Part shown: in pieces, positions 1 through 64,000 of the stretch
How positions within the stretch are numbered: position 1 is the stretch's first letter
Layout: each line of letters opens with the position of its first letter
Source of the DNA: Patescibacteria group bacterium
Lineage (GTDB): Bacteria > Patescibacteriota > Microgenomatia > Curtissbacterales > GWA2-41-24
NCBI GenBank assembly: GCA_038063735.1
Contig: JBBTUN010000006.1
Coordinates: 8,485-72,484, forward strand
Direction: 5' to 3'
Length of the DNA: 64,000 nucleotides
Made by a program: the position numbers and the translations under genes
Notes under the pieces: model-generated
What the model saw: the letters and a program-made list of their open reading frames with translations, nothing else
Told to the model about the DNA's origin: nothing
Databases searched by the model: none

Positions 1-551
1 TTTAAATATAGCGGAATAAATCTGTGCATCTCTCCATACAGTTTTATATTTTTTATTACTTCCGATCTATATGCTTTAAGAGTACATCCATAATCATGCA
101 GTTTAACTCCAGTAACTTTCGAAATCATAATATTAGCAAATTTACTTGGAATTAACCTCGAAAGCAGATTGTCCTTTCTGTTTTTCCGCCATCCAGACAC
201 AACGTCGTATCCCTTGTTTACCCTATCGAATAATAAGCAAATGTCTGCAGGATCGTTTTGCAAATCGCTATCTATAGTAACGATTACTTTGCCGGAAGCA
301 TACTCAAAACCCGCCATTAAGGCAGCTGTTTGGCCAAAATTCCTCGCGAATTCGATAACTTTTACTGATCTGTTTCTTCGCGATAATTCTAAGAGGACAT
401 CATGGCAGTTATCCGTCGAACCATCATTAACAAAAATAATTTCCCATGAAGAAGTAAATTTATTCAGCTCTAATTTCAGTTTCTGAAAAAGGACTTTTAG
501 ATTTTTTTCCTCATTATAAACAGGCGAAATTACAGAGAGTTTTATTGGCAT
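1..551 (-). CDS. Family 2 glycosyltransferase, polyprenyl-phosphate sugar synthase-like (GtrB/Ppm1/ArnC type). The C-terminus runs off the window edge.
   Basis: The minus-strand translation starts MPIKLSVISPVYNEE, then DGSTD and a TIDSDLQNDP (DxD-type) motif typical of GT2 dolichyl-phosphate sugar synthases. The plus-strand ORF 169..486 is an antisense shadow. Confidence 0.75.
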   Translation of the reverse strand, partial: MPIKLSVISPVYNEEKNLKVLFQKLKLELNKFTSSWEIIFVNDGSTDNCHDVLLELSRRNRSVKVIEFARNFGQTAALMAGFEYASGKVIVTIDSDLQNDPADICLLFDRVNKGYDVVSGWRKNRKDNLLSRLIPSKFANIMISKVTGVKLHDYGCTLKAYRSEVIKNIKLYGEMHRFIPLYL

Positions 552-664
552 ACCAATATAAATTACGTCAAGAATTTACTTCTGTTTAGCAAAAATGCCC
601 AAATTAGTCTATAGGCAATATCAATATAATGATTTCCTTAAGATCTTTTTGATAAACTAACAGA

Positions 665-2818
665 ATGATCAAGCAGTTATTAAATAATTCTTGGCCCCTG
701 TTTATTATTGCCATAATTATTTTGATCTTTCATTCTCGCTTATTCATTCCATACACCTCATTTTACAACCCTCCAGATTATGGAAGGAGCGATGCTTGGA
801 ATCTTTCCATTGCAAACAAGTACTATTATTCTCAACAAGTAAAGCTAAATAAGCTGCCAATTTGGAATCCCTTGATAGGTACAGGTTTCCCTGTGCTCGC
901 AGAAGGACAAACAGGGATATTTTTCTTGTCAAATATTGTATTGTTTCGATTTTTACCCTTTCCGCTTGCATACGACATCAATATAATTTTGACGTTTTAC
1001 ATTGCGGCAGTAGGAACATATTTTTTTGCCAGATCTCTTACTCTAAGTAAAATTGCATCGCTCTATGGTGGGATCTTATTTTCCATGGGTGGCTTTTTTG
1101 TAGTACACGTACAGCACCTACACCTAATTCAAGCAGCTTCGATACTACCTTGGCTCTTTTGGGCTATCAATATGTATGTCGGTAGCAGCAGAAAACTATA
1201 CTTAAGCGCATTCGCACTGCTCCTGTCTCAGCAACTTTTTGCAGGTTTTCCACAGCTTGTCTTTTATACACTTTTTGGAATCTGCATCTACTTGTGCATA
1301 AGAATTCTACTTTATAAAAACATCGAGAGAAGCAAACTAATGTTGATAATTCTTTTTACGATTTTAGGCTTCGGATTAGCTGCTGTACAACTATTGCCTA
1401 CATACGAACTACTTAAAGTCTCAGGCAGATCGTATACGGGTGCTAGTATCTTGGAACAATTTCCATACACCTATAAAAACCTTCTGCAATTTCTAAATCC
1501 ATTTATTCTGGGTAGCCCAAAAAATGGTACATATGCAACTTGGTCCCCAGGAACATGGGGGATCTACTGGGAAAGTGTAGCCTACGTCGGCATCATCCCG
1601 CTACTCCTAATACTATCTTCATTTTTTTTCAAGCATCGCGAGAAAGAATCAAAAAAAGTCTTTTGGATTTTCATCATTTTGGGAACACTATCACTTATGC
1701 TCTCATTGGGAAAATATTCCCCTACACACCCTATTTTCTCCATACCTCCATTTAACATATTCAGAGTACCTTCAAGATTTCTTTTAACTACCCAATTTTC
1801 GCTCTCTTTGCTTGCAGCCGGATCGTTAATTAAATTTAAAGGAAAATACATTACATGGGCTATAATATTTATTTCAACTGCAGACATTTTCTATTACTTT
1901 TACAATTACAATCCCACGTATGAAGCAAAAAAATGGCTGCAACCCCCAGAAACTGCCGAAGTCATAGGCAACAATTCTGAAAGAATTCTATCAGTAGGAC
2001 AATCGGAAAATTGGAACAAACACTTTTTAAAGGAAGGCTGGGCTAAGGCCAATGACTATTATTACTTTGCTCGCAACAGCTTAGATCAAAATTCTAACCT
2101 GATCTTCTCAAAATCTCAGATATCCGCTTACGAAAGCTTACGCCCCAAAAGACTAAAAGAATTCACAGACGCTATTTATGATGGTTTTACTGTGGATGGA
2201 AATAAGCTAACTCTAAGCGATAAATCAGCAAGGATGCTTACAGCGTCATATCTGTCTACAATAGTCACAACTAAGGACCTTCAGAATGATAACTACGAGA
2301 AGATTTATCAATATAAGCCTACGGGTAACGACACTTTCAGTGTATATAGCAACAGAGAAGAGCCGATTCGCACTTATATTGCCACGAATTACACATTAGC
2401 AACTTCAATTGATGAAATTAAGGCAATAGCCAAAAATTCAACTTTTGACCCACAAAAAAAGCCAATATTAGAAATTGACCCACTTCTAAGTAAAGATTTC
2501 CTGGCAAGCAGCTGGACAACAAAAATAACAGGTAGTTCAGAGAATGAAGTGAATTTATTCGCCGATTTAAACGGTGACGGCATATTAATACTTGCAGATA
2601 GTTATCATCCTGGCTGGAGTGCTTACGATAATGGACAAAAAGTAGAAATAATACCTGCAAATATTAATCAGAGAGGACTATCTCTAAAAAGCGGGGGCCA
2701 TCAAATTACATTCAAATATCAGCCATCAAGTGTATTTTTAGGAGCGCTGATATCCTTAACAAGCATAATAATTTTATCGATATTTTCTGTGTTTGAATAC
2801 TACAAAAGCAAAAAATAA
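665..2818 (+). CDS. Large polytopic membrane protein, YfhO-like. Putative GT-C fold glycosyltransferase.
   Basis: 717 aa. The N-terminal ~400 aa contains many TM helices and there is a long C-terminal extracytoplasmic domain. The architecture matches the YfhO/ArnT-like family; sequence-level assignment is tentative. Confidence 0.45.
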   Translation: MIKQLLNNSWPLFIIAIIILIFHSRLFIPYTSFYNPPDYGRSDAWNLSIANKYYYSQQVKLNKLPIWNPLIGTGFPVLAEGQTGIFFLSNIVLFRFLPFPLAYDINIILTFYIAAVGTYFFARSLTLSKIASLYGGILFSMGGFFVVHVQHLHLIQAASILPWLFWAINMYVGSSRKLYLSAFALLLSQQLFAGFPQLVFYTLFGICIYLCIRILLYKNIERSKLMLIILFTILGFGLAAVQLLPTYELLKVSGRSYTGASILEQFPYTYKNLLQFLNPFILGSPKNGTYATWSPGTWGIYWESVAYVGIIPLLLILSSFFFKHREKESKKVFWIFIILGTLSLMLSLGKYSPTHPIFSIPPFNIFRVPSRFLLTTQFSLSLLAAGSLIKFKGKYITWAIIFISTADIFYYFYNYNPTYEAKKWLQPPETAEVIGNNSERILSVGQSENWNKHFLKEGWAKANDYYYFARNSLDQNSNLIFSKSQISAYESLRPKRLKEFTDAIYDGFTVDGNKLTLSDKSARMLTASYLSTIVTTKDLQNDNYEKIYQYKPTGNDTFSVYSNREEPIRTYIATNYTLATSIDEIKAIAKNSTFDPQKKPILEIDPLLSKDFLASSWTTKITGSSENEVNLFADLNGDGILILADSYHPGWSAYDNGQKVEIIPANINQRGLSLKSGGHQITFKYQPSSVFLGALISLTSIIILSIFSVFEYYKSKK

Positions 2819-4888
2819 CTAAAAGCCTTTGGGGAATTCACCTGGTGTTTTTCTCATCTCGTCTGCTTTATCAAAATAGTTTTTGGCGTTTACTTGGTCT
2901 TTTAGGCAATTACTATAAACAACAGCAACAGCTTCAACGAACTGCCAGTTCTTGCTATCAATTCTGCTTGCAGTCATAAAATAATCCAATGCTTCGCTAC
3001 AATTTCCCCCTTTAAAGTAGACATCTCCCAAGATTGCGTAAGCTTCCTTTCGGTCTGGAAGTAACATTTTTGCCTTACTAGCAAAAAGTGTAGATTTTTC
3101 TAAACTCCCTTCTGTGAGGTGGTAATTAGCAACTGCGACAAGCGCTTTATAATATTGTTCTTCTATGTGTGTGGTTATATATTGGGTATAGCCAGTACTC
3201 TTTCCAAAGTCTTGGTAGTAAAATTTAGAAAAAGCTTCGTCATTTAGCCGAGATACCTCATCGCTAAAGTCATTGTCACTTGGGTATAACTTTTGGATAA
3301 GTCCTACCGGGAAAGATTTGTAATCTGGATCAAGAACTATATCTTGTATATAAATCGGGAATTTATCGAAGTTTGATTGCACCAAAGCATTCACTGCTCC
3401 TGGATAATCTTTAATACTCGGGTCTAAAAAGTTTTCCGGATAACTAAGTTGTGGGTATTGTTTAACAATCTGCTCTCTGTATTCCAAATAGCTAAGAGAC
3501 CCAGCAGCAATCAATTTTATATTCTCATAACCATCCATTTTGTAATAAATATATCGCGCGTTAAAAAGTGAAGTATCTCCTATTAAAAAAACTATGGCGT
3601 TCGGTTCCGCTGAAACTAAAATGTCGTGTCCATACCAATCTCCAACTTCAAACCGGCTTAAATTTGTCTTTGAATCATTTAAGAAGTAATTTGAAAAGAT
3701 GATCAGAAACAATGACAAGGTCAAAAGTAATTTAATTGAGTCACTTTTTAATACAGCAACTTTGGTATTACTTCTAAAAAATTTGTGGATAAAATTAATA
3801 ACGAACAAACACCCGTAAGCCATAAATATAGCGACAAGGAAGTAACTTGCTAAAATAAATCTTTCCCATAACCCTGTGTAAAAATCATTCGGTAGAGGGA
3901 AAGCAGAGTAAAAAACAAAAAATGGTCCTACAGAGAGTACAGATAAGATGAAAAACCAAAAGTAAATTCTGGCTCGGATAAAGCTATACACAATTCCGAT
4001 AAAAATAAAGAAAATGCCAATATGCGAGAAGTCAGCTTTAAGAAATGATGCAAACCCCCAAACCGACACCAGTCTCTGTAAAAACGTTGAAGAAACCAAA
4101 AATGATGAGGCTGTAAAAGTCCCGTAATCACTCCTTGTGATAAGTCGGACTAGGTTTTGGAAGCTAACAGGATCATCCCAATTTACTGGAGTTTTTCTTA
4201 GTGCAGCCCAAACAACAAAGATGTAAGGTAATAGTCCTAAGGCAAAAAAAGCGATTAGCCTAACAACAAGTAATTTATTTCTATAAATACTTTTGTCCGT
4301 TTTAAATAGGAAATACAGTATGGCAGGTAGTAAAAGCGCAGCAGTATGATGGTGAAACACTGCCAGTCCATAAAAAAACGCTGACCAATTTAATAATTTA
4401 TAATTTTTACTCTTTAAGTAAAATGACTCTCTCCACGAAATCAAAAAATAAATCGCAGCTGCTATTAAAACAATATTTAATTGGAAAACCTCATAAATAT
4501 GTGCGTACAGCCAATACAGGGGTACAAAAGCTAAAAAAAAGCTTGCAAACAAACTAGCAAATATATTTTTTGTCAACTTGTTACAAATCAAATACAATAG
4601 CGAGATAGCCAGCGCACTTAAAAATGCTGCTGCCAGGTTCGCCTTAAAAGCAACTGTTGCATTAAAAGGCAAATGGGTAAAAACCCATCCAATCATGGTG
4701 TTTAGGGGGTAACCTGGCGGATGTGCAACACCACCAAACCAGGAAGCCAAAATAATATCCCCGCTGTCTCCTCCATACACAGAATGCGAAACACCAAGCG
4801 CATATAGGGGAAATAAAAAAAGAAAAACCAAAATCGCCATCATTTTTATTTTAAACATTAAACCACAAAAAGAGGCACGCATACCCAT
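2819..4888 (-). CDS. DUF2723/TMEM260-like membrane glycosyltransferase (protein O-mannosyltransferase-like) with C-terminal TPR repeats.
   Basis: The N-terminus has the GDSGD...HPPGYPL signature of DUF2723. It is multi-TM and the C-terminus has TPR-like repeats. It lies 38 bp downstream of the pilin gene on the same strand. Confidence 0.6.
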   Translation of the reverse strand: MGMRASFCGLMFKIKMMAILVFLFLFPLYALGVSHSVYGGDSGDIILASWFGGVAHPPGYPLNTMIGWVFTHLPFNATVAFKANLAAAFLSALAISLLYLICNKLTKNIFASLFASFFLAFVPLYWLYAHIYEVFQLNIVLIAAAIYFLISWRESFYLKSKNYKLLNWSAFFYGLAVFHHHTAALLLPAILYFLFKTDKSIYRNKLLVVRLIAFFALGLLPYIFVVWAALRKTPVNWDDPVSFQNLVRLITRSDYGTFTASSFLVSSTFLQRLVSVWGFASFLKADFSHIGIFFIFIGIVYSFIRARIYFWFFILSVLSVGPFFVFYSAFPLPNDFYTGLWERFILASYFLVAIFMAYGCLFVINFIHKFFRSNTKVAVLKSDSIKLLLTLSLFLIIFSNYFLNDSKTNLSRFEVGDWYGHDILVSAEPNAIVFLIGDTSLFNARYIYYKMDGYENIKLIAAGSLSYLEYREQIVKQYPQLSYPENFLDPSIKDYPGAVNALVQSNFDKFPIYIQDIVLDPDYKSFPVGLIQKLYPSDNDFSDEVSRLNDEAFSKFYYQDFGKSTGYTQYITTHIEEQYYKALVAVANYHLTEGSLEKSTLFASKAKMLLPDRKEAYAILGDVYFKGGNCSEALDYFMTASRIDSKNWQFVEAVAVVYSNCLKDQVNAKNYFDKADEMRKTPGEFPKGF

Positions 4889-4926
4889 ATGACATAAACG
4901 TGCCTCTTATATGCTTTTAAATTTCA

Positions 4927-5391
4927 TCAAGGAGCTGAGCAACTTGCTGCAGCCAAAATTTCAATGGCAGAACCTTGACTTGATCTCCAGCACCAAAATC
5001 CGGTAGCACCAGTTGGGTCACCTAGAGATGCATACATTGCAACCTCAGAAGGACCACCTCCAGTTCCACATCCCGTTGCGTTTCCAGAAGTTATATAGTC
5101 GTACGCAATACCACCCACGTTTGTTGGTAATTGCTTCAAGTAACCTTGCTGAGTTAACACTGGTAATGAAAGTGGGTAACAACCAGCACCTGGAGTTGTG
5201 AAAAATCCCTGGACCTCTGTGACTACAGCACCAATATCATTCTTCCTCTTGGCGTCTTGTGCTTGTCTTTGTCTTTTCCCAGGATTGATAGCAATAAGTA
5301 CTGCTGCAGCTAAAATACCAATAATGGCAATAACTATAAGAAGCTCGATAAGGGTGAAACCCTTGAGTCTTTTTTGGGCAGATTTAATCAT
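4927..5391 (-). CDS. Type IV pilin / pseudopilin (prepilin-type N-terminal cleavage/methylation domain).
   Basis: The N-terminus reads KGFTLIELLIVIAIIGILAA, a class III signal with a conserved Glu at +5. Confidence 0.85.
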   Translation of the reverse strand: MIKSAQKRLKGFTLIELLIVIAIIGILAAAVLIAINPGKRQRQAQDAKRKNDIGAVVTEVQGFFTTPGAGCYPLSLPVLTQQGYLKQLPTNVGGIAYDYITSGNATGCGTGGGPSEVAMYASLGDPTGATGFWCWRSSQGSAIEILAAASCSAP

Positions 5392-5482
5392 AATTTTTTG
5401 GTTTCACCTCCTCTCGGACAATAAAATTTGTCTATGTATCCAGTATTAACGCAAACTAATTTTTTGTCAACATTCATTTTTA

Positions 5483-6688
5483 TCAAAATTGGGCTGTAAG
5501 GTTATAAATAGGCATGATAATAGAAAGCACCAAGACACCAACACTTGCACCCAGCACGACTAATATAATCGGCTCAAGAGCCGTAGTTAGGTTTCTTACC
5601 ATGTTTTCGCTTTCCTGCTCAAAATAAAGGGCAAGCCGCCCCAAAACCTCATCCATTTTCCCTGTTTCCTCGCCAACACGAATCATTTGGGCAATAATCG
5701 GCGGAAAAACCGGATTGGCCGCAAGAGGTACATGCAGTGGGGAACCCCTTTCTACTCTTGTCATAGCATTGTCTATCCCATCACGGTAAGTGGAATTAGT
5801 TAATATGTCCCGAACCACACGCAGCGCCGTAATAATTGGTATTCCTGTGCCAATCAAAAGACCCAGAGTCCTTGTAAACTCTGCCAAAATTAAAGTTTTT
5901 CGCATCTTGCCCCAAACAGGTAAATTTAAAACTACTTTGGAAATCAAATCGGCGCCTTGTGGAGTTTTTGCAAAAGTCCTGAAAGCAAATGTGGCGCCGC
6001 CAATTACAATAATAATAAGCCACCAAAAACCTCTCATAAAGTTAGACACTCCTATGAGTATTCTGGTTATTAGAGGGAGTTGAGTCCCCATTTCTGTATA
6101 AAGACTGGTTAATTTGGGGATAACAAAAATCATCATCATAGTCATCACTACAACCATCACAAATACAACGATTACAGGGTAGATAAACGCACCCTTAGTT
6201 TTAGACTTGAATTCTCTTTCTTTTTCCAAAGATTCCGCCAGCTTTCCAAGCACCTTGTCCAGAACACCGCCTGTCTCACCAGCCTCAATCAATTTTATGT
6301 ATACAACCGTAAAAACCTTAGGATGCGTCGCCATTGCCTGAGAAAGAGAAAGTCCTCCTTCAACATCGGTAACTACTTGCGACAACACTTTTGCAAAAGT
6401 GCCACTTTTGGTCTGCCTTTGCAAAATCATCAAGGAATCCGTAATAGGTAACCCCGCAGAAACCATGGTAGAAAGCTGCCGTGTGAATCCAACTAGTTCT
6501 CCGTAAGAAACACCGCCTCCAAAAGAAAATCCACTTACGAGGCTCTTGCCCCCTTTTTTTCTAACATCAATGGGGGTCAGCTTTTCTTGCTGGAGAATCT
6601 TGATGAGTGAAGCCTCGTCTATCGATTCAACTTCCCCGGAGACTGCCTTTCCTTCTGCATCTTTTGCTAAATATTTATATAAAGACAT
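5483..6688 (-). CDS. pilC: Type IV pilus assembly platform protein PilC (GspF family).
   Basis: 401 aa with duplicated GspF-type domains and 3 TM segments. It sits between the pilin and pilT. Confidence 0.85.
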   Translation of the reverse strand: MSLYKYLAKDAEGKAVSGEVESIDEASLIKILQQEKLTPIDVRKKGGKSLVSGFSFGGGVSYGELVGFTRQLSTMVSAGLPITDSLMILQRQTKSGTFAKVLSQVVTDVEGGLSLSQAMATHPKVFTVVYIKLIEAGETGGVLDKVLGKLAESLEKEREFKSKTKGAFIYPVIVVFVMVVVMTMMMIFVIPKLTSLYTEMGTQLPLITRILIGVSNFMRGFWWLIIIVIGGATFAFRTFAKTPQGADLISKVVLNLPVWGKMRKTLILAEFTRTLGLLIGTGIPIITALRVVRDILTNSTYRDGIDNAMTRVERGSPLHVPLAANPVFPPIIAQMIRVGEETGKMDEVLGRLALYFEQESENMVRNLTTALEPIILVVLGASVGVLVLSIIMPIYNLTAQF

Positions 6689-6707
6689 TTTTTAACTACT
6701 TTGTATT

Positions 6708-7802
6708 TCACTTCTCTTTGTCTTGCACAATCCTGCTTTCAATTAGCCGCTCAAGCTCTTTTGGTCTTAAACTGTACCTTTTGGCAGTATCAATAGAAAT
6801 TTTTCCGGCCCTAACCAAATAGGCAAGCGAGGCGTCAAAAAGCACCATGCCACTTTCTCCGGACGTTTGAATAATATTATCGATTTGGTGAGTTTTTCCG
6901 TCACGAACCGCGGTTTGCACGGCATTAGATGAAAGGAGAATCTCGCAAGCAGGTATCCTGCCCCCACCGATAACTGGAACCAAACGGATAGAAATTATTC
7001 CGGCAATTGTCGCCGCTAGTTGCATTCTAACTTGTGCTTGCTGGTTCTCCGGGAAAACGTCAATAATACGGTCAATAGATTGCGCAGCGCTGTTGGTGTG
7101 CAGCGTTGCAAACACCAAATGCCCGGTTTCGGCAACCGTTATAGCGGAAGCAATCGTTTCAAAATCTCTCATCTCACCAACCAATACAACATCTGGGTCT
7201 TCCCGCAGAGCGCTCCGCAGAGCAACATCCCACGAGTGCGTATCCAAGTGCATTTCCCGCTGGGAAACTAACGCCTTTCCCTTTGGATACACATATTCAA
7301 TAGGGTCCTCAATCGTCAATATATGCAGTGGTTGGTTCATATTAATTTCATTGATAACAGAAGCAATAGCCGTAGACTTTCCGTGCCCGGTAGGACCCGT
7401 AACCAAAATGAAACCTTGTCTCATGGCCGCAAAATTGTGCAGAATTCTTGGCAGGGACAATTCTTCAATAGTCTTAATATAATTTGGAATAAGCCTGAGA
7501 GCTGCCGAGATATACCCCTTTTCAAAGTAGGCATTAACCCTGAACCTGGCAACTTCTCCAAGAGCAAACGAGAAATCAATTTCTTTATTAACTGTAAACA
7601 TTTCCCGCTGCTCGGTAGAAAGAAGTTCAAAAACTAAACTTTCCGCTTCATCCGGCGACAGGGAACTGGACGTTAACGGTATTAACTGCCCATCGATCCT
7701 AATCATTGGAGGATGACCGGTAACCAAATGCAAATCCGATGCTTCTTTCTTTACCGTTATTTCTAAAAATTCCTGTATACCCATAAAATCAGTCAGGGTC
7801 AA
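6708..7802 (-). CDS. pilT: Twitching-motility retraction ATPase PilT. The real start is probably the ATG at 7784.
   Basis: Walker A GPTGHGKST and Asp/His boxes. Length is about 358 aa. The ORF-finder start is a TTG; an in-frame ATG (MGIQEF) lies 6 codons downstream. Confidence 0.85.
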   Translation of the reverse strand: MTLTDFMGIQEFLEITVKKEASDLHLVTGHPPMIRIDGQLIPLTSSSLSPDEAESLVFELLSTEQREMFTVNKEIDFSFALGEVARFRVNAYFEKGYISAALRLIPNYIKTIEELSLPRILHNFAAMRQGFILVTGPTGHGKSTAIASVINEINMNQPLHILTIEDPIEYVYPKGKALVSQREMHLDTHSWDVALRSALREDPDVVLVGEMRDFETIASAITVAETGHLVFATLHTNSAAQSIDRIIDVFPENQQAQVRMQLAATIAGIISIRLVPVIGGGRIPACEILLSSNAVQTAVRDGKTHQIDNIIQTSGESGMVLFDASLAYLVRAGKISIDTAKRYSLRPKELERLIESRIVQDKEK

Positions 7803-7852
7803 AGTTGAAAGTGAAAAGTATCTTTACCCTATGACTTTACACTTTGACTTAT

Positions 7853-9619
7853 TTATTCCTGCGCGACCCTTAGTACCTCCTCTATTGTAGTTGTACCTTC
7901 TATCACTTTTAAATAACCATCTTGCTTCATAGTTATCATACCATCAGAAACTGCCTGGTTTTCCAAAGTTTGAGCTGTTTCACGAACAAGTATCAGTCTC
8001 GATATTTTCTCCGTAATCAGGAGCATTTCATAAATTCCTATTCTGCCCTGATAGCCGGTATTGTTACAATCCGGACAACCACGGCCGGCAAACAGCGTAA
8101 TTTTATTTTTTTCAAAGTCATATAGATTCCCTAAAACTTTCTTTAGCTCAGTAAGAACCTCACCGCTTACATCTTTCTGAAAGCGGCAAGTAGAGCAAAT
8201 TTTCCTAACAACACGCTGACCCACAACGCAGGTAACTGTAGAAGCGATCAAATACGGTTCGGCATGCATATCCAAAAGTCTTGGCAAAGCACCCGCCGAA
8301 CTATTAGTGTGAAGTGTAGAAAACACCAAATGTCCGGTCAAAGACGCCTGAATTGCAAGGTCTGCGGTTTCCGCGTCCCGAACCTCACCGACCATGATGA
8401 TGTTTGGGTCCTGACGCAAAAAAGACCTTAAACCGGAAGCAAACGTTAAACCTGCCTGCGTATTAACCTGCACCTGGTTTACACCGGCAATTTGATATTC
8501 GATAGGGTCCTCCAAAGTCACAATGTTAACGGCAGTCGAATTAAGCTTAGATAAAATAGAGTAGAGTGTCGTTGTCTTTCCGGATCCTGTTGGCCCGGTT
8601 ATCAAGATGATTCCATGCGGCCTGGCAATCGAATCCTGTAAGTTCGAAAGCGCCTTTCCCCTCAAACCCAATTCCGGCAATGTAGGCACACCTCCGGATT
8701 TCTTGAGAAGCCTCATAACGATCTTTTCCCCAAAGGCTGTCGGCAAAGTCGAAAGCCTTAAATCAAGATCTTCCTGGCCAATTTTAAAGTTAAACCTGGC
8801 GTCTTGCGGAATTCTTTTCTCGTCGATCTTCATGTTCCCCAGGATTTTTATCCTGGAAATTACCGCATCATGTATTTTGCGAGGTAAAACAAGTTTCTCC
8901 TGCAAAATTCCGTCTATTCGGTAACGAACCCTCGATTCGTTCTCCAGAGGCTCAATATGAATGTCCGATGCTTTTATCTTGATACCATATTCAAGTACCG
9001 TAGAAACGATCCTGGCAACCGGCGCTTCGCCTAAAACCGTTGTTGCGTCAAATTGTTGAACCTGTGTTTTTGATCCGCCCGCCGCATCCTTTAAAGCTTC
9101 TGTTACTTCCGAAGAAAGCCCCCTGTTGTACTGGTCTGCGATCGCGCGGTTAATAGAATCTGCCGTTGCCAAAAATGGCCTTACGGACAAACTGCTTTTT
9201 TTCTCCAAAAATTCAATAGTTTGCAAGTCTAATGGATCAACCATTGCCACAGACAAGGTGTCAACATCCTTGGAGATCGGTATTACCGTAAATCTCTTTG
9301 CAACATCTTCGGGTACAAAGTTTAAAAGTTCCGGAGAAAGCGGTTGAGTATCTGGCCTCGCGTAACCAACACCCATGACTATCGCCTTAGTCTGGGCTAT
9401 TTGTTCGGTAGACACCCAATTCATCTGCGCAATAATGGTTTCGGAAGTTTGTTGCCTTCTTTTTGACTCGTTTTTAACAAAGCTGACTTGCTCGGTAGTT
9501 AGAAGTCCTTTATCATGAAGTACGTCTTCTAAATAAGAAACTTTTTTGGTCTCATGTGGTTTAGTTTGCGCGATTTGGGCAGTACTGTTCATGCGATCAA
9601 TATACAAACACAGTGGCAA
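7853..9619 (-). CDS. pilB: Type IV pilus assembly ATPase PilB (GspE family).
   Basis: 588 aa with an N-terminal GspII domain, Walker A GPTGSGKTTT and a C-terminal tetracysteine motif CxxC...CPDC. Confidence 0.85.
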   Translation of the reverse strand: MPLCLYIDRMNSTAQIAQTKPHETKKVSYLEDVLHDKGLLTTEQVSFVKNESKRRQQTSETIIAQMNWVSTEQIAQTKAIVMGVGYARPDTQPLSPELLNFVPEDVAKRFTVIPISKDVDTLSVAMVDPLDLQTIEFLEKKSSLSVRPFLATADSINRAIADQYNRGLSSEVTEALKDAAGGSKTQVQQFDATTVLGEAPVARIVSTVLEYGIKIKASDIHIEPLENESRVRYRIDGILQEKLVLPRKIHDAVISRIKILGNMKIDEKRIPQDARFNFKIGQEDLDLRLSTLPTAFGEKIVMRLLKKSGGVPTLPELGLRGKALSNLQDSIARPHGIILITGPTGSGKTTTLYSILSKLNSTAVNIVTLEDPIEYQIAGVNQVQVNTQAGLTFASGLRSFLRQDPNIIMVGEVRDAETADLAIQASLTGHLVFSTLHTNSSAGALPRLLDMHAEPYLIASTVTCVVGQRVVRKICSTCRFQKDVSGEVLTELKKVLGNLYDFEKNKITLFAGRGCPDCNNTGYQGRIGIYEMLLITEKISRLILVRETAQTLENQAVSDGMITMKQDGYLKVIEGTTTIEEVLRVAQE

Positions 9620-9656
9620 GCGAATTCGCTGCCATATTTAAATAATAGCAAACTAG

Positions 9657-10343
9657 GTGTATAAAATGGAAATAAGCAAAATGGCAAAGAATAAAACAAC
9701 CAGAAAAAGCTTCCAAAGCTATTTAATTCTCACGAGTCTCAAAAGCTTCGATAAAGAATTAAATTCTTTGCTTACAAGCCTAGGTATTCAATCTAAAAAC
9801 GATCTGGATACAAAACTTATCGAACCTCAAAAAAACTCAATATCCATAGCGCAAATCCGAGAAATAAATAAAGATATCTACCAAAAACCTGTGATTTTGC
9901 CCTTAAAAGTCATCATCATAAAACAAGCTGACCTGCTTACCCCCGAAGCTCAAAATGCGCTGTTAAAAATATATGAAGAGCCACCGACCCACGCCATTAT
10001 TATTTTGCTAGCAACAGACACGAGACACCTGCTTCAAACTCTCTTGTCTCGGGCAGTTATTATCAAAAATCCAAATGACGAAGCGAGGGAAAAAGTAAGC
10101 AGCTTTTTAGAAACAAGCCCCATTGAATCCCTAAGGGAACTGGAGGGCATTCAAAATCCGAAGGAATGGCTAAACGAACAGATTACAGCAACATATTCAT
10201 TGCTTGTCGCAAGAATAAAAGCAGGCAAAGACACCAAAAGCATTTTGCAAACGCTCGTATTGTGCTCAAAGGCAAAAATTGCGCTTGACGCCAACGTTAA
10301 CCCTAAATTCACCCTTGCCAACCTGATACTTAACTCCACATAA
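9657..10343 (+). CDS. holB: DNA polymerase III delta-prime subunit-like (HolB, short form).
   Basis: Contains the IIIKQADLLTPEAQNALLKIYEEPP box (LLKTLEEPP-like) and LSRAVII (an SRC-like box). There is no Walker A motif, as expected for delta-prime. Confidence 0.6.
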   Translation: MYKMEISKMAKNKTTRKSFQSYLILTSLKSFDKELNSLLTSLGIQSKNDLDTKLIEPQKNSISIAQIREINKDIYQKPVILPLKVIIIKQADLLTPEAQNALLKIYEEPPTHAIIILLATDTRHLLQTLLSRAVIIKNPNDEAREKVSSFLETSPIESLRELEGIQNPKEWLNEQITATYSLLVARIKAGKDTKSILQTLVLCSKAKIALDANVNPKFTLANLILNST

Positions 10344-10429
10344 ATTGTCGAAACACGACCCTCAACCACAGCCTCAAAATAGCTTGCACAGCCTATTTAT
10401 CTCTGTTAGAATTAAACGAATGGTTTTGA

Positions 10430-12403
<1,974 letters not shown>

Positions 12404-12430
12404 AATATAAATATAAATTTGCTGACGGAG

Positions 12431-12505
12431 CCCCTCTGAAATTGCGCCTTGAGCCGTGGCCGTGTATGAATAATACTGAAAAGGCGATAGGCAAAATTAG
12501 TGGGG
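12431..12505 (+). repeat. Copy A of a conserved ~70-nt structured element. It is followed (12506..12531) by an imperfect duplicate of the last ~25 nt of gyrB.
   Basis: The core cccc-aaatt-gcgcctYgagccgt-[variable]-tgaaaaggcgaWaggcaaaaWtYagYgggg is shared with 40893..40961. It has potential helices CCCC/GGGG and CGCCT/AGGCG. The downstream stretch gcaaagaatgcaactctagacatataa resembles the gyrB 3' end gcgaagtcagctactctagatatatga. Confidence 0.6.
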
Positions 12506-12532
12506 CAAAGAATGCAACTCTAGACATATAAC

Positions 12533-13063
12533 ATGGATTCACGCAGAAGGGAACAAACAGCCGTAGAGGAGAGGGGCGGGGCAAAAACAATTGAATTCCT
12601 GCAGAAATTTACGTTCTTCGATAAACCAATCCCGTCCAGTGATGATGAAATTATCGAAACTGCCGATATTGCATATAAAGACCGAGTGGTCGGCGGTTTG
12701 GTGGGCCGTATATTTACGAGTTCCGGAGAAAGAATTGCCGCAACAGGCGCACATATCGCATTTACAATCGACAAGAAAGATGACGAAGTAAATACAAATG
12801 CCGGTGTTACCAGACAATACGATCCGTTTGGAGCCAGGTTTGAAACATCTGTTTTTTACATGACTTTTTCGTCCGGACAAAAATATGCAAGCCTTGGCAC
12901 ACTCCAAGAATCTGGCAAAATTTCGTTTACGGACTGGATCGAGATTGACAAGAACGAAAATGAAGATAAAAACAAGGTCAAAAAATTATTACAACATAGG
13001 AAAGCTCAACCTCTACCATTTCGCTTGCACGAACTTATCGAAGCAAAATATAAAATAACATAA
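12533..13063 (+). CDS. Hypothetical protein encoded between gyrB and gyrA.
   Basis: 176-aa ORF with no recognisable motifs. It starts directly after repeat copy A and ends 2 nt before gyrA. Confidence 0.4.
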
Positions 13064-13065
13064 CC

Positions 13066-15618
13066 ATGGGCGATATAGGCAAAATATTAAAAGTAGAAAT
13101 AACCACAGAAATGCAAAAGTCCTATTTGGACTACGCCATGTCTGTTATCGTGGCGCGGGCCCTTCCCGATGTCCGCGACGGACTAAAACCTGTCCACAGA
13201 AGAATCATCTACGCAATGCAAAGAATGGGCATAACCCACAGCGCCCATTACAGTAAAAGCGCAAAAATAGTCGGGGAAGTTTTAGGTAAATACCATCCCC
13301 ACGGAGACGTTGCCGTGTACGATGCTATGGTGCGTATGGCCCAGGATTTTGCTATGCGTTATCAGCTTGTCCAGGGCCAGGGAAACTTTGGTTCTGTAGA
13401 CGGAGATTCGCCGGCCGCCATGCGTTACACCGAGGCCCGGCTCTCGTCAATTGCCGAAACCCTTCTTTACGACCTGGACAAAAACACTGTCGATTTTGTC
13501 GACAATTACGATGGTAACCACAAAGAACCTGTATTTTTACCGGCAGTTCTTCCTAACCTTTTAATTAACGGTGCATCCGGAATTGCCGTTGGTATGGCAA
13601 CAAATATTCCGCCACACAATCTAAACGAAATTGTCGACGCCACCATTCACCTTGTTAAAAACCCCGAAGCATCAGTGGAAGAATTAATGGAATTTGTTAA
13701 GGGTCCGGACTTTCCAACCGGTGCTCAAATATTTGATATCACAGAAATAATTGCAGCCTACGCGACCGGCCGCGGCAAAATAATGATGAGAGCAAAAGCA
13801 GATATCGAAGAAACTAAATCGGGTCGCTTCCAAATAATTATCACCGAAATCCCATACCAGGTAAACAAAGCAAACCTTGTCACCAGAATCGCAGAACTCG
13901 TTAAAGATAAAAAATTGGATGGCATTTCGGATCTCCGCGATGAATCTGACCGTAAAGGTATGCGAATCGTAGTCGAACTGAAAAAAGATGCACGGCCAAA
14001 ATCTGTTCTAAATAATTTGTATAAACACACGGCTCTGCAACAATCTTTCCCAGTCAACATGGTAGCGCTCATCGAAGGCACACCCCAAACATGTACCTTA
14101 AAAATGATCCTTGAGCAATTTATTAAACACAGAAAAAATGTCATTACAAGAAGAAGTAAATTCGAACTGGAAGAAGCCAAAAAAAGAGAACACATATTAG
14201 AAGGCCTAAAAATCGCCGTTGACAATATTGACGAGGTTATCGAAACAATCAAAAAGAGTAAAGACCAAACGGACGCCAAGGTCAATCTTATGTCCCGCTT
14301 TAAACTCTCCGAAATCCAGTCGCTGGCAATTCTGGATATGCAGCTCAAGCGCCTGGCTGCTCTCGAGCGACAAAAAATCGAAGAAGAACTGGCAATGGTT
14401 AGAGAAGAAATCGCCTATCTTGAGGACCTGCTTGCCCATCCGGAAAAAATCCTGGAAGTTGCCAAAAGCGAGCTCGTAAAGCTTAAAGAGAAATATGGGG
14501 ATGTCAGAAAAACTAAGGTATTCAAACAAAAAATAGGTGAATTTTCCGAAGAAGACTTAATCGCCAACGAACCAACAATTGTCACGTTTACAGAAGGCGG
14601 TTATGTAAAGCGTCAGGACCCGGCTTCATTTAGAACCCAAAGACGAGGGGGCAAAGGTATCTCCGGAATCACTACAAAAGAAGAAGACATTGTCAGCCAG
14701 TTATTCGTCGCGCAAACTCATGATAACCTTTTATTCTTTACCGACAAGGGTAGGGTGTTCCAATTAAAAGTTTATGAGGTACCGGAATCGTCCCGGGTCG
14801 CAAAGGGCGGAGCCGTAGTCAATCTCATCGAGCTTCAACAAGGCGAAAAAGTCCTCTCCGTACTTCCTATCAAAAAACATACAGACAAGGACGGCGAAAA
14901 ACCAAAATTTGTCGTCATGGCGACCCGTCACGGTGTTATCAAAAAAACAGCCATCCTGGCATATGAGTCAATCCGCCGCTCCGGCATCATTGCCATCAAG
15001 CTCACGGCCGGGGATCAATTATGTTGGGCAAGACTTACAAAAGGCGAGGACACAATTTTATTGGTTTCTCAAAAAGGTATGTCGATAAAGTTTAAAGAGA
15101 CCGATGTAAGACCAATGGCCCGCGACACCATGGGGGTAAGAGGAATCAAATTAAAAACAGGCGACGTGTTAATCGGGATGGATGCGATCGATAAAGAAGA
15201 CATAAAAGCAGAACTTTTGGTAATTACCGAAAAAGGCATTGGTAAAAAAACATCAGTTGACGCTTGGCCCAGGCAACTGCGCGGGGGCGTAGGTGTTAAA
15301 GCCGCAAATCTTACGGATAAAACCGGCAATATCGTTACCGCGCAAATTTTAACTAAAGACGATGAAGGCCTAATCTTAACATCCAAAAGAGGCCAGGTTA
15401 TGAGAACAACAATCAGGTCTGTTCCACGCTTAACTCGCGATACGCAGGGAGTAATAATAATGAGACTTACCAAAGAAGATAAGGTGGCAGCAGCAACCAT
15501 TGTTAAAAAGAAAAAGGATGAAGAAGTAGAAGGACTGGAGATAGAGAAAAAGGCCACCCAGAAGGCAACAAGTCCTGCTAAAAAGCTGAAAGCTCCACCT
15601 GCAAATAAAAATAAATGA
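13066..15618 (+). CDS. gyrA: DNA gyrase subunit A.
   Basis: 850 aa. The N-terminus reads [24 protein letters not shown], and there are the active-site Tyr region and C-terminal beta-pinwheel repeats. Confidence 0.95.
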
Positions 15619-15648
15619 TAAGAATGCTATCAAAAAGTTCACCGACGC

Positions 15649-15675
15649 CAGAAGCCTCAAGGCTTCTTTTTTTTA
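15649..15675 (+). terminator. Rho-independent terminator after gyrA.
   Basis: A gaagcctcaaggcttc hairpin followed by a run of 8 T. Confidence 0.6.
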
Positions 15676-15744
15676 AATATACTCCCGTCACAGATTTCTT
15701 TCTTCATTGTGTAGTTGGCGTTTTTGAACTTACTAAAAAATTGT

Positions 15745-15830
15745 AGGGAAACGGGAACTGACCAACGGGAATTCCCGAGAGCCCTGCGATTTTTTAGCAT
15801 TAGTTCAACAGCCAACGGAACTCTGAACGA
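15745..15830 (+). promoter_or_regulatory. carAB leader with three AACGG(G)AAYT direct repeats and a cgggaattcccg palindrome followed by a T-run. A PyrR-like attenuator is possible.
   Basis: aacgggaact, aacgggaatt and aacggaactc were read in the sequence. UUCCCGAGAGCC loosely resembles the PyrR-binding loop consensus UCCNGNGAGG. Confidence 0.25.
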
Positions 15831-15838
15831 AAAAATCT

Positions 15839-16915
15839 GTGACAAAAAATGAAACTATGAACGCAAAACTAATTTTAGAAGACGGAACTATTTTCCAAGG
15901 CGAAGCACGAGGCTATAAAAGTTCCACAAGCGGAGAAGTAGTTTTTACAACTGGTATGGTTGGCTACGATCTTTCATTAACAGATCCTTCATTTAGAGGA
16001 CAAATTTTAACCTTTACCTATCCGCTTATCGGCAATTGGGGTGTTCCGCCAAAAAAATTCTGGGAATCAGAAAAAATTCACACAAAAGGGATAATTATCG
16101 GTGACCTGACAGACAAACCGGACCATTGGCAAAGCGAAAAAACCTTGGAGCAGTGGCTTATCGAGAATAAAGTGCCGACGATCGTAAACATCGATACTCG
16201 CGCGCTTACTCAAAAACTAAGAGACCACGGAGTAATGCTTGGGAAAATTGTCGTTGATGGTAAAGATATTGAATTTGACGACCCCAACAGAAGAAACTTA
16301 GTTGCGGAAGTATCACTAGCAAAGGTTAGGGTCCATAACCCAAATGGTAAAGGACCAAAGATAGCGCTACTTAACTGCGGTGCAAAAAGAAACATAGTCA
16401 ACTGCCTAACCAAAAGAGGCGCAACGGTTTACGAACTTCCCTGGAACTATGACCCGTTTGCAAATAACTTAAAATTTGATGGTCTTGTAATTTCCAATGG
16501 CCCCGGAGACCCAAAGATGGCCACAGACACTATTAATATAATAAGGAAGGCTCTTGATAAGAAATTACCTACATTCGGAATATGCCTAGGGAATCAGTTG
16601 CTAGCGCTAGCCGCAGGAGGCGATACTTATAAATTAAAATTTGGCCACAGATCGCAAAATCAGCCAACACTTCAAGTTGGAACAAAAAGGTGTTATATCA
16701 CAACTCAAAACCACGGTTATGCGGTTAATGAGAAAAAGTTACCAAAAGGCTTTAAGCCTTGGTTTATAAACGCTAACGACAATACAAATGAAGGAATAAT
16801 CCACGAAAAACTACCGTTTTTTTCCGTCCAATTCCACCCCGAAGCAGCCCCCGGACCTACAGATACCGAATTTTTATTCGACTTTTTCCTAAATAAAGTG
16901 AAAAAAAACAAATGA
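15839..16915 (+). CDS. carA: Carbamoyl-phosphate synthase small (glutaminase) subunit.
   Basis: 358 aa with a typical CarA N-terminus and a class I glutamine amidotransferase C-terminus (GICLGNQLL with the catalytic Cys). Confidence 0.9.
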   Translation: MTKNETMNAKLILEDGTIFQGEARGYKSSTSGEVVFTTGMVGYDLSLTDPSFRGQILTFTYPLIGNWGVPPKKFWESEKIHTKGIIIGDLTDKPDHWQSEKTLEQWLIENKVPTIVNIDTRALTQKLRDHGVMLGKIVVDGKDIEFDDPNRRNLVAEVSLAKVRVHNPNGKGPKIALLNCGAKRNIVNCLTKRGATVYELPWNYDPFANNLKFDGLVISNGPGDPKMATDTINIIRKALDKKLPTFGICLGNQLLALAAGGDTYKLKFGHRSQNQPTLQVGTKRCYITTQNHGYAVNEKKLPKGFKPWFINANDNTNEGIIHEKLPFFSVQFHPEAAPGPTDTEFLFDFFLNKVKKNK

Positions 16916-19900
16916 AAATTTTACTACTCGGCTCAGGCGCCCTAAAAATTGGCCAGGCCGGAGAATTCGACTATTCCGGTTCCCAGGCAATAAAAGCCCT
17001 CAAAGAAGAAGGCCACGAAGTTCTTTTAATTAATCCCAACATAGCTACCATTCAAACCTCCCAGGGTTTTGCCGACAAAGTTTTTTTCCTACCGGTAGAA
17101 CCTTACTTTGTTGCAAAAATAATTGAAGATGAAAAACCGGATGCTATTCTTCTTTCTTTTGGTGGACAAACTGCCCTAAACTGTGGCCTGGAACTTGCAA
17201 AAAAAGGTCTATTTAAAAAGTACAACGTAAAAGTCCTTGGAACAGGAGTAGATGCTATCGAAACCACAGAAGACAGGGAACTGTTTGTAAAATCCCTTAA
17301 CAAAATAGGCGCGCGTACCCCCAACAGCTTTGCCGCCAAAAACCTACAGGAAGCAAAAACTTACGCCCAAAAAATTGGCTATCCCGTTATGATCAGAAGC
17401 GCTTTTTCCCTGGGAGGTCAGGATTCGGGTATCGCCGCAAATCCAAAAGACCTAAAGGAAATTGTCTCCCGCTCTTTGTCTAAAGTAAAACAAGTCTTAA
17501 TAGAAGAATATTTACTAAATTGGAAAGAAATTGAATACGAGATAGTAAGAGACAAAAACGACAATTGCATAACCGTTTGCAACATGGAAAACATTGACCC
17601 TATGGGCATTCACACCGGAGAGTCCATTGTAGTCGCCCCATCCCAAACCTTAAATAACTACGAGTATCACACCCTCAGGGAAATAGCTATCAATGTAATA
17701 CGACACCTCGGCGTAGTAGGTGAGTGTAATATCCAATTCGCATTGAATCCAAACCCGCAAATGTCAACAGGACCCGCGCTGGATTATCGCATCATCGAAG
17801 TCAACGCCCGCCTCTCCAGGTCATCTGCGTTAGCATCAAAGGCAACCGGCTATCCTCTTGCCTACGTTGCAACAAAACTGGCACTCGGTTACTCGCTTAC
17901 AGAAATAAAAAATTCGGTAACGCAAAAAACTATCGCGTGCTTTGAGCCTGCTCTTGATTATCTGATTGTAAAATTTCCAAGATGGGATCTAACTAAATTT
18001 GTAAAAAGCAACCACCTTATCGGTTCATCGATGCAATCGGTAGGGGAAGTAATGGCAATAGGTCGTAAATTCGAAGAAGCAATTCAAAAAGCGGCCCGAA
18101 TGTTAGACCTTGGACTGGAAGGGATAACCGACGACAACATTCCAAATGCAGATTATAAAGAACCAACCCCCTGGAGACTCTTTAAAATTGCCCAAAAAAT
18201 CAAAGACGGCCAGCCAATAGAAAAAATAGCCGGGGCAACAGGCATAAATAAATTTTTCTTAGAAAAAATAAAAAATATCACAGATGCCGAAAATAATCTC
18301 AAAAATAAAAAAACCTTAACTCGCGAAAAGTTACTAAATTTAAAACAACTTGGATTTTCAGATAAACGCATTTCAACGCTATTAGACTCAACAAACCAAA
18401 AGGTCAAATCGTTAAGAGACAAATACAAAATCGCACCCGTAACAAAACAAATAGATACGCTTGCCGCTGAATACCCCGCACAAACAAACTATCTTTATCT
18501 CACATACAACGGCACAAAAGACGACATCGATTCAAACTCCAAATCACAAACTTCAAATACCAAACAATATCAAAATCAAAAACTTCAAACACCAAACAGA
18601 TCTAAAGAAGCTGATTTTGGAAATTGGAAATTGGAAATTGGAAATTCTGGCAAAGTCCTTATTTTGGGCTCCGGCCCATACCGGATCGGCTCATCAGTCG
18701 AATTCGATTGGTGTTCCGTAACTTCTGCTATAAGTGCAAAAGAAAATGGCTTCCTGCCTATTGTTATTAACTGTAATCCCGAGACCGTATCAACAGATTT
18801 TGATATGGCCGAAAGGTTATATTTTGAAGAGCTATCCGAAGAAACCGTACTGGAAATTTACAAAAAAGAAAATCCGCTTGGGGTCATTGTTTCAATGGGA
18901 GGCCAAAAACCAAATAACCTCACACCATATTTAGCCAGAGCCGGTGTAAACATTTTAGGTACAAGCCCCGCCTCAATAGACAACGCAGAAGACAGAGACA
19001 AGTTTTCAAAACTCTGCGACGATTTAGAGATTAGTCAACCACCTTGGGCAAAATTAAAAAGCACAGAAGACGCATTAAAATTTGCAAACTCGATTAAATA
19101 TCCTGTTTTAGTACGGCCCTCCTACGTACTTTCCGGGGCTGCAATGAATGTTGCATTCAACGCCCAAGACCTAAGCGAGTACTTAAGTCTTGCCAGTAAC
19201 GTTTCAAAAGAACACCCTGTGGTAATTTCCAAATTTATTCAAAACGCAAAAGAATTAGAAATAGATGCGGTGGCGTCCGGCGGCAATATCATTTGTCAGG
19301 CAATTTCCGAACACGTAGAAAATGCCGGTGTTCATTCCGGTGATTCTACACTCGTTCTCCCTGCCCAAAAACTATATATTCAAACCGTAAAAAAGGTTAA
19401 GGAAACTGCTGCCAAAATCGCCAAAAGCCTAAATATTTCCGGCCCGTTTAACATTCAATTTCTGGCGATCGACAACGAAATTATGGTTATAGAATGCAAT
19501 CTAAGGGCAAGCAGAAGTCTTCCGTTTGTCTCAAAAGTCTTAGGAACAAATTACGCGAAACTTGCAACCCAAGCTATATTGGGCTTGAATCCAAAACCAA
19601 TAAATAAAAAACTGCCAACCACTTATGTGGCAGTCAAAGCTCCTCAATTTTCATTTTCCAGAATCAAAGGCGCAGACCCCGTTCTTAGAGTAGAAATGTC
19701 TTCAACCGGAGAAGTAGCCTGCTTCGGGGATGACACAAGCGAAGCATTTCTGAAATCAATTATCGCAACAGGAACAACTTTACCCAAAAAAGCTGTCTTC
19801 ATTTCTTTAGCAGGAGACGAAAACAAAGCCAAGTTCTTGGACAGTGCCAAAACCCTAAATACCATAGGGCTAAAAATTTATGCCACAGCCGGCACCACAG

Positions 19901-20202
19901 CTTTTTTCAAAAAAAACGGGGTAGAGGCAACCATGCTATATAAAATTTATGAAAAGAAAAAGCCGAACGTTTTAAACGTGTTGCATTCTAAAAAAGTTGA
20001 CCTGGTAATTAATATCTTTGACCCATACTTTAAAAAAGAGTTCGATGATGACTACCAAATTCGAAGAACAACCATTGACTACGCAATTCCGCTACTCACC
20101 AATATGCAAACGGCCGAACTTTTCGTCCAAAGTATCAAAGAAAAAAAACTCAGTGATTTAAAAACTAAACCCTGGCAATCATACGTCAAATTTCAGAATT
20201 AA
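16912..20202 (+). CDS. carB: Carbamoyl-phosphate synthase large subunit.
   Basis: 1096 aa with two ATP-grasp halves and an MGS-like C-terminus. It carries a ~35-aa low-complexity insertion at the domain linker. Confidence 0.95.
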   Translation: MKILLLGSGALKIGQAGEFDYSGSQAIKALKEEGHEVLLINPNIATIQTSQGFADKVFFLPVEPYFVAKIIEDEKPDAILLSFGGQTALNCGLELAKKGLFKKYNVKVLGTGVDAIETTEDRELFVKSLNKIGARTPNSFAAKNLQEAKTYAQKIGYPVMIRSAFSLGGQDSGIAANPKDLKEIVSRSLSKVKQVLIEEYLLNWKEIEYEIVRDKNDNCITVCNMENIDPMGIHTGESIVVAPSQTLNNYEYHTLREIAINVIRHLGVVGECNIQFALNPNPQMSTGPALDYRIIEVNARLSRSSALASKATGYPLAYVATKLALGYSLTEIKNSVTQKTIACFEPALDYLIVKFPRWDLTKFVKSNHLIGSSMQSVGEVMAIGRKFEEAIQKAARMLDLGLEGITDDNIPNADYKEPTPWRLFKIAQKIKDGQPIEKIAGATGINKFFLEKIKNITDAENNLKNKKTLTREKLLNLKQLGFSDKRISTLLDSTNQKVKSLRDKYKIAPVTKQIDTLAAEYPAQTNYLYLTYNGTKDDIDSNSKSQTSNTKQYQNQKLQTPNRSKEADFGNWKLEIGNSGKVLILGSGPYRIGSSVEFDWCSVTSAISAKENGFLPIVINCNPETVSTDFDMAERLYFEELSEETVLEIYKKENPLGVIVSMGGQKPNNLTPYLARAGVNILGTSPASIDNAEDRDKFSKLCDDLEISQPPWAKLKSTEDALKFANSIKYPVLVRPSYVLSGAAMNVAFNAQDLSEYLSLASNVSKEHPVVISKFIQNAKELEIDAVASGGNIICQAISEHVENAGVHSGDSTLVLPAQKLYIQTVKKVKETAAKIAKSLNISGPFNIQFLAIDNEIMVIECNLRASRSLPFVSKVLGTNYAKLATQAILGLNPKPINKKLPTTYVAVKAPQFSFSRIKGADPVLRVEMSSTGEVACFGDDTSEAFLKSIIATGTTLPKKAVFISLAGDENKAKFLDSAKTLNTIGLKIYATAGTTAFFKKNGVEATMLYKIYEKKKPNVLNVLHSKKVDLVINIFDPYFKKEFDDDYQIRRTTIDYAIPLLTNMQTAELFVQSIKEKKLSDLKTKPWQSYVKFQN
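18619..18646 (+). repeat. (GGAAATT) x4 tandem repeat inside the carB linker insertion.
   Basis: ggaaattggaaattggaaattggaaatt encodes GNWKLEIGN. Upstream are CAAA-rich low-complexity codons (KSQTSNTKQYQNQKLQTPN). Confidence 0.7.
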
Positions 20203-21166
20203 CCTTCTTGTCAACGTAATTACCAACTTGACCATTTCCGCTATGAAAAGCCTTATGGACATCTTTAAGCTGAGAATTGGTAACGTGCGTGTAAATTTGT
20301 GTGGTAGCCACATTTTTATGGCCCAACATTTCCTGGACAGATCTTAGATCCGCTCCGTTTATTAAAAGATCAGTAGCAAAAGAATGTCGCAAAACATGCG
20401 GAGTAGCTTTAACAGGCAATCGAGCAGATTTGACATATTTTTCTACCATACGCTGGACAGAACGTGATGTTAATCTCATTTCTTCACTGCCAAGCGTTGG
20501 GTCGAGGCTGCCGGAATAACGAATGAAGAGTGGCTTAAACATATCTTTTCTTTTTTCCAAATACTTTCCTACCCATAGAGCAGCCCTGTCCGAAATAAAC
20601 ACAATCCTTTGTTTTTGCCCCTTGCCAATAATTCCAAATTCACGTCTCTCGAGGTTAATTGAGTCACGGTTTAATTTGCAAAGCTCCGAGACACGAAGAC
20701 CTGTCGAAAATAACATTTCAAGAAGTGACTTATCGCGGACTCCAGGTTCTGAGCTTACGTCTGGCTGGGCAAGTAACCGCTCCAACTGATCCCTATCCAA
20801 AAACTTTAATGACCTGCTTTCTGCCTTCGGCAATTCAATTTTGTCCGGCGTAACAACTTTTAAATCCTTCTTAACCAAATAGCGCAAAAAGGATCGCAGT
20901 GAAATAACATAATAATTTTGGGTAACCTTTTTTAGGGGCAAATTACCGTTCGTGCTTAAAAAGTGGGCTAAATACACTCGATACTTCCTTATTAAATCGA
21001 CTGTTAAGTCTTGAGGCTTGGAAATAGGCGCATTTCCCTTCTGCCAATCGTCAAAAAACTCCAAGTAATGTCGATAGTCGCGAATAGTAAGAGGGGAGAG
21101 GTTTCGCTCAATTTCGCAATATTCTAAGAAGTCGATGATCTGGGCAGTTAAATCAAACATAAACAA
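20186..21166 (-). CDS. Tyrosine site-specific recombinase, XerC/XerD-like.
   Basis: 326 aa with an N-terminal SAM-like domain. The C-terminus reads HVLRHSFATDLLINGADLRSVQEMLGHKNVATTQIYTHV, giving the R..HxxR..Y catalytic residues. It overlaps the carB end by 17 nt. Confidence 0.85.
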   Translation of the reverse strand: MFMFDLTAQIIDFLEYCEIERNLSPLTIRDYRHYLEFFDDWQKGNAPISKPQDLTVDLIRKYRVYLAHFLSTNGNLPLKKVTQNYYVISLRSFLRYLVKKDLKVVTPDKIELPKAESRSLKFLDRDQLERLLAQPDVSSEPGVRDKSLLEMLFSTGLRVSELCKLNRDSINLERREFGIIGKGQKQRIVFISDRAALWVGKYLEKRKDMFKPLFIRYSGSLDPTLGSEEMRLTSRSVQRMVEKYVKSARLPVKATPHVLRHSFATDLLINGADLRSVQEMLGHKNVATTQIYTHVTNSQLKDVHKAFHSGNGQVGNYVDKKVNSEI

Positions 21167-21196
21167 TCTAGCAATATAACAATCTTCTATTTATTA

Positions 21197-21236
21197 TCGT
21201 CGCAAAAGGGCAGGGAAGTCAACAATGTGCGACGTA
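21197..21236 (+). promoter_or_regulatory. Conserved hairpin motif, copy 1 (cgtcgcaaaag...caatgtgcgacgta), in the divergent xer / lipoprotein promoter region.
   Basis: 7-bp inverted repeat cgtcgca/tgcgacg with conserved flanks, repeated at 24106..24136. Confidence 0.5.
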
Positions 21237-21345
21237 TAAACGCACGTCCTGAGCAAAGTCGAAGGATTCTGCGACACACCCAATCTAAAATTAAAGGTAT
21301 CAAATCTAGATAATCAACTCTACAGTTTAAAAAAGAACCTATAGT

Positions 21346-22464
21346 TTGCAAATACCAACCTATTTTGATATAATCCCATATTTAATGGGAGCAGAAACAG
21401 GACTATTTACAAATACCACTACTAGAAGATCATTTCTAACAGGAGCAGGAAAGCGCGCCCTAGCACTAGCCGCAATCGGAGTCGTAGGTTGTTCCCAAGA
21501 AAATGGCAGTGATCAGGAAATAACCGAGACCAATTCACTGTCTGACAAAGCAGTGAATTTAAGACGCGATATGCGAGCTTATGAGGCTGAGAACACCAAT
21601 ATTCTCACCCAGGAAACCGTTTCCAAGATAGCTAAATATACTGAAGATCTTTTCGGTGAAGTATTTGCAAAGAAAGCCATCCCTCGCCAGATATTAGCAT
21701 TAGATTATGACGAAGCAAAAAAATATGATATAGAGGCAGAGAAACCCCGCGGTGAAGCGTCCATCATATTATTTTCAAGAGACGCAACTGGAGAGATTCA
21801 AATTGACATTCCTTTAATTATATTTCTTGGCAAACCAGAAATCGGCGACCCAGGAGTCAACAAACTATCAGTAATAAGAGCCCTAATCGAACACGAATAC
21901 ACTCATACACAAACAAACGTAAAACTAGCATATAAACTAGACGGGCAAAATTCTATCAGGAAAGGTGTGGAAACTATCAGTGGCAGGACTTTTGAGTATA
22001 CACACAAAAGAGGCCTGAAGTGGGTGAAGGGGCAAAAGAGTTCAGATGCAAGAAATGATATTGCGGGGTATTTTGACGAGATCAACACCCAAATGCTAAC
22101 AGAATATTTCAACGACCCGGAAGGTAATGACCCAATTTTTGATCAAATCATAAAAAGTGAAACTTATAGAACAGGCACACTAGCTGCAAATTATAGATAT
22201 GGGGCTGCCTTATTGAAAAGACTATATGCAAAATTAAACATTTCAATTAGCCAAGTGGAAAACTACCACTTTAACGCAGACCCCAAAGGACTTCTAGAAA
22301 AAATAGATGCTCAAATACTAGCGAGAGAGCTTAAATTAGATAAAGCAGCATCTCTGATTCTAATAGATATTAGCCCGTCTAGCGCGGAATCAATAACTGA
22401 ATTCGAAGAACTCAAAAATCTAGTCGAATATGTTGAGCAATCGACAGAGACTAAAGTTAACTGA
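21346..22464 (+). CDS. Putative Tat-exported lipoprotein with an HExxH motif. The real start is probably the ATG at 21385.
   Basis: TRRSFLTGAG twin-arginine motif followed by the lipobox-like AIGVVGC. An HEYTH motif lies mid-protein. No further family assignment is possible. Confidence 0.45.
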   Translation: MQIPTYFDIIPYLMGAETGLFTNTTTRRSFLTGAGKRALALAAIGVVGCSQENGSDQEITETNSLSDKAVNLRRDMRAYEAENTNILTQETVSKIAKYTEDLFGEVFAKKAIPRQILALDYDEAKKYDIEAEKPRGEASIILFSRDATGEIQIDIPLIIFLGKPEIGDPGVNKLSVIRALIEHEYTHTQTNVKLAYKLDGQNSIRKGVETISGRTFEYTHKRGLKWVKGQKSSDARNDIAGYFDEINTQMLTEYFNDPEGNDPIFDQIIKSETYRTGTLAANYRYGAALLKRLYAKLNISISQVENYHFNADPKGLLEKIDAQILARELKLDKAASLILIDISPSSAESITEFEELKNLVEYVEQSTETKVN

Positions 22465-22476
22465 TAGAATAAGTTA

Positions 22477-23193
22477 ATGTCAACCCCAAAATACAAACGA
22501 GTTCTCCTTAAACTTTCCGGTGAAACATTTCAAGGCAGTCGAGAATTCGGAATTGATCCGCAATTTTGCCAATGGATTTCAAAAGAAATTGTCAAAGCAA
22601 AGGAAAGTGGCACCCAAATTGCAGTAGTTGTTGGCGGCGGAAACATCTTCAGAGGAACTTCTGCCGAAGAAAATGGCCTTGAGCGGACCGTCGGTGATTA
22701 TATCGGCATGCTGGCAACAATCATGAACTCGCTTGCCCTACAAGCTGCCCTGGAAAAAGAAAACCAGCCGGCTAGAGTTCTTTCCGCAATAGACATCAAA
22801 GACGTCTGCGAACCATATATAAGAAGAAGGGCCATAAGGCATATGGAAAAGGGGAGGGTTGTAATATTTGCAGGGGGAACAGGCAACCCTTACTTCACCA
22901 CAGATACAACTGCAGCACTGCGCGCGCTGGAAACCAAATGCGAAATAATCTTAAAGGCAACTAAAGTCGATGGTGTCTACGACAAAGATCCGCTTAAAAA
23001 TAAAGACGCCATTAAGTTTGAAAAGATTGGTTTCAAAGAAGCACTCAACAGCAAAGAAATCGAAGTTCTGGACAACAGCGCATTGTCACTTTGCATGGAC
23101 CATAAAATTCCCATTTTGGTCTTTGACGTTAATTTGCAGGGCAATATCCACAAAGCAGTTTCAGGTGAACTTGTCGGCACCCTCATCTCCTGA
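22477..23193 (+). CDS. pyrH: UMP kinase.
   Basis: 238 aa. VLLKLSGE and VVGGGNIFRG motifs of the amino-acid-kinase-fold UMP kinase. Confidence 0.9.
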   Translation: MSTPKYKRVLLKLSGETFQGSREFGIDPQFCQWISKEIVKAKESGTQIAVVVGGGNIFRGTSAEENGLERTVGDYIGMLATIMNSLALQAALEKENQPARVLSAIDIKDVCEPYIRRRAIRHMEKGRVVIFAGGTGNPYFTTDTTAALRALETKCEIILKATKVDGVYDKDPLKNKDAIKFEKIGFKEALNSKEIEVLDNSALSLCMDHKIPILVFDVNLQGNIHKAVSGELVGTLIS

Positions 23194-23243
23194 TAAACCC
23201 ACCCCATAGTAAAATAGCCCGTTTTAAGTTATAATGGGCAACT

Positions 23244-23813
23244 ATGCCAACAGAACTTGACCGTCCAATTATTTTAGAGATCGACCAAAATGAACTAGAG
23301 ATAGACTCATCTCACGTAAAACAAATCTGGGACGTAGCCAGAGTGGCAAATTTACAAATAGATGCGGCCGCTGGTAATCAGTTTCCAAAAGCAAACCGCC
23401 TTACCGATATCCAAAAATCAAAGCTAAACAACCGCATAAAGGATGTTTTTGACAACCAAAACACACTCGTAGTTCGCTACGGAACATTCGCAGTGGTCCT
23501 AGATAGCGCTCAAGGCGCCTATTATCAAATTGATGATCTTGAAGCCAGACGAGTCCTTTCTGGAAAATCTAGCTCACTTAAAACAAAAGCCTTTTCCGGC
23601 AAGCCGTCTGCAAACATTTCATTTGACGACGCTAGCGCTTGGATAAATGTTTCTTTAGATCAAAAAAGTTTTGCTCACGAATTATACGGACCTGACTATC
23701 CGGATGTTCCATTAATTTATGAAGTGCCAACAGGCCCTGAACCACCAATTCTTCTATTTGGTTTTAATCCATATGCAAAATACTCACTTTACCTCGAAAA
23801 ATCGGTCGCTTAA
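23244..23813 (+). CDS. Hypothetical protein.
   Basis: 189-aa ORF with no motifs recognised. Confidence 0.35.
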   Translation: MPTELDRPIILEIDQNELEIDSSHVKQIWDVARVANLQIDAAAGNQFPKANRLTDIQKSKLNNRIKDVFDNQNTLVVRYGTFAVVLDSAQGAYYQIDDLEARRVLSGKSSSLKTKAFSGKPSANISFDDASAWINVSLDQKSFAHELYGPDYPDVPLIYEVPTGPEPPILLFGFNPYAKYSLYLEKSVA

Positions 23814-24105
23814 GCCGTTTTTTGACTTCTTTTTAGCCACGATCAGCCCATTACAGCGCCCCTAACGGCTTTTTCTTATCTTACCTTTATACCAAACCGT
23901 TTAATTTAATATTTCGGGAACAAAAAGATACTAAAAAACTCTTTTTACATAAAAGAGGGGACAAATGAATCAAACTAGACAAAAGTTGTTTTTTTATATA
24001 AAACCAAAAAAAGAGAAAAGCCTGTTTTTATTAATAATTTGTAACTGGGCACTGGTCATTGGAAATTGTGTATGAACCTCTTCGCACCCTCTCTCAAACG
24101 TACCT

Positions 24106-24136
24106 TACGTCGCAAAAGTATCATTGTGCGACGTAG
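24106..24136 (+). promoter_or_regulatory. Conserved hairpin motif, copy 2, inside an ~800-bp non-coding region.
   Basis: Reads ttacgtcgcaaaagtatcattgtgcgacgtag. The surrounding segment is bracketed by cattggaaattg (24047) and gaaattggtaa...gtaattggtcatt (24196..24228) direct repeats. Confidence 0.5.
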
Positions 24137-24626
24137 TACAGAAAAGGAGATTGCTCTCTCTTCGGAGAAGTACAGACACAAAAGTAAGAACTGAAATTGG
24201 TAAATGGTTATTGGTAATTGGTCATTATTAGCCCCATGTGGGGTCTTCTCCGGTAAACATCAAAAACAGCCCTCCCGTGCCTAATTAGCACTCTTAATGT
24301 TGCTGTGCAAAACTGATTTGTGCACGTGGGGACAAGAGCCTTAACCACAACCCTACTCCAAAACAACAACTCTCAACCCGTATCTCCTAAAAAGGATAAG
24401 CAAAACAAAGTCTTATAGTCCGATTCTCGTAATTTTTCACAATATCTCAGGTCATCTTTTCACATTATTATAACCGTATCAAACTATATCAGCTACTACA
24501 CTTCCCTGTCTCCCTCATTCCTCCACTTTCTATAAAATATTTACGGGTGTTTTGCAGCTAAATCAAATGTCAGGCGCCAGTAGTCAAATGTCCCATTTCT
24601 CCTTCTTCCCTAATAAATACTATAGG

Positions 24627-25430
24627 TTATCCATTCCACTTAGTAGCAACCACAACAATAACCATTACAATAGAGGCAACCGCCAAATGCTCCCAGATAA
24701 CCCTAGGTCTAATCTTCTCATGAAAAACAAACTGTCCGAGTCCCAAAAGTACATACATAATTGTCACCATTATTAGTGCTCCATTAATTGGAGCCACCGG
24801 CCAAAAAGATATGACCGCAGCTATCTCCGCAGAGATTAGAGTAAAGGTGCAGGCATGCACAAACACCTTGCGGGAAATAAAATCCTCAAGCTCGTACGAC
24901 CATAACCCGACAAGATAAACCGGAAAACTTATGACTATAACCGCCGGTACTATTACGTACACCCCAAAGTGCAAAGATAAAAGCACATTTGTTAAGAAGA
25001 ATGTAGAAACCAAAGAAAACAAAAGCCCGACGGCGTGAGCTGCCCTAAGGAGTGCAATTGTCCGAATAGCAGCAATATTGTAGATGTTAGACGTCAACAT
25101 CAAAAGATAGACAGATATACCAAAAACAAAGGCAAATGGGAGTCTCGTTAGCCATCTAACGGGCAGCAAAAAATAAAAAAGCGAAGCGCCTATTACAAAA
25201 TAAACCGGTAAAAGCAAAAGCAAAAAATACTTAATACCCGAAAGCTCACCCCACAGCGCAAACGCTGCCAATAAAACTGACGCAAAACCCAAAACAGCTA
25301 TTGCCTGGTAACGTAAATTTACGGGCACGGTCTGGGTCGCAACCAAAACAAATGACAAAAAAAAAGACATAAATACTAACTTTTGTCTTTTAGTTATTTC
25401 ATATGAAGTAATCCTTTTAAAAAGCCTCAT
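24627..25430 (-). CDS. Polytopic membrane protein, hypothetical.
   Basis: 267 aa with about 7 predicted TM helices. It lies downstream of ruvC on the same strand. Confidence 0.45.
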   Translation of the reverse strand: MRLFKRITSYEITKRQKLVFMSFFLSFVLVATQTVPVNLRYQAIAVLGFASVLLAAFALWGELSGIKYFLLLLLPVYFVIGASLFYFLLPVRWLTRLPFAFVFGISVYLLMLTSNIYNIAAIRTIALLRAAHAVGLLFSLVSTFFLTNVLLSLHFGVYVIVPAVIVISFPVYLVGLWSYELEDFISRKVFVHACTFTLISAEIAAVISFWPVAPINGALIMVTIMYVLLGLGQFVFHEKIRPRVIWEHLAVASIVMVIVVVATKWNG

Positions 25431-25437
25431 CCCCTAC

Positions 25438-26046
25438 TCACTTCCCTTTGTTACTCGCCTTACCCCTTGTACTTTTCTCGCCTTTGGCCCCTTTGTCTCT
25501 TTTGCCCCTCTTGATAACTCCCTTCTGTTTCTCCGTCAACCTCTCCATGTTAGATATTTTTAAATAGTGACATATTGCAACTGCCAGCGCATCTGCCGCA
25601 TCATCTATATATCCGCTTTTGGGCTTTACCAACTTTCTTTTACCCAGATATCTCATTACGTGCTTTTGTATTTCTTTTTTGTCCGACCTTCCACTTCCCG
25701 TTATCGTCGCCTTTACATGTAGCCCTTGATATTCGAATATTGGTATCCTATAGCCCGCAGCAGCCGACAACACTACTCCCCTCGCCTGCCCAACTGTCAT
25801 TGCAGTCCTGGAGTTAACTCCAAAAAACAACTGTTCGATAGATACACAATCAGGTTTATAATATCCTAATAATCTTTTTATATCTTTATGGATACTATAT
25901 AACCTCATTGGCATTTCCATATCCTTTGATGTTACGATACAATCATAATCTATAAGTTCAATCAGTTTGTTGGAATCTTTGTCGTGGATTTTTATTACCC
26001 CATAGCCAGTGGTCGCAGTTCCCGGATCTATGCCGAAAATTATCAT
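25438..26046 (-). CDS. ruvC: Holliday junction resolvase RuvC with a lysine-rich C-terminal tail.
   Basis: MIIFGIDPGTATTGYGVI start, catalytic D/E/D/D positions and a C-terminal KRGKRDKGAKGEK tail. Confidence 0.85.
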   Translation of the reverse strand: MIIFGIDPGTATTGYGVIKIHDKDSNKLIELIDYDCIVTSKDMEMPMRLYSIHKDIKRLLGYYKPDCVSIEQLFFGVNSRTAMTVGQARGVVLSAAAGYRIPIFEYQGLHVKATITGSGRSDKKEIQKHVMRYLGKRKLVKPKSGYIDDAADALAVAICHYLKISNMERLTEKQKGVIKRGKRDKGAKGEKSTRGKASNKGK

Positions 26047-26786
26047 TTTCCCTCTCTAGGTTTCGGCCCGTCATACTCTATTTCATCATCCACTAACCTT
26101 CTCACCGGTTTCTCGCGTGTGGCTTCTTCCACAACATGGGCAACAAGCCCCGGGGTTCTGGCGATGATAAATATTCCTTTGCCTACTTTAGGGTTAAAAT
26201 CCATTTCCAAAAGAAGCGCCGCAATTATTCCATCAATATTAAGAGGTAACGCCTTCCCGCCTCCAGAAAGTTCAGTCTCTAACTTTTGGGCAAACTTTAC
26301 ATACTTTCCAAAAAATCCCAAATCTTTGGCTATTTCAACAAGTGCTTGAGTCCTGGGATCCACACTGTAAACCCTGTGACCAAAACCGCTTAACCTTTCC
26401 CCTCGTTTAGAAAATTCCCCAACCACCTCAGCTGGCACACGCCCGACATATGCCTCAAAATTCTCCATCGCCTTTTCCACCGCTCCACCATGGAATTCAC
26501 CAAATGCCAATATTCCGGCAGCAACCGCTGCCTGCACCGGCGATCCTCCGGAATAAACATTCCGGGCAGCAACAACGGAAGAGGGCGCCACACCATGATC
26601 GATAGAAATTGTCAGTATTGCGTCCAGCATTCTTTCGCTATTTTTGTCCGGTAATTTTCCTTGAAGTATTAAATAAATTGTCCTTGTAAACGAGGGCGAT
26701 TGAGCAAGTTTCGTAAGGTCATAACCATAAACATACGGTTTCCCGTCCTTGTGGGTCGATATAGAAGTTCTGTATGCCTTACCCAT
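26043..26786 (-). CDS. Short citrate-synthase-family protein (citryl-CoA lyase-like).
   Basis: 247 aa containing GFGHRVYSVDPR, the citrate synthase active-site signature. It is too short for a full citrate synthase and matches the size of citryl-CoA lyase / the ACL C-terminal domain. Confidence 0.65.
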   Translation of the reverse strand: MGKAYRTSISTHKDGKPYVYGYDLTKLAQSPSFTRTIYLILQGKLPDKNSERMLDAILTISIDHGVAPSSVVAARNVYSGGSPVQAAVAAGILAFGEFHGGAVEKAMENFEAYVGRVPAEVVGEFSKRGERLSGFGHRVYSVDPRTQALVEIAKDLGFFGKYVKFAQKLETELSGGGKALPLNIDGIIAALLLEMDFNPKVGKGIFIIARTPGLVAHVVEEATREKPVRRLVDDEIEYDGPKPREGK

Positions 26787-26825
26787 TAGCGTATAGTATA
26801 ACTTAAAACAAAATTAATCTTAAAT

Positions 26826-27716
26826 TTAGATAGCATTTTTAATTAGCTTAGGTATATCCTCAAAGTTTTCAGCTACTATTACACCACTTTCTTTTAAAAA
26901 CTTGTTCTTTTCATCCATTGAAAATTCCAAACCTACTATTGCACCCGCATGACCAAGAGCAGTGTCCTTAGGTAAACTTTCCGCAAACTTGCCTGCCAAA
27001 AATATTATCAAAGGCTTTGTAAACTTTTTTTCGCGAACTAACTTTGCTGCCTCTATTTCGCTACTCCCCCCAACTTCTCCAAATGCCACAACAGCTTTTG
27101 TCTGCGCGTCATGTTCAAAATCCAAAAGTAGATCTACAAAAGTTGTTCCAACTAGTAAATCTCCCCCAATACCCACAACAGTAGATTGCCCCAGCCCTGC
27201 ACTTGTTATCATCGACCCTAACTCCGAACACATACCGCCGGATTTGGAAATCACTCCGACAGGCCCTTTACTAAAGGTGATTTTGGCATTCGGTCCGCCG
27301 ATAGAACCAATTTTTCCTTCTCCCGGAGAAATTGCCCCGACCGAATTTGGACCCAAAACCCGAACTCCCGCCTTGCGTGCACGATATAAAATTTTGGCTG
27401 TATCCAAAACCGGAACTTTCTCCGCAAACATATGAACCAGTGAAATTCCAACGTCAATTGCCTCAAGCGCCGCATCCAGTGTCAGTAGTGGCGGTACATT
27501 TACCATAGTCGCGTCAATTGGTCCCACAGCACTAACTGCTTCTTTGACCGAATCAAAAACCGGTAACCCCAAAACCTCCTGGCCGCCTTTTCCTGGGGTT
27601 ACCCCACCAACAACTTTCATACCGTAGTCAAGTAGGTCAACACACGCCGAAAGGCCTGATTTTCCCGTAATCCCCTGGATTAAAACTTTGGTATCTCTAT
27701 TTACTAATATCGCCAT
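26826..27716 (-). CDS. Succinyl-CoA synthetase alpha-like CoA-binding subunit (citryl-CoA synthetase small-subunit-like).
   Basis: 296 aa. CoA-binding Rossmann N-terminus and an ALGHAGAIVG phospho-His loop. Confidence 0.75.
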   Translation of the reverse strand: MAILVNRDTKVLIQGITGKSGLSACVDLLDYGMKVVGGVTPGKGGQEVLGLPVFDSVKEAVSAVGPIDATMVNVPPLLTLDAALEAIDVGISLVHMFAEKVPVLDTAKILYRARKAGVRVLGPNSVGAISPGEGKIGSIGGPNAKITFSKGPVGVISKSGGMCSELGSMITSAGLGQSTVVGIGGDLLVGTTFVDLLLDFEHDAQTKAVVAFGEVGGSSEIEAAKLVREKKFTKPLIIFLAGKFAESLPKDTALGHAGAIVGLEFSMDEKNKFLKESGVIVAENFEDIPKLIKNAI

Positions 27717-27749
27717 TTTTGTTAAGTTCTCGACTTCGCTCGAACAATA

Positions 27750-29090
27750 TTATTCGACCTTGTGGAGAATTTCGTTACTTTTTTCATTTGCCATTTGAGA
27801 TTTGAATTCTTTGGAAAGCTCCACCATTTTTTTACATGCAACAGAAATTGGTGTTTCCGGTCCAAATAAATGGAAATCATAACCCTCTTTTTTGGCAAGT
27901 TTCTTAAGCATTTCGTAAGCTTCCTTTTGTTTTGGCCCGCCTCGTCTTACAACAATTGGGTAACTTGGTCTCGGTTTCACCTCCGCAAGTCCCTGGGCAA
28001 AACCGGCCAAAGTTTCATAAATATCCGTAAAATTAGCAACAGCCCCGGCAACCAAACATCCAGCCAGTCCTTCTTTTGATAATGTTATTTTTGTCAGCTT
28101 CTCGACTTTTTCGCGTGGTGGGTTACCAGAATATTCCGTGTAATTGGAAGGTTTCCCGCCATTTGCAACCAAAGCATCCATAACCAAAAGCGATGCCCCG
28201 CCTCCGGAAGCCAAAACCGCAATGTCTCCACCAAATTCGATAAATGTCGAACCGGCATTTCCCCTGTAATCTTCCACGTCTATTTTTTTTGCCGCCAGTT
28301 CCCTTTTTGTTGGCACAGCTCCCGCTGCACCTTTCGGCAAAACATCTAAATCCCTATGACGCGCCATTCCTGCGTCATCCAAAATTATTTTGGCATCGAC
28401 AGCAATGTAACTTTCACCAACCTTAGCAATCGGGTTAACCTCAACCAACCTGCAATCGTATCGACTAAACGCATCCCACAACCTCATCAAAAAATCAATT
28501 AGATAATCGATATTGTTCGAGCGGAGTCGAGAACCACCACCACTAGACTTCTCGATTCGTCCCGCTATTTGGGACTCACTCGAAGAATAGCTTCCGGTTA
28601 ACATTTTCCTTAGAAGTTTCGGATCCGGGCCCAAAAACGGATTAATATCCACTCTTACAATTTCCTCGGGATTCTTTGCTCGAACCTCTTCAATATCCAT
28701 TCCCCCTTCTTGGGAAAATAACAAAAACGGCACTGCCAAAACCGTGTCGTATGTAATCGAAGCATAAAATTCTTTTTCAATATCCGCCTTTTCCGCCAGC
28801 GTTATAAACCGCACCTCTTCCCCCACTTGCCCTGAGCTTGCCGAAGGGTTAAAGGTTGATCCGAACATTTTTTTACAGAAATCAACAAGTTGCTTTTCAT
28901 TTGTACAAACCTTAATTCCGCCACCCTTACCACGCCTGCCGGAAAGAACCTGCACCTTAGCAACTATTGGAAATTTAATGCGTTTTTTTGCAGCCTGCAC
29001 TTCTTCTAAATTCTCACAAACCACAAAAAACGGGCTCTCGACTCCAACTTTATTTAAAATTTTATGCCCCTCAAATTCGTATAATTTCAT
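27750..29090 (-). CDS. Succinyl-CoA synthetase beta-like ATP-grasp subunit (citryl-CoA synthetase large-subunit-like).
   Basis: 446 aa. The N-terminus MKLYEFEGHKIL...VAKVQVLSGRRGKGGGIKV is an ATP-grasp, and GGDIAVLASGGGASLLVMD is the ligase-CoA domain. Confidence 0.75.
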   Translation of the reverse strand: MKLYEFEGHKILNKVGVESPFFVVCENLEEVQAAKKRIKFPIVAKVQVLSGRRGKGGGIKVCTNEKQLVDFCKKMFGSTFNPSASSGQVGEEVRFITLAEKADIEKEFYASITYDTVLAVPFLLFSQEGGMDIEEVRAKNPEEIVRVDINPFLGPDPKLLRKMLTGSYSSSESQIAGRIEKSSGGGSRLRSNNIDYLIDFLMRLWDAFSRYDCRLVEVNPIAKVGESYIAVDAKIILDDAGMARHRDLDVLPKGAAGAVPTKRELAAKKIDVEDYRGNAGSTFIEFGGDIAVLASGGGASLLVMDALVANGGKPSNYTEYSGNPPREKVEKLTKITLSKEGLAGCLVAGAVANFTDIYETLAGFAQGLAEVKPRPSYPIVVRRGGPKQKEAYEMLKKLAKKEGYDFHLFGPETPISVACKKMVELSKEFKSQMANEKSNEILHKVE

Positions 29091-29111
29091 AAACTAATGT
29101 AAAATTTTAGC

Positions 29112-29537
29112 ATGGATGTTTCAAAAGCAACAGAAGCGGATATCAACGCAATTTTAAAGTTGCAGACTCAAATATATCGAACCGAAAAAATTGCAGACGG
29201 TGCCAAAGCCGCTTTGGCAAAACAACTTAAGGACGATACTTGCGATGTACTTGTTGCCAAGACAAACGATCAAGTCATGGCCACAGCGGTGCTCTATTAT
29301 GTGGCCGTTGCCATCCGAAACAGCCACTATGCCCTGCTCGAAGGCCTGGTTGTCGATAAGTCACAAAGGGGCAAAGGCGTAGGTACAGAATTTTTCAAAA
29401 AATGTATAGAAACCGCCAAAGAAAAAGGCTGTTACAAAATAATCTTTACTTCAGGTTCAGACAGAACAGATGCCCATAAATTCTACGAAAAAAATGGCTT
29501 TGTCAAATGGGGCCTTGAGTTTCGAATGGATTTGTAA
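29112..29537 (+). CDS. GNAT family N-acetyltransferase.
   Basis: 141 aa with QRGKGVGTEF, the acetyl-CoA binding motif A of GNATs. Confidence 0.8.
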   Translation: MDVSKATEADINAILKLQTQIYRTEKIADGAKAALAKQLKDDTCDVLVAKTNDQVMATAVLYYVAVAIRNSHYALLEGLVVDKSQRGKGVGTEFFKKCIETAKEKGCYKIIFTSGSDRTDAHKFYEKNGFVKWGLEFRMDL

Positions 29538-29940
29538 AGTCTAATGGCTCACCATTTTCATCTACTGGATTGTCTAAAAAATCTTTAATTTTTCGTAGGT
29601 CTTCACGAAAAAACACATTTACTTCCGAATTCTTACCATGTCGTATTTTTTTGTTAGCCACCCCAATTTCAGTCATAAAGGATGCAACTCCATCAAAAGC
29701 GTCCCTCCTATTTCCCGAAACTGGCAACCTAAAGCCCAAAGTAAAATACGCTTCTCTAAAATGCGCAACCACAGCTTTAGTTCGCTCATAACTGTTATAA
29801 CTCATACGATCAAGAACACCCTGTTTTTGTCTCCAATCGGCACCCAATGTACGCCAAACCTCTGCTACATACTTTCCAGATCTTTCTTTTGCGCATTCTA
29901 CATATACTTCTCGAGACATGCGAGGCTCAAGTCTTACCAT
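29503..29940 (-). CDS. Hypothetical protein, probably co-transcribed with yebC.
   Basis: 145-aa non-repetitive ORF that starts at the stop of yebC. The opposite-strand ORF 29638..29982 looks spurious. Confidence 0.4.
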   Translation of the reverse strand: MVRLEPRMSREVYVECAKERSGKYVAEVWRTLGADWRQKQGVLDRMSYNSYERTKAVVAHFREAYFTLGFRLPVSGNRRDAFDGVASFMTEIGVANKKIRHGKNSEVNVFFREDLRKIKDFLDNPVDENGEPLDFTNPFETQGPI

Positions 29941-30686
29941 TATAATGTGAGTAAATTATCGGCAATATCAAAGTTACTGTAAACCTTTTGCACATCATCT
30001 AAATCCTCTATTTTCTCAATTAGTGCCAAAACTTTCTTGGCGGTTTCCGCATCTTTTATCTCTACCAGCGTTGTCGGCTTTTTGAAAATCTCAAAACTCA
30101 CAACTGTCAAACCTTTCTCAGCCAATGCATGTTTCACTTTCTCTACATCAGCAGGTTTTGTATAAACTTCAACTACGTCACCCGCGTCCTCAATATCCTC
30201 AGCGCCGGCATCTGCAGCCAGTTCGAAAAGTTCGTCTAACGATTTGCCGTTCTTTTCCACTGTAATCATTCCCATTTCGGCAAAGGCCCAATCTACCGCT
30301 CCAGGTGTTGCAAATGTACCCCCGCTTTTTTCAATTGTCGACCGTATCTCCGGCGTTGTCCTGTTTTTATTGTCGGTTGCGGCAACTACAATTAGTGCAA
30401 CCTTATTTGGTCCATATCCTTCATAAACCACAGTTTCAATGGCAGCTGCCCCACCTTTACCCAAACCGCGGTCTATCGCCCTTTGCACATTCTCCTTTGG
30501 CATATTAATAGCCCGAGCCTGATCCATCATTAAGCGCAGTTTAAAGTTAGATGTCGGATCTCCCCCTCCGCCTTCGCGAACGGCAATAGCAATTGCCATA
30601 CCCATCTTTGTAAACGCCTGCCCCCGCTTGGCGTCGTTTACCCCCTTTTGCCTCTTTATTGTTGACCACTTGCTATGTCCACTCAT
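29940..30686 (-). CDS. yebC: YebC/PmpR family DNA-binding regulator.
   Basis: MSGHSKWSTIKRQKG N-terminus, diagnostic for the family. Confidence 0.9.
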   Translation of the reverse strand: MSGHSKWSTIKRQKGVNDAKRGQAFTKMGMAIAIAVREGGGGDPTSNFKLRLMMDQARAINMPKENVQRAIDRGLGKGGAAAIETVVYEGYGPNKVALIVVAATDNKNRTTPEIRSTIEKSGGTFATPGAVDWAFAEMGMITVEKNGKSLDELFELAADAGAEDIEDAGDVVEVYTKPADVEKVKHALAEKGLTVVSFEIFKKPTTLVEIKDAETAKKVLALIEKIEDLDDVQKVYSNFDIADNLLTL

Positions 30687-30701
30687 ATAATTCTTTCTAT
30701 G

Positions 30702-31064
30702 CTAAATTAATGCTTTTTTTCTCAATCTTTTAGCACGTCTTTCATTAGAAATCATGGTATCCACAGAATCTTTTAATTGTCTTGTATCACCCGAAACCGT
30801 ATACAAAGGCCTCAGATTTGGTCTCTCCACAGCCTCCACCTTCATCCCCAACAGTTTTTCTGCAAATTCAGCAGTCCTCTTATTTGTATAACTAACGGTT
30901 ACGGGGGGAAGAAAGCCTACCTTATCTTGTACTATCGTAAGAGCTTGACGAAAACTTATAAGTCCGACATACAATGTATCCCTTCTTCTTAGCAGTGAAT
31001 GAAAAAGTCCAATCTTCAGCTCCTCCGCATTGGCAAAAACAACTACATTGCCATTAAATATCAC
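30702..31064 (-). CDS. Hypothetical protein.
   Basis: 120-aa ORF upstream of yebC on the same strand. No motifs recognised. Confidence 0.35.
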   Translation of the reverse strand: MIFNGNVVVFANAEELKIGLFHSLLRRRDTLYVGLISFRQALTIVQDKVGFLPPVTVSYTNKRTAEFAEKLLGMKVEAVERPNLRPLYTVSGDTRQLKDSVDTMISNERRAKRLRKKALI

Positions 31065-31158
31065 ATGTTCATGCTCTACAACCAGGTAAATGATTATAAA
31101 CTACTCTTCTTTAGCCTGTCACTATTTACTATTATAGGTCCTACATTTTGAGGCCAAC

Positions 31159-31995
31159 TTGGTTGAAACAAAGCCAATATTGAACACTCATTTTACCCCC
31201 ACTACCCCAATATCGTTTCATATTTTTCACCTATTGACGGCTAATCCGCTTTATTCTAACTTAGGTTCCATGATTCAAAACGCCTCAAGTTGGCAAGGCA
31301 CAACAGACATAGACGACCTAAGCCATCTGGCAATAGAAGCAGCTCTCTCCTCCGACTGGATAGAAGCCACAAAGATAAACCAAAAGATTCTAACGCTATC
31401 ATCGGACAACGTCGAAGCCTTAAATAGGTTGGCAAAAGCCTTGATGTGTGCCGGCGAAATAGAAAAGGCCCAAAAAACATATAAAAAGGTGCTGGAAGTT
31501 GATCCCTACAATATTATCGCCCGTAAAAATATCGAAAAAATCAGCAAGCTAACCAATGGCGCAACCACAATAAGTAACAAGGCTAGTGGTCAAACAATAA
31601 AAAATATGAACTCAAACGGCCACGTAAACTTGTCAACCGTATTTCTATTCGAACCGGGAAAAACCAAAACCATAAACCTCCTTAACCTGGCATCTCCTCC
31701 AATTCTGGCCGCCCTAAACTGCGGGGACACATTGCAAATTGTCCCTAAAAAACACGCTATCTCGATTGCGACGCAAGAAGGGATTTACCTGGGAGCACTG
31801 CCTGACGATACTTCCCACAAAATGATTGTCTATATTCAAGGCGGCAATAAATACGAAGCTTTTGTAAAATCAGCAACCACCAAATCGCTAACAATTTTTA
31901 TCAGAGAAGTCGAAAGATCGGCAAAGTTTGCAACTCAACCATCTTTTCAGGAAGCAAGAACAATCTCCGAAGATAAAGAGACCTTCTTTGCCTAG
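31159..31995 (+). CDS. TPR-repeat protein. An alternative start at 31270 is possible.
   Basis: TPR-like helices (LNRLAKALMCAGEIEKAQKTYKKVLEVDPYN). Confidence 0.45.
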   Translation: MVETKPILNTHFTPTTPISFHIFHLLTANPLYSNLGSMIQNASSWQGTTDIDDLSHLAIEAALSSDWIEATKINQKILTLSSDNVEALNRLAKALMCAGEIEKAQKTYKKVLEVDPYNIIARKNIEKISKLTNGATTISNKASGQTIKNMNSNGHVNLSTVFLFEPGKTKTINLLNLASPPILAALNCGDTLQIVPKKHAISIATQEGIYLGALPDDTSHKMIVYIQGGNKYEAFVKSATTKSLTIFIREVERSAKFATQPSFQEARTISEDKETFFA

Positions 31996-32498
31996 TCGCG
32001 CTTTATATCCCTAGGAGAAAATTCACCGGCCAGGGAATTATGTTTATCATGATCGTTTTGCCCCAACTCAGGCATGTTGTCTAAACTGGCCGGTCTCTTT
32101 TGTGTCGTCAGCTTTGCAAGCTCCGACCGTATCGCCTCAATAGACTTCTGCTCGTCGTCGCTAGCATTAGATTCCGGCTCGACTTTATCAACAATACCTC
32201 GCCACCAAACTCCTTCTTCGTCAACCTGACTTTTGGTCTCCCCAGCTGCATCCGGCGCCTGCGATACAGTTTGGTGCAATTGATAGTCGGAGGGTTCTTG
32301 CCCGGGTACAGGCTGTCGTGCGGTAGTACCATCCCCGCTATCCACCATACCAACTTCTAACTTTTTGAGTGACGGCGGTCCTTCCTTTTGTAACCTTCTG
32401 TTTTCTTCTTCTAACTTTCGCTGGTCACGTATAAGTGTCGCAAGAGCAATTACAAAAGATAAAACTAAGACAATAATTCCCAGTACTACAAAAATCAT
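31992..32498 (-). CDS. Membrane-anchored hypothetical protein.
   Basis: N-terminal TM followed by a charged coiled segment. Confidence 0.4.
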   Translation of the reverse strand: MIFVVLGIIVLVLSFVIALATLIRDQRKLEEENRRLQKEGPPSLKKLEVGMVDSGDGTTARQPVPGQEPSDYQLHQTVSQAPDAAGETKSQVDEEGVWWRGIVDKVEPESNASDDEQKSIEAIRSELAKLTTQKRPASLDNMPELGQNDHDKHNSLAGEFSPRDIKRD

Positions 32499-33427
32499 TT
32501 AAAATACTTTTTATTAAAATTTTCACCGATATGGATTGTCATGGTTGGATTTTCGGCCTCAAGAGTGTCATTTATATCACAGGTTAATGTCTTTGCCAAA
32601 TAATTCACAGTGTAGCTTCCTTTTTTGTTTGTATAAATCAGACACTTATCTACGGTGTCTGCACTTCCAGAAACTTTATTGACGCGCCCCCCCACGCTTT
32701 TAACAAAACTTTGCATCAGGGCAGATGCCAGCTCCTGGGTACTTTCGTTAACAATGTTAATTTCAACATCCTCCCCAATAATTTTTACATTCTCCAGATA
32801 AGGAACAATTTCTTTATTTAAACCATTGGAACTAGCGCCAAGTACTTTGGTATCGCGAGGTGTAGATTTAGCGCTCAAGTCGACAAATTTTATCTCTTTC
32901 GGGCGAATAGTTTTAGCCTGCCACCATAGCCTTAAAGCTTCTATTCGAGTAATATTAGTATCTTCTTGCTTCGAAAACATTCCGCTAGTCAAAATCGCAG
33001 CAGGAGTCATAAAACTTGTAAAATTCTCAAACCTTTTTGCTAAAGTTTCGTCTTCGAGCGAGTCAACATTAAGATAAGTATTAATATTTGCCCCCAGAGT
33101 GGCGGAGAGCTTATCCGCAAATGCCTGGCCCTCCCCCTGAACAATTTCCCCAAATTTAACGACCGCGACTCTCTTTGGATCTTTTTGAAAAATGAAGGCT
33201 CCTGCCTTATCCCCTTTTAGACCCACGACAAAAGACGATACACCGTCCCAACTTTGCCTATTATTAAATTTTTTTTCTGAAGTTGATTTAAGAAGACCGT
33301 TGAAAGTAGCCAAACAGATAACTAAGGCAATAAAAATAGCACTAACACTTTTCCATTTACCAACACTACTATTATTTTTTTCCCACTTCACTCCGCTACG
33401 GGCACTAGATTTTAAATAATCTCTCAT
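32495..33427 (-). CDS. Membrane-anchored extracytoplasmic protein, hypothetical (possibly LytR_C-like).
   Basis: 310 aa with a single N-terminal TM. No catalytic motifs recognised. Confidence 0.35.
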   Translation of the reverse strand: MRDYLKSSARSGVKWEKNNSSVGKWKSVSAIFIALVICLATFNGLLKSTSEKKFNNRQSWDGVSSFVVGLKGDKAGAFIFQKDPKRVAVVKFGEIVQGEGQAFADKLSATLGANINTYLNVDSLEDETLAKRFENFTSFMTPAAILTSGMFSKQEDTNITRIEALRLWWQAKTIRPKEIKFVDLSAKSTPRDTKVLGASSNGLNKEIVPYLENVKIIGEDVEINIVNESTQELASALMQSFVKSVGGRVNKVSGSADTVDKCLIYTNKKGSYTVNYLAKTLTCDINDTLEAENPTMTIHIGENFNKKYFK

Positions 33428-33481
33428 ATCATTTCCTAAAAGCCAGGAAACAATTAATCTGCCCTAAAACCTATATCGAGG

Positions 33482-33622
33482 CTATTTGTCGCGACCCTTA
33501 CCTTTTCCGATGATTTCAACACGAGGGGCTATTGTCGCACGTGGCATATGCTCAAGCCTGCGCTCAAGCACTTCCTTTTTTTGTTTCTTTTTCTCACCTT
33601 TAAAAAAACTGCTACTTCCCAT
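33482..33622 (-). CDS. Small basic protein (46 aa), hypothetical.
   Basis: Minus-strand ORF MGSSSFFKGEKKKQKKEVLERRLEHMPRATIAPRVEIIGKGKGRDK with a GGAG Shine-Dalgarno 6 nt upstream. It was not in the supplied ORF track because it is under 60 aa. Confidence 0.3.
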   Translation of the reverse strand: MGSSSFFKGEKKKQKKEVLERRLEHMPRATIAPRVEIIGKGKGRDK

Positions 33623-33680
33623 ATTAATCTCCTACACATTTATTCTATCAAGCATAAACTTTTAACTCAATACTAAATGC

Positions 33681-35375
33681 CTAAAATATCTTGTGCGAAA
33701 CAAGCTCTTCAAAATGTCTGCTTTTCTCTTTTTTGATTTTGTCCAGGTCATCCCAGTTTTCTGCCAAAATTCTGGCAATATGCTTGCCGCCTACAGTTTC
33801 CGGCACAATCACATAATCGGCCCCCGATTCATAAAGCTTAATGGCGTCATGTATCCAGTAAGCAGCACCGATTATCGGCCCTTTGTAGTTCTTCTCACGA
33901 GCAGCCTCAATAAGTCCTAAGCTGTCGGCAATATCAGGATCCGTTATTACAATTAAACTTGCGCGTCCAAGCTCAAGCTCCTCAATAACCTCAGGGTCAC
34001 TAATATCTCCAAAAACAGCATTGTAACCGGCCGATGTTAACTGATTAAAAATCGTGGGGTTAAAGTCGATTACAAGTATCTGGTTCTTATCTTTAATTTT
34101 TGTGGCCAGATACGCAAGTATGTCAGACCCCATCTGCTCCCCACCCACTAGCACTATATGATCTTTTAAATTATCGCGATGGGCTACATATGGGTCGTTT
34201 CCTTTCTCCGGAAAAATTTTAGCAATCGGACCCTGCAGATATTTATATATCGCGGCGCCATAAAGTATCATATAGGAAGAAAGAGTTATCGTAACCACAC
34301 CAATCGCGGCAACAAGAGCGACCTCGCTGGAATTAACATGTCCCAACCCCAAACCAACAGTCATCATAATCAGCGAAAACTCGCTAACTTGTGCAACCGT
34401 TGCAGCTGTCAAAAAAGAAGTCCTGTTACGGAATTTTAAAGTAAGCATTATGGCAAGCACTATTAGTGGCTTTCCAACAAGAATAAAGAGGGACAGAATA
34501 ACAATATTTCTAATGGGAAAGCCGGAGCCTGCCGAAAACGAAGCACCAAGCAATATAAAGAATATTATTATAAAAAAATCGCGAAGGGGCTTTACCCGTG
34601 CTGCAATTTGAATTCTGTAAGGAGACGACGCAATAGCGATACCTGCCAAAAATGCTCCTATTGCAACAGAAAATCCGGCAAGCTCGGCGAGTGCCGCCAA
34701 TAAAAATGCCCAGGCAATTGCTCCGACAAAAAGTAGTTCGACCGAAGTAGATGCCAGCCTAAAAATAGTTTTTAAACCAAATTTTGTTACCAAATAAGTA
34801 AACAGCACCAAAAGTAGACCTTTCACAAAAATAAAACTAATAAGCGAAAACGATGGCACCTGGGACTCCCCGAAACCGGAAAGGACCATAAGCGCAATAA
34901 TTGCCACGAAATCCTGTATCAGAAGATAACCAATAGAAATTTTTCCGTACAAGGTCTGCAAATCATTTTTTTCAGCAAGCAACTTAATAATAATTACCGT
35001 AGAAGAAAAAGTTATTGCAACCGAAATATACAAAGCAGGTATAGTCGAAAAACCTAAAGCACTTATGATAATAAAGCCAACCAGAGCAGTAAAAAGAATT
35101 TGCCCCAAGCCCATATAAATCGCTGCTCGTCCGACATACTTTAAATCTTCGATTTTAAGATCTATTCCGACCAGAAATAATAAAAAGGCAATGCCTAAAT
35201 TAGACAAAAGCTCCAGGGCCTGTTTATCAATTGCCCGAAACAAGCCAAAAACGGAAATTATTACCCCGGTAAATATATAGGCGACAATTAGAGGCTGTTT
35301 AAAAATACGCGCCAATATCCCCAAAAATGTAGCAATAACCAAAATTGACGATAACTCTAAAAACAAATGTTCCAT
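33681..35375 (-). CDS. CPA2-family cation/proton antiporter (Kef/NhaP-like) with a C-terminal RCK/TrkA-N domain.
   Basis: About 12 TM segments, then GxGxxG (VLVGGEQMGSDI). The start is set at the internal ATG 35375 (MEHLFLEL), which has AGGAG 8 nt upstream. Confidence 0.8.
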   Translation of the reverse strand: MEHLFLELSSILVIATFLGILARIFKQPLIVAYIFTGVIISVFGLFRAIDKQALELLSNLGIAFLLFLVGIDLKIEDLKYVGRAAIYMGLGQILFTALVGFIIISALGFSTIPALYISVAITFSSTVIIIKLLAEKNDLQTLYGKISIGYLLIQDFVAIIALMVLSGFGESQVPSFSLISFIFVKGLLLVLFTYLVTKFGLKTIFRLASTSVELLFVGAIAWAFLLAALAELAGFSVAIGAFLAGIAIASSPYRIQIAARVKPLRDFFIIIFFILLGASFSAGSGFPIRNIVILSLFILVGKPLIVLAIMLTLKFRNRTSFLTAATVAQVSEFSLIMMTVGLGLGHVNSSEVALVAAIGVVTITLSSYMILYGAAIYKYLQGPIAKIFPEKGNDPYVAHRDNLKDHIVLVGGEQMGSDILAYLATKIKDKNQILVIDFNPTIFNQLTSAGYNAVFGDISDPEVIEELELGRASLIVITDPDIADSLGLIEAAREKNYKGPIIGAAYWIHDAIKLYESGADYVIVPETVGGKHIARILAENWDDLDKIKKEKSRHFEELVSHKIF

Positions 35376-35430
35376 AGGCAGTCTCCTACCTATTGTTAAT
35401 TGTTGCCCAAAAAATGTCAATTGCAATAAA

Positions 35431-36213
35431 TCAAACGGCAACCAGTTGCCCCAGTGCATCCCTAAGATCAGGTGGCAAATCAGACCTAAAACTTAAAACC
35501 TTTTTTGATTTTGGGTCTTTAAACTCGATCTTCTCAGCATGCAAAAATAATCGTGGACACCATAATAAATCGAACTTTATAAGCTTTGCCGGTCCATAAA
35601 TTAAATCAGAAACAATGGGACTGCCCAAACTTTTTAAATGCACCCTTATCTGATGAGTACGGCCGGTTTTCGGAAAAAGTTTTACGAAAGAGTAATTCTT
35701 TGCCTGCTGTTTTAAATATTTTACGCGCACTTTTGTCAGCTTTAAATCATCACCCAAAATTAATTTTTCAAATTCAGCCTCGTCAAATACAAGTCTTTTT
35801 TCTACGTTATAACGTGTTTCCGATTCCCTACCGTTTTTCAAAATCCCAAATTTTCCAAACTTGCCAATCCTGGCAATGGGCAGATCAATTACACCCTCAT
35901 CTGCCTTAATATCACCGTGGGAAAGCGCAATATATGTTTTTTTAACCTCGCGATTTTCAAATTGTTCCTGCAAGTTTGCAAATGCTTTTTGTGTTTTTGC
36001 AACCACGACCAACCCCGACGTTTCCCTATCCAGCCTGTGCACAATTCCCGCTCGCCCGCCAACCCCCAGATCACCTTCTGCCAATTTTAAGTATTTTGAA
36101 ATTTGGTTTTGTAAAGTATCACCGCTTGCGGTAACAGAGTTATTAACCACCACACCGGGTGGTTTATCAACAACTAAGAGCAGATCGTTTTCAAAAATAA
36201 TATCAAGTTTCAT
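35431..36213 (-). CDS. RluA-family 23S rRNA pseudouridine synthase (RluD-like).
   Basis: HRLDRETSGLVVVAK catalytic-Asp motif and an S4-less short form. Confidence 0.85.
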   Translation of the reverse strand: MKLDIIFENDLLLVVDKPPGVVVNNSVTASGDTLQNQISKYLKLAEGDLGVGGRAGIVHRLDRETSGLVVVAKTQKAFANLQEQFENREVKKTYIALSHGDIKADEGVIDLPIARIGKFGKFGILKNGRESETRYNVEKRLVFDEAEFEKLILGDDLKLTKVRVKYLKQQAKNYSFVKLFPKTGRTHQIRVHLKSLGSPIVSDLIYGPAKLIKFDLLWCPRLFLHAEKIEFKDPKSKKVLSFRSDLPPDLRDALGQLVAV

Positions 36214-36620
36214 TTAGTCACCGTTCTGCTTTTCAGGGCGTCATATAATACCACCAGAACCCCTAAAGTTAATATAAAATCAGCCAAATTAAAGGTAGGA
36301 AAAACACGAGTTAAAGATATGAAGTCGCGAACGCATCCATAAATAAGCCTGTCCAGTAAATTACTAACTCCCCCGGCAATAATTAAGCTATAACCAAAAA
36401 TACGTAGTTTCCTGCTTTCCGCCCCAATAAGATAGCCAAACAATAGGAGCGTCAAAACAGAAACAACAAGTGGCTTAAAATCCAGGCCAAACGGCCCTCC
36501 ACTATTGCATGCTACGGGAAAATATTGAATTGCAACCCTTTTAGTTACCTGGTCAGCAACTAAAACCGGTACTGCGAACGCAAGAATCTGAACAAGCTTT
36601 TTATCGGGAAACCCTGGCAC
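36210..36620 (-). CDS. lspA: Lipoprotein signal peptidase II.
   Basis: 136 aa with 4 TM and the NxGxxFG-like and FNLAD motifs (VFPTFNLADF). Confidence 0.8.
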   Translation of the reverse strand: MPGFPDKKLVQILAFAVPVLVADQVTKRVAIQYFPVACNSGGPFGLDFKPLVVSVLTLLLFGYLIGAESRKLRIFGYSLIIAGGVSNLLDRLIYGCVRDFISLTRVFPTFNLADFILTLGVLVVLYDALKSRTVTK

Positions 36621-36685
36621 TCAACAATTGTTAAATGTCATCTGTTAAAAGTCAAATCCAATTAAATCCAAGTTAAATTCCGCAA

Positions 36686-37036
36686 TCACTTCTTTTTCTC
36701 CATTTCACCTTTACACTTCAAGCAATACAAGGCTTGTGGTTTTACCTCGAGCCTTTTAATATCTATTACTTTTTTGCACCTTTCACACTTGCCATATGTC
36801 CCCTTTTTAATCTTTTTGAGTGCAGACTCTATTTCAACCAGGTCGCTTTTCAGGCGTTGCTCTAAAATCACGGTGCGCTCATGACCGGACAAGACGGCAG
36901 CATCTGTCCCCGGTTCCACAATAATAGACCTGTCTTCCGTAGCAAACGGGTCTTCTCGTCTTAGCCTCCCCAGCTTTGACAAAACAAGCTTTCTCTGCTT
37001 TTCTATGTTACCGGTAATTACTTTTAAGTTAATCAT
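36686..37036 (-). CDS. DksA/TraR-family C4 zinc-finger protein.
   Basis: C-terminal CERCKKVI...CLKC four-Cys finger with an upstream coiled-coil. A common neighbour of lspA. Confidence 0.7.
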   Translation of the reverse strand: MINLKVITGNIEKQRKLVLSKLGRLRREDPFATEDRSIIVEPGTDAAVLSGHERTVILEQRLKSDLVEIESALKKIKKGTYGKCERCKKVIDIKRLEVKPQALYCLKCKGEMEKKK

Positions 37037-37941
37037 CTGCCTATACCGAATGCGTGAACAAAATCAACAATTGACAGATAAAGTTCGCGGCCTATGTATT
37101 TTACTAGAAAGTATACCCATTTGACCACTAAGAAAGGAGAAAGAACAAGAATCCTTGCCAAATTGTTAGCTTCTCCCAAATTAGTCAGAATACGCTTCAA
37201 TTTAAATAAGAAAAGTAAACTCGCACCAAATGTCGTTTTTACATCTACAAATAATTTTCGCTTGGATAATAGATACCAACCTATGGTACCCAAAATAACT
37301 GAAAGAGAGGAAAATACCATTACCCACGTAGCACGCTCACCGGGTATATTTTTAAATAAGATAACCATTCCCAGATTTAAAAATCCATTACTTACGATAA
37401 AAAAACATGCGGAAAACCCTTTATGTTTTTTCCTCAATTCGAATTTTTTGACAGCCCAAAAAATCACCAGGTAACCGATTGTGTATAAAAGCTGATTTAA
37501 GCCATTACCTATATCAAAAAAATATTTGGTACCTAATATAAACAACACAAGAGAGTATACAAATGCGCAGAAGGCAAATCCTTGAGCCGCAAAATCAAAT
37601 ATATACCAAAAATTTTCCCGCTTACTTCTTAAAAAGAGGAAGACCAAAATTAATCCACCCACCAAAGCGCCATATAAATCAAACCCCGAAAAAGCATTAA
37701 AAAATATTAAGCGCCTTATAGACCATTTGTAAAAATCGTATCTTACAATAAAATCTGTAACCCTTCCAATAATCAGCGCCCCCATAAAAAAAACCGCAGC
37801 AGTGTCAAGTAATGTCTGTGAATCAACAAGTTCGTGTCTTCCTGCCCTCCAAAATAAAAAAAGGCCCAACATAATTGCGGAAATTAAACCACCAAAATAG
37901 ACAAGTCCATAAAGATTGTTGAAAAATAGGGTTTCTAACAT
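37033..37941 (-). CDS. Polytopic membrane protein. A prolipoprotein diacylglyceryl transferase (Lgt) is possible.
   Basis: 302 aa with about 7 TM. The Lgt guess rests on context (adjacent to lspA) and a weak GRV...F resemblance, not on the full Lgt signature. Confidence 0.3.
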   Translation of the reverse strand: MLETLFFNNLYGLVYFGGLISAIMLGLFLFWRAGRHELVDSQTLLDTAAVFFMGALIIGRVTDFIVRYDFYKWSIRRLIFFNAFSGFDLYGALVGGLILVFLFLRSKRENFWYIFDFAAQGFAFCAFVYSLVLFILGTKYFFDIGNGLNQLLYTIGYLVIFWAVKKFELRKKHKGFSACFFIVSNGFLNLGMVILFKNIPGERATWVMVFSSLSVILGTIGWYLLSKRKLFVDVKTTFGASLLFLFKLKRILTNLGEANNLARILVLSPFLVVKWVYFLVKYIGRELYLSIVDFVHAFGIGR

Positions 37942-38017
37942 AATGCTTTTGCTTTGCCCAACAGAGCCTCAATATGATATTATGAATCTACGCTAGTCAG
38001 CAAGTCTGGCCCCTGTA

Positions 38018-38533
38018 GTGTCTCTGCGTGGCCTGCAGACTCAAAAACCTATGACCGCAACCGCACACGCCTTAATTGGGGCGAGTTTTGCCACCATAAT
38101 TTCAAATCCGATAATTGGTGTTCCCGTTGCGTTTATTTCACACTTTATTGCAGACTTTATCCCCCATTGGGACGCAGGAACCAATCATCGTAACAAATCC
38201 AATCTTCGCCTCAAAATAGAAGCCACTTTCGACGTTCTTCTGGGCTTTGCCCTAGTTCTTATGCTGTTTAAAACCCAAACAATGCAAAACCCTGTGTATA
38301 TGTTTTCTATGGTTATTGCTGCACAGCTTCCGGATTGGTTAGCGGCACCAGACTACATGTTTAACCTAAAAGTTCCACCTTTTTCTTGGATGTATAAAAT
38401 TGGCCACGAAACAAACACTCGCATGCAGCTTCCTTGGGGTTTGGTGACGCAAGTGGTAACAGTCGGACTTTTAGTTGTTTTCGCCCTCGGCGGCCCGCAA
38501 AACCTAGGTACCGTCCTCGCCGCAAATTTTTAA
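38018..38533 (+). CDS. Membrane protein, hypothetical.
   Basis: 171 aa with 4 TM. No motifs recognised. Confidence 0.4.
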   Translation: MSLRGLQTQKPMTATAHALIGASFATIISNPIIGVPVAFISHFIADFIPHWDAGTNHRNKSNLRLKIEATFDVLLGFALVLMLFKTQTMQNPVYMFSMVIAAQLPDWLAAPDYMFNLKVPPFSWMYKIGHETNTRMQLPWGLVTQVVTVGLLVVFALGGPQNLGTVLAANF

Positions 38534-38982
38534 GCCTCTGCGCTTGCTTTTGCTTCTATTCTTGCTCTAACCGTATCGGCAATTACTTTGGCAGCAGTAC
38601 GAGAACCCTGATCTTCATTTCTAAGCAGACCAAAACTATCTTCCCACTCCTTAAATTCGCTCATTTCGATTTGCAGACCAGAACTTAGCATTAAGGGTTT
38701 TGACTTCATGCCAAACATCACTAACCCAATCTCGCTGATTGAATAAACCTCTGCTCGTACTGGACTATCACCATTATTAAAAGCAACCCTTACCTTGTCT
38801 GATCTTCCTCTATCTGATTCCCCACCTTTTTGGAAACGCAGAACTAGTTCATCACCTATTCTTTTTGGAGATTCATCATCATTTACCAATCCCCGAAGGT
38901 AATCGTAGCTTTCTTTATTTTGTTGATTTATCTCTGTAATGGATAATTCTGGTTTTTTTGGTTGAAGAGTTTCGTTAGTCAT
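38530..38982 (-). CDS. Hypothetical protein.
   Basis: 150-aa acidic ORF. Confidence 0.35.
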   Translation of the reverse strand: MTNETLQPKKPELSITEINQQNKESYDYLRGLVNDDESPKRIGDELVLRFQKGGESDRGRSDKVRVAFNNGDSPVRAEVYSISEIGLVMFGMKSKPLMLSSGLQIEMSEFKEWEDSFGLLRNEDQGSRTAAKVIADTVRARIEAKASAEA

Positions 38983-39073
38983 CGTTGGAATAATAATCTG
39001 AGTCTATCCAAATGTCAAACATCGTTTTTTTAATTTACCAACCTCTAGCACCTAGGCTCTATCACCTTTCGCT

Positions 39074-39631
39074 CTATTTCGCCCTCTCAACATAATCCCC
39101 TGTTCTGGTATCAACCCGAACAACTTCTCCATTTTTTATAAATAACGGAACTTTTACAACCAAACCATTTTCCAGAACTGCATCTTTATAGGAAGCACCA
39201 ACTGTGTTGCCGCGGGCTGCCCCTCCGGTCTGCTCAATCTTGTAATCTACGATTTTAGGAATCTCAATGTATAGTGGCCTATCATCAATAGAAAAAAGCG
39301 TAATCTCCATTCCTTCTTTTAAATATTTACGAGCCTCCTCTACCAATTTTTTTTCGATTGCGAACTGGTCATAAGTTGTCGTGTTCATTAAGTGAACCTG
39401 GTTGTCGGTGTATAAATATTGGACCTTTTTCCGATCGACACTTACATCATTTACCCGGGCTCCGGTAGGAAACGTTTTATCGGTGTTGGCGCCAGATTCT
39501 AAATTCTGGACTTTAACCCTAATTGTTCCGGAACCACGCGCGACCTTTATATGCTCGTACGTAAGCACCAAAAAGTACTTACCTTGATCTTCGAATACAG
39601 CGCCGTTTCGCAGTTCGGTAACAGAAATCAT
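39074..39631 (-). CDS. efp: Elongation factor P.
   Basis: 185 aa. N-terminus MISVTELRNGAVFEDQGKYFLVL with the conserved KPGKG-region equivalent (KVARGSG). Confidence 0.9.
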   Translation of the reverse strand: MISVTELRNGAVFEDQGKYFLVLTYEHIKVARGSGTIRVKVQNLESGANTDKTFPTGARVNDVSVDRKKVQYLYTDNQVHLMNTTTYDQFAIEKKLVEEARKYLKEGMEITLFSIDDRPLYIEIPKIVDYKIEQTGGAARGNTVGASYKDAVLENGLVVKVPLFIKNGEVVRVDTRTGDYVERAK

Positions 39632-39634
39632 AAA

Positions 39635-40615
39635 TTATTTTTTAGAAGATTTTTTTGAAGAAATCCTGCTGTAGCGAATCAAGCCAGACGAAGGGACAAC
39701 CTCTATACCATTTTTTATTAGCTCATCCAAAAATAAATTAGCACCAATTGAATCTGCCGCCATATGGCCAACATCAATGGCGTTTATATGGGCTTTTCTA
39801 AGTTCCTGCACGGACTCTTCCGGAATATGCATCTCAATTAACGTTCCAACTCCGGCATTTGCAAGTTCCATATAAAGCTCTTTAGACGGGTTAGTCCCTC
39901 CGGTAAACGAGATAGCAATTTTGCCAACTCTACTTTTTTCGCTTCCGGACACAATACTTGGTCCGGCTTTACCTCGGATAGCTTCTGCAAATTCAGGTAT
40001 TTCGGAAATGGAATCAAGTATCTCACCAAGGGTGTCAAACTTTTTATCGTTTAAATAATTTCTCATAAATGCGTCGCCCAGGTTGTCCCACGGCGTATGC
40101 AGTGCTACAAGCGGGACATCCAAAAGTCTTGCCGTGTCGATCGCCTGCGAATGGTTTCTCGGCCCAATTCTCCTTCTTATTAAACCCATACTTTCCTCAA
40201 GAAGCGCATGGGCAACATTTTCCGGCACTCCTTTTTCGGCAAAAGTATCTATCTGGATATCCATAACCTCGTGAAGACTTGCAAGGGCGTGTCCACTAGG
40301 ATGATGAGCAATTAACAAATCGATTTTTGCTCCTTTTTCATTTAACCTGTCTACCAAAAGAACTTCGGTAGCATCAGCATCAATGCCGGCCATCACCTTT
40401 TTAACCGGTTTTTTAGGGTTTCCGAAAAGGATTCTTGTGTCGGAATACGGATTTTCAAACGACTCTTTGTCGTAAAGGTCCTTTTTTTTATCGGAAAATT
40501 TCTCAAAATCTTTTTTTCTCTTTGCCAGGATATTTTTTACCTTACTAAGTCCGCGTGGGTCAGCATCCATCCCCATTTTTACGCCCAGCCGGTAAATATC
40601 GTCTACAGTCATCAT
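39635..40615 (-). CDS. Nif3/YqfO-family dinuclear-metal-centre protein.
   Basis: AHHPSGH and VGHMAADS motifs of the Nif3 family. 326 aa. Confidence 0.65.
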   Translation of the reverse strand: MMTVDDIYRLGVKMGMDADPRGLSKVKNILAKRKKDFEKFSDKKKDLYDKESFENPYSDTRILFGNPKKPVKKVMAGIDADATEVLLVDRLNEKGAKIDLLIAHHPSGHALASLHEVMDIQIDTFAEKGVPENVAHALLEESMGLIRRRIGPRNHSQAIDTARLLDVPLVALHTPWDNLGDAFMRNYLNDKKFDTLGEILDSISEIPEFAEAIRGKAGPSIVSGSEKSRVGKIAISFTGGTNPSKELYMELANAGVGTLIEMHIPEESVQELRKAHINAIDVGHMAADSIGANLFLDELIKNGIEVVPSSGLIRYSRISSKKSSKK

Positions 40616-40787
40616 ATTAAAGAAGAATGATATAATAATTAACGCGTTCCATCAAGCTTTTATCATGCCGCGGTGCTGGAAAGAAAGTTTTGGCTCTGCC
40701 AAAAGTGATAGACAGTTACAAATCCTTTTTAATGCTTTGCATTAAAAACATGAGCAAAGAAAACTAAAACGTATAAAAAAACATAAT

Positions 40788-40871
40788 GGCGCGGTGGCGG
40801 AACTGGCAGACGCGTAAGTCTCAAAAACTTATGATCGCAAGATCATGTGGGTTCGACTCCCACCCGCGCCA
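40788..40871 (+). tRNA. tRNA-Leu, anticodon CAA.
   Basis: Manual cloverleaf: acceptor GGCGCGG/CCGCGCC, anticodon stem UAAGU/ACUUA with loop CUCAAAA, long variable arm UGAUC/GAUCA, and T-arm GUGGG-UUCGACU-CCCAC. CCA is not encoded. The supplied ORF 40786..41016 is therefore not a CDS. Confidence 0.85.
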
Positions 40872-40892
40872 CTTAAATACCGTGAGGGCTTA

Positions 40893-40961
40893 CCCCGTAA
40901 ATTTGCGCCTCGAGCCGTATTCGAGGAAAATTGAAAAGGCGAAAGGCAAAAATCAGCGGGG
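40893..40961 (+). repeat. Copy B of the conserved ~70-nt structured element, followed (40957..40982) by a degenerate duplicate of the tRNA-Leu T-arm and acceptor 3' end.
   Basis: Core ccccgtaaatttgcgcctcgagccgtattcgagg aaaattgaaaaggcgaaaggcaaaaatcagcgggg. The following gcggggttcgattc(tct)cccgtggca mimics the tRNA 3' end gtgggttcgactcccacccgcgcca. Confidence 0.6.
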
Positions 40962-41027
40962 TTCGATTCTCTCCCGTGGCACAACAAAAGAATATCTTAA
41001 AAATTTTAAAGAATGATAGGAAATGAT

Positions 41028-41438
41028 TTAAAGTACAAATCTCGCGCATTCGGCATCCGTTACTGTCAACAATACTCCAGGACCCGAAATCAAGTCGTTT
41101 GCATAAACACCCGTATCTGCAACCTGGCAACCAACAACAAGCATATTTAAAACAGAACTTGCGCTATGCTCTGTCAAGTGGTGTCCCTTTCGCAATTCTA
41201 CAACATCATCATCGCAAAGCAGATCATAACTATTATCTGCACCACTTTTCCTAGCGGTTAAAACAATTCGCTTTCTCTCGTTAAGCTTCTCTATGACACC
41301 ATAACCGGCATCAATGATCAAATCCAAATCACGCAGCCAAGGCTTTTCCCTGATATTAATCATTCTCCGCGCCAAAACACCTTCTGGAACACTTAATTCT
41401 GGCAGCGTTCGCGCTCCGTTCTCTCGTTCGTCAGTCAT
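41028..41438 (-). CDS. dUTPase / dCTP-deaminase superfamily protein (putative).
   Basis: 136 aa. TARKSGADNSYDL resembles dUTPase motif 2/3 (PRSGL...D). It overlaps the dnaB stop by one nt. Confidence 0.45.
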   Translation of the reverse strand: MTDERENGARTLPELSVPEGVLARRMINIREKPWLRDLDLIIDAGYGVIEKLNERKRIVLTARKSGADNSYDLLCDDDVVELRKGHHLTEHSASSVLNMLVVGCQVADTGVYANDLISGPGVLLTVTDAECARFVL

Positions 41439-42817
41439 TATTCAATTAGTGAGGCAACTCTTGGGGCATCTTCGCGTTTGATTGCTGGTTTCTCTTTGGG
41501 CATTCTTTGTTTTTCCAAGCCATAAAACTTTACCCGCTCTGCTTTAAAGATCATATCAATTTCCCCCGTCGGTCCGTTTCGGTGTTTTTGAATATCCAAT
41601 TTTACATTTTCCCCATTTTCCTGGTCCGGCCTCCAGATAAACATTACAACGTCTGCATCCTGCTCAATAGCACCGCTTTCGCGGAGATCCGCAAGCTGCG
41701 GTTTTCTACTCCCCCGCTGCTCGACGGCACGGGAAAGCTGAGAGCAAGCAAGCACCGGAATTTTAAGTTCACGGGCTAAATTTTTTAGACTTTGTGATAT
41801 CTCACTTACCTCCTGCACCCTGTTTTCCAAATTCCGTCCATGTACAAGCTGTAAATAGTCAACAATCAGCAAAGACAGACCGTGTTCTGCCTGCAGGCGC
41901 CTAGCCTTTGTTCTCATTTCCATTATATTAATTGCCGGCGTATCATCAATAAAAAGTGGTGCGTCAGCCAAAACCCCCATTGCTTCCTGCAAACGGTCAA
42001 AATCATTATCATCAAGCTTGCCGGTTTTCAATTTCCAGGCGTCGACTTCACTTTGAGCAACCAACAATCTGTCTACAAGTTCCTCTTTGCTCATCTCCAG
42101 GGAAAACATGCCCACAGGCAAACCCTCTTTTACGGCAACGTGTGCAGCAATATTTAAGGTCAAACTTGTTTTTCCCTGACCGGGGCGGGATGCTAAAATT
42201 ATTAAGTTAGAATCCTGCATCCCTGCGAGCTTTCCGTCCAAATCCCAAAAACCGGTAGGAACCCCTCGTAAACCACCCGCTTTATGATGAAGTTCGTCAA
42301 GTCTGTCAAAACTCTCCGCTAGAGCATCTTTAAGAGTTATGAAGTTTTGCTTTAGTTGTTGCTGGGAAAGTGAAAAGACAGATTGTTCAACTTCATCAAG
42401 AAGCGTTCTGATGTCTCCAGTCTCTTCAAACGCATTTTGCGAGATCTTAATTCCGGTCGCAATTAACTGCCTCTTAACATATAAATCCCGGACTATCTGT
42501 GCATATTGAGTAATGTGCGATGATGTTGGAACTCCCGAAACAAGTTCCGACAGATAGGAAGTCCCACCCACTTTGTCCAGTTTTCCCCGTTTTTTAAGCT
42601 GGGCTGTTAAAGTTATTAAATCAACGGGATCTCGTTTTTCGTATAAATCGTAGATGGCGCCTATTATATCCGCATGCGCCTCTTTGTAAAAATGGTCGGG
42701 ACGAAGAAATTGGGCAACTGCCACAACAGAATCACTGTCCAGTAGAATTGCACCAATTATTGATTTTTCTGCAACAAGATCTTGGGGAGGGACACGCCCT
42801 TCATTTACTTTTGGCAT
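41438..42817 (-). CDS. dnaB: Replicative DNA helicase DnaB.
   Basis: 459 aa. N-terminal DnaB domain (PPQDLVAEKSIIGAILLD), Walker A GQGKTSL and an RecA-like C-terminus. No intein. Confidence 0.9.
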   Translation of the reverse strand: MPKVNEGRVPPQDLVAEKSIIGAILLDSDSVVAVAQFLRPDHFYKEAHADIIGAIYDLYEKRDPVDLITLTAQLKKRGKLDKVGGTSYLSELVSGVPTSSHITQYAQIVRDLYVKRQLIATGIKISQNAFEETGDIRTLLDEVEQSVFSLSQQQLKQNFITLKDALAESFDRLDELHHKAGGLRGVPTGFWDLDGKLAGMQDSNLIILASRPGQGKTSLTLNIAAHVAVKEGLPVGMFSLEMSKEELVDRLLVAQSEVDAWKLKTGKLDDNDFDRLQEAMGVLADAPLFIDDTPAINIMEMRTKARRLQAEHGLSLLIVDYLQLVHGRNLENRVQEVSEISQSLKNLARELKIPVLACSQLSRAVEQRGSRKPQLADLRESGAIEQDADVVMFIWRPDQENGENVKLDIQKHRNGPTGEIDMIFKAERVKFYGLEKQRMPKEKPAIKREDAPRVASLIE

Positions 42818-42838
42818 ATATATTTCTGCAGGCTGTTT

Positions 42839-43498
42839 TTACTGGTTCTGCTCAAATACAACAATTTCCAGCTCTTGTGGTATCCGATCATTTGAAACCG
42901 ACAACTTAGTAACTGTTTCAACTTTTTCTTTACCCATTGCCCTCAAGAAGTCATCAACCGGTGCCAACTCGAACTTTAAATTCTTAGTTTTGTAATGCAT
43001 CGGCACAACAATTTTTGGCTCAAGTTGTGCAATAATATCCGGCGCATCTTTAGCCTCTATTGTATAAACACCACCCACCGGAACCATAAGCACATCACAG
43101 CCGGAAAGCGCCTCAACCTGATTTTGGGTCAACTGTTTTTGTCCTAAATCTCCCAAATGAACGATATTAACGTCGTCTATTAAAATTTGATATATCGTGT
43201 TTTTCCCTCGTTCCTCACCATTTTTATTGTCATGGAAACTGTTTACACCAACTATATTCACCCCAGAAATTTCGTACTCTCCCGGCCCGGAAATCACAAA
43301 TGGTTGTACGTCTCCTGTTGCTTTAACACCTTGAGGATAATTATGGTCTTCGTGTGCGTGGGTAATACAAACCACATCAGCATCAAGCTTTGCCAGACCA
43401 AGACCGGTAAACTGGGGGCTATATGGGTCGATAACGAGGCTGGCGCCTTTACCTTTTATTTTAAAACATGCTTGTCCGTACCACCAAATATCTACCAT
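42839..43498 (-). CDS. MBL-fold metallo-hydrolase.
   Basis: ITHAHEDH metal-binding motif. 219 aa. Confidence 0.8.
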   Translation of the reverse strand: MVDIWWYGQACFKIKGKGASLVIDPYSPQFTGLGLAKLDADVVCITHAHEDHNYPQGVKATGDVQPFVISGPGEYEISGVNIVGVNSFHDNKNGEERGKNTIYQILIDDVNIVHLGDLGQKQLTQNQVEALSGCDVLMVPVGGVYTIEAKDAPDIIAQLEPKIVVPMHYKTKNLKFELAPVDDFLRAMGKEKVETVTKLSVSNDRIPQELEIVVFEQNQ

Positions 43499-43622
43499 AG
43501 ATTTAAAGAGCGCCAGTTATCATAACACAACTAAACCAGCGTCCGTCAATCCCAAATTCTGCCCCAGATGTCAATTGTAAACAAGGCGAAAAAATGATAT
43601 CGTTAAGAACTAGTTAACCCTA

Positions 43623-44555
43623 ATGCGCACTGTAATAAATCTTCTAATCACAGCAGCAATTATCCTAGCAACCGGTGCATTAATTTTCTGGCTTTGGCAA
43701 AGACAGCCAAAAGGTGTCGAACAAAAGCAGGAAAATAAGCCCCAAATAACCTTAGAAAATCCAAAAGAAGATAAAACCACAACTACTCTTTTAACATCTC
43801 CAAAAGATAATGATGTAGTCCTGGAAAATGTTGTTAAGTTTACAGGTAAGTCAAGCCAGGGAGACAAGATACTTATAATCTCCGATAGCACAACCGATGT
43901 TGCAGCAACTAACTCGGATGGCTCATTTTCACTGGAAGAAAAATTGTCAGACGGCTTAAACCTCATCAAAATAGTTGCGTTGGACAAAGACTTAAAAGAA
44001 ACAAAAAACCAAATCGTCAGCTTCTACTATCAAAAGGATACAAAGGTAAAAAACACTAAAGTTATAGCGGGTACTGTAAGTAAAATATTTGATAATTTAA
44101 TAACAGTAAGCGCTACAAGCGGCGACCAAAATGTGCGCACAAACACCCAAACAGTTAAATCTGCCCCAAAGCCTGCGGCCACCAAGTCTCCCACCCCACC
44201 ACCAAAATCCGGTAGCATGGATATCAGAGTCGGAGATTATGTGGTAGCCCTCGGTAATCCATCTTCAGCTAACGAACTCATAGCTTCGTCGGTCGAAATA
44301 ATTCGCGACAATAAGCCACAAATTACAACAAAATATGTAGCTATTACAGTTTCAAGTGTTGTAAAAAGCAAGATCTTCTCGGGTAACAATATCCAGGATA
44401 CAAAACTTGTTGAGTTTAAATTAGGTAAAACCAATATAATAGATACCGATAAAAAAGCGGACGAAAAGGCAATTGTCAAAAACAAAAAGGCTATAATTTT
44501 CTACACGACCCAAAACAACGAAAACATAGTTTCGCTTGTCTACATACTCCCCTAG
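43623..44555 (+). CDS. Membrane-anchored extracytoplasmic protein, hypothetical.
   Basis: 310 aa with an N-terminal TM and a T/S/K-rich exported region. The antisense ORF 43610..43987 was rejected. Confidence 0.45.
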   Translation: MRTVINLLITAAIILATGALIFWLWQRQPKGVEQKQENKPQITLENPKEDKTTTTLLTSPKDNDVVLENVVKFTGKSSQGDKILIISDSTTDVAATNSDGSFSLEEKLSDGLNLIKIVALDKDLKETKNQIVSFYYQKDTKVKNTKVIAGTVSKIFDNLITVSATSGDQNVRTNTQTVKSAPKPAATKSPTPPPKSGSMDIRVGDYVVALGNPSSANELIASSVEIIRDNKPQITTKYVAITVSSVVKSKIFSGNNIQDTKLVEFKLGKTNIIDTDKKADEKAIVKNKKAIIFYTTQNNENIVSLVYILP

Positions 44556-44571
44556 CCTGTATTATTAAGTT

Positions 44572-45492
44572 ATGCAGCAAGCACCGCCAACACCAAAAGG
44601 TTTCCGGGACATTCAACCCCCATACGCAAAAAAACGCCGGGAAATCATAAATATCATTGCACCAGTTTTGGAAGAAAACGGCTTTGTCCTACTGGAAACC
44701 CCAACTTTGGAATTTGCTTCTACCTTAACAGGCAAATACGGCGAGGAAGAAAAGCTGATTTATAAATTCAAAGACAGAGGAGATCGCGAACTCGCCCTTC
44801 GTTACGACTTGACTGTTCCTTTGGCCAGGTTTATTGCAAATAATCAAAACTTGCTCAAACCAACCTTCTCCAGATACCAAATTGGTCAGGTGTTTCGGGG
44901 CGAAAACCCCCAACACGGCAGATACCGCGAATTCACCCAATTCGACTTCGATACTGTCGGACCAAGTGGAGTCGAAGAAGATGCCAAAATAATTGCTTGC
45001 GCAATTGAATCAATAAGACCCCTCGGGCTCAAAAACGCAATAATGACCATTAATGACAGAGAAACTTTATCAATTTTTGTTGTCAACGAAATACGAATTA
45101 TCGACAAGCTGTACAAGGTTGGGATTGACGGTGTTGAGAAAGAGTTAGAAGAAAAACAAGTATCAAAAGAAAAAATTCAAAAAATCAAAAACTTCGTAAA
45201 AAACAAACCTAATCCCCCCGAAAAACTACAAAAAATCTTTGATGCTCTTAACAATAAATTCGGTCTAAAAGAAGACGCTGACTATTCCTTCGATCACACC
45301 TTAGCTCGCGGACTTGATTATTACACTGGTTCAATCTTTGAACTCAAACCAGATAATAATCCTACTTCACTGTCTATAGGCGCTGGCGGCAGATATGATA
45401 ATCTGGTTGGCATGTTTGCCGGAAAAGATATTCCCGCCGTTGGTTTCTCTTTTGGACTTGATCGTATTGTCGACTCACTACTCAATGACTAG
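44572..45492 (+). CDS. Class II aaRS-like protein of the HisRS/HisZ type (catalytic core only, no anticodon-binding domain).
   Basis: GFRDIQPPYAKKRREI, LRYDLTVPLARF and GGRYDNL resemble HisRS motifs 1-3 and the HisZ core. At 306 aa it ends right after motif 3. Confidence 0.6.
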   Translation: MQQAPPTPKGFRDIQPPYAKKRREIINIIAPVLEENGFVLLETPTLEFASTLTGKYGEEEKLIYKFKDRGDRELALRYDLTVPLARFIANNQNLLKPTFSRYQIGQVFRGENPQHGRYREFTQFDFDTVGPSGVEEDAKIIACAIESIRPLGLKNAIMTINDRETLSIFVVNEIRIIDKLYKVGIDGVEKELEEKQVSKEKIQKIKNFVKNKPNPPEKLQKIFDALNNKFGLKEDADYSFDHTLARGLDYYTGSIFELKPDNNPTSLSIGAGGRYDNLVGMFAGKDIPAVGFSFGLDRIVDSLLND

Positions 45493-46390
45493 AATCAACC
45501 CTGCTTTTCTCTATCTGATAATCGCCGCAATTCTCTGGGGTGCCGTCGTACCAATAATGAAAATAACTCTAGAAGAAATTCCCATTTTTTCCCTAATATT
45601 TTTACGTATGGGCTTTGCATCTATTCTTCTTTTTCCTCTAGTTTATAAAAAATTAAGAATAGAAAAAACAGACTGGAAAAATACTTTTCTTGCCTCATTT
45701 TTTGGAACTAACTTAAACCTCGCATTTTTCTTTTTTGGACTGGAGCATACGCAGGCCATCAACGCATCCGTAATCCTTGCAACCGCTCCCGTTTTTACAC
45801 TGGCCATCGCCCACTACATTCTAAAGGAAAAGTTTTCAACTAAACTTGTTTTAGGATCCCTACTCTCATTGGTTGGTACCGTAATTATCGTAGGCATTCC
45901 GGCATTTCATCTTAGTTTGTTGTCAACGCTTGGCAACATATCTTTAGTCGCTTCTTCCCTTGCTTGGGTTGGCCACGAAATTTACGCCAAAAAAATCCTT
46001 AAAAAATACGATCCTCTTGTGGTCTCTTTTTACACTATGGCAATAGGCGCAGTTGTCTTCTCACCCATTGCAACGTCAGAACTTTTTACAAACTCCCTCT
46101 GGTTCACACATGTAAGCATAAGCGGCTTTTTGGGCCTTTTGTACGGAATAATATTCGCGTCCTTCATTTCTTACACCCTGTGGCAAAAAGGTTTGGCAGT
46201 GCTTCCCGCCGGAGAGGCTTCATTTGTCTTTTACCTCCTACCGCTATTTGGAATAATTTTCTCAATCATTCTCCTCCACGAAAAATTCAATCCAATCTTA
46301 ATAGTTGGTTCTCTTATAATCGTAGCCGGCATAATCCTAGCCGAATTTCACCGCAAAACTCATCCACTACCCAAACACCTTCAGGGCTAA
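45485..46390 (+). CDS. EamA/DMT-family transporter.
   Basis: Ten TM in two EamA halves. The start is set at ATG 45485 (MTRINPAF), overlapping the previous stop. Confidence 0.75.
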   Translation: MTRINPAFLYLIIAAILWGAVVPIMKITLEEIPIFSLIFLRMGFASILLFPLVYKKLRIEKTDWKNTFLASFFGTNLNLAFFFFGLEHTQAINASVILATAPVFTLAIAHYILKEKFSTKLVLGSLLSLVGTVIIVGIPAFHLSLLSTLGNISLVASSLAWVGHEIYAKKILKKYDPLVVSFYTMAIGAVVFSPIATSELFTNSLWFTHVSISGFLGLLYGIIFASFISYTLWQKGLAVLPAGEASFVFYLLPLFGIIFSIILLHEKFNPILIVGSLIIVAGIILAEFHRKTHPLPKHLQG

Positions 46391-46519
46391 TTGCCTAAAA
46401 CCTTCTTTTTTGTTAAAATGACTAGCTATATCAGCAGTTCAACTTGAAGCTTCACTTCAATGTTTTTCTCTGATATTTTCAAATAAATATTTATAAAAAA
46501 TTAAAGAGCAAATTTTAAA

Positions 46520-46831
46520 ATGAAACAAGGCATCCATCCACAATACTTTCAGGACACAAAGGTAACATGTGTTTGTGGTAATACGTTTACAACAGGGGCA
46601 ACCGTCCCGGAAATTCGCGTGGAGATTTGCTACAGCTGCCACCCGTTTTATACCGGCGAAATGAAGTATGTAGACACACTTGGTAACGTAGAAAAGTTCC
46701 AACAAAAGCAGAAAAAAGCCGAAACTCACAAGGAAACTATTGTTAAAAAAGTGCAGGAAAAACAAGAAAGAAAAAGGCCGGAATCCTTAAAAGACATGTT
46801 CGACCTCGTCAAAAAACAAGCCTCTTCGTAG
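46520..46831 (+). CDS. rpmE: Ribosomal protein L31 with a C-terminal extension.
   Basis: [23 protein letters not shown]...[10 protein letters not shown] Zn-ribbon form. Confidence 0.85.
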
Positions 46832-46935
46832 CTTCGCTAAATTTTAAAATTCTTAATTTTCAATTTTAATTGAAATCTTAATGTTTAAACATTTAAAATT
46901 AACTAATTGACTTAAAATTAAAAACTTAAAATTAT

Positions 46936-47850
46936 ATGAGTGATTACTTAAAACAACAAATTGCAAATCTGGAAGCAAAAATAGAAGAGGCTAAAAAATT
47001 AGCGTCACTAGATTCTTCTATGGCAGAGCTCGCGCAAGAAGAAATTTCCAAACTGGAAGAAGAGAAGACTTCCCTTGATAAGGCACTATCCGGTGAAAAA
47101 CCGCAAACTACTGATATTTCCGGCAATTCCATAATCCTGGAAATAAGAGCAGCAGCCGGCGGAGACGAGGCAGGTCTTTTTGCTTCCGACCTATACAGAA
47201 TGTATACAAAATATGCAACCAACCAAGGTTGGAAAATCGAAGAACTGGACAAAAACGGGGGGGGTATCGGCAACATCAAGGAAGTCACCGTAAAATTTTC
47301 CGGCAAACATATATACGACAAACTAAAGTGGGAATCCGGCGTCCATCGGGTCCAAAGGGTCCCCGAGACAGAATCCGCCGGACGTATCCACACCTCCACA
47401 GCAACAGTTGCAGTATTACCGGAAGTTGCGCCAACACAGATAGAAATTAATCCGCAGGACATAGATTTCGAAGCATTTCGTGCAGGTGGACACGGCGGTC
47501 AAAATGTTAATAAGGTTTCCACAGCAGTAAGGATTAAACATATTCCAACGGGAATTATCGTCAAAGCCCAAACCGAGAGGTCACAATCTCAAAACAGAGA
47601 AATAGCTATGGAAATCTTGCGCGCCCGCCTGTATCAGCTGGAAGAAGAAAAAAACCAATCGCGAGTTTCAGGAGAGAGATCTATTCAATTAGGAACCGGC
47701 GACAGAAGCGAAAAAATCCGTACTTACAACTTCCCGCAAAATCGTCTTACAGATCACAGAATAAATAAATCGTGGCATAATTTGGAAATGGTTATGGAAG
47801 GAAGATTGGACGATATCCTCGCATCTCTTCACGGGGCCGCAAACACCTAA
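46936..47850 (+). CDS. prfA: Peptide chain release factor 1 (short N-terminus).
   Basis: Tripeptide anticodon region [17 protein letters not shown] (PxT type) and GGQ in [12 protein letters not shown]. Confidence 0.85.
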
Positions 47851-47864
47851 ACCCTAAAATAATC

Positions 47865-49022
47865 CTACTGGTTCGGTGCCTCGCCCAAGTTCAAGGTCAA
47901 ATCCAGTGTCCTCTCATCACGAAACACCCTAACCCCCACACTGTCGTCCACTTTTTTAGATCTTATTATGGCAGTTAGCGTATTATCATCCTCAAGTTTT
48001 TTGCCATCGAATTCGACGATTATGTCGCTAACCTTAATGCCCGCCTTTTCCGCAGCGCTACCGCCAACAACTTCCCGCACCAATTCCCCCTGCGGTACAT
48101 TGTTAAGAAGAGCAACATCGCGGGATATATGAGTGTACCTTACACCTAAAAATGGCCTGGAAATTTTCCCACCGCTATTTTGAAAATCGCCTAACAACTG
48201 TTTGGCAACGTTAATTTTAAGCGCAAATCCGATATTTTCGGCAGACGCAACAGCAGTATCGATACCAATTACCTGCCCGGAAGTGTTAACCAACGGGCCA
48301 CCAGAATTTCCCGGGTTAATAGCCGCATCGGTTTGAATAAGATCATCTAGTTTCTCCGCAGCACCGGTTGATGGGTCAAGCGGCGAAACCCCTCGCGACA
48401 GACCGGAAACAACACCTGTTGTTACAGTATTTTCAAACCTGCCAAGCGCGTTACCAATTGCAATCACTTTTTGACCCACCTTTAGATGATCGGAATCTCC
48501 AAGTTCAACCGGCACTAAATCGCCAGCATCAACCTTAACGATTGCCAAGTCATTAAACGGATCACGGTTAATTTCTTTTATCTGGTACTTTTTCTCCGTC
48601 CCGTCATTGGCCTTTATTATTGCAATATATTTCTGACCCTCCTGGGAAACAACGTGTTTGTTCGTCATTATTAGGCCATCCTTAGAAATGACGAATCCTG
48701 TACCAATGCCGGCATCCTGCCCTTTTTGGGCAATACCAAATAAGTTAATTGATTGCTGATTTTCAACCGCAATAGAAACAACAGAAGGAGAAACTTTGGC
48801 AACAACATCAATTACCACCGATTCTTCATCAACTACGCGCTGATTTTCTAAGGTTTTTGTAACAGAAGATAAACTCGGGGCAATTTTTCCGGAATATTTA
48901 AGTACCACAAACAAGCTCAAAAACCAAAGGGCGGCAATAATTAAAACTAAGGGAATAATACCGACAGAAAACCACCTAAATTTATTTTTTATGTTTGGTA
49001 AACCAGTCATATCTGCTTGCAA
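47865..49022 (-). CDS. HtrA/DegP-family serine protease with a PDZ domain.
   Basis: N-terminal TM, GTGFVISKDGLIMTNKHVV (His), GNSGGPL (Ser) and a C-terminal PDZ. Confidence 0.85.
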   Translation of the reverse strand: MQADMTGLPNIKNKFRWFSVGIIPLVLIIAALWFLSLFVVLKYSGKIAPSLSSVTKTLENQRVVDEESVVIDVVAKVSPSVVSIAVENQQSINLFGIAQKGQDAGIGTGFVISKDGLIMTNKHVVSQEGQKYIAIIKANDGTEKKYQIKEINRDPFNDLAIVKVDAGDLVPVELGDSDHLKVGQKVIAIGNALGRFENTVTTGVVSGLSRGVSPLDPSTGAAEKLDDLIQTDAAINPGNSGGPLVNTSGQVIGIDTAVASAENIGFALKINVAKQLLGDFQNSGGKISRPFLGVRYTHISRDVALLNNVPQGELVREVVGGSAAEKAGIKVSDIIVEFDGKKLEDDNTLTAIIRSKKVDDSVGVRVFRDERTLDLTLNLGEAPNQ

Positions 49023-49080
49023 TTATACACTCTAATTTAAAGATTTTAGCTGAAAAACTACTGAAGATAACAACAAGTTT

Positions 49081-50403
49081 TTAAATAATCTCCAGCGCCT
49101 TCTCAAGCTGTGAATCCTTATTCTGTTCCTTTTCGTTATCAGCCCGCTCCACAATAATATCCGGTGTTATCCCAACGTGATGAATCGAATTACCTTTCGG
49201 GGTGAGCCACCTGGCAATTGTAATATGAAGACCCGATCCGCCAGGTAATTCAATAACATCCTGAACTGTACCCTTACCAAAAGTCTTTTCTCCTACTAAT
49301 TTTGCCCGCTTATTATCCTGCATTGCCCCGGAAAATATTTCGGCAGCAGATGCTGACCCGCCGTTAACCAAAACAACCATTGGCATCTTTAAAAGTCTGC
49401 CAGCGTGATCTGCAGGCAATGAATTTTTAGAACCGTCAGAAAATTCTTGCTGAACAACTGTGCCCCTTATAAATTCCCCTGCCAAGTGTAAAGACGACGA
49501 CAGCAAACCCCCTGGATTATTTCTCATATCAACTATTACTCCACTTACACCTCTAGTTAGAACTTCACCTACCGCTTTGTCCCACTCTTCATCAGTTTTC
49601 TCACCAAACCTGGACACTTCAATTACGGCAACCTGTTTTCCCTTATTTTCTTTATTCGCAGAAAAGCTCTGCCTATAATCCACATTCACCGTTTTAACAT
49701 CTATTTTTGCCCGTGTTAATGTTTTGTCATAAGGCTTGTCAGCTCCTTCTCTCAAAAATTGCATTTTTATATTGGTTCCGGCCTGCCCTCGGATCAAGTC
49801 AACCGCCTCTGGCAACGTCATATCAAATGTGTCTTTGTCATCAATTTTAAGTATTAAATCTTTCGCCTGTATTCCTTCTTTTTCTGCTGGTGTTCCCCGA
49901 AGCGGCGCAATAACTGCAAGCCTCTTATCTTTGTCAAAACCAAGCTGAATACCAATTCCCTCATAGCTTCCTGCAATTTCACTTCTAATCGATTCGTTTT
50001 GCTTAGGGTCCAAAAACGCGGTATACGGGTCACCTAAGGACCTAACCATTCCGGAAATTGCACCATAAAGCATCTTCTGTCCATCTACAGAATCTTTGTC
50101 TAGGTACTTCTTTGGTAAGGTGTCAAAAACATTCCAGAAAAGAGAGAAATCAACATTTTGATTTTTAGAAAGCTGGTTAGTAACTGTAATATTAGGTATT
50201 ACCGAACCGCGCTGGACAGAAATCTTTTTCTGGCCAACCACAAAGCCAATACCGAAAAACAGTACGGCAACAATCAAAAACTGAGCTATGAAATTAATAA
50301 GTGGTGAAGTTTTTGGTGTATTTACAACAGGTGGTTCCTCTTCACTTCTGTCTATCTGTACCTCTTGTACTTCTTCTTTGGATGCAGGCTCGTGTTTTGG
50401 CAT
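49081..50403 (-). CDS. C-terminal processing peptidase, S41 family (CtpA-like).
   Basis: PDZ plus GGSASAAEIFSGAMQD (Ser-Lys dyad region), with an N-terminal TM. Confidence 0.85.
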   Translation of the reverse strand: MPKHEPASKEEVQEVQIDRSEEEPPVVNTPKTSPLINFIAQFLIVAVLFFGIGFVVGQKKISVQRGSVIPNITVTNQLSKNQNVDFSLFWNVFDTLPKKYLDKDSVDGQKMLYGAISGMVRSLGDPYTAFLDPKQNESIRSEIAGSYEGIGIQLGFDKDKRLAVIAPLRGTPAEKEGIQAKDLILKIDDKDTFDMTLPEAVDLIRGQAGTNIKMQFLREGADKPYDKTLTRAKIDVKTVNVDYRQSFSANKENKGKQVAVIEVSRFGEKTDEEWDKAVGEVLTRGVSGVIVDMRNNPGGLLSSSLHLAGEFIRGTVVQQEFSDGSKNSLPADHAGRLLKMPMVVLVNGGSASAAEIFSGAMQDNKRAKLVGEKTFGKGTVQDVIELPGGSGLHITIARWLTPKGNSIHHVGITPDIIVERADNEKEQNKDSQLEKALEII

Positions 50404-50409
50404 AAGATA

Positions 50410-50637
50410 CTAGTTCGCAACAAAGGACATAAGAGCAACGTATCTTGCCCTTTTAACGCTTTTTGTCAGTTGCCTTTGGTGTGTAGCGCAAACTCCTGTT
50501 CTCGCTCTTCCCATTATTTTGCCGCGCTCCGAAACGTGTTTTTTTAGCGTTGCTACATCCTTGTAATCTACAACCGTGTCTGTCACGCATAACGGACATC
50601 TTTTAGCCCTTTGTAATCTTTTAATAAACTTAGGCAT
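50410..50637 (-). CDS. rpsR: Ribosomal protein S18.
   Basis: 75 aa. CPLCV...[19 protein letters not shown]. Confidence 0.9.
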
Positions 50638-50699
50638 ATTATTCTTTAATTATCATTTCCCTTTGATACCTCTGATACTTTTGACTCGTTTGACGCCTT

Positions 50700-51239
50700 T
50701 CAGAACGGTAAATCCTCCAAATCTACATTATCAAGATCGTCATCACTTTTTTCATCTTTTTTATCCGGTTTTATTTCCTTGGCAGCACTTTTCTTCTCTT
50801 CTTTCTTCGACTTATCCTCAGCTACAACAGCTTCAGCAGCAACTGGGGTTTCATCGCTATGAATTAGCGTATCCTCACCAGCTGCACCTTCAAAATCTCG
50901 CTTGGAATCCAATATTCTCATGTCGTCTATAACAACTTCTGTAGTTTGCTTACTCTGCCCGTCCGGCGTTTCCCAACTTCTGGTTTGCAATCGTCCCTCT
51001 ACATAAACTTTTCTGCCTTTGGCAAGAAGTTGGGAACAAAGTTCTGCAAGCTTGTTCCAGGAAACAATTTTTACAAACTCTGTTTCTTCTTTCTTCTCAC
51101 CGTCCGAAGCAGTGTAGTACCTATTCGTAGCAATTCCAAACGTACAAACAGCCGCACCACTAGGTGTATAACGCAACTCCGGATCCCGCGTTAAATTCCC
51201 AATCAACATTACTTTGTTTAGTGAGGCTCTAGAACCCAT
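50700..51239 (-). CDS. ssb: Single-stranded DNA-binding protein.
   Basis: OB-fold N-terminus (NKVMLIGNLTRDPELRYT) and an acidic C-terminal DLEDLPF tail. Confidence 0.9.
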   Translation of the reverse strand: MGSRASLNKVMLIGNLTRDPELRYTPSGAAVCTFGIATNRYYTASDGEKKEETEFVKIVSWNKLAELCSQLLAKGRKVYVEGRLQTRSWETPDGQSKQTTEVVIDDMRILDSKRDFEGAAGEDTLIHSDETPVAAEAVVAEDKSKKEEKKSAAKEIKPDKKDEKSDDDLDNVDLEDLPF

Positions 51240-51242
51240 ATA

Positions 51243-51731
51243 TTATTTCCTCTTATTTACGACTTTCTTTATTCTTTTCACTTTTTCAACTTTAGTCGTT
51301 GGTCGCTTGTCTATAGTCGTCTTTGATTCCTTTGTAACCTTTTTCGTCACTACCGTCACTTTAGGTCTAACTTTTTCTTCTTTTACTATAACATCTTCTT
51401 TTTTCGCAGCAAACTTTTTCTTGCTTGGCTTTCTAATTTTTTGTACGGTTAAAAGATATCTTAGTAAGTTTTCCTGTTCAAGTCTAAGCACACTGGTTAA
51501 ATTGGCAATTGCCGAGCCTTCCACATTAAACAAAAAAACTGTAAAGTCTGCTTCAGTCTGTTTCTTAATCGGATATGCCAGCAGTTTTTTCCCTAGGTTG
51601 TCAACTTTGAGGTCGGTCGCATTCGCATTCTTTAGAGCCTTTTCCACCTCGGCAATAAAGTCTGCACTACCACTTGTTTTTGTAACCAGCATTAGTTCGT
51701 ACATAGCTTGTGATTTTATCAAAATACCCAC
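51243..51731 (-). CDS. rpsF: Ribosomal protein S6 with a lysine-rich C-terminal extension.
   Basis: YELMLV... S6 fold start. Classic rpsF-ssb-rpsR order. The plus-strand ORF 51214..52041 is an antisense shadow. Confidence 0.8.
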   Translation of the reverse strand: MGILIKSQAMYELMLVTKTSGSADFIAEVEKALKNANATDLKVDNLGKKLLAYPIKKQTEADFTVFLFNVEGSAIANLTSVLRLEQENLLRYLLTVQKIRKPSKKKFAAKKEDVIVKEEKVRPKVTVVTKKVTKESKTTIDKRPTTKVEKVKRIKKVVNKRK

Positions 51732-51767
51732 TCAAATAGCAATCGTTATCAAATCTGCAACAGAGAA

Positions 51768-52820
51768 CTATACACTAAATTTAAACTCAACAACTGCTCC
51801 TTCGGGCATTACTTCACTCTTACCTATTGTCTTAACCAATCCTTTGGCTTTTGCCTCTTTCCATCCGCCAACTTCCACAAATTTGTCAAACGGCACAATA
51901 TCGGCCGCAATGAATCCTCGTTCAAAATCTCCATGGATTACCCCTGCCGCTACAGGTGCCAAACTGCCTTTTTTAATTGTCCACGCCCGCACTTCTTTTG
52001 GGCCCGCCGTCAAAAATGTCGCCAAACCCAAAACTTCATAGGCGCGTTTGGCCAGTTTTGCCAATCCGGAGTCTTTAACTCCTAACTCCGCAAGGTAAGC
52101 AATTTGCTCCTCACTAGTTAATGCCGCCAATTCTTCTTCCAATTTTGCACTAATTCTAATTGCCCCCTCAATTTCCGGCGCTTTTGATAAATCACCTTCA
52201 TCCGAATTAATCACCACAATTATTTTTTTAGCAGACAAAAGTGAAAGTTCACTAATTTTTGAAAGTTCTTCGTCGGTCGATTCGTCCGCTAGCCATTTCC
52301 CCTGCTCAATCAATCCTTTCGCCTTTTCAATTACAACTATCTTTTTTTCTAAACCCTGAACCCTAGACCCTAGAACCTTCTCCACTGTCTCCAAATCTTT
52401 CATCAACAATTCAGTCTTCAATACTTCCAAATCCTCTTTTGGATTTTCACCCGTTTTGATAATATCCTCATTTTTAAAATCCCTAACCACAAAAACAATT
52501 GCATCAACTTCGCGGATATGCGACAAAAATTTATTCCCTAATCCCTCACCTTTGTGGGCACCTCTTACAAGCCCCGCAATGTCCACAAATTCCACAACTG
52601 CCGGAATTATTTTAAAACCCGGAGATAATCCTTCGGATTTTTTAACTACATCCGCAAGAACAGCCAACCGCTCGTCTGGTACTTCCACTACACCAACGTT
52701 GGGCTCAATTGTCGTAAACGGATAATTTTGCGCCAGCGCAACTTGCTTTTTTAATAAAGCATTAAATAACGTTGACTTCCCAACATTAGGCAATCCCACT
52801 ATCCCAACGGACAAACTCAT
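51768..52820 (-). CDS. ychF: Ribosome-binding ATPase YchF (Obg family).
   Basis: GIVGLPNVGKSTLFNAL G1 motif, TGS C-terminal domain. 350 aa. Confidence 0.9.
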   Translation of the reverse strand: MSLSVGIVGLPNVGKSTLFNALLKKQVALAQNYPFTTIEPNVGVVEVPDERLAVLADVVKKSEGLSPGFKIIPAVVEFVDIAGLVRGAHKGEGLGNKFLSHIREVDAIVFVVRDFKNEDIIKTGENPKEDLEVLKTELLMKDLETVEKVLGSRVQGLEKKIVVIEKAKGLIEQGKWLADESTDEELSKISELSLLSAKKIIVVINSDEGDLSKAPEIEGAIRISAKLEEELAALTSEEQIAYLAELGVKDSGLAKLAKRAYEVLGLATFLTAGPKEVRAWTIKKGSLAPVAAGVIHGDFERGFIAADIVPFDKFVEVGGWKEAKAKGLVKTIGKSEVMPEGAVVEFKFSV

Positions 52821-52881
52821 TCCCCATATTTTAGCAAAAGTTCCAACTTATTATTCATTGAAAATTGGGTATACTTGCAGA

Positions 52882-53235
52882 TTATGGCCGATTATTTCTC
52901 CATCCACCCCAGTCCATACTGGGTTGAATATTTCTTTCTTCAAAGTACTGTCTCATAATTCCCCGCATTGGACCCTGGCGTAACCAAACCTCATCCAATC
53001 CAGTCATATCAATAACCCACCCCGCAATCAGAATTGCCATTACGAATCCTACAATCACTACCCAAAATTTTCTTTTGTAAGAAAAATCATACTGGCGAAG
53101 CAACCATATCCCAATCGCCAGTCCGACGACAGCAAATATTGGTGCCCACCAAGGAAAACTCGAAATAAGTTGTTCCAAGCGGTAGTCACCCATGGGACCA
53201 TGACTACGCAGAGCAAGTCTGGTTAAACTGACCAA
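52882..53235 (-). CDS. Small membrane protein (2 TM). It is possibly the 3' part of a frameshifted gene together with the upstream 46-aa ORF.
   Basis: The ORF-finder start is a TTG, and the first ATG (MGDYRL) is at 53193. The upstream ORF 53204..53344 would fuse in frame if the T5 run at 53231..53235 were T4. Confidence 0.4.
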   Translation of the reverse strand: MVSLTRLALRSHGPMGDYRLEQLISSFPWWAPIFAVVGLAIGIWLLRQYDFSYKRKFWVVIVGFVMAILIAGWVIDMTGLDEVWLRQGPMRGIMRQYFEERNIQPSMDWGGWRNNRP

Positions 53236-53344
53236 AAACAGAGGATACCGCTGAAGCTGTAAGTCCGACTAATACAAGAAGCGATCCGAGAATAAAGTAC
53301 GCTCTTGGTCGCATTTTTACCTGACCTTTACGGATTTGACTCAT
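53204..53344 (-). CDS. Small TM peptide (46 aa), or the N-terminal part of a frameshifted membrane protein.
   Basis: Minus-strand ORF MSQIRKGQVKMRPRAYFILGSLLVLVGLTASAVSSVFGQFNQTCSA, translated by hand. Confidence 0.3.
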   Translation of the reverse strand: MSQIRKGQVKMRPRAYFILGSLLVLVGLTASAVSSVFGQFNQTCSA

Positions 53345-53474
53345 GACGTTCTACTGAATAATTTGGACCTTTGATAGTCGGATCTCCTCGATACGCTAGT
53401 ACAGATCCCGCGGATACGACCATTATTCCTAAGACAAGTGCTAATGCTCCTAAACCTAGTGTTGTTTTTTTCAT
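53328..53474 (-). CDS. Small exported peptide (48 aa) with a signal peptide.
   Basis: Minus-strand ORF MKKTTLGLGALALVLGIMVVSAGSVLA|YRGDPTIKGPNYSVERHESNP. Its stop overlaps the start of the next small ORF. Confidence 0.3.
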   Translation of the reverse strand: MKKTTLGLGALALVLGIMVVSAGSVLAYRGDPTIKGPNYSVERHESNP

Positions 53475-53567
53475 ATTTTTCACTTCCCTTCTACTTTAAT
53501 TTAACCTTTCTACTCTTAATACAACGAAGAGGATACTTTTCTTTCATTCTGGTACAATAACTTCAAC

Positions 53568-54200
53568 ATGACTTTGAAAAAGGAAATAATTATATCGGGC
53601 ATAGTCGGTATCATTATTGGTATTTTTCTCTCTCCAATCCTTTTTAATATTTGGGGGTGGAGTCCAATGATGGGTGGGAATTATAACAACCGATCAGGCG
53701 GGATGATGGGTTCTTCTGTAACCAGTAATATTGACCGCCATTTTATTGCACAGATGATTCCCCACCATGAAGGAGCAATTGAAATGGCAAAACTTGCTCA
53801 GGAACGCTCATCCCGACCAGAAATCAAAACACTTGCTGATAACATTATCCAAAGTCAGACAGAAGAAATTGAAAAAATGAAGAAGTGGTACAAAACGTGG
53901 TATGGAACGGCGGTACCAGAGAACTCTAATAGTGGAATGGGTATGGGACGAGGTATGATGCGGGGAGGCATGATGGGTGGCGAGACAGACATTGAGGCAT
54001 TAAAAAATGCTCCTGATTTTGATAAATCTTTTATAGAAGAAATGATTCCCCATCATCAAATGGCACTTATGATGGTAAATATGCTACTTCAGGGAACAGA
54101 GAGGGAAGAAATGAAAACCCTAGGTCAGGCGATGATTGACGCCCAAAGCCGTGAAATAGACCAGATGCGGTCATGGTATCGCAGTTGGTACGAACAATAA
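53568..54200 (+). CDS. DUF305-family protein (membrane-anchored, duplicated MIPHH motif).
   Basis: MIPHHEGAIEMAK and MIPHHQMALMMV repeats are characteristic of DUF305 (a metal/copper-homeostasis-associated family). Met/Gly-rich linker. Confidence 0.7.
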   Translation: MTLKKEIIISGIVGIIIGIFLSPILFNIWGWSPMMGGNYNNRSGGMMGSSVTSNIDRHFIAQMIPHHEGAIEMAKLAQERSSRPEIKTLADNIIQSQTEEIEKMKKWYKTWYGTAVPENSNSGMGMGRGMMRGGMMGGETDIEALKNAPDFDKSFIEEMIPHHQMALMMVNMLLQGTEREEMKTLGQAMIDAQSREIDQMRSWYRSWYEQ

Positions 54201-54232
54201 AAAAGGGTAATTGAGGAAACAATGACATGAGG

Positions 54233-54395
54233 GTTTAAAACTTAAACTGGGGTGGCTGGGAGTGGACTATTCTACCGAGTCCATCTCTCTCAACAATAAT
54301 TCTTTCTTTTCTTGGGTTGGGAGGATGGAAACTAAAGTGAAATTCTAAATATTGGTTTTTCCGTTGATAGTGCCTGCTGATAAGTTCATAAGAGC
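54233..54395 (+). repeat. Composite intergenic repeat, copy R1 (full length, about 160 bp).
   Basis: It shares gtttaaaacttaaactgRggtggYtgggagt with 61794..61862. It shares tctctYtcaacaataattctttcttttctWgggttgggagg...ttttYcgttgatWgtgcctRctgata with 60734..60855. Confidence 0.7.
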
Positions 54396-54642
54396 AATTT
54401 TAGCAGAAAGTTAAATTAAAAATTGTCCTGAGCGAAATCGAGTCAGACTCGATGATGTCGAAGTACACAATTAACCATGAGGCGACTATATCAATAAAGT
54501 TAGGTGGGCTTTCAAAAAAGTCCATGTGAGCACTAGGCGCAACTCGCACTTCAACTATATTTAAATGCGTCTGTTTACAAACTGACAAAAATACGTTATC
54601 TTTCCATTCAGGCTGACTAAGGCTGAAAATTTTATACAATTC

Positions 54643-56886
54643 ATGAAAATGCTAAAACAAAATTGGCAGTTGATTTTCGTTTCCTCTCAAATACTTTTTC
54701 TAGAACTTCTTGTAATTCGATTGATATCAACGGAGATTAGAATCTTTGCTTACTTTTCAAACTTAGTTCTCCTCGCCACATTTATCGGTTTAGGCTTCGG
54801 CATGATTCTTCGGAAGAAATTCCCGGTCGCTATTTCCGCCATATCTCTTTTTCTCATGGTGGTTGCAGCTTCTACAAATTATATTGTACGATGGCCAAAA
54901 ATCGATTTTAAATTCTTTTCTGGAGTTACAGAGCTTCTTGCACCCCTTTCCGAATCATACATTTGGCTTACAACAAGCACATATTCAAAATCAGGCATAA
55001 TAATCGGTTTTCTCTTGCTAATAATATTATTCATCAACATAGTTCTGATATTTATGCCCCTTGGCCAAATTATGGGAAATCTTCTAGAAAAACATAAAAA
55101 ACCCATTCTTGCTTATTCAATAAATATAGTCGCTTCCCTGGCAGGCTTGTGGATATTTCAAATCTTTTCTCTTTCCAGATTCACACCTTACTTTGGTGTT
55201 GTACTCGCAATATCAGCACTCTTCTTTCTCACAAAAGATAAAACTGAAAAGTATTTAATAATAGCAATTGCAGTTGCGACAATAGCTTTTATTGTGCCAA
55301 AATCCCTTCCAGAAAAGTTTCGCGCAACCTATTGGTCTCCTTACCAAAAACTGACGCTCTCGGCATCAGAAAAGGATCCTTCAGAAAGGCATCCTCAACC
55401 GGAAGGTTGGTATTTGGAGGTAAACAATGTAGGTTATATGGCTCTCTTGAATATTAGCAATGATTACAAAAACAAGGCAAAAGAAGAACTAACCAAATTG
55501 TACGGGAACAACACACCTATAGATACAAATTTTTCAGATAATTATTCGCTACCGTACAAATTCAAACCCCTTCCTCAAGATGTTTTGATAATAGGAGCAG
55601 GTGCAGGTAACGATGCAGCGGCAGCCATAAGAGAAGGTAAGAGACTCTATGAACTAAACCCTCCTGTGAGTATGACAGAAGAGCAATATTTACAAAAGGC
55701 ACCAAGAATCGACGCCGTGGAAATTGATCCAACAATTATTGAGATTGGAGAAAAATATCATCATGAAAAACCCTATCGTGAACCGAATGTAAACATAATC
55801 GTTGATGATGGTCGTTCATTTATGGAGAGAACCGACAAAAAGTATGACCTTGTTATTATGAGTCTCGCTGACTCTCACACGCTATCATCATCGCTTAGTA
55901 ATTTAAGACTCGATCACTACCTTTATACACAGGAGAGCTTTGCCCAAATCAAAGATTTGCTCAAAGACAACGGTGTTCTTTTCTTGACATTTGAGGTGAC
56001 CCGCTCGTGGATAGGAGACAGACTGAATCGCGGTCTAGTTAACGTTTTTAATCAAGAACCAAAAATATTCGAGGTTAGGTCAAATGGCGTTTTTGGCTGG
56101 GGAGGATACTCTTTTGTTGTTTCTAAAAATCCCCAAACCTTAAAGGATATTCTCGCGAATAATAATGACCTTAATCAATTTGTCGTGAATAACCAAAGGG
56201 TCTTCAATACAAACACCAAACCTCTTACGGACAATTGGCCCTATCTCTATTTGGACAAACCACGTTTACCTCTAATTCACGTCATCGTTGCGCTCATTTT
56301 CAGTTTGGCCTTGCTAATTGCCAGAAAAGGACTACTTGGAACAAATAAACTGAATTGGGCAATGTTTTTCTGGGGCGCGGCTTTCCTACTTTTCGAATTT
56401 CAAAATATTTCCAAAGCGAGTCTGCTATTCGGAGTGACTTGGCAAACCAACTTATTCATGATAAGCGCAATACTTGTACTTCTACTTTTTGCTAATTGGA
56501 CAGTTCAAAAAACGCTGATTAAACCAAAGATCGCGTTCATATCGCTTATTGCAAGTCTGGTATTACAAATTTTCTTCCTGCTGGAAACCTTAAACAATTT
56601 TGGCTTTTGGCAAAAAATCGTCTTTGCTAGCTTAGTGCTTAATTTGCCACTCTACTTCGGAGGGGTTATATTTGTCGACATGTTCGCTAAATCACGAGAC
56701 AAAGCTAATGCTTTTGGGTCAAATTTTTTGGGAGCCGTATTTGGTGGTCTTGCAGAGATGTTTTCTTTCTTATTTGGAATCCATGCTCTGCTTTACATAG
56801 TTATAATTTTATACTCACTTGGGTTTATGGCCTCAAATTACATAAAAATTTTGCCTCATAAATTATTCCCAATTCTTAGAAAGTGA
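54643..56886 (+). CDS. Spermidine-synthase-fold (aminopropyltransferase-like) methyltransferase-fold domain fused between N- and C-terminal membrane domains.
   Basis: 747 aa. About 7 TM, then VLIIGAGAGN...VDAVEIDPTIIEIGEKYHH...DLVIMSLADS (spermine/spermidine synthase fold), then more TM. Confidence 0.65.
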   Translation: MKMLKQNWQLIFVSSQILFLELLVIRLISTEIRIFAYFSNLVLLATFIGLGFGMILRKKFPVAISAISLFLMVVAASTNYIVRWPKIDFKFFSGVTELLAPLSESYIWLTTSTYSKSGIIIGFLLLIILFINIVLIFMPLGQIMGNLLEKHKKPILAYSINIVASLAGLWIFQIFSLSRFTPYFGVVLAISALFFLTKDKTEKYLIIAIAVATIAFIVPKSLPEKFRATYWSPYQKLTLSASEKDPSERHPQPEGWYLEVNNVGYMALLNISNDYKNKAKEELTKLYGNNTPIDTNFSDNYSLPYKFKPLPQDVLIIGAGAGNDAAAAIREGKRLYELNPPVSMTEEQYLQKAPRIDAVEIDPTIIEIGEKYHHEKPYREPNVNIIVDDGRSFMERTDKKYDLVIMSLADSHTLSSSLSNLRLDHYLYTQESFAQIKDLLKDNGVLFLTFEVTRSWIGDRLNRGLVNVFNQEPKIFEVRSNGVFGWGGYSFVVSKNPQTLKDILANNNDLNQFVVNNQRVFNTNTKPLTDNWPYLYLDKPRLPLIHVIVALIFSLALLIARKGLLGTNKLNWAMFFWGAAFLLFEFQNISKASLLFGVTWQTNLFMISAILVLLLFANWTVQKTLIKPKIAFISLIASLVLQIFFLLETLNNFGFWQKIVFASLVLNLPLYFGGVIFVDMFAKSRDKANAFGSNFLGAVFGGLAEMFSFLFGIHALLYIVIILYSLGFMASNYIKILPHKLFPILRK

Positions 56887-57106
56887 GGTTTTAATTAAGT
56901 CTAGTTTGTCCAAGTACTATAGTGCTACTATCTTTCCAAACTCATCTCTGCTTACCCTGAACGGGCGAAGGGTCGGAAGTTAAGCGATCTTTCTTCAATT
57001 TCGCTTGCACTCCGAAGCTTTAGCGAAGGAGTGGCAACCTGAATTTAAGCTCAATCGGAAGCAGTCTCAGCATCTTTAGTAATTAAACCCTAAAAGCTTC
57101 ATAGAT

Positions 57107-57658
57107 TTATTCATCGGGTACAAATCTGAGTGTAATCGAATTCATACAATACCGCTTTCCTGAAGGCTTGGGACCATCATCAAATACATGACCTAAGTGT
57201 CCTCCACAAGTATCTAATACTTCAATCCTATCATCACCTAACCCTGTTTCTTTTCGAAGCACTAGCGAATTTTCATCAATGGGCGCCCAAAAACTCGGCC
57301 AGCCTGTTCCTGAATCATATTTTTGTTCTGACCGAAAAAGTGGTATGTCACACCCAACGCTGTAATACTTTCCTTTCCTCTTCTCATTGTTCAGTACACC
57401 TGTAAAAGGTGCCTCTGTCCCAGCTTCGCGCAGTATATGAAACTGTTCGGGAGTTAATGTCTTCTTCCACTCCTCGTCAGTCTTAAACTTACTTTGGTTA
57501 AATGCTCCAGAGATAATCTGTCCTGTATTCTGACCTATCGTAGGTTTCTCGGCTATTTTTTTCTGCTGGTGACTTATCATGACAATTCCCCCTATCATCA
57601 GAACAGCAAATACAATCAAAAAAAGTACATTCTTAGGTTTGTGGTGGGCTTTATACAA
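57107..57658 (-). CDS. msrB: Peptide-methionine (R)-S-oxide reductase MsrB, membrane-anchored.
   Basis: N-terminal TM and a SelR domain with CGGHLGHVF and RYCMNS (catalytic Cys). Confidence 0.85.
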   Translation of the reverse strand: MYKAHHKPKNVLFLIVFAVLMIGGIVMISHQQKKIAEKPTIGQNTGQIISGAFNQSKFKTDEEWKKTLTPEQFHILREAGTEAPFTGVLNNEKRKGKYYSVGCDIPLFRSEQKYDSGTGWPSFWAPIDENSLVLRKETGLGDDRIEVLDTCGGHLGHVFDDGPKPSGKRYCMNSITLRFVPDE

Positions 57659-57673
57659 CCTGTTTTGTATTAA

Positions 57674-59443
57674 TTAACCAAAAGTAAAAGCAAAAAGTTC
57701 TACATTGTTATCCTCAAATTCAAGCCGAAGAATATGTCGCCCTGGTGATGAGAGGTTAATCAATTTGTAAAGTTTATCACTATTAACTGTTACGACACCG
57801 TTTACGTTATCCTCCCCAAAATCCTGCATCTTCTCATCAAGATACACTTTTACTTTTGCAGAGGTTCCTTTTGTACGCATAACTAAAAATACTTCTTTTG
57901 AATCAAAATTTAACGTAAGTGTTGTACCTTTTTGAGGGTTGGCATATTCTTTCGTCACATTCCATACACCTTCGTAAGCAACCTGATTATTCCCTACATT
58001 TGCTGGTGTTGAATAAGTCCCAAGCGTATCTCTCTTAATTGTTTCAGGAGATGCAAAATGTTCGATTCTTCCATATCCTAGATAAATTTCAGGGGTTTTT
58101 GCGTTAACCTGGTACGTTGGATTATTTATTTTTGAAGATACATCTCTGACTCCCGCTTCTTTTAAGAGTTCTTGAATAACCCTTTCACTTTCATCGTAAG
58201 CTCCCTCTCCAAAATGGGTGTACCGAACATACCCTTCTTTATCGATAAAGTATTTTGCTGGCCAGAAACGATTATTGTATGCTCGCCAAGTAGAAAAGTC
58301 ATTGTCCTGCACAATAGGATAAGTAAGTTTAAAGTCTTTGATTGCTCGAGCCACATTTTTTTCGCTCTTTTCAAATTCAAATTCAGGAGCATGAACACCA
58401 ATGATGACTAAGCCCTTATCCTTATACTTCTCATTCCAATCCCTTAGATACGGCAGGGTTCTTTGACAATTAATACAAGAATACGTCCAAAAATCTATGA
58501 CTACAACCTTGCCTTTTAATTGCTCAAGTGTCAGTGGTTCACTGTTAAACCATGCGCCTCCAGGAATAATTTCAGGAGCTTTTACGCCTTTTGGTTCTGT
58601 CAAATCAAACATTGGCTTTCCCATACCTGCCTTGCCGGCAGGCAGGTCTTCTTTTTTAACTTCACCACCAGATTTTTTATTCGCAGAAGAGCTTCGCTCA
58701 TCCAATTGATTTCGAATTAACTCATTATCTTCAAACTTGGTAAGACCAACACCATATTGTGGAAAGGTGTTCAGTACAAACGTTTGAAATCTCCGGTCAA
58801 CATTAAAAAATATTCCTACAGCTGTCAAAATCATTAATATCCCAAACAGTTTTTGGATATGACCTAAGTTAGAAAGTAACCAAGGGACTCTGCGAAGCGC
58901 ATTTTGTCCACCAAATATGATTAAAAACATCGGAATTGCTGTACCAAGTGAATACGCAAGTGTGATAAAGAATGCGTCCAGAGTAACCTTACCAGTAATT
59001 GCCAATGAAATAACTGAGGCTAGTATGGGGCCAACACACGGAGTCCATAAAAGCCCCACAGAAAAACCAATGAGTAGTCCCCCAACAAAGCCGGTTCTCC
59101 CTTGGCTATTTGGCGTAAAGCCAGCCAGTTTAGAAAAAAGCCTCTCTACAATAACTTGAAACTGTGGAACAAGAAGTGATATTCCAAATCCTGCAATCAC
59201 TATTATTGAAACAAATCGAAGCGTTTCTGCTGGAATACCACTAAGTCTTACCATCGTTGAGAGAAAAAGTGTAAAGAAGGTAAAACTAAGAATAAATCCG
59301 ATAACAACTCCCATCGGCCGTGACTTACCTGTATTTACCCCACCGATACTCGATGTAAGAATAATTGGAAGGATAGGAAGAATACACGGTGAGAGTACTG
59401 TTATAATTCCAGCCAAAAATGCAAATGCGATAAGTAAAATCAT
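57674..59443 (-). CDS. DipZ-like fusion of a CcdA/DsbD transmembrane electron-transfer domain, a thioredoxin (TlpA/ResA-like) domain and a C-terminal beta-rich domain.
   Basis: N-terminus SPCILPILP..., about 8 TM with a second conserved Cys region, then FWTYSCINCQ (CxxC), then a ~200-aa extra domain. Confidence 0.8.
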   Translation of the reverse strand: MILLIAFAFLAGIITVLSPCILPILPIILTSSIGGVNTGKSRPMGVVIGFILSFTFFTLFLSTMVRLSGIPAETLRFVSIIVIAGFGISLLVPQFQVIVERLFSKLAGFTPNSQGRTGFVGGLLIGFSVGLLWTPCVGPILASVISLAITGKVTLDAFFITLAYSLGTAIPMFLIIFGGQNALRRVPWLLSNLGHIQKLFGILMILTAVGIFFNVDRRFQTFVLNTFPQYGVGLTKFEDNELIRNQLDERSSSANKKSGGEVKKEDLPAGKAGMGKPMFDLTEPKGVKAPEIIPGGAWFNSEPLTLEQLKGKVVVIDFWTYSCINCQRTLPYLRDWNEKYKDKGLVIIGVHAPEFEFEKSEKNVARAIKDFKLTYPIVQDNDFSTWRAYNNRFWPAKYFIDKEGYVRYTHFGEGAYDESERVIQELLKEAGVRDVSSKINNPTYQVNAKTPEIYLGYGRIEHFASPETIKRDTLGTYSTPANVGNNQVAYEGVWNVTKEYANPQKGTTLTLNFDSKEVFLVMRTKGTSAKVKVYLDEKMQDFGEDNVNGVVTVNSDKLYKLINLSSPGRHILRLEFEDNNVELFAFTFG

Positions 59444-59554
59444 ATAGTGTTTTGTTTAGGCCTCCGAAGCAAAGTATTTTTTTTATTTTGCGAAAGGGTC
59501 TTAATTAACCTCCGATACTGGTTTTTGAAAAAAGGCAAAAACCAGAACCGCAGA

Positions 59555-60073
59555 TTACTTAATATTAGAAAGTAACTCTTCTATCTGTCCACCGTTCCAT
59601 TTCGCTACTTCCTTGCCCGCACTATCTATTTGGACAAACGTGTGCTGATAGGTTATGCCATACTTTTTCGCAAGGTCTTTTTCTTCCTGGTCTGTTTCTG
59701 GGTCATTGTAATTGACTCTAACCAAAGTAACATCTTCAGGGATTTTACTTACATTTTGAGTAAAGTTAGCATCAGCTGGTTTACAGGTCGGACACCAGGA
59801 CGCATAGAAAAATAACACGCGGCGGGTGTTAGCAGCACTATCTAAAGCTGATTTGCTGTATTGGGCGTAGCGAGAGTTGTCTGTGTTATCATCCATCATT
59901 TCGCCTTGTCCTGTGATAGTCGTAGGATCACTTTTCATAGCGCCATCATCTTTTTTCATTATGGAGTCGGACTGAGAAGATTTTTGAGAAAGAGTATACG
60001 CACCAAACCCAAGAACAGCTACCACTGCGATAATTGCAAAGATTACTATTGGATTTTTCATAAATTGATTCAC
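59555..60073 (-). CDS. Membrane-anchored thioredoxin-like protein.
   Basis: N-terminal TM and an FYASWCPTCK thioredoxin active site. Confidence 0.8.
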   Translation of the reverse strand: MNQFMKNPIVIFAIIAVVAVLGFGAYTLSQKSSQSDSIMKKDDGAMKSDPTTITGQGEMMDDNTDNSRYAQYSKSALDSAANTRRVLFFYASWCPTCKPADANFTQNVSKIPEDVTLVRVNYNDPETDQEEKDLAKKYGITYQHTFVQIDSAGKEVAKWNGGQIEELLSNIK

Positions 60074-60124
60074 CTCCTATCTTTATCCATCGTAGTAAAT
60101 CAAAATACAAATGTCAAGTCGCCT

Positions 60125-60478
60125 TTACATTGTGAAATGAGAGTAAATTCGGGAGAGAAGCTTCGAGAAAACCATGGCACAAAGTGCAATAACAAGCCAG
60201 GGATCGATATCGTGCTTGAGCGCCTGTAATATGACACCGAGAATCAAGGTACCTACTCCAACGAGATAGGATATTCTTCCGGCTGTAAGAATATGTATTG
60301 TATCCCGTTCGTCCGAGGATTTTTCTCTGAAAAGAAAAGCAGCAAACGTGAGAAACGAGACAATGAGTCCTACGATTAACATTGATACCATACTGTCAGG
60401 CATCGTCAAATGCCCAGGGTTCAAAAACAGAATTGCAATCCCAAGTATTGCGATAGCGCTAATGGTTTCAATAATCAT
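60125..60478 (-). CDS. Small membrane protein (4 TM) paired with the XRE regulator.
   Basis: 117 aa. Its start is 3 nt after the XRE gene stop. Confidence 0.45.
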   Translation of the reverse strand: MIIETISAIAILGIAILFLNPGHLTMPDSMVSMLIVGLIVSFLTFAAFLFREKSSDERDTIHILTAGRISYLVGVGTLILGVILQALKHDIDPWLVIALCAMVFSKLLSRIYSHFTM

Positions 60479-60480
60479 AA

Positions 60481-60687
60481 TTACCTCTCAATTGTAAACA
60501 ATTTTTCAATTGTCGTGTTAAAGTATTTCGCAATTTTAAGTGCAAGTAACACAGAAGGTGTATAGTTGCCTTTTTCTATAGCAATGATTGTTTGGCGGGT
60601 TACGCCAATTGATTTTGCCAATGCTTCTTGCGTAACATTCTTTTTAACCCTAAATTCTTGTAAGTAATTAATAACTTTTTCAGACAT
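60481..60687 (-). CDS. XRE-family helix-turn-helix transcriptional regulator.
   Basis: 68 aa with LTQEALAKSIGVTRQTIIAIEKG, an HTH_3 motif. A possible extended -10 (TGATATAAT, minus strand) lies at 60698..60706. Confidence 0.85.
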   Translation of the reverse strand: MSEKVINYLQEFRVKKNVTQEALAKSIGVTRQTIIAIEKGNYTPSVLLALKIAKYFNTTIEKLFTIER

Positions 60688-60733
60688 AATTGCGTCTATT
60701 ATATCAATCTTGGAGGTCTTGAACGTACAATCC

Positions 60734-60855
60734 TACCAAACGCGTCTCTTTCAACAATAATTCTTTCTTTTCTAGGGTTTGGAGGCTTGAAGCTGAAGTG
60801 AAAAGATAAATATGAGTTTTTTCGTTGATTGTGCCTACTGATAGATTCATGAGGC
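60734..60855 (+). repeat. Composite intergenic repeat, copy R2 (lacks the 5' module).
   Basis: See R1. It lies between the XRE gene start and the stop of the 128-aa ORF. Confidence 0.7.
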
Positions 60856-60905
60856 TATTCTACCACCTCAAAACACCATAAATACGTAAACCACAGCCCC
60901 TTCAA

Positions 60906-61292
60906 CTAAGAAATATAATGTAAAGCGAATAAATGACCTTTGTAAGATATTGGGACAAGAATTACTGTTGTATCGACTATCCCTCCGGATTTTTTCTTCC
61001 AGGTTACTTTTGTTGTTGTGCCTTCCATTTTTTCCATCGCATTTTGATATGCGGTAACTAGTGCTTGTTGACTTTTACTCTCAACAAAAACCCCAGGAAA
61101 AGATCCATGCACGTCAACTTTAAACCATTCGTCGGGTGATGAGTATCCAAGGAGCGATGCAAATTTCTCATTGGCAACCCTGCAATCATCATCAAGAAAC
61201 GCATACATAGCTTGGCTTGAAGAATCAAAAATTTCCTGTTGCTCTTTGAAGAAACCGCTTACCAGCTCTCCATGATGTTGATGTTTATCCAT
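60906..61292 (-). CDS. Hypothetical protein.
   Basis: 128-aa ORF with no motifs recognised. Confidence 0.35.
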   Translation of the reverse strand: MDKHQHHGELVSGFFKEQQEIFDSSSQAMYAFLDDDCRVANEKFASLLGYSSPDEWFKVDVHGSFPGVFVESKSQQALVTAYQNAMEKMEGTTTKVTWKKKSGGIVDTTVILVPISYKGHLFALHYIS

Positions 61293-61424
61293 ATTATTTC
61301 ACCTCCCTCGTTAAATTTAACTTGATATTTTGCGACCTTCATCAATATTACCAACTAAGTTCTTTATTGCAAGTACATACAAAAATGTTTCATAGTGTAT
61401 TAATGTATACTATAGAAATAAACC

Positions 61425-61799
61425 ATGTTTAAAGTCCGGGATCAAACATATGATTGCTATATAGAGTTTACCCTTGAGATTATCGGAGGTAAATGGAAAA
61501 CGCTTATCCTCTGGCATCTTAAAGACGGAAAAAAACGCTTTGGCCAGTTAAGAAAACTTCTACCCAATTGCACCCAAAGGATGCTTACTCGTCAGCTGAG
61601 AGAATTAGAACACGATGGAATTGTGACTAGAAAGATTTTTCGGCAAATCCCTCCAAAAGTCGAGTATTCTCTCACAAATCGTGGAAAAACTCTGAAACCT
61701 GTTTTGGAGCTTGCCTGCGACTGGGGAATAAACAGGGCAAATGAACTGAACACAGTCAAACAGGTGGAGTTATATAGTAGTAATAATAAAATAGTTTAA
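61425..61799 (+). CDS. HxlR-type (MarR-like winged-helix) transcriptional regulator.
   Basis: YDCYIEFTLEIIGGKWKTLILWHL...RMLTRQLRELEHDGIVTRK, the HxlR family signature. Confidence 0.85.
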   Translation: MFKVRDQTYDCYIEFTLEIIGGKWKTLILWHLKDGKKRFGQLRKLLPNCTQRMLTRQLRELEHDGIVTRKIFRQIPPKVEYSLTNRGKTLKPVLELACDWGINRANELNTVKQVELYSSNNKIV

Positions 61800-61862
61800 A
61801 ACTTAAACTGAGGTGGTTGGGAGTAAACTATCCGACCAAACGAGTCTCTTTCAATAATCCAC
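61794..61862 (+). repeat. Composite intergenic repeat, copy R3 (5' modules only). It overlaps the HxlR stop codon.
   Basis: gtttaaaacttaaactgaggtggttgggagtaaactatccgaccaaacgagtctctttcaataatcc. Confidence 0.7.
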
Positions 61863-61865
61863 CTT

Positions 61866-63326
61866 TTAACATTTTCCGTCCTCCTTGATACTCCCGTCAG
61901 AGTTGGTATGGATACTTCTGCACTCACCGTTATACAAAATCTTAAGTTCCTGCTTACAATCGCCACCAATGGACTGCTTCGTAATAGTTGCCCCCGGATA
62001 CTTTGCGCTAACTCCAGATGGCAAGGTGCCTTGACCCCCACAATTGGAAGCAGGTTGTGGTGGCGGATTTCCAGCTGGCGGCGCAGTTGTTGGCGTTGGT
62101 GCTGGCTGTCCAGGCGTCGGCGGGTTAACAGGTACAGACGAACCTAATGTTCCTATTAAATATCCGGCAAGCAAATTGTAAGCATTGTTAGAATGGTTAC
62201 TGCCTTTACCACCCTTTGTCTGAAATGCGCTTGTCCCGTCTTTTCCACAAAAGTTAAGAATAGCTTGTGCGCCACCGGGATGGGAAGCAATGTAGCGCGT
62301 TACATCATATACTTTTCCCGAAATTATAAGCCAACAATTGGCAAGTGTATTATGGCCGGCGACCTCAGCAGGTGACAAGGTTAAACTCGGGTTTGGATTA
62401 GGATTAGGATTAGGGTTAGGGTTGACTGGGTTCCCAATCACCGGGTTTGGGACATTTGTTGGCAATGGTGGAGAAACCGCTACCGGCGTTCCACCACCCG
62501 GAGACCCGGAATTTAATGCAACGCTTGACCCCAAGTTACCAATAAAATAACTTCCCAGCAAATTACCGGCAAATTGTGAGTGGCCGCTTGCTGGACTTTT
62601 ATCCTTTGTTTGGAACCCGGCAGTGGCATCACGACCACAATAATTTAAAATGGCCTGCGCGCCACCCGGATGCTGGGAAATATAAGATGTTACGTTATAT
62701 ACATTGCCCGAAATTATAAGCCAACAATTGGCAAGTGTATTATGGCTGGCGACCTCGGCAGGAGTGAGTGTCAAACTTGAACTAACCGCCGATACCGAAG
62801 GTCTTGTCGTAGTAAGTGTATTTGGCAGCTTTGCAACGCTGGCACCCTTATCAGACGTTCCAGTATTTTGTGAATTAGCAGACGGCGCACTATCATTTTT
62901 AGGCAATTCGGAACCGAGCTCTCCCATAAAATAATTTGCCAGCATGTCATAAGCTGCCTTCGAATGGTCTTTGTTGGGGTTTTTGTCTTTTGTACTAAAC
63001 GCAACACTTGCATCCTTTCCGCAATAAGGTATTATGCTGCTGGCACCACCCGGGTGTTCATTCAAAAAAGTGCTGACGTTATAAACTTTATTGCTTATTA
63101 TTATCCAGCAGTTATCACCAGATGAGTGTTTTGCAACCTCATCCACAGTCAAATAATTTACAACACCCGAGGAACTCTCTCCTGCCCCACCCGATTTATC
63201 AGCGATTTGTCCAACGATGTTAGAGTTTTTTTTATTTTCGTGGATAATAAATGCAGAAGTTAAGATGGAAATTACCGCAATTAGATAAAAACATAGCGCG
63301 ACACCTACAAAAATTTTTATCTTCAT
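61866..63326 (-). CDS. Secreted protein with three tandem cytochrome-b5-like heme-binding domains joined by Pro/Asn-rich linkers, plus a Cys-containing C-terminus.
   Basis: Signal/TM N-terminus. Three repeats of CW(I/L)IIS(N/G)KVY(N/D)V(S/T)...HPGG(A)...(Y/F)CG(K/R)D(A/G)(S/T)..F.TK. HPGG is the cyt-b5 heme-ligand motif. (PN)n linkers. Confidence 0.7.
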   Translation of the reverse strand: MKIKIFVGVALCFYLIAVISILTSAFIIHENKKNSNIVGQIADKSGGAGESSSGVVNYLTVDEVAKHSSGDNCWIIISNKVYNVSTFLNEHPGGASSIIPYCGKDASVAFSTKDKNPNKDHSKAAYDMLANYFMGELGSELPKNDSAPSANSQNTGTSDKGASVAKLPNTLTTTRPSVSAVSSSLTLTPAEVASHNTLANCWLIISGNVYNVTSYISQHPGGAQAILNYCGRDATAGFQTKDKSPASGHSQFAGNLLGSYFIGNLGSSVALNSGSPGGGTPVAVSPPLPTNVPNPVIGNPVNPNPNPNPNPNPSLTLSPAEVAGHNTLANCWLIISGKVYDVTRYIASHPGGAQAILNFCGKDGTSAFQTKGGKGSNHSNNAYNLLAGYLIGTLGSSVPVNPPTPGQPAPTPTTAPPAGNPPPQPASNCGGQGTLPSGVSAKYPGATITKQSIGGDCKQELKILYNGECRSIHTNSDGSIKEDGKC

Positions 63327-63988
63327 TTGAGAATGATTTCGCTCAAAACCACTTCACGCGAGGGTATTCCCGTCACCCCGGCATCCAAATTCCCAATCGC
63401 CAACACTACATCCATCCCCAAAACAACTTTTGCAAAAATCGTATTCTGACCATTCAGCCAACTACTATCGGCTGTAAGAATTAAAAATTGGCTGCCGTTG
63501 CTATCCTTACCCTCATTTGCCATAACCAAAGTTCCCGCAAGCATCTGGTCTTCAGAGTGGATTTCATCAGCAAAAGTATAACCTGGCCCACCATGTCCCC
63601 ATTGGGCGACAAGGCTCTTGTCCTTGGACAGTGGATCCCCACCCTGTATCGCAAAACCCTTTACTATTCTATGGAACCTAGTGCCATCATAAAAACCTTC
63701 ATCAGCCAGTTTAATAAAATTAGAAACTGTATTCGGTGCCCCTGTTTTGTCAAACTTTATCTCAATTTTTCCAAAATTTGTTACCAATACTGCACCGCCA
63801 ACTTTTGACGGATCCAAACTTTCCTTGGCCCTTAAGTCCACGCTTCCCGGGGATTGTTTAATTATCGTATAGGCCAAAAATCCGACAGAGCCTACAGCAA
63901 AAACCGAAAGGAAACAAAAAACCAAAAACAACCACAAATGCCTCGCAACTATTTTCTTCATTATTACTCCAAAATACAAATTCTTCAC
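63323..63988 (-). CDS. Cyclophilin-type peptidyl-prolyl cis-trans isomerase, membrane-anchored/exported.
   Basis: N-terminal TM. TRFHRIVKGFAIQGGDP and ANEGKDSNGSQFLI are cyclophilin signatures. Confidence 0.85.
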   Translation of the reverse strand: MKNLYFGVIMKKIVARHLWLFLVFCFLSVFAVGSVGFLAYTIIKQSPGSVDLRAKESLDPSKVGGAVLVTNFGKIEIKFDKTGAPNTVSNFIKLADEGFYDGTRFHRIVKGFAIQGGDPLSKDKSLVAQWGHGGPGYTFADEIHSEDQMLAGTLVMANEGKDSNGSQFLILTADSSWLNGQNTIFAKVVLGMDVVLAIGNLDAGVTGIPSREVVLSEIILK

Positions 63989-64000
63989 AATTATACCAAA

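Follow-up and report, generated by a model that had tools for sequence, protein, structure and literature searches.

In the window analysed here, the whole stretch of 64,000 nucleotides, the gene for tRNA-Leu(CAA) is followed by a hairpin element and then by a stretch resembling a tRNA 3' end, which raises the question of what kind of event left this arrangement. A first-pass annotation took the stretch for a duplication of the tRNA 3' end and offered two readings: either the attL remnant of a decayed integrase island, or the work of a small element that inserts at the 3' ends of genes and in doing so copies about 25 nt of target sequence.

A second tRNA-Leu allele encloses the working gene

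The working tRNA-Leu(CAA) gene, here termed type A, lies at 40788-40872 on the plus strand (ARAGORN; Rfam tRNA, 56.7 bits), and its orthologue was found in all relatives compared. The tRNA-like stretch behind it (gcggggTTCGATTCTCTCCCGTGGCA, 40956-40981) is truly tRNA-derived, as had been proposed: GGTTCGATTCTCTCCCGTGGCA is identical to the real tRNA 3' end, GGTTCGACTCCCACCCGCGCCA, at 17 of 22 positions, and 25 of 29 positions match the genuine 3' end of tRNA-Leu(CAA) in the relative L005. Because the fragment aligns to the real tRNA 3' end without any gap, the 'tct insertion' assumed earlier in the T-arm copy is superfluous. A degenerate pattern covering both 3' ends had only two sites in the 64 kb (0.00 expected from shuffles), and scanning with it found no right-end repeat of the tRNA 3' end elsewhere in the window. 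It could be argued that the T-arm likeness is a chance similarity in a GC-rich hairpin flank, as GGTTCRANYC, a short motif, should by itself turn up about twice per 64 kb. However, the expectation for the 22-nt pattern, the match to the L005 tRNA, the matching 5' half of a tRNA upstream and the presence of the same tRNA fragment, intact, in L022 refute a chance origin, the probability of which is close to nil.

The T-arm of the fragment consists of GAGGG (40884-40888), TTCGATT and CTCTC, with the hairpin between the 5' stem strand and the loop. A spacer of only about 9 nt separates the working tRNA from the fragment, and the 89 nt from the tRNA end to the T loop of the fragment are made up of this spacer, the stem strand and the hairpin. 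The conserved hairpin core had been correctly placed 21 nt past the discriminator base, where its P1 strand CCCCG lies (40893-40897). The possibility, also raised earlier, that the T-arm-like segment belongs to the element does not hold: the segment is outside it, because TTCRANY stands directly 3' of the hairpin at only 2 of the 18 copies examined.

Rather than a duplicated tRNA 3' end, the fragment is the last part of another tRNA-Leu(CAA) allele (type B). This second allele is disrupted, and its wreck spans 40667-40981 and encloses the working gene. Its 5' part (40667-40774) lies upstream of the working tRNA, which is therefore nested in the broken allele, in its variable-arm region. Specifically, the plus strand of 40667-40719 holds GCCGCGG (40667-40673), which is the 5' acceptor strand, then the D arm (GGTGCTGGAA...TAGACAGTT) and finally the 5' half of the anticodon stem. 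A search for GGTGCTGGAA-N(0-30)-TAGACAGTT had a single match in the window, at 40672-40717 (0.00 expected), and the same D-arm sequence occurs within the intact tRNA-Leu(CAA) of L024, L025 and L027 and, in split form, in L022. Comparison with the intact type-B tRNA of L024 delimited a 27-nt hairpin insertion in the D loop (AGAAAGTTTTGGCTCTGCCAAAAGTGA, 40682-40708, plus strand), which is also present in L022. Additionally, this hairpin resembles an intrinsic terminator on the minus strand (site 40704-40688). Comparison with relatives delimited an insertion of about 44 nt (40720-40763, plus strand), which replaces the 5' side of the anticodon loop and runs from AAATCC through a U-rich/A-rich hairpin to a second segment; in L022, L028, L024 and L027, what comes after the 5' tRNA fragment is homologous (TATCC-T5-hairpin-A5C...CTAAAAC). 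The remnant of the anticodon loop and the 3' anticodon-stem strand come next (40764-40774, plus strand; comparison with L024 and L027), with CTAAAACGTAT where the intact type-B gene has CTCAAAAACGTAT.

Beyond the working gene, the sequence CCGT GAGGG (40880-40888, plus strand; comparison with L024 and L022) comprises the 3' end of the variable arm and the 5' strand of the T stem. It corresponds to CCCGTGAGGG in L024, where the type-B tRNA is intact, and to CCCGTGAGAG in L022, where the fragment is uninterrupted. The T loop TTCGATT, the T-stem 3' strand CTCTC, the acceptor strand CCGTGGC and the discriminator A complete the allele at 40962-40981 on the plus strand. The two acceptor strands (40667-40673 and 40974-40980) pair at seven of seven positions, with one G-U; their counterparts are GGCCAGG/CTTGGCC in L028 and GCCGCGG/TCGCGGC in L022. 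Every loop of the type-B cloverleaf holds an insertion: the D loop has 27 nt, the anticodon loop about 44 nt, the variable arm the type A tRNA and the T loop the hairpin element.

ARAGORN and Rfam detected only the inner tRNA at this locus, and not the outer pieces, as a functional tRNA. With all four insertions removed by hand, the type-B pieces gave an ARAGORN cloverleaf only at the relaxed 80% threshold, and the rejoined anticodon was degenerate (loop CUAAAAC). The type-B wreck is dispensable, because L020, L026 and L029 have only a simple tRNA at the locus. Meanwhile, other relatives show the reciprocal arrangement, a type A 5' fragment upstream of an intact type B gene. The genes from tRNA-Leu to dnaB differ in almost every relative, and the locus is a recombination hot spot. 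The allele fragments may represent DNA of related strains that entered the locus by recombination in which a single side was homologous, for which homology-facilitated illegitimate recombination or merodiploid-type events would be candidate processes.

The hairpin: empty site, structure and hosts

In L022, the same nested tRNA arrangement occurs with an uninterrupted T-arm and without the hairpin (the empty site reads CCCGTGAGAG|TTCGATTCTCTCTCGCGGCAC, the window CCGTGAGGG, 73 nt, TTCGATTCTCTCCCGTGGCAC); the tRNA fragment is therefore probably older than the hairpin. Seven other relatives also lack the hairpin at the tRNA-Leu locus. Sequence comparison suggests that the hairpin (40889-40961) is a later insertion at the T-stem/T-loop junction, where insertion and precise loss are formally alike because DNA divergence is about 20% even from the nearest relatives. 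At this T-loop junction, L028 carries a 23-nt mini-hairpin with the same GA motif, which hints at more site-specificity than random landing would give. All five tRNA 3' fragments compared are broken at the T-stem/T-loop border. The idea that the copy behind tRNA-Leu was kept from the common ancestor with L005 was dropped because the eight closer relatives are without a copy and the T-loop insertion points are not the same.

Two copies, both on the plus strand, were located in the window with a covariance model that had been built from the copies of relatives: copy 1 at 12428-12510 (79.4 bits) and copy 2 at 40889-40961 (model match 40889-40965, 74.9 bits, E about 1e-22). The next best match in the window (3650-3725, 13.5 bits) was treated as noise, and a supposed third copy, an inverted match within an ORF (52300-52332), went undetected by the model. 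Pattern scanning together with the covariance model yielded a family of 20 copies in 16 sources, about 75 nt in length. The element is thus real and repeated, as first described, and the opposite case considered at the time, that no additional copies exist elsewhere, can be dismissed. On the stretches covered, which for the other genomes were up to 22 kb each, copy numbers appear low, with 2 in the 64 kb of the window, 2 in L009 and at most 3 in 7 kb (L014), and the exact-pattern scan gave one match per species genome.

From the outside in, copy 2 consists of CTTA, stem P1 (CCCCG/CGGGG), stem P2 (AAAUUU/AAAU), a GC/AA loop, stem P3 (GCCU/AGGC), tandem GA/GA, stem P4 (GCC/GGC) and a variant tip hairpin, with a minimum free energy of -36.7 kcal/mol (z = -2.6). 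In an alignment fitted to the covariance model, the stem cells are paired in 93.1% of cases, and double (compensatory) changes are seen at 17 of 20 pairs, values that 0 of 500 shuffles reached; the covariation score was 0.503 versus at most 0.074 for slid partners. Stem G-U and A-C occurrences (10 vs 6) single out no strand clearly. Four non-Watson-Crick motifs are conserved, namely the GC/AA loop, the tandem G-A pairs, a GU/UGAAAA loop and a GAAUA-type pentaloop. The L014 copies have diverged within one genome, with compensatory changes and conserved loops, as expected of a functional RNA family and not of a recent selfish burst. Moreover, between the window and L005 (DnaB 59% identical) the hairpin core is more conserved than the adjacent tRNA.

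No Rfam family overlapped either hairpin in the gathering scan of the window, whose sole match was the tRNA, or in a permissive scan around both copies (E up to 10), in which only tRNA was credible and the other matches fell far below gathering scores. The hairpin pattern gave no match in viral contigs, and no specific description of such a CPR element was found in the literature. By eye, a K-turn was rejected for the absence of the 3-nt bulge before the G-A pairs, and the hammerhead, hairpin ribozyme, twister, SRP domain IV, 5S loop E and box C/D for mismatching core sequences.

The hosts include RNase P RNA (P3 in L003 and L018), glmS (P1 in L010), and 23S rRNA and the 23S-5S spacer (L014, L007 and L015). 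The copy within 23S rRNA (L014, 5062-5138) falls near model position 2750 of the Rfam LSU match, whose 3' end is about 165-240 nt further on. Orientation is sense in 10 of 10 stable-RNA or tRNA contexts. Between genes the hairpin occurs in both orientations, and five such copies, in gaps of 100-150 nt, are antisense to both neighbour genes. A copy in carB, found in L030 only, is in frame and adds 26 amino acids. Among relatives, the hairpin is variably present at three loci (the tRNA-Leu T-arm, the gyrB end and carB). At the borders of the copies compared, neither a common target motif nor a fixed target duplication was found; no terminal inverted repeats were seen beyond the hairpin itself, and no transposase, recombinase or reverse transcriptase linked to the family was identified at the loci read.

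Duplicated gene ends beside the hairpins

A 129-nt insertion that separates gyrB from the next ORF holds copy 1, whereas in three relatives without the element the gyrB stop is only 1-3 nt from that ORF. In the window, the end of gyrB is found twice on the plus strand. The present 3' end, the upstream copy (GCTACTCTAGATATATGA, 12386-12403), belongs to the live gene, and the displaced older one (GCAAAGAATGCAACTCTAGACATATAA, 12505-12531) starts at the hairpin base and adjoins the next ORF exactly as in the relatives. The displaced end encodes AKNATLDI*, as do all three relatives, versus AKSATLDI* in live gyrB, and the duplicates differ in four synonymous codons and one non-synonymous codon. A sliding-identity comparison of gyrB for a recombination tract found all relatives about 20% diverged.

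Several other copies, including the one at prfA in L028, are likewise followed, 1-3 nt past the hairpin, by 21-86 nt copied from the end of the neighbouring gene. Over all duplicates the lengths range from 15 to 86 nt, and one of them (L009) is a gene 5' end. At the copies inside RNase P RNA and 23S rRNA, no flanking duplicates above chance were found. A 9-nt repeat, AGAAGGCGT, flanks the glmS copy in L010 (p about 0.017). Together, the duplicates beside hairpins show 23 synonymous versus 7 non-synonymous codon differences (P about 4e-9). Because the differences are mostly synonymous, the duplicates are foreign alleles and not in-place target duplications; to judge from their sequences, they were probably brought in from other lineages by recombination. 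A preferred DNA joint at the 3' base of the hairpin would explain why the allelic gene-end fragments begin 1-3 nt after it.

Origin of the hairpin and known systems

We regard as the probable explanation a dead type-B tRNA-Leu allele that was later joined by a mobile hairpin, similar to the Rickettsia palindromic elements (RPEs), at recombination scars. What we observe is the anatomy of the locus, an empty site, covariation in the stems and duplicates that are allelic in nature; mobility as the cause of the distribution, like the recombination mechanism, is what we infer. The hairpin would have inserted into the dead T-arm after the allele broke, and in stable RNAs it would occupy peripheral hairpin loops, merely lengthening a helix. 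The family is apparently mobile and previously undescribed in Patescibacteria.

Of the two readings offered at the outset, the tRNA-like segment as an attL/attR-type remnant of a decayed tyrosine-integrase element in tRNA-Leu would account for the diverged copy of the tRNA 3' end after the gene and for the two successive tRNA 3' fragments in L028. It would also fit the cargo between tRNA-Leu and dnaB, which varies among relatives (SET-domain protein, hydrolase, Na/Ca exchanger, NUDIX and small ORFs), and the break at the T-stem/T-loop border in several tRNA fragments, a border that work by Williams in 2002 on sublocation preferences is said to give as an integrase crossover position. However, no integrase was found between NIF3 and dnaB in the window or in nine related loci, in or near the variable region, and the neighbours of the tRNA (NIF3, EF-P and DnaB) are housekeeping genes. 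The XerC/D-like gene at 20186-21166, suggested as the island integrase, is 20 kb away and adjoins carB; because this neighbourhood is shared with L031, it is a core gene. Moreover, the 5' half of the second allele lies upstream, whereas integration into a 3' end yields no such half; in the working tRNA, the acceptor strands fit one another and not the fragment; and the variable cargo lies outside the fragment, not between repeats. An integrase remnant is thus improbable. The other reading, in which the small element makes a duplication of about 25 nt on inserting at gene 3' ends, draws on the gene-end copies that follow the hairpin at gyrB, prfA and elsewhere, and to that extent its observation holds, but it fails at the tRNA locus, where L022 has the tRNA fragment without the hairpin. 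The variable length of the duplicates, the gene 5' end in L009, the synonymous bias, which fits alleles of other lineages and not an in-place copy followed by decay, and the copies in RNase P RNA and 23S rRNA without a duplicate also speak against it, which makes it more doubtful still than the integrase remnant.

A stronger competitor, although clearly less probable than the RPE-like mobile hairpin, is that the hairpin is a functional RNA module (a protein-binding, tertiary-contact or stability domain) and not selfish DNA. Patescibacteria would have grafted it onto stable RNAs and would express it from tRNA and rRNA transcripts, and a position after tRNA-Leu would ensure its transcription and processing. 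The covarying stems, the four non-canonical motifs, invariant even in L014 1521-1597, L028 and L009 3148-3215, the consistent sense orientation in stable-RNA and tRNA contexts, the nearly identical core across distant genomes and the apparently low copy number per genome all favour such a module, as do the GNR(N)A-type tip loop and the tandem G-A pairs in the stem, which are typical of protein or tertiary contact sites. On the other hand, close relatives do without the hairpin at gyrB, tRNA-Leu and carB, five intergenic copies are antisense to both neighbours, one copy is translated in frame in carB, the dead tRNA that houses the window copy is missing from the nearest relatives, and a partner protein is not known. 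A related and slightly less likely idea combines both levels: the hairpin (with its GC/AA loop, tandem G-A pairs, GU/UGAAAA loop and GNR(N)A tip) could be an RNA-level Patescibacteria module that is read by a putative protein or RNA partner, was grafted onto RNase P RNA, 23S rRNA and the glmS ribozyme, and also serves as a DNA joint driving allele replacement. If this were true, the hairpin would drive the formation of nested and partial genes in naturally DNA-scavenging, reduced genomes, and, if read by a protein, it would be a new recognition unit shared across several essential ribonucleoproteins.

Whether mobile or modular, the family is an addition to a huge, poorly known bacterial radiation, whose reduced genomes are thought to hold very little repetitive DNA. 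The module may explain odd helix extensions and poor standard-model scores of CPR RNase P RNAs, rRNAs and ribozymes, and is relevant to annotation and to genome-completeness checks. In addition, working genes nested in or beside foreign-allele fragments would be direct sequence evidence of frequent one-sided recombination with related strains.

Intervening sequences (IVSs) and expansion segments of 23S rRNA, and the repeats in cyanobacterial RNase P RNA, are peripheral stem-loops of about 100 nt with a patchy distribution among relatives. IVSs occur specifically in helices 25 and 45, from which RNase III excises them. Like them, the hairpin forms extra stem-loops inserted in peripheral helices of stable RNAs; unlike them, its 23S rRNA copy in L014 lies near LSU model position 2750 and not in helix 25 or 45, and one sequence family is common to different RNAs, intergenic DNA and a protein gene. 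For CPR RNase P RNAs, large helix extensions have been reported (PMC8172020). The locus resembles tRNA att sites in its partial, diverged tRNA 3' copy beside an intact gene and in the variable flanking genes, but differs from them in having no integrase, a partial copy with its own 5' half upstream and cargo that is not between repeats. In one-sided homologous integration, a homology anchor on one side is combined with an illegitimate joint on the other (PMC3240628), and transformation can generate partial duplications (PMC3784515). The synonymous-site divergence of the duplicated gene ends fits such homology-facilitated illegitimate recombination or merodiploids, which have been demonstrated experimentally in competent model bacteria and not in CPR; these processes are not known to join DNA constantly at the 3' base of one particular hairpin.

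Among repeats of DNA, REP/BIME sequences are likewise imperfect intergenic palindromes, often just past stop codons, whose stems covary among subfamilies. REPs are about 35 nt long, start with GTAG-like tetranucleotides and occur in hundreds of copies, and REP/BIME sequences and IS200/IS605-type ends are recognised as single-strand hairpins by an enzyme acting in trans (RAYT transposases). REPs are not known to occur inside rRNA or RNase P RNA. Instead of the fixed-length target duplication that is part of the MITE/REP definition, the hairpin has flanking repeats that are absent or are 15-86 nt long and allelic.

The genome of R. felis contains 728 RPEs, 85 of them in ORFs and 3 in RNA genes (PMC1166351). 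The hosts belong to unrelated phyla (here Patescibacteria/Curtissbacteria), and the likeness appears to be one of behaviour, with no apparent sequence relationship. Compared with the hundreds of copies typical of RPEs and REPs, the Patescibacteria hairpin appears to have far fewer, a much larger share of which lies in stable-RNA genes, always in sense; it also has strongly conserved non-canonical loop motifs and adjacent allelic gene-end duplicates, unlike RPEs. Like RPEs (about 100 nt), it is a short hairpin-forming repeat with no coding capacity of its own, which occurs between genes, in frame in a protein gene (carB) and in RNA genes (RNase P RNA, glmS and 23S rRNA), is tolerated at peripheral positions and varies in presence among relatives. 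Of the features of palindromic mobile elements, a dispersed family, presence/absence polymorphism, a maintained hairpin and insertions in ORFs and RNA genes are found in this family.

Hairpin family: copies, hosts and structure

The hairpin core TTGCGCCTYGAGCC...GAAAAGGCGAWAGGCAAAA lies downstream of tRNA-Leu(CAA) in the window (copy at 40889-40961) and is repeated at 12440-12496 after gyrB (copy at 12428-12510), and both copies share the same long hairpin fold. Scanning species genomes and metagenomes for the pattern and then applying a covariance model yielded 20 copies, two of them in the window, confirming that the element proposed in the first-pass annotation has further copies. With the model built from relatives, the window copies scored 79.4 bits (after gyrB) and 74.9 bits (after tRNA-Leu), and the next window match reached 13.5 bits. 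In the stems, 93% of cells were paired and compensatory changes occurred at 17 of 20 pairs, which shuffle and slid controls came nowhere near. The GC/AA loop, tandem G-A pairs, GU/UGAAAA loop and GAAUA-type tip did not change even among the copies that had diverged most. The hairpin had no match in Rfam, and its pattern had none in viral contigs.

All copies in stable-RNA and tRNA contexts (10/10) were in sense orientation, including two in the P3 loop of RNase P RNA (L003 and L018, numbered loci of other genomes, like all L handles here), one in P1 of the glmS ribozyme (L010), one in the 23S rRNA 3' domain (L014) and three in 23S-5S spacers. Intergenic copies, in one orientation or the other, filled gaps of 100-150 nt. 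One diverged copy in carB of L030 (17222-17299), absent from the window and L031, is translated in frame (ESTNNSHLESSMGNSEKAKDKNGRTS) and adds 26 residues. A different 15-aa insertion occupies the same surface loop of carB in L032 and is possibly another hairpin remnant.

Three copies occur within 7.2 kb of L014 (1-7216), in the 23S rRNA, the 23S-5S spacer and the gap between rho and radA, in the last of which every change in P3 and P4 is compensated. In the glmS ribozyme of L010 (4290-4440, minus strand), a 9-nt repeat, AGAAGGCGT, occurs on both sides of the hairpin, 34 nt ahead of it and 4 nt behind it (p ~0.017); part of the ribozyme core may have been duplicated here. Two MAGs with the module, L003 and L004, bear the label "uncultured Gammaproteobacteria", possibly through binning or taxonomy errors, since both the RNase P RNA and the surrounding sequence look CPR-like.

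The tRNA-Leu(CAA) locus

ARAGORN and Rfam both identified tRNA-Leu(CAA) at 40788-40872. On the 3' side of the hairpin, TTCGATTCTCTCCCGTGGCA aligned without gaps with the true tRNA 3' end (17/22 positions identical), and a degenerate pattern spanning both had an expectation of 0.00, bearing out the initial observation of a repeated hairpin after this tRNA followed by a tRNA-like 3' stretch. The "tct insertion" invoked there was unnecessary, the T-arm of the tRNA-like piece being GAGGG/TTCGATT/CTCTC, with its 5' strand on the opposite side of the hairpin.

The window belongs to a Curtissbacteria-like member of Patescibacteria. The locus was retrieved from nine relatives via the downstream gene dnaB, plus L005, and tRNA-Leu(CAA) was of two sequence types among the compared loci. 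The working gene of the window is type A, and that of L024, L025 and L027 is an intact type B. By sequence match, the window fragment CCGTGAGGG...TTCGATTCTCTCCCGTGGCA is type B. Upstream of the working gene, at 40667-40774, is the type-B 5' half, made up of the GCCGCGG acceptor strand, a D arm with a 27-nt hairpin inside it, the anticodon-stem 5' strand, an insertion of ~44 nt, and a remnant loop with the 3' stem strand. The acceptor strands GCCGCGG and CCGTGGC of the type-B pieces paired at 7/7 positions. The same nested layout was found in L022 and L028, each with its own mutually complementary acceptor strands, and the reciprocal layout, a 32-nt type-A 5' fragment upstream of intact type B, in L024 9651-9840 and L027 7873-8060 (minus strand), the L027 fragment matching the working tRNA of the window over its 5' end with 100% identity. 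L020, L026 and L029 have a simple tRNA only, with no such wreck. When the four insertions were removed by hand, ARAGORN needed a relaxed threshold to call a cloverleaf from the type-B pieces, and the anticodon loop of that cloverleaf was degenerate. Because simple tRNAs occur in these three loci, the pieces barely fold, and a 5' half with pairing acceptor strands is present, the working tRNA is nested in a dead, dispensable type-B allele (40667-40981).

The 27-nt D-loop hairpin of this allele (40682-40708), also present in L022, is terminator-like on the minus strand (TTTTGGCAGAGCCAAAA then a T-rich tail) and, judged from sequence, could be an intrinsic terminator ending the dnaB-side operon. 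A ~45 nt segment (40720-40763), made up of TATCC, a U5-stem-A5C hairpin and a second hairpin with CTAAAAC at its end, is conserved at the same position in L022, L028, L024 and L027, always 3' of the outer tRNA-Leu 5' fragment, whichever allele is outer; it may be the scar of a junction or an insert resembling an intron. The working tRNA of L028 is followed by two tRNA-Leu 3' fragments in a row (~7000-7190, minus strand), a type-B one and an older type-A one, both containing a T-loop hairpin with a CCU-GA...GA-AGG motif (23 nt and 49 nt).

In L022 the type-B 3' fragment is uninterrupted, CCCGTGAGAG running directly into TTCGATTCTCTCTCGCGGCAC with no hairpin. Compared with L022, the window is longer by 73 nt (40889-40961), placed precisely at the border of the T-stem 5' strand and the T loop. 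The hairpin element is missing from this locus in all eight closer relatives; L005 (DnaB 59% identical) has one, but at a different T-loop point. In L002 a tRNA-Ile-like fragment carries the hairpin in its T-arm, and the T-stem/T-loop junction occupied in the window holds, in L028, a 23-nt mini-hairpin that shares the G-A motif. The uninterrupted L022 fragment and the eight relatives lacking the element suggest that the hairpin is a later insertion into the type-B fragment. A TTCRANY motif directly follows only 2 of the 18 copies examined; the tRNA piece is therefore context and no part of the element, against the possibility considered initially that every copy has the T-arm-like segment. Downstream of 16S-tRNA-Cys-tRNA-Ile, L002 has a 74-aa ORF with a 3' fragment resembling tRNA-Ile on either side (3580-4000, minus strand). 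Both fragments are interrupted at the T-stem/T-loop border, one by the full hairpin and the other by a 26-nt piece, TCCTGAG...CGAAAAG.

Gene content between tRNA-Leu and dnaB differed in nearly every genome compared. No integrase was found at the tRNA-Leu locus in the window or the compared relatives, the flanking genes are housekeeping genes, and a relative shares the synteny of the XerC/D-like gene at 20186-21166, so that an integrase remnant, as first stated, was not supported.

Duplicated gene ends beside hairpins

The gap between the gyrB stop codon and the following ORF is 1-3 nt in three relatives; at this junction, the window carries a 129-nt insertion with the hairpin inside. An older gyrB end (AKNATLDI-stop, as in relatives) begins at the hairpin base, and the live window gene ends in AKSATLDI-stop. 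Likewise, in L028 the hairpin has an 86-nt copy of the prfA end on its 3' side, in L009 it is followed by 41 nt copied from the 5' end of a gene, and shorter repeats with the same geometry occur in L006 and L016. Codon differences between paired gene-end copies were 23 synonymous versus 7 non-synonymous (P ~4e-9), indicating that both members evolved as working genes in different lineages. The duplicates are foreign alleles joined by recombination, not made in place, and the tRNA-Leu locus shows this pattern in an RNA gene. One-sided homologous integration (PMC3240628) and transformation-generated partial duplication (PMC3784515) are documented processes; such events may have acted at these loci, and the hairpin base might be a preferred joint for incoming DNA. 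The earlier proposal that the element duplicates its target was refuted at the tRNA-Leu site by the hairpin-free L022 fragment, and it nonetheless pointed to a real, unusual association of hairpins with duplicated gene ends.

Between gyrB and gyrA, a 176-aa ORF (12533-13063) has no Pfam match, and its position is conserved in three relatives (170-186 aa). Some Curtissbacteria GyrB proteins of ~1076 aa (P0222 and P0232) carry an extra Pfam domain, PF14890, beyond the four GyrB domains.

Nature of the hairpin family

The hairpin might instead be a functional RNA module. Its low copy number, the divergence of within-genome copies with compensatory changes, the invariant loops and the strict sense orientation in RNA hosts all speak for this reading, which we consider rather unlikely, and it is compatible with a mobile element. 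The best-supported interpretation is that the hairpin is non-coding, palindromic and apparently mobile, and that its copy after tRNA-Leu has inserted into the T-arm of a dead tRNA allele. The family appears to be undescribed so far and is best classed with known palindromic elements, of the kind found in Rickettsia: Rickettsia palindromic elements also occupy ORFs and RNA genes (PMC1166351), just as this hairpin family occurs in an ORF (carB) and in RNA genes.
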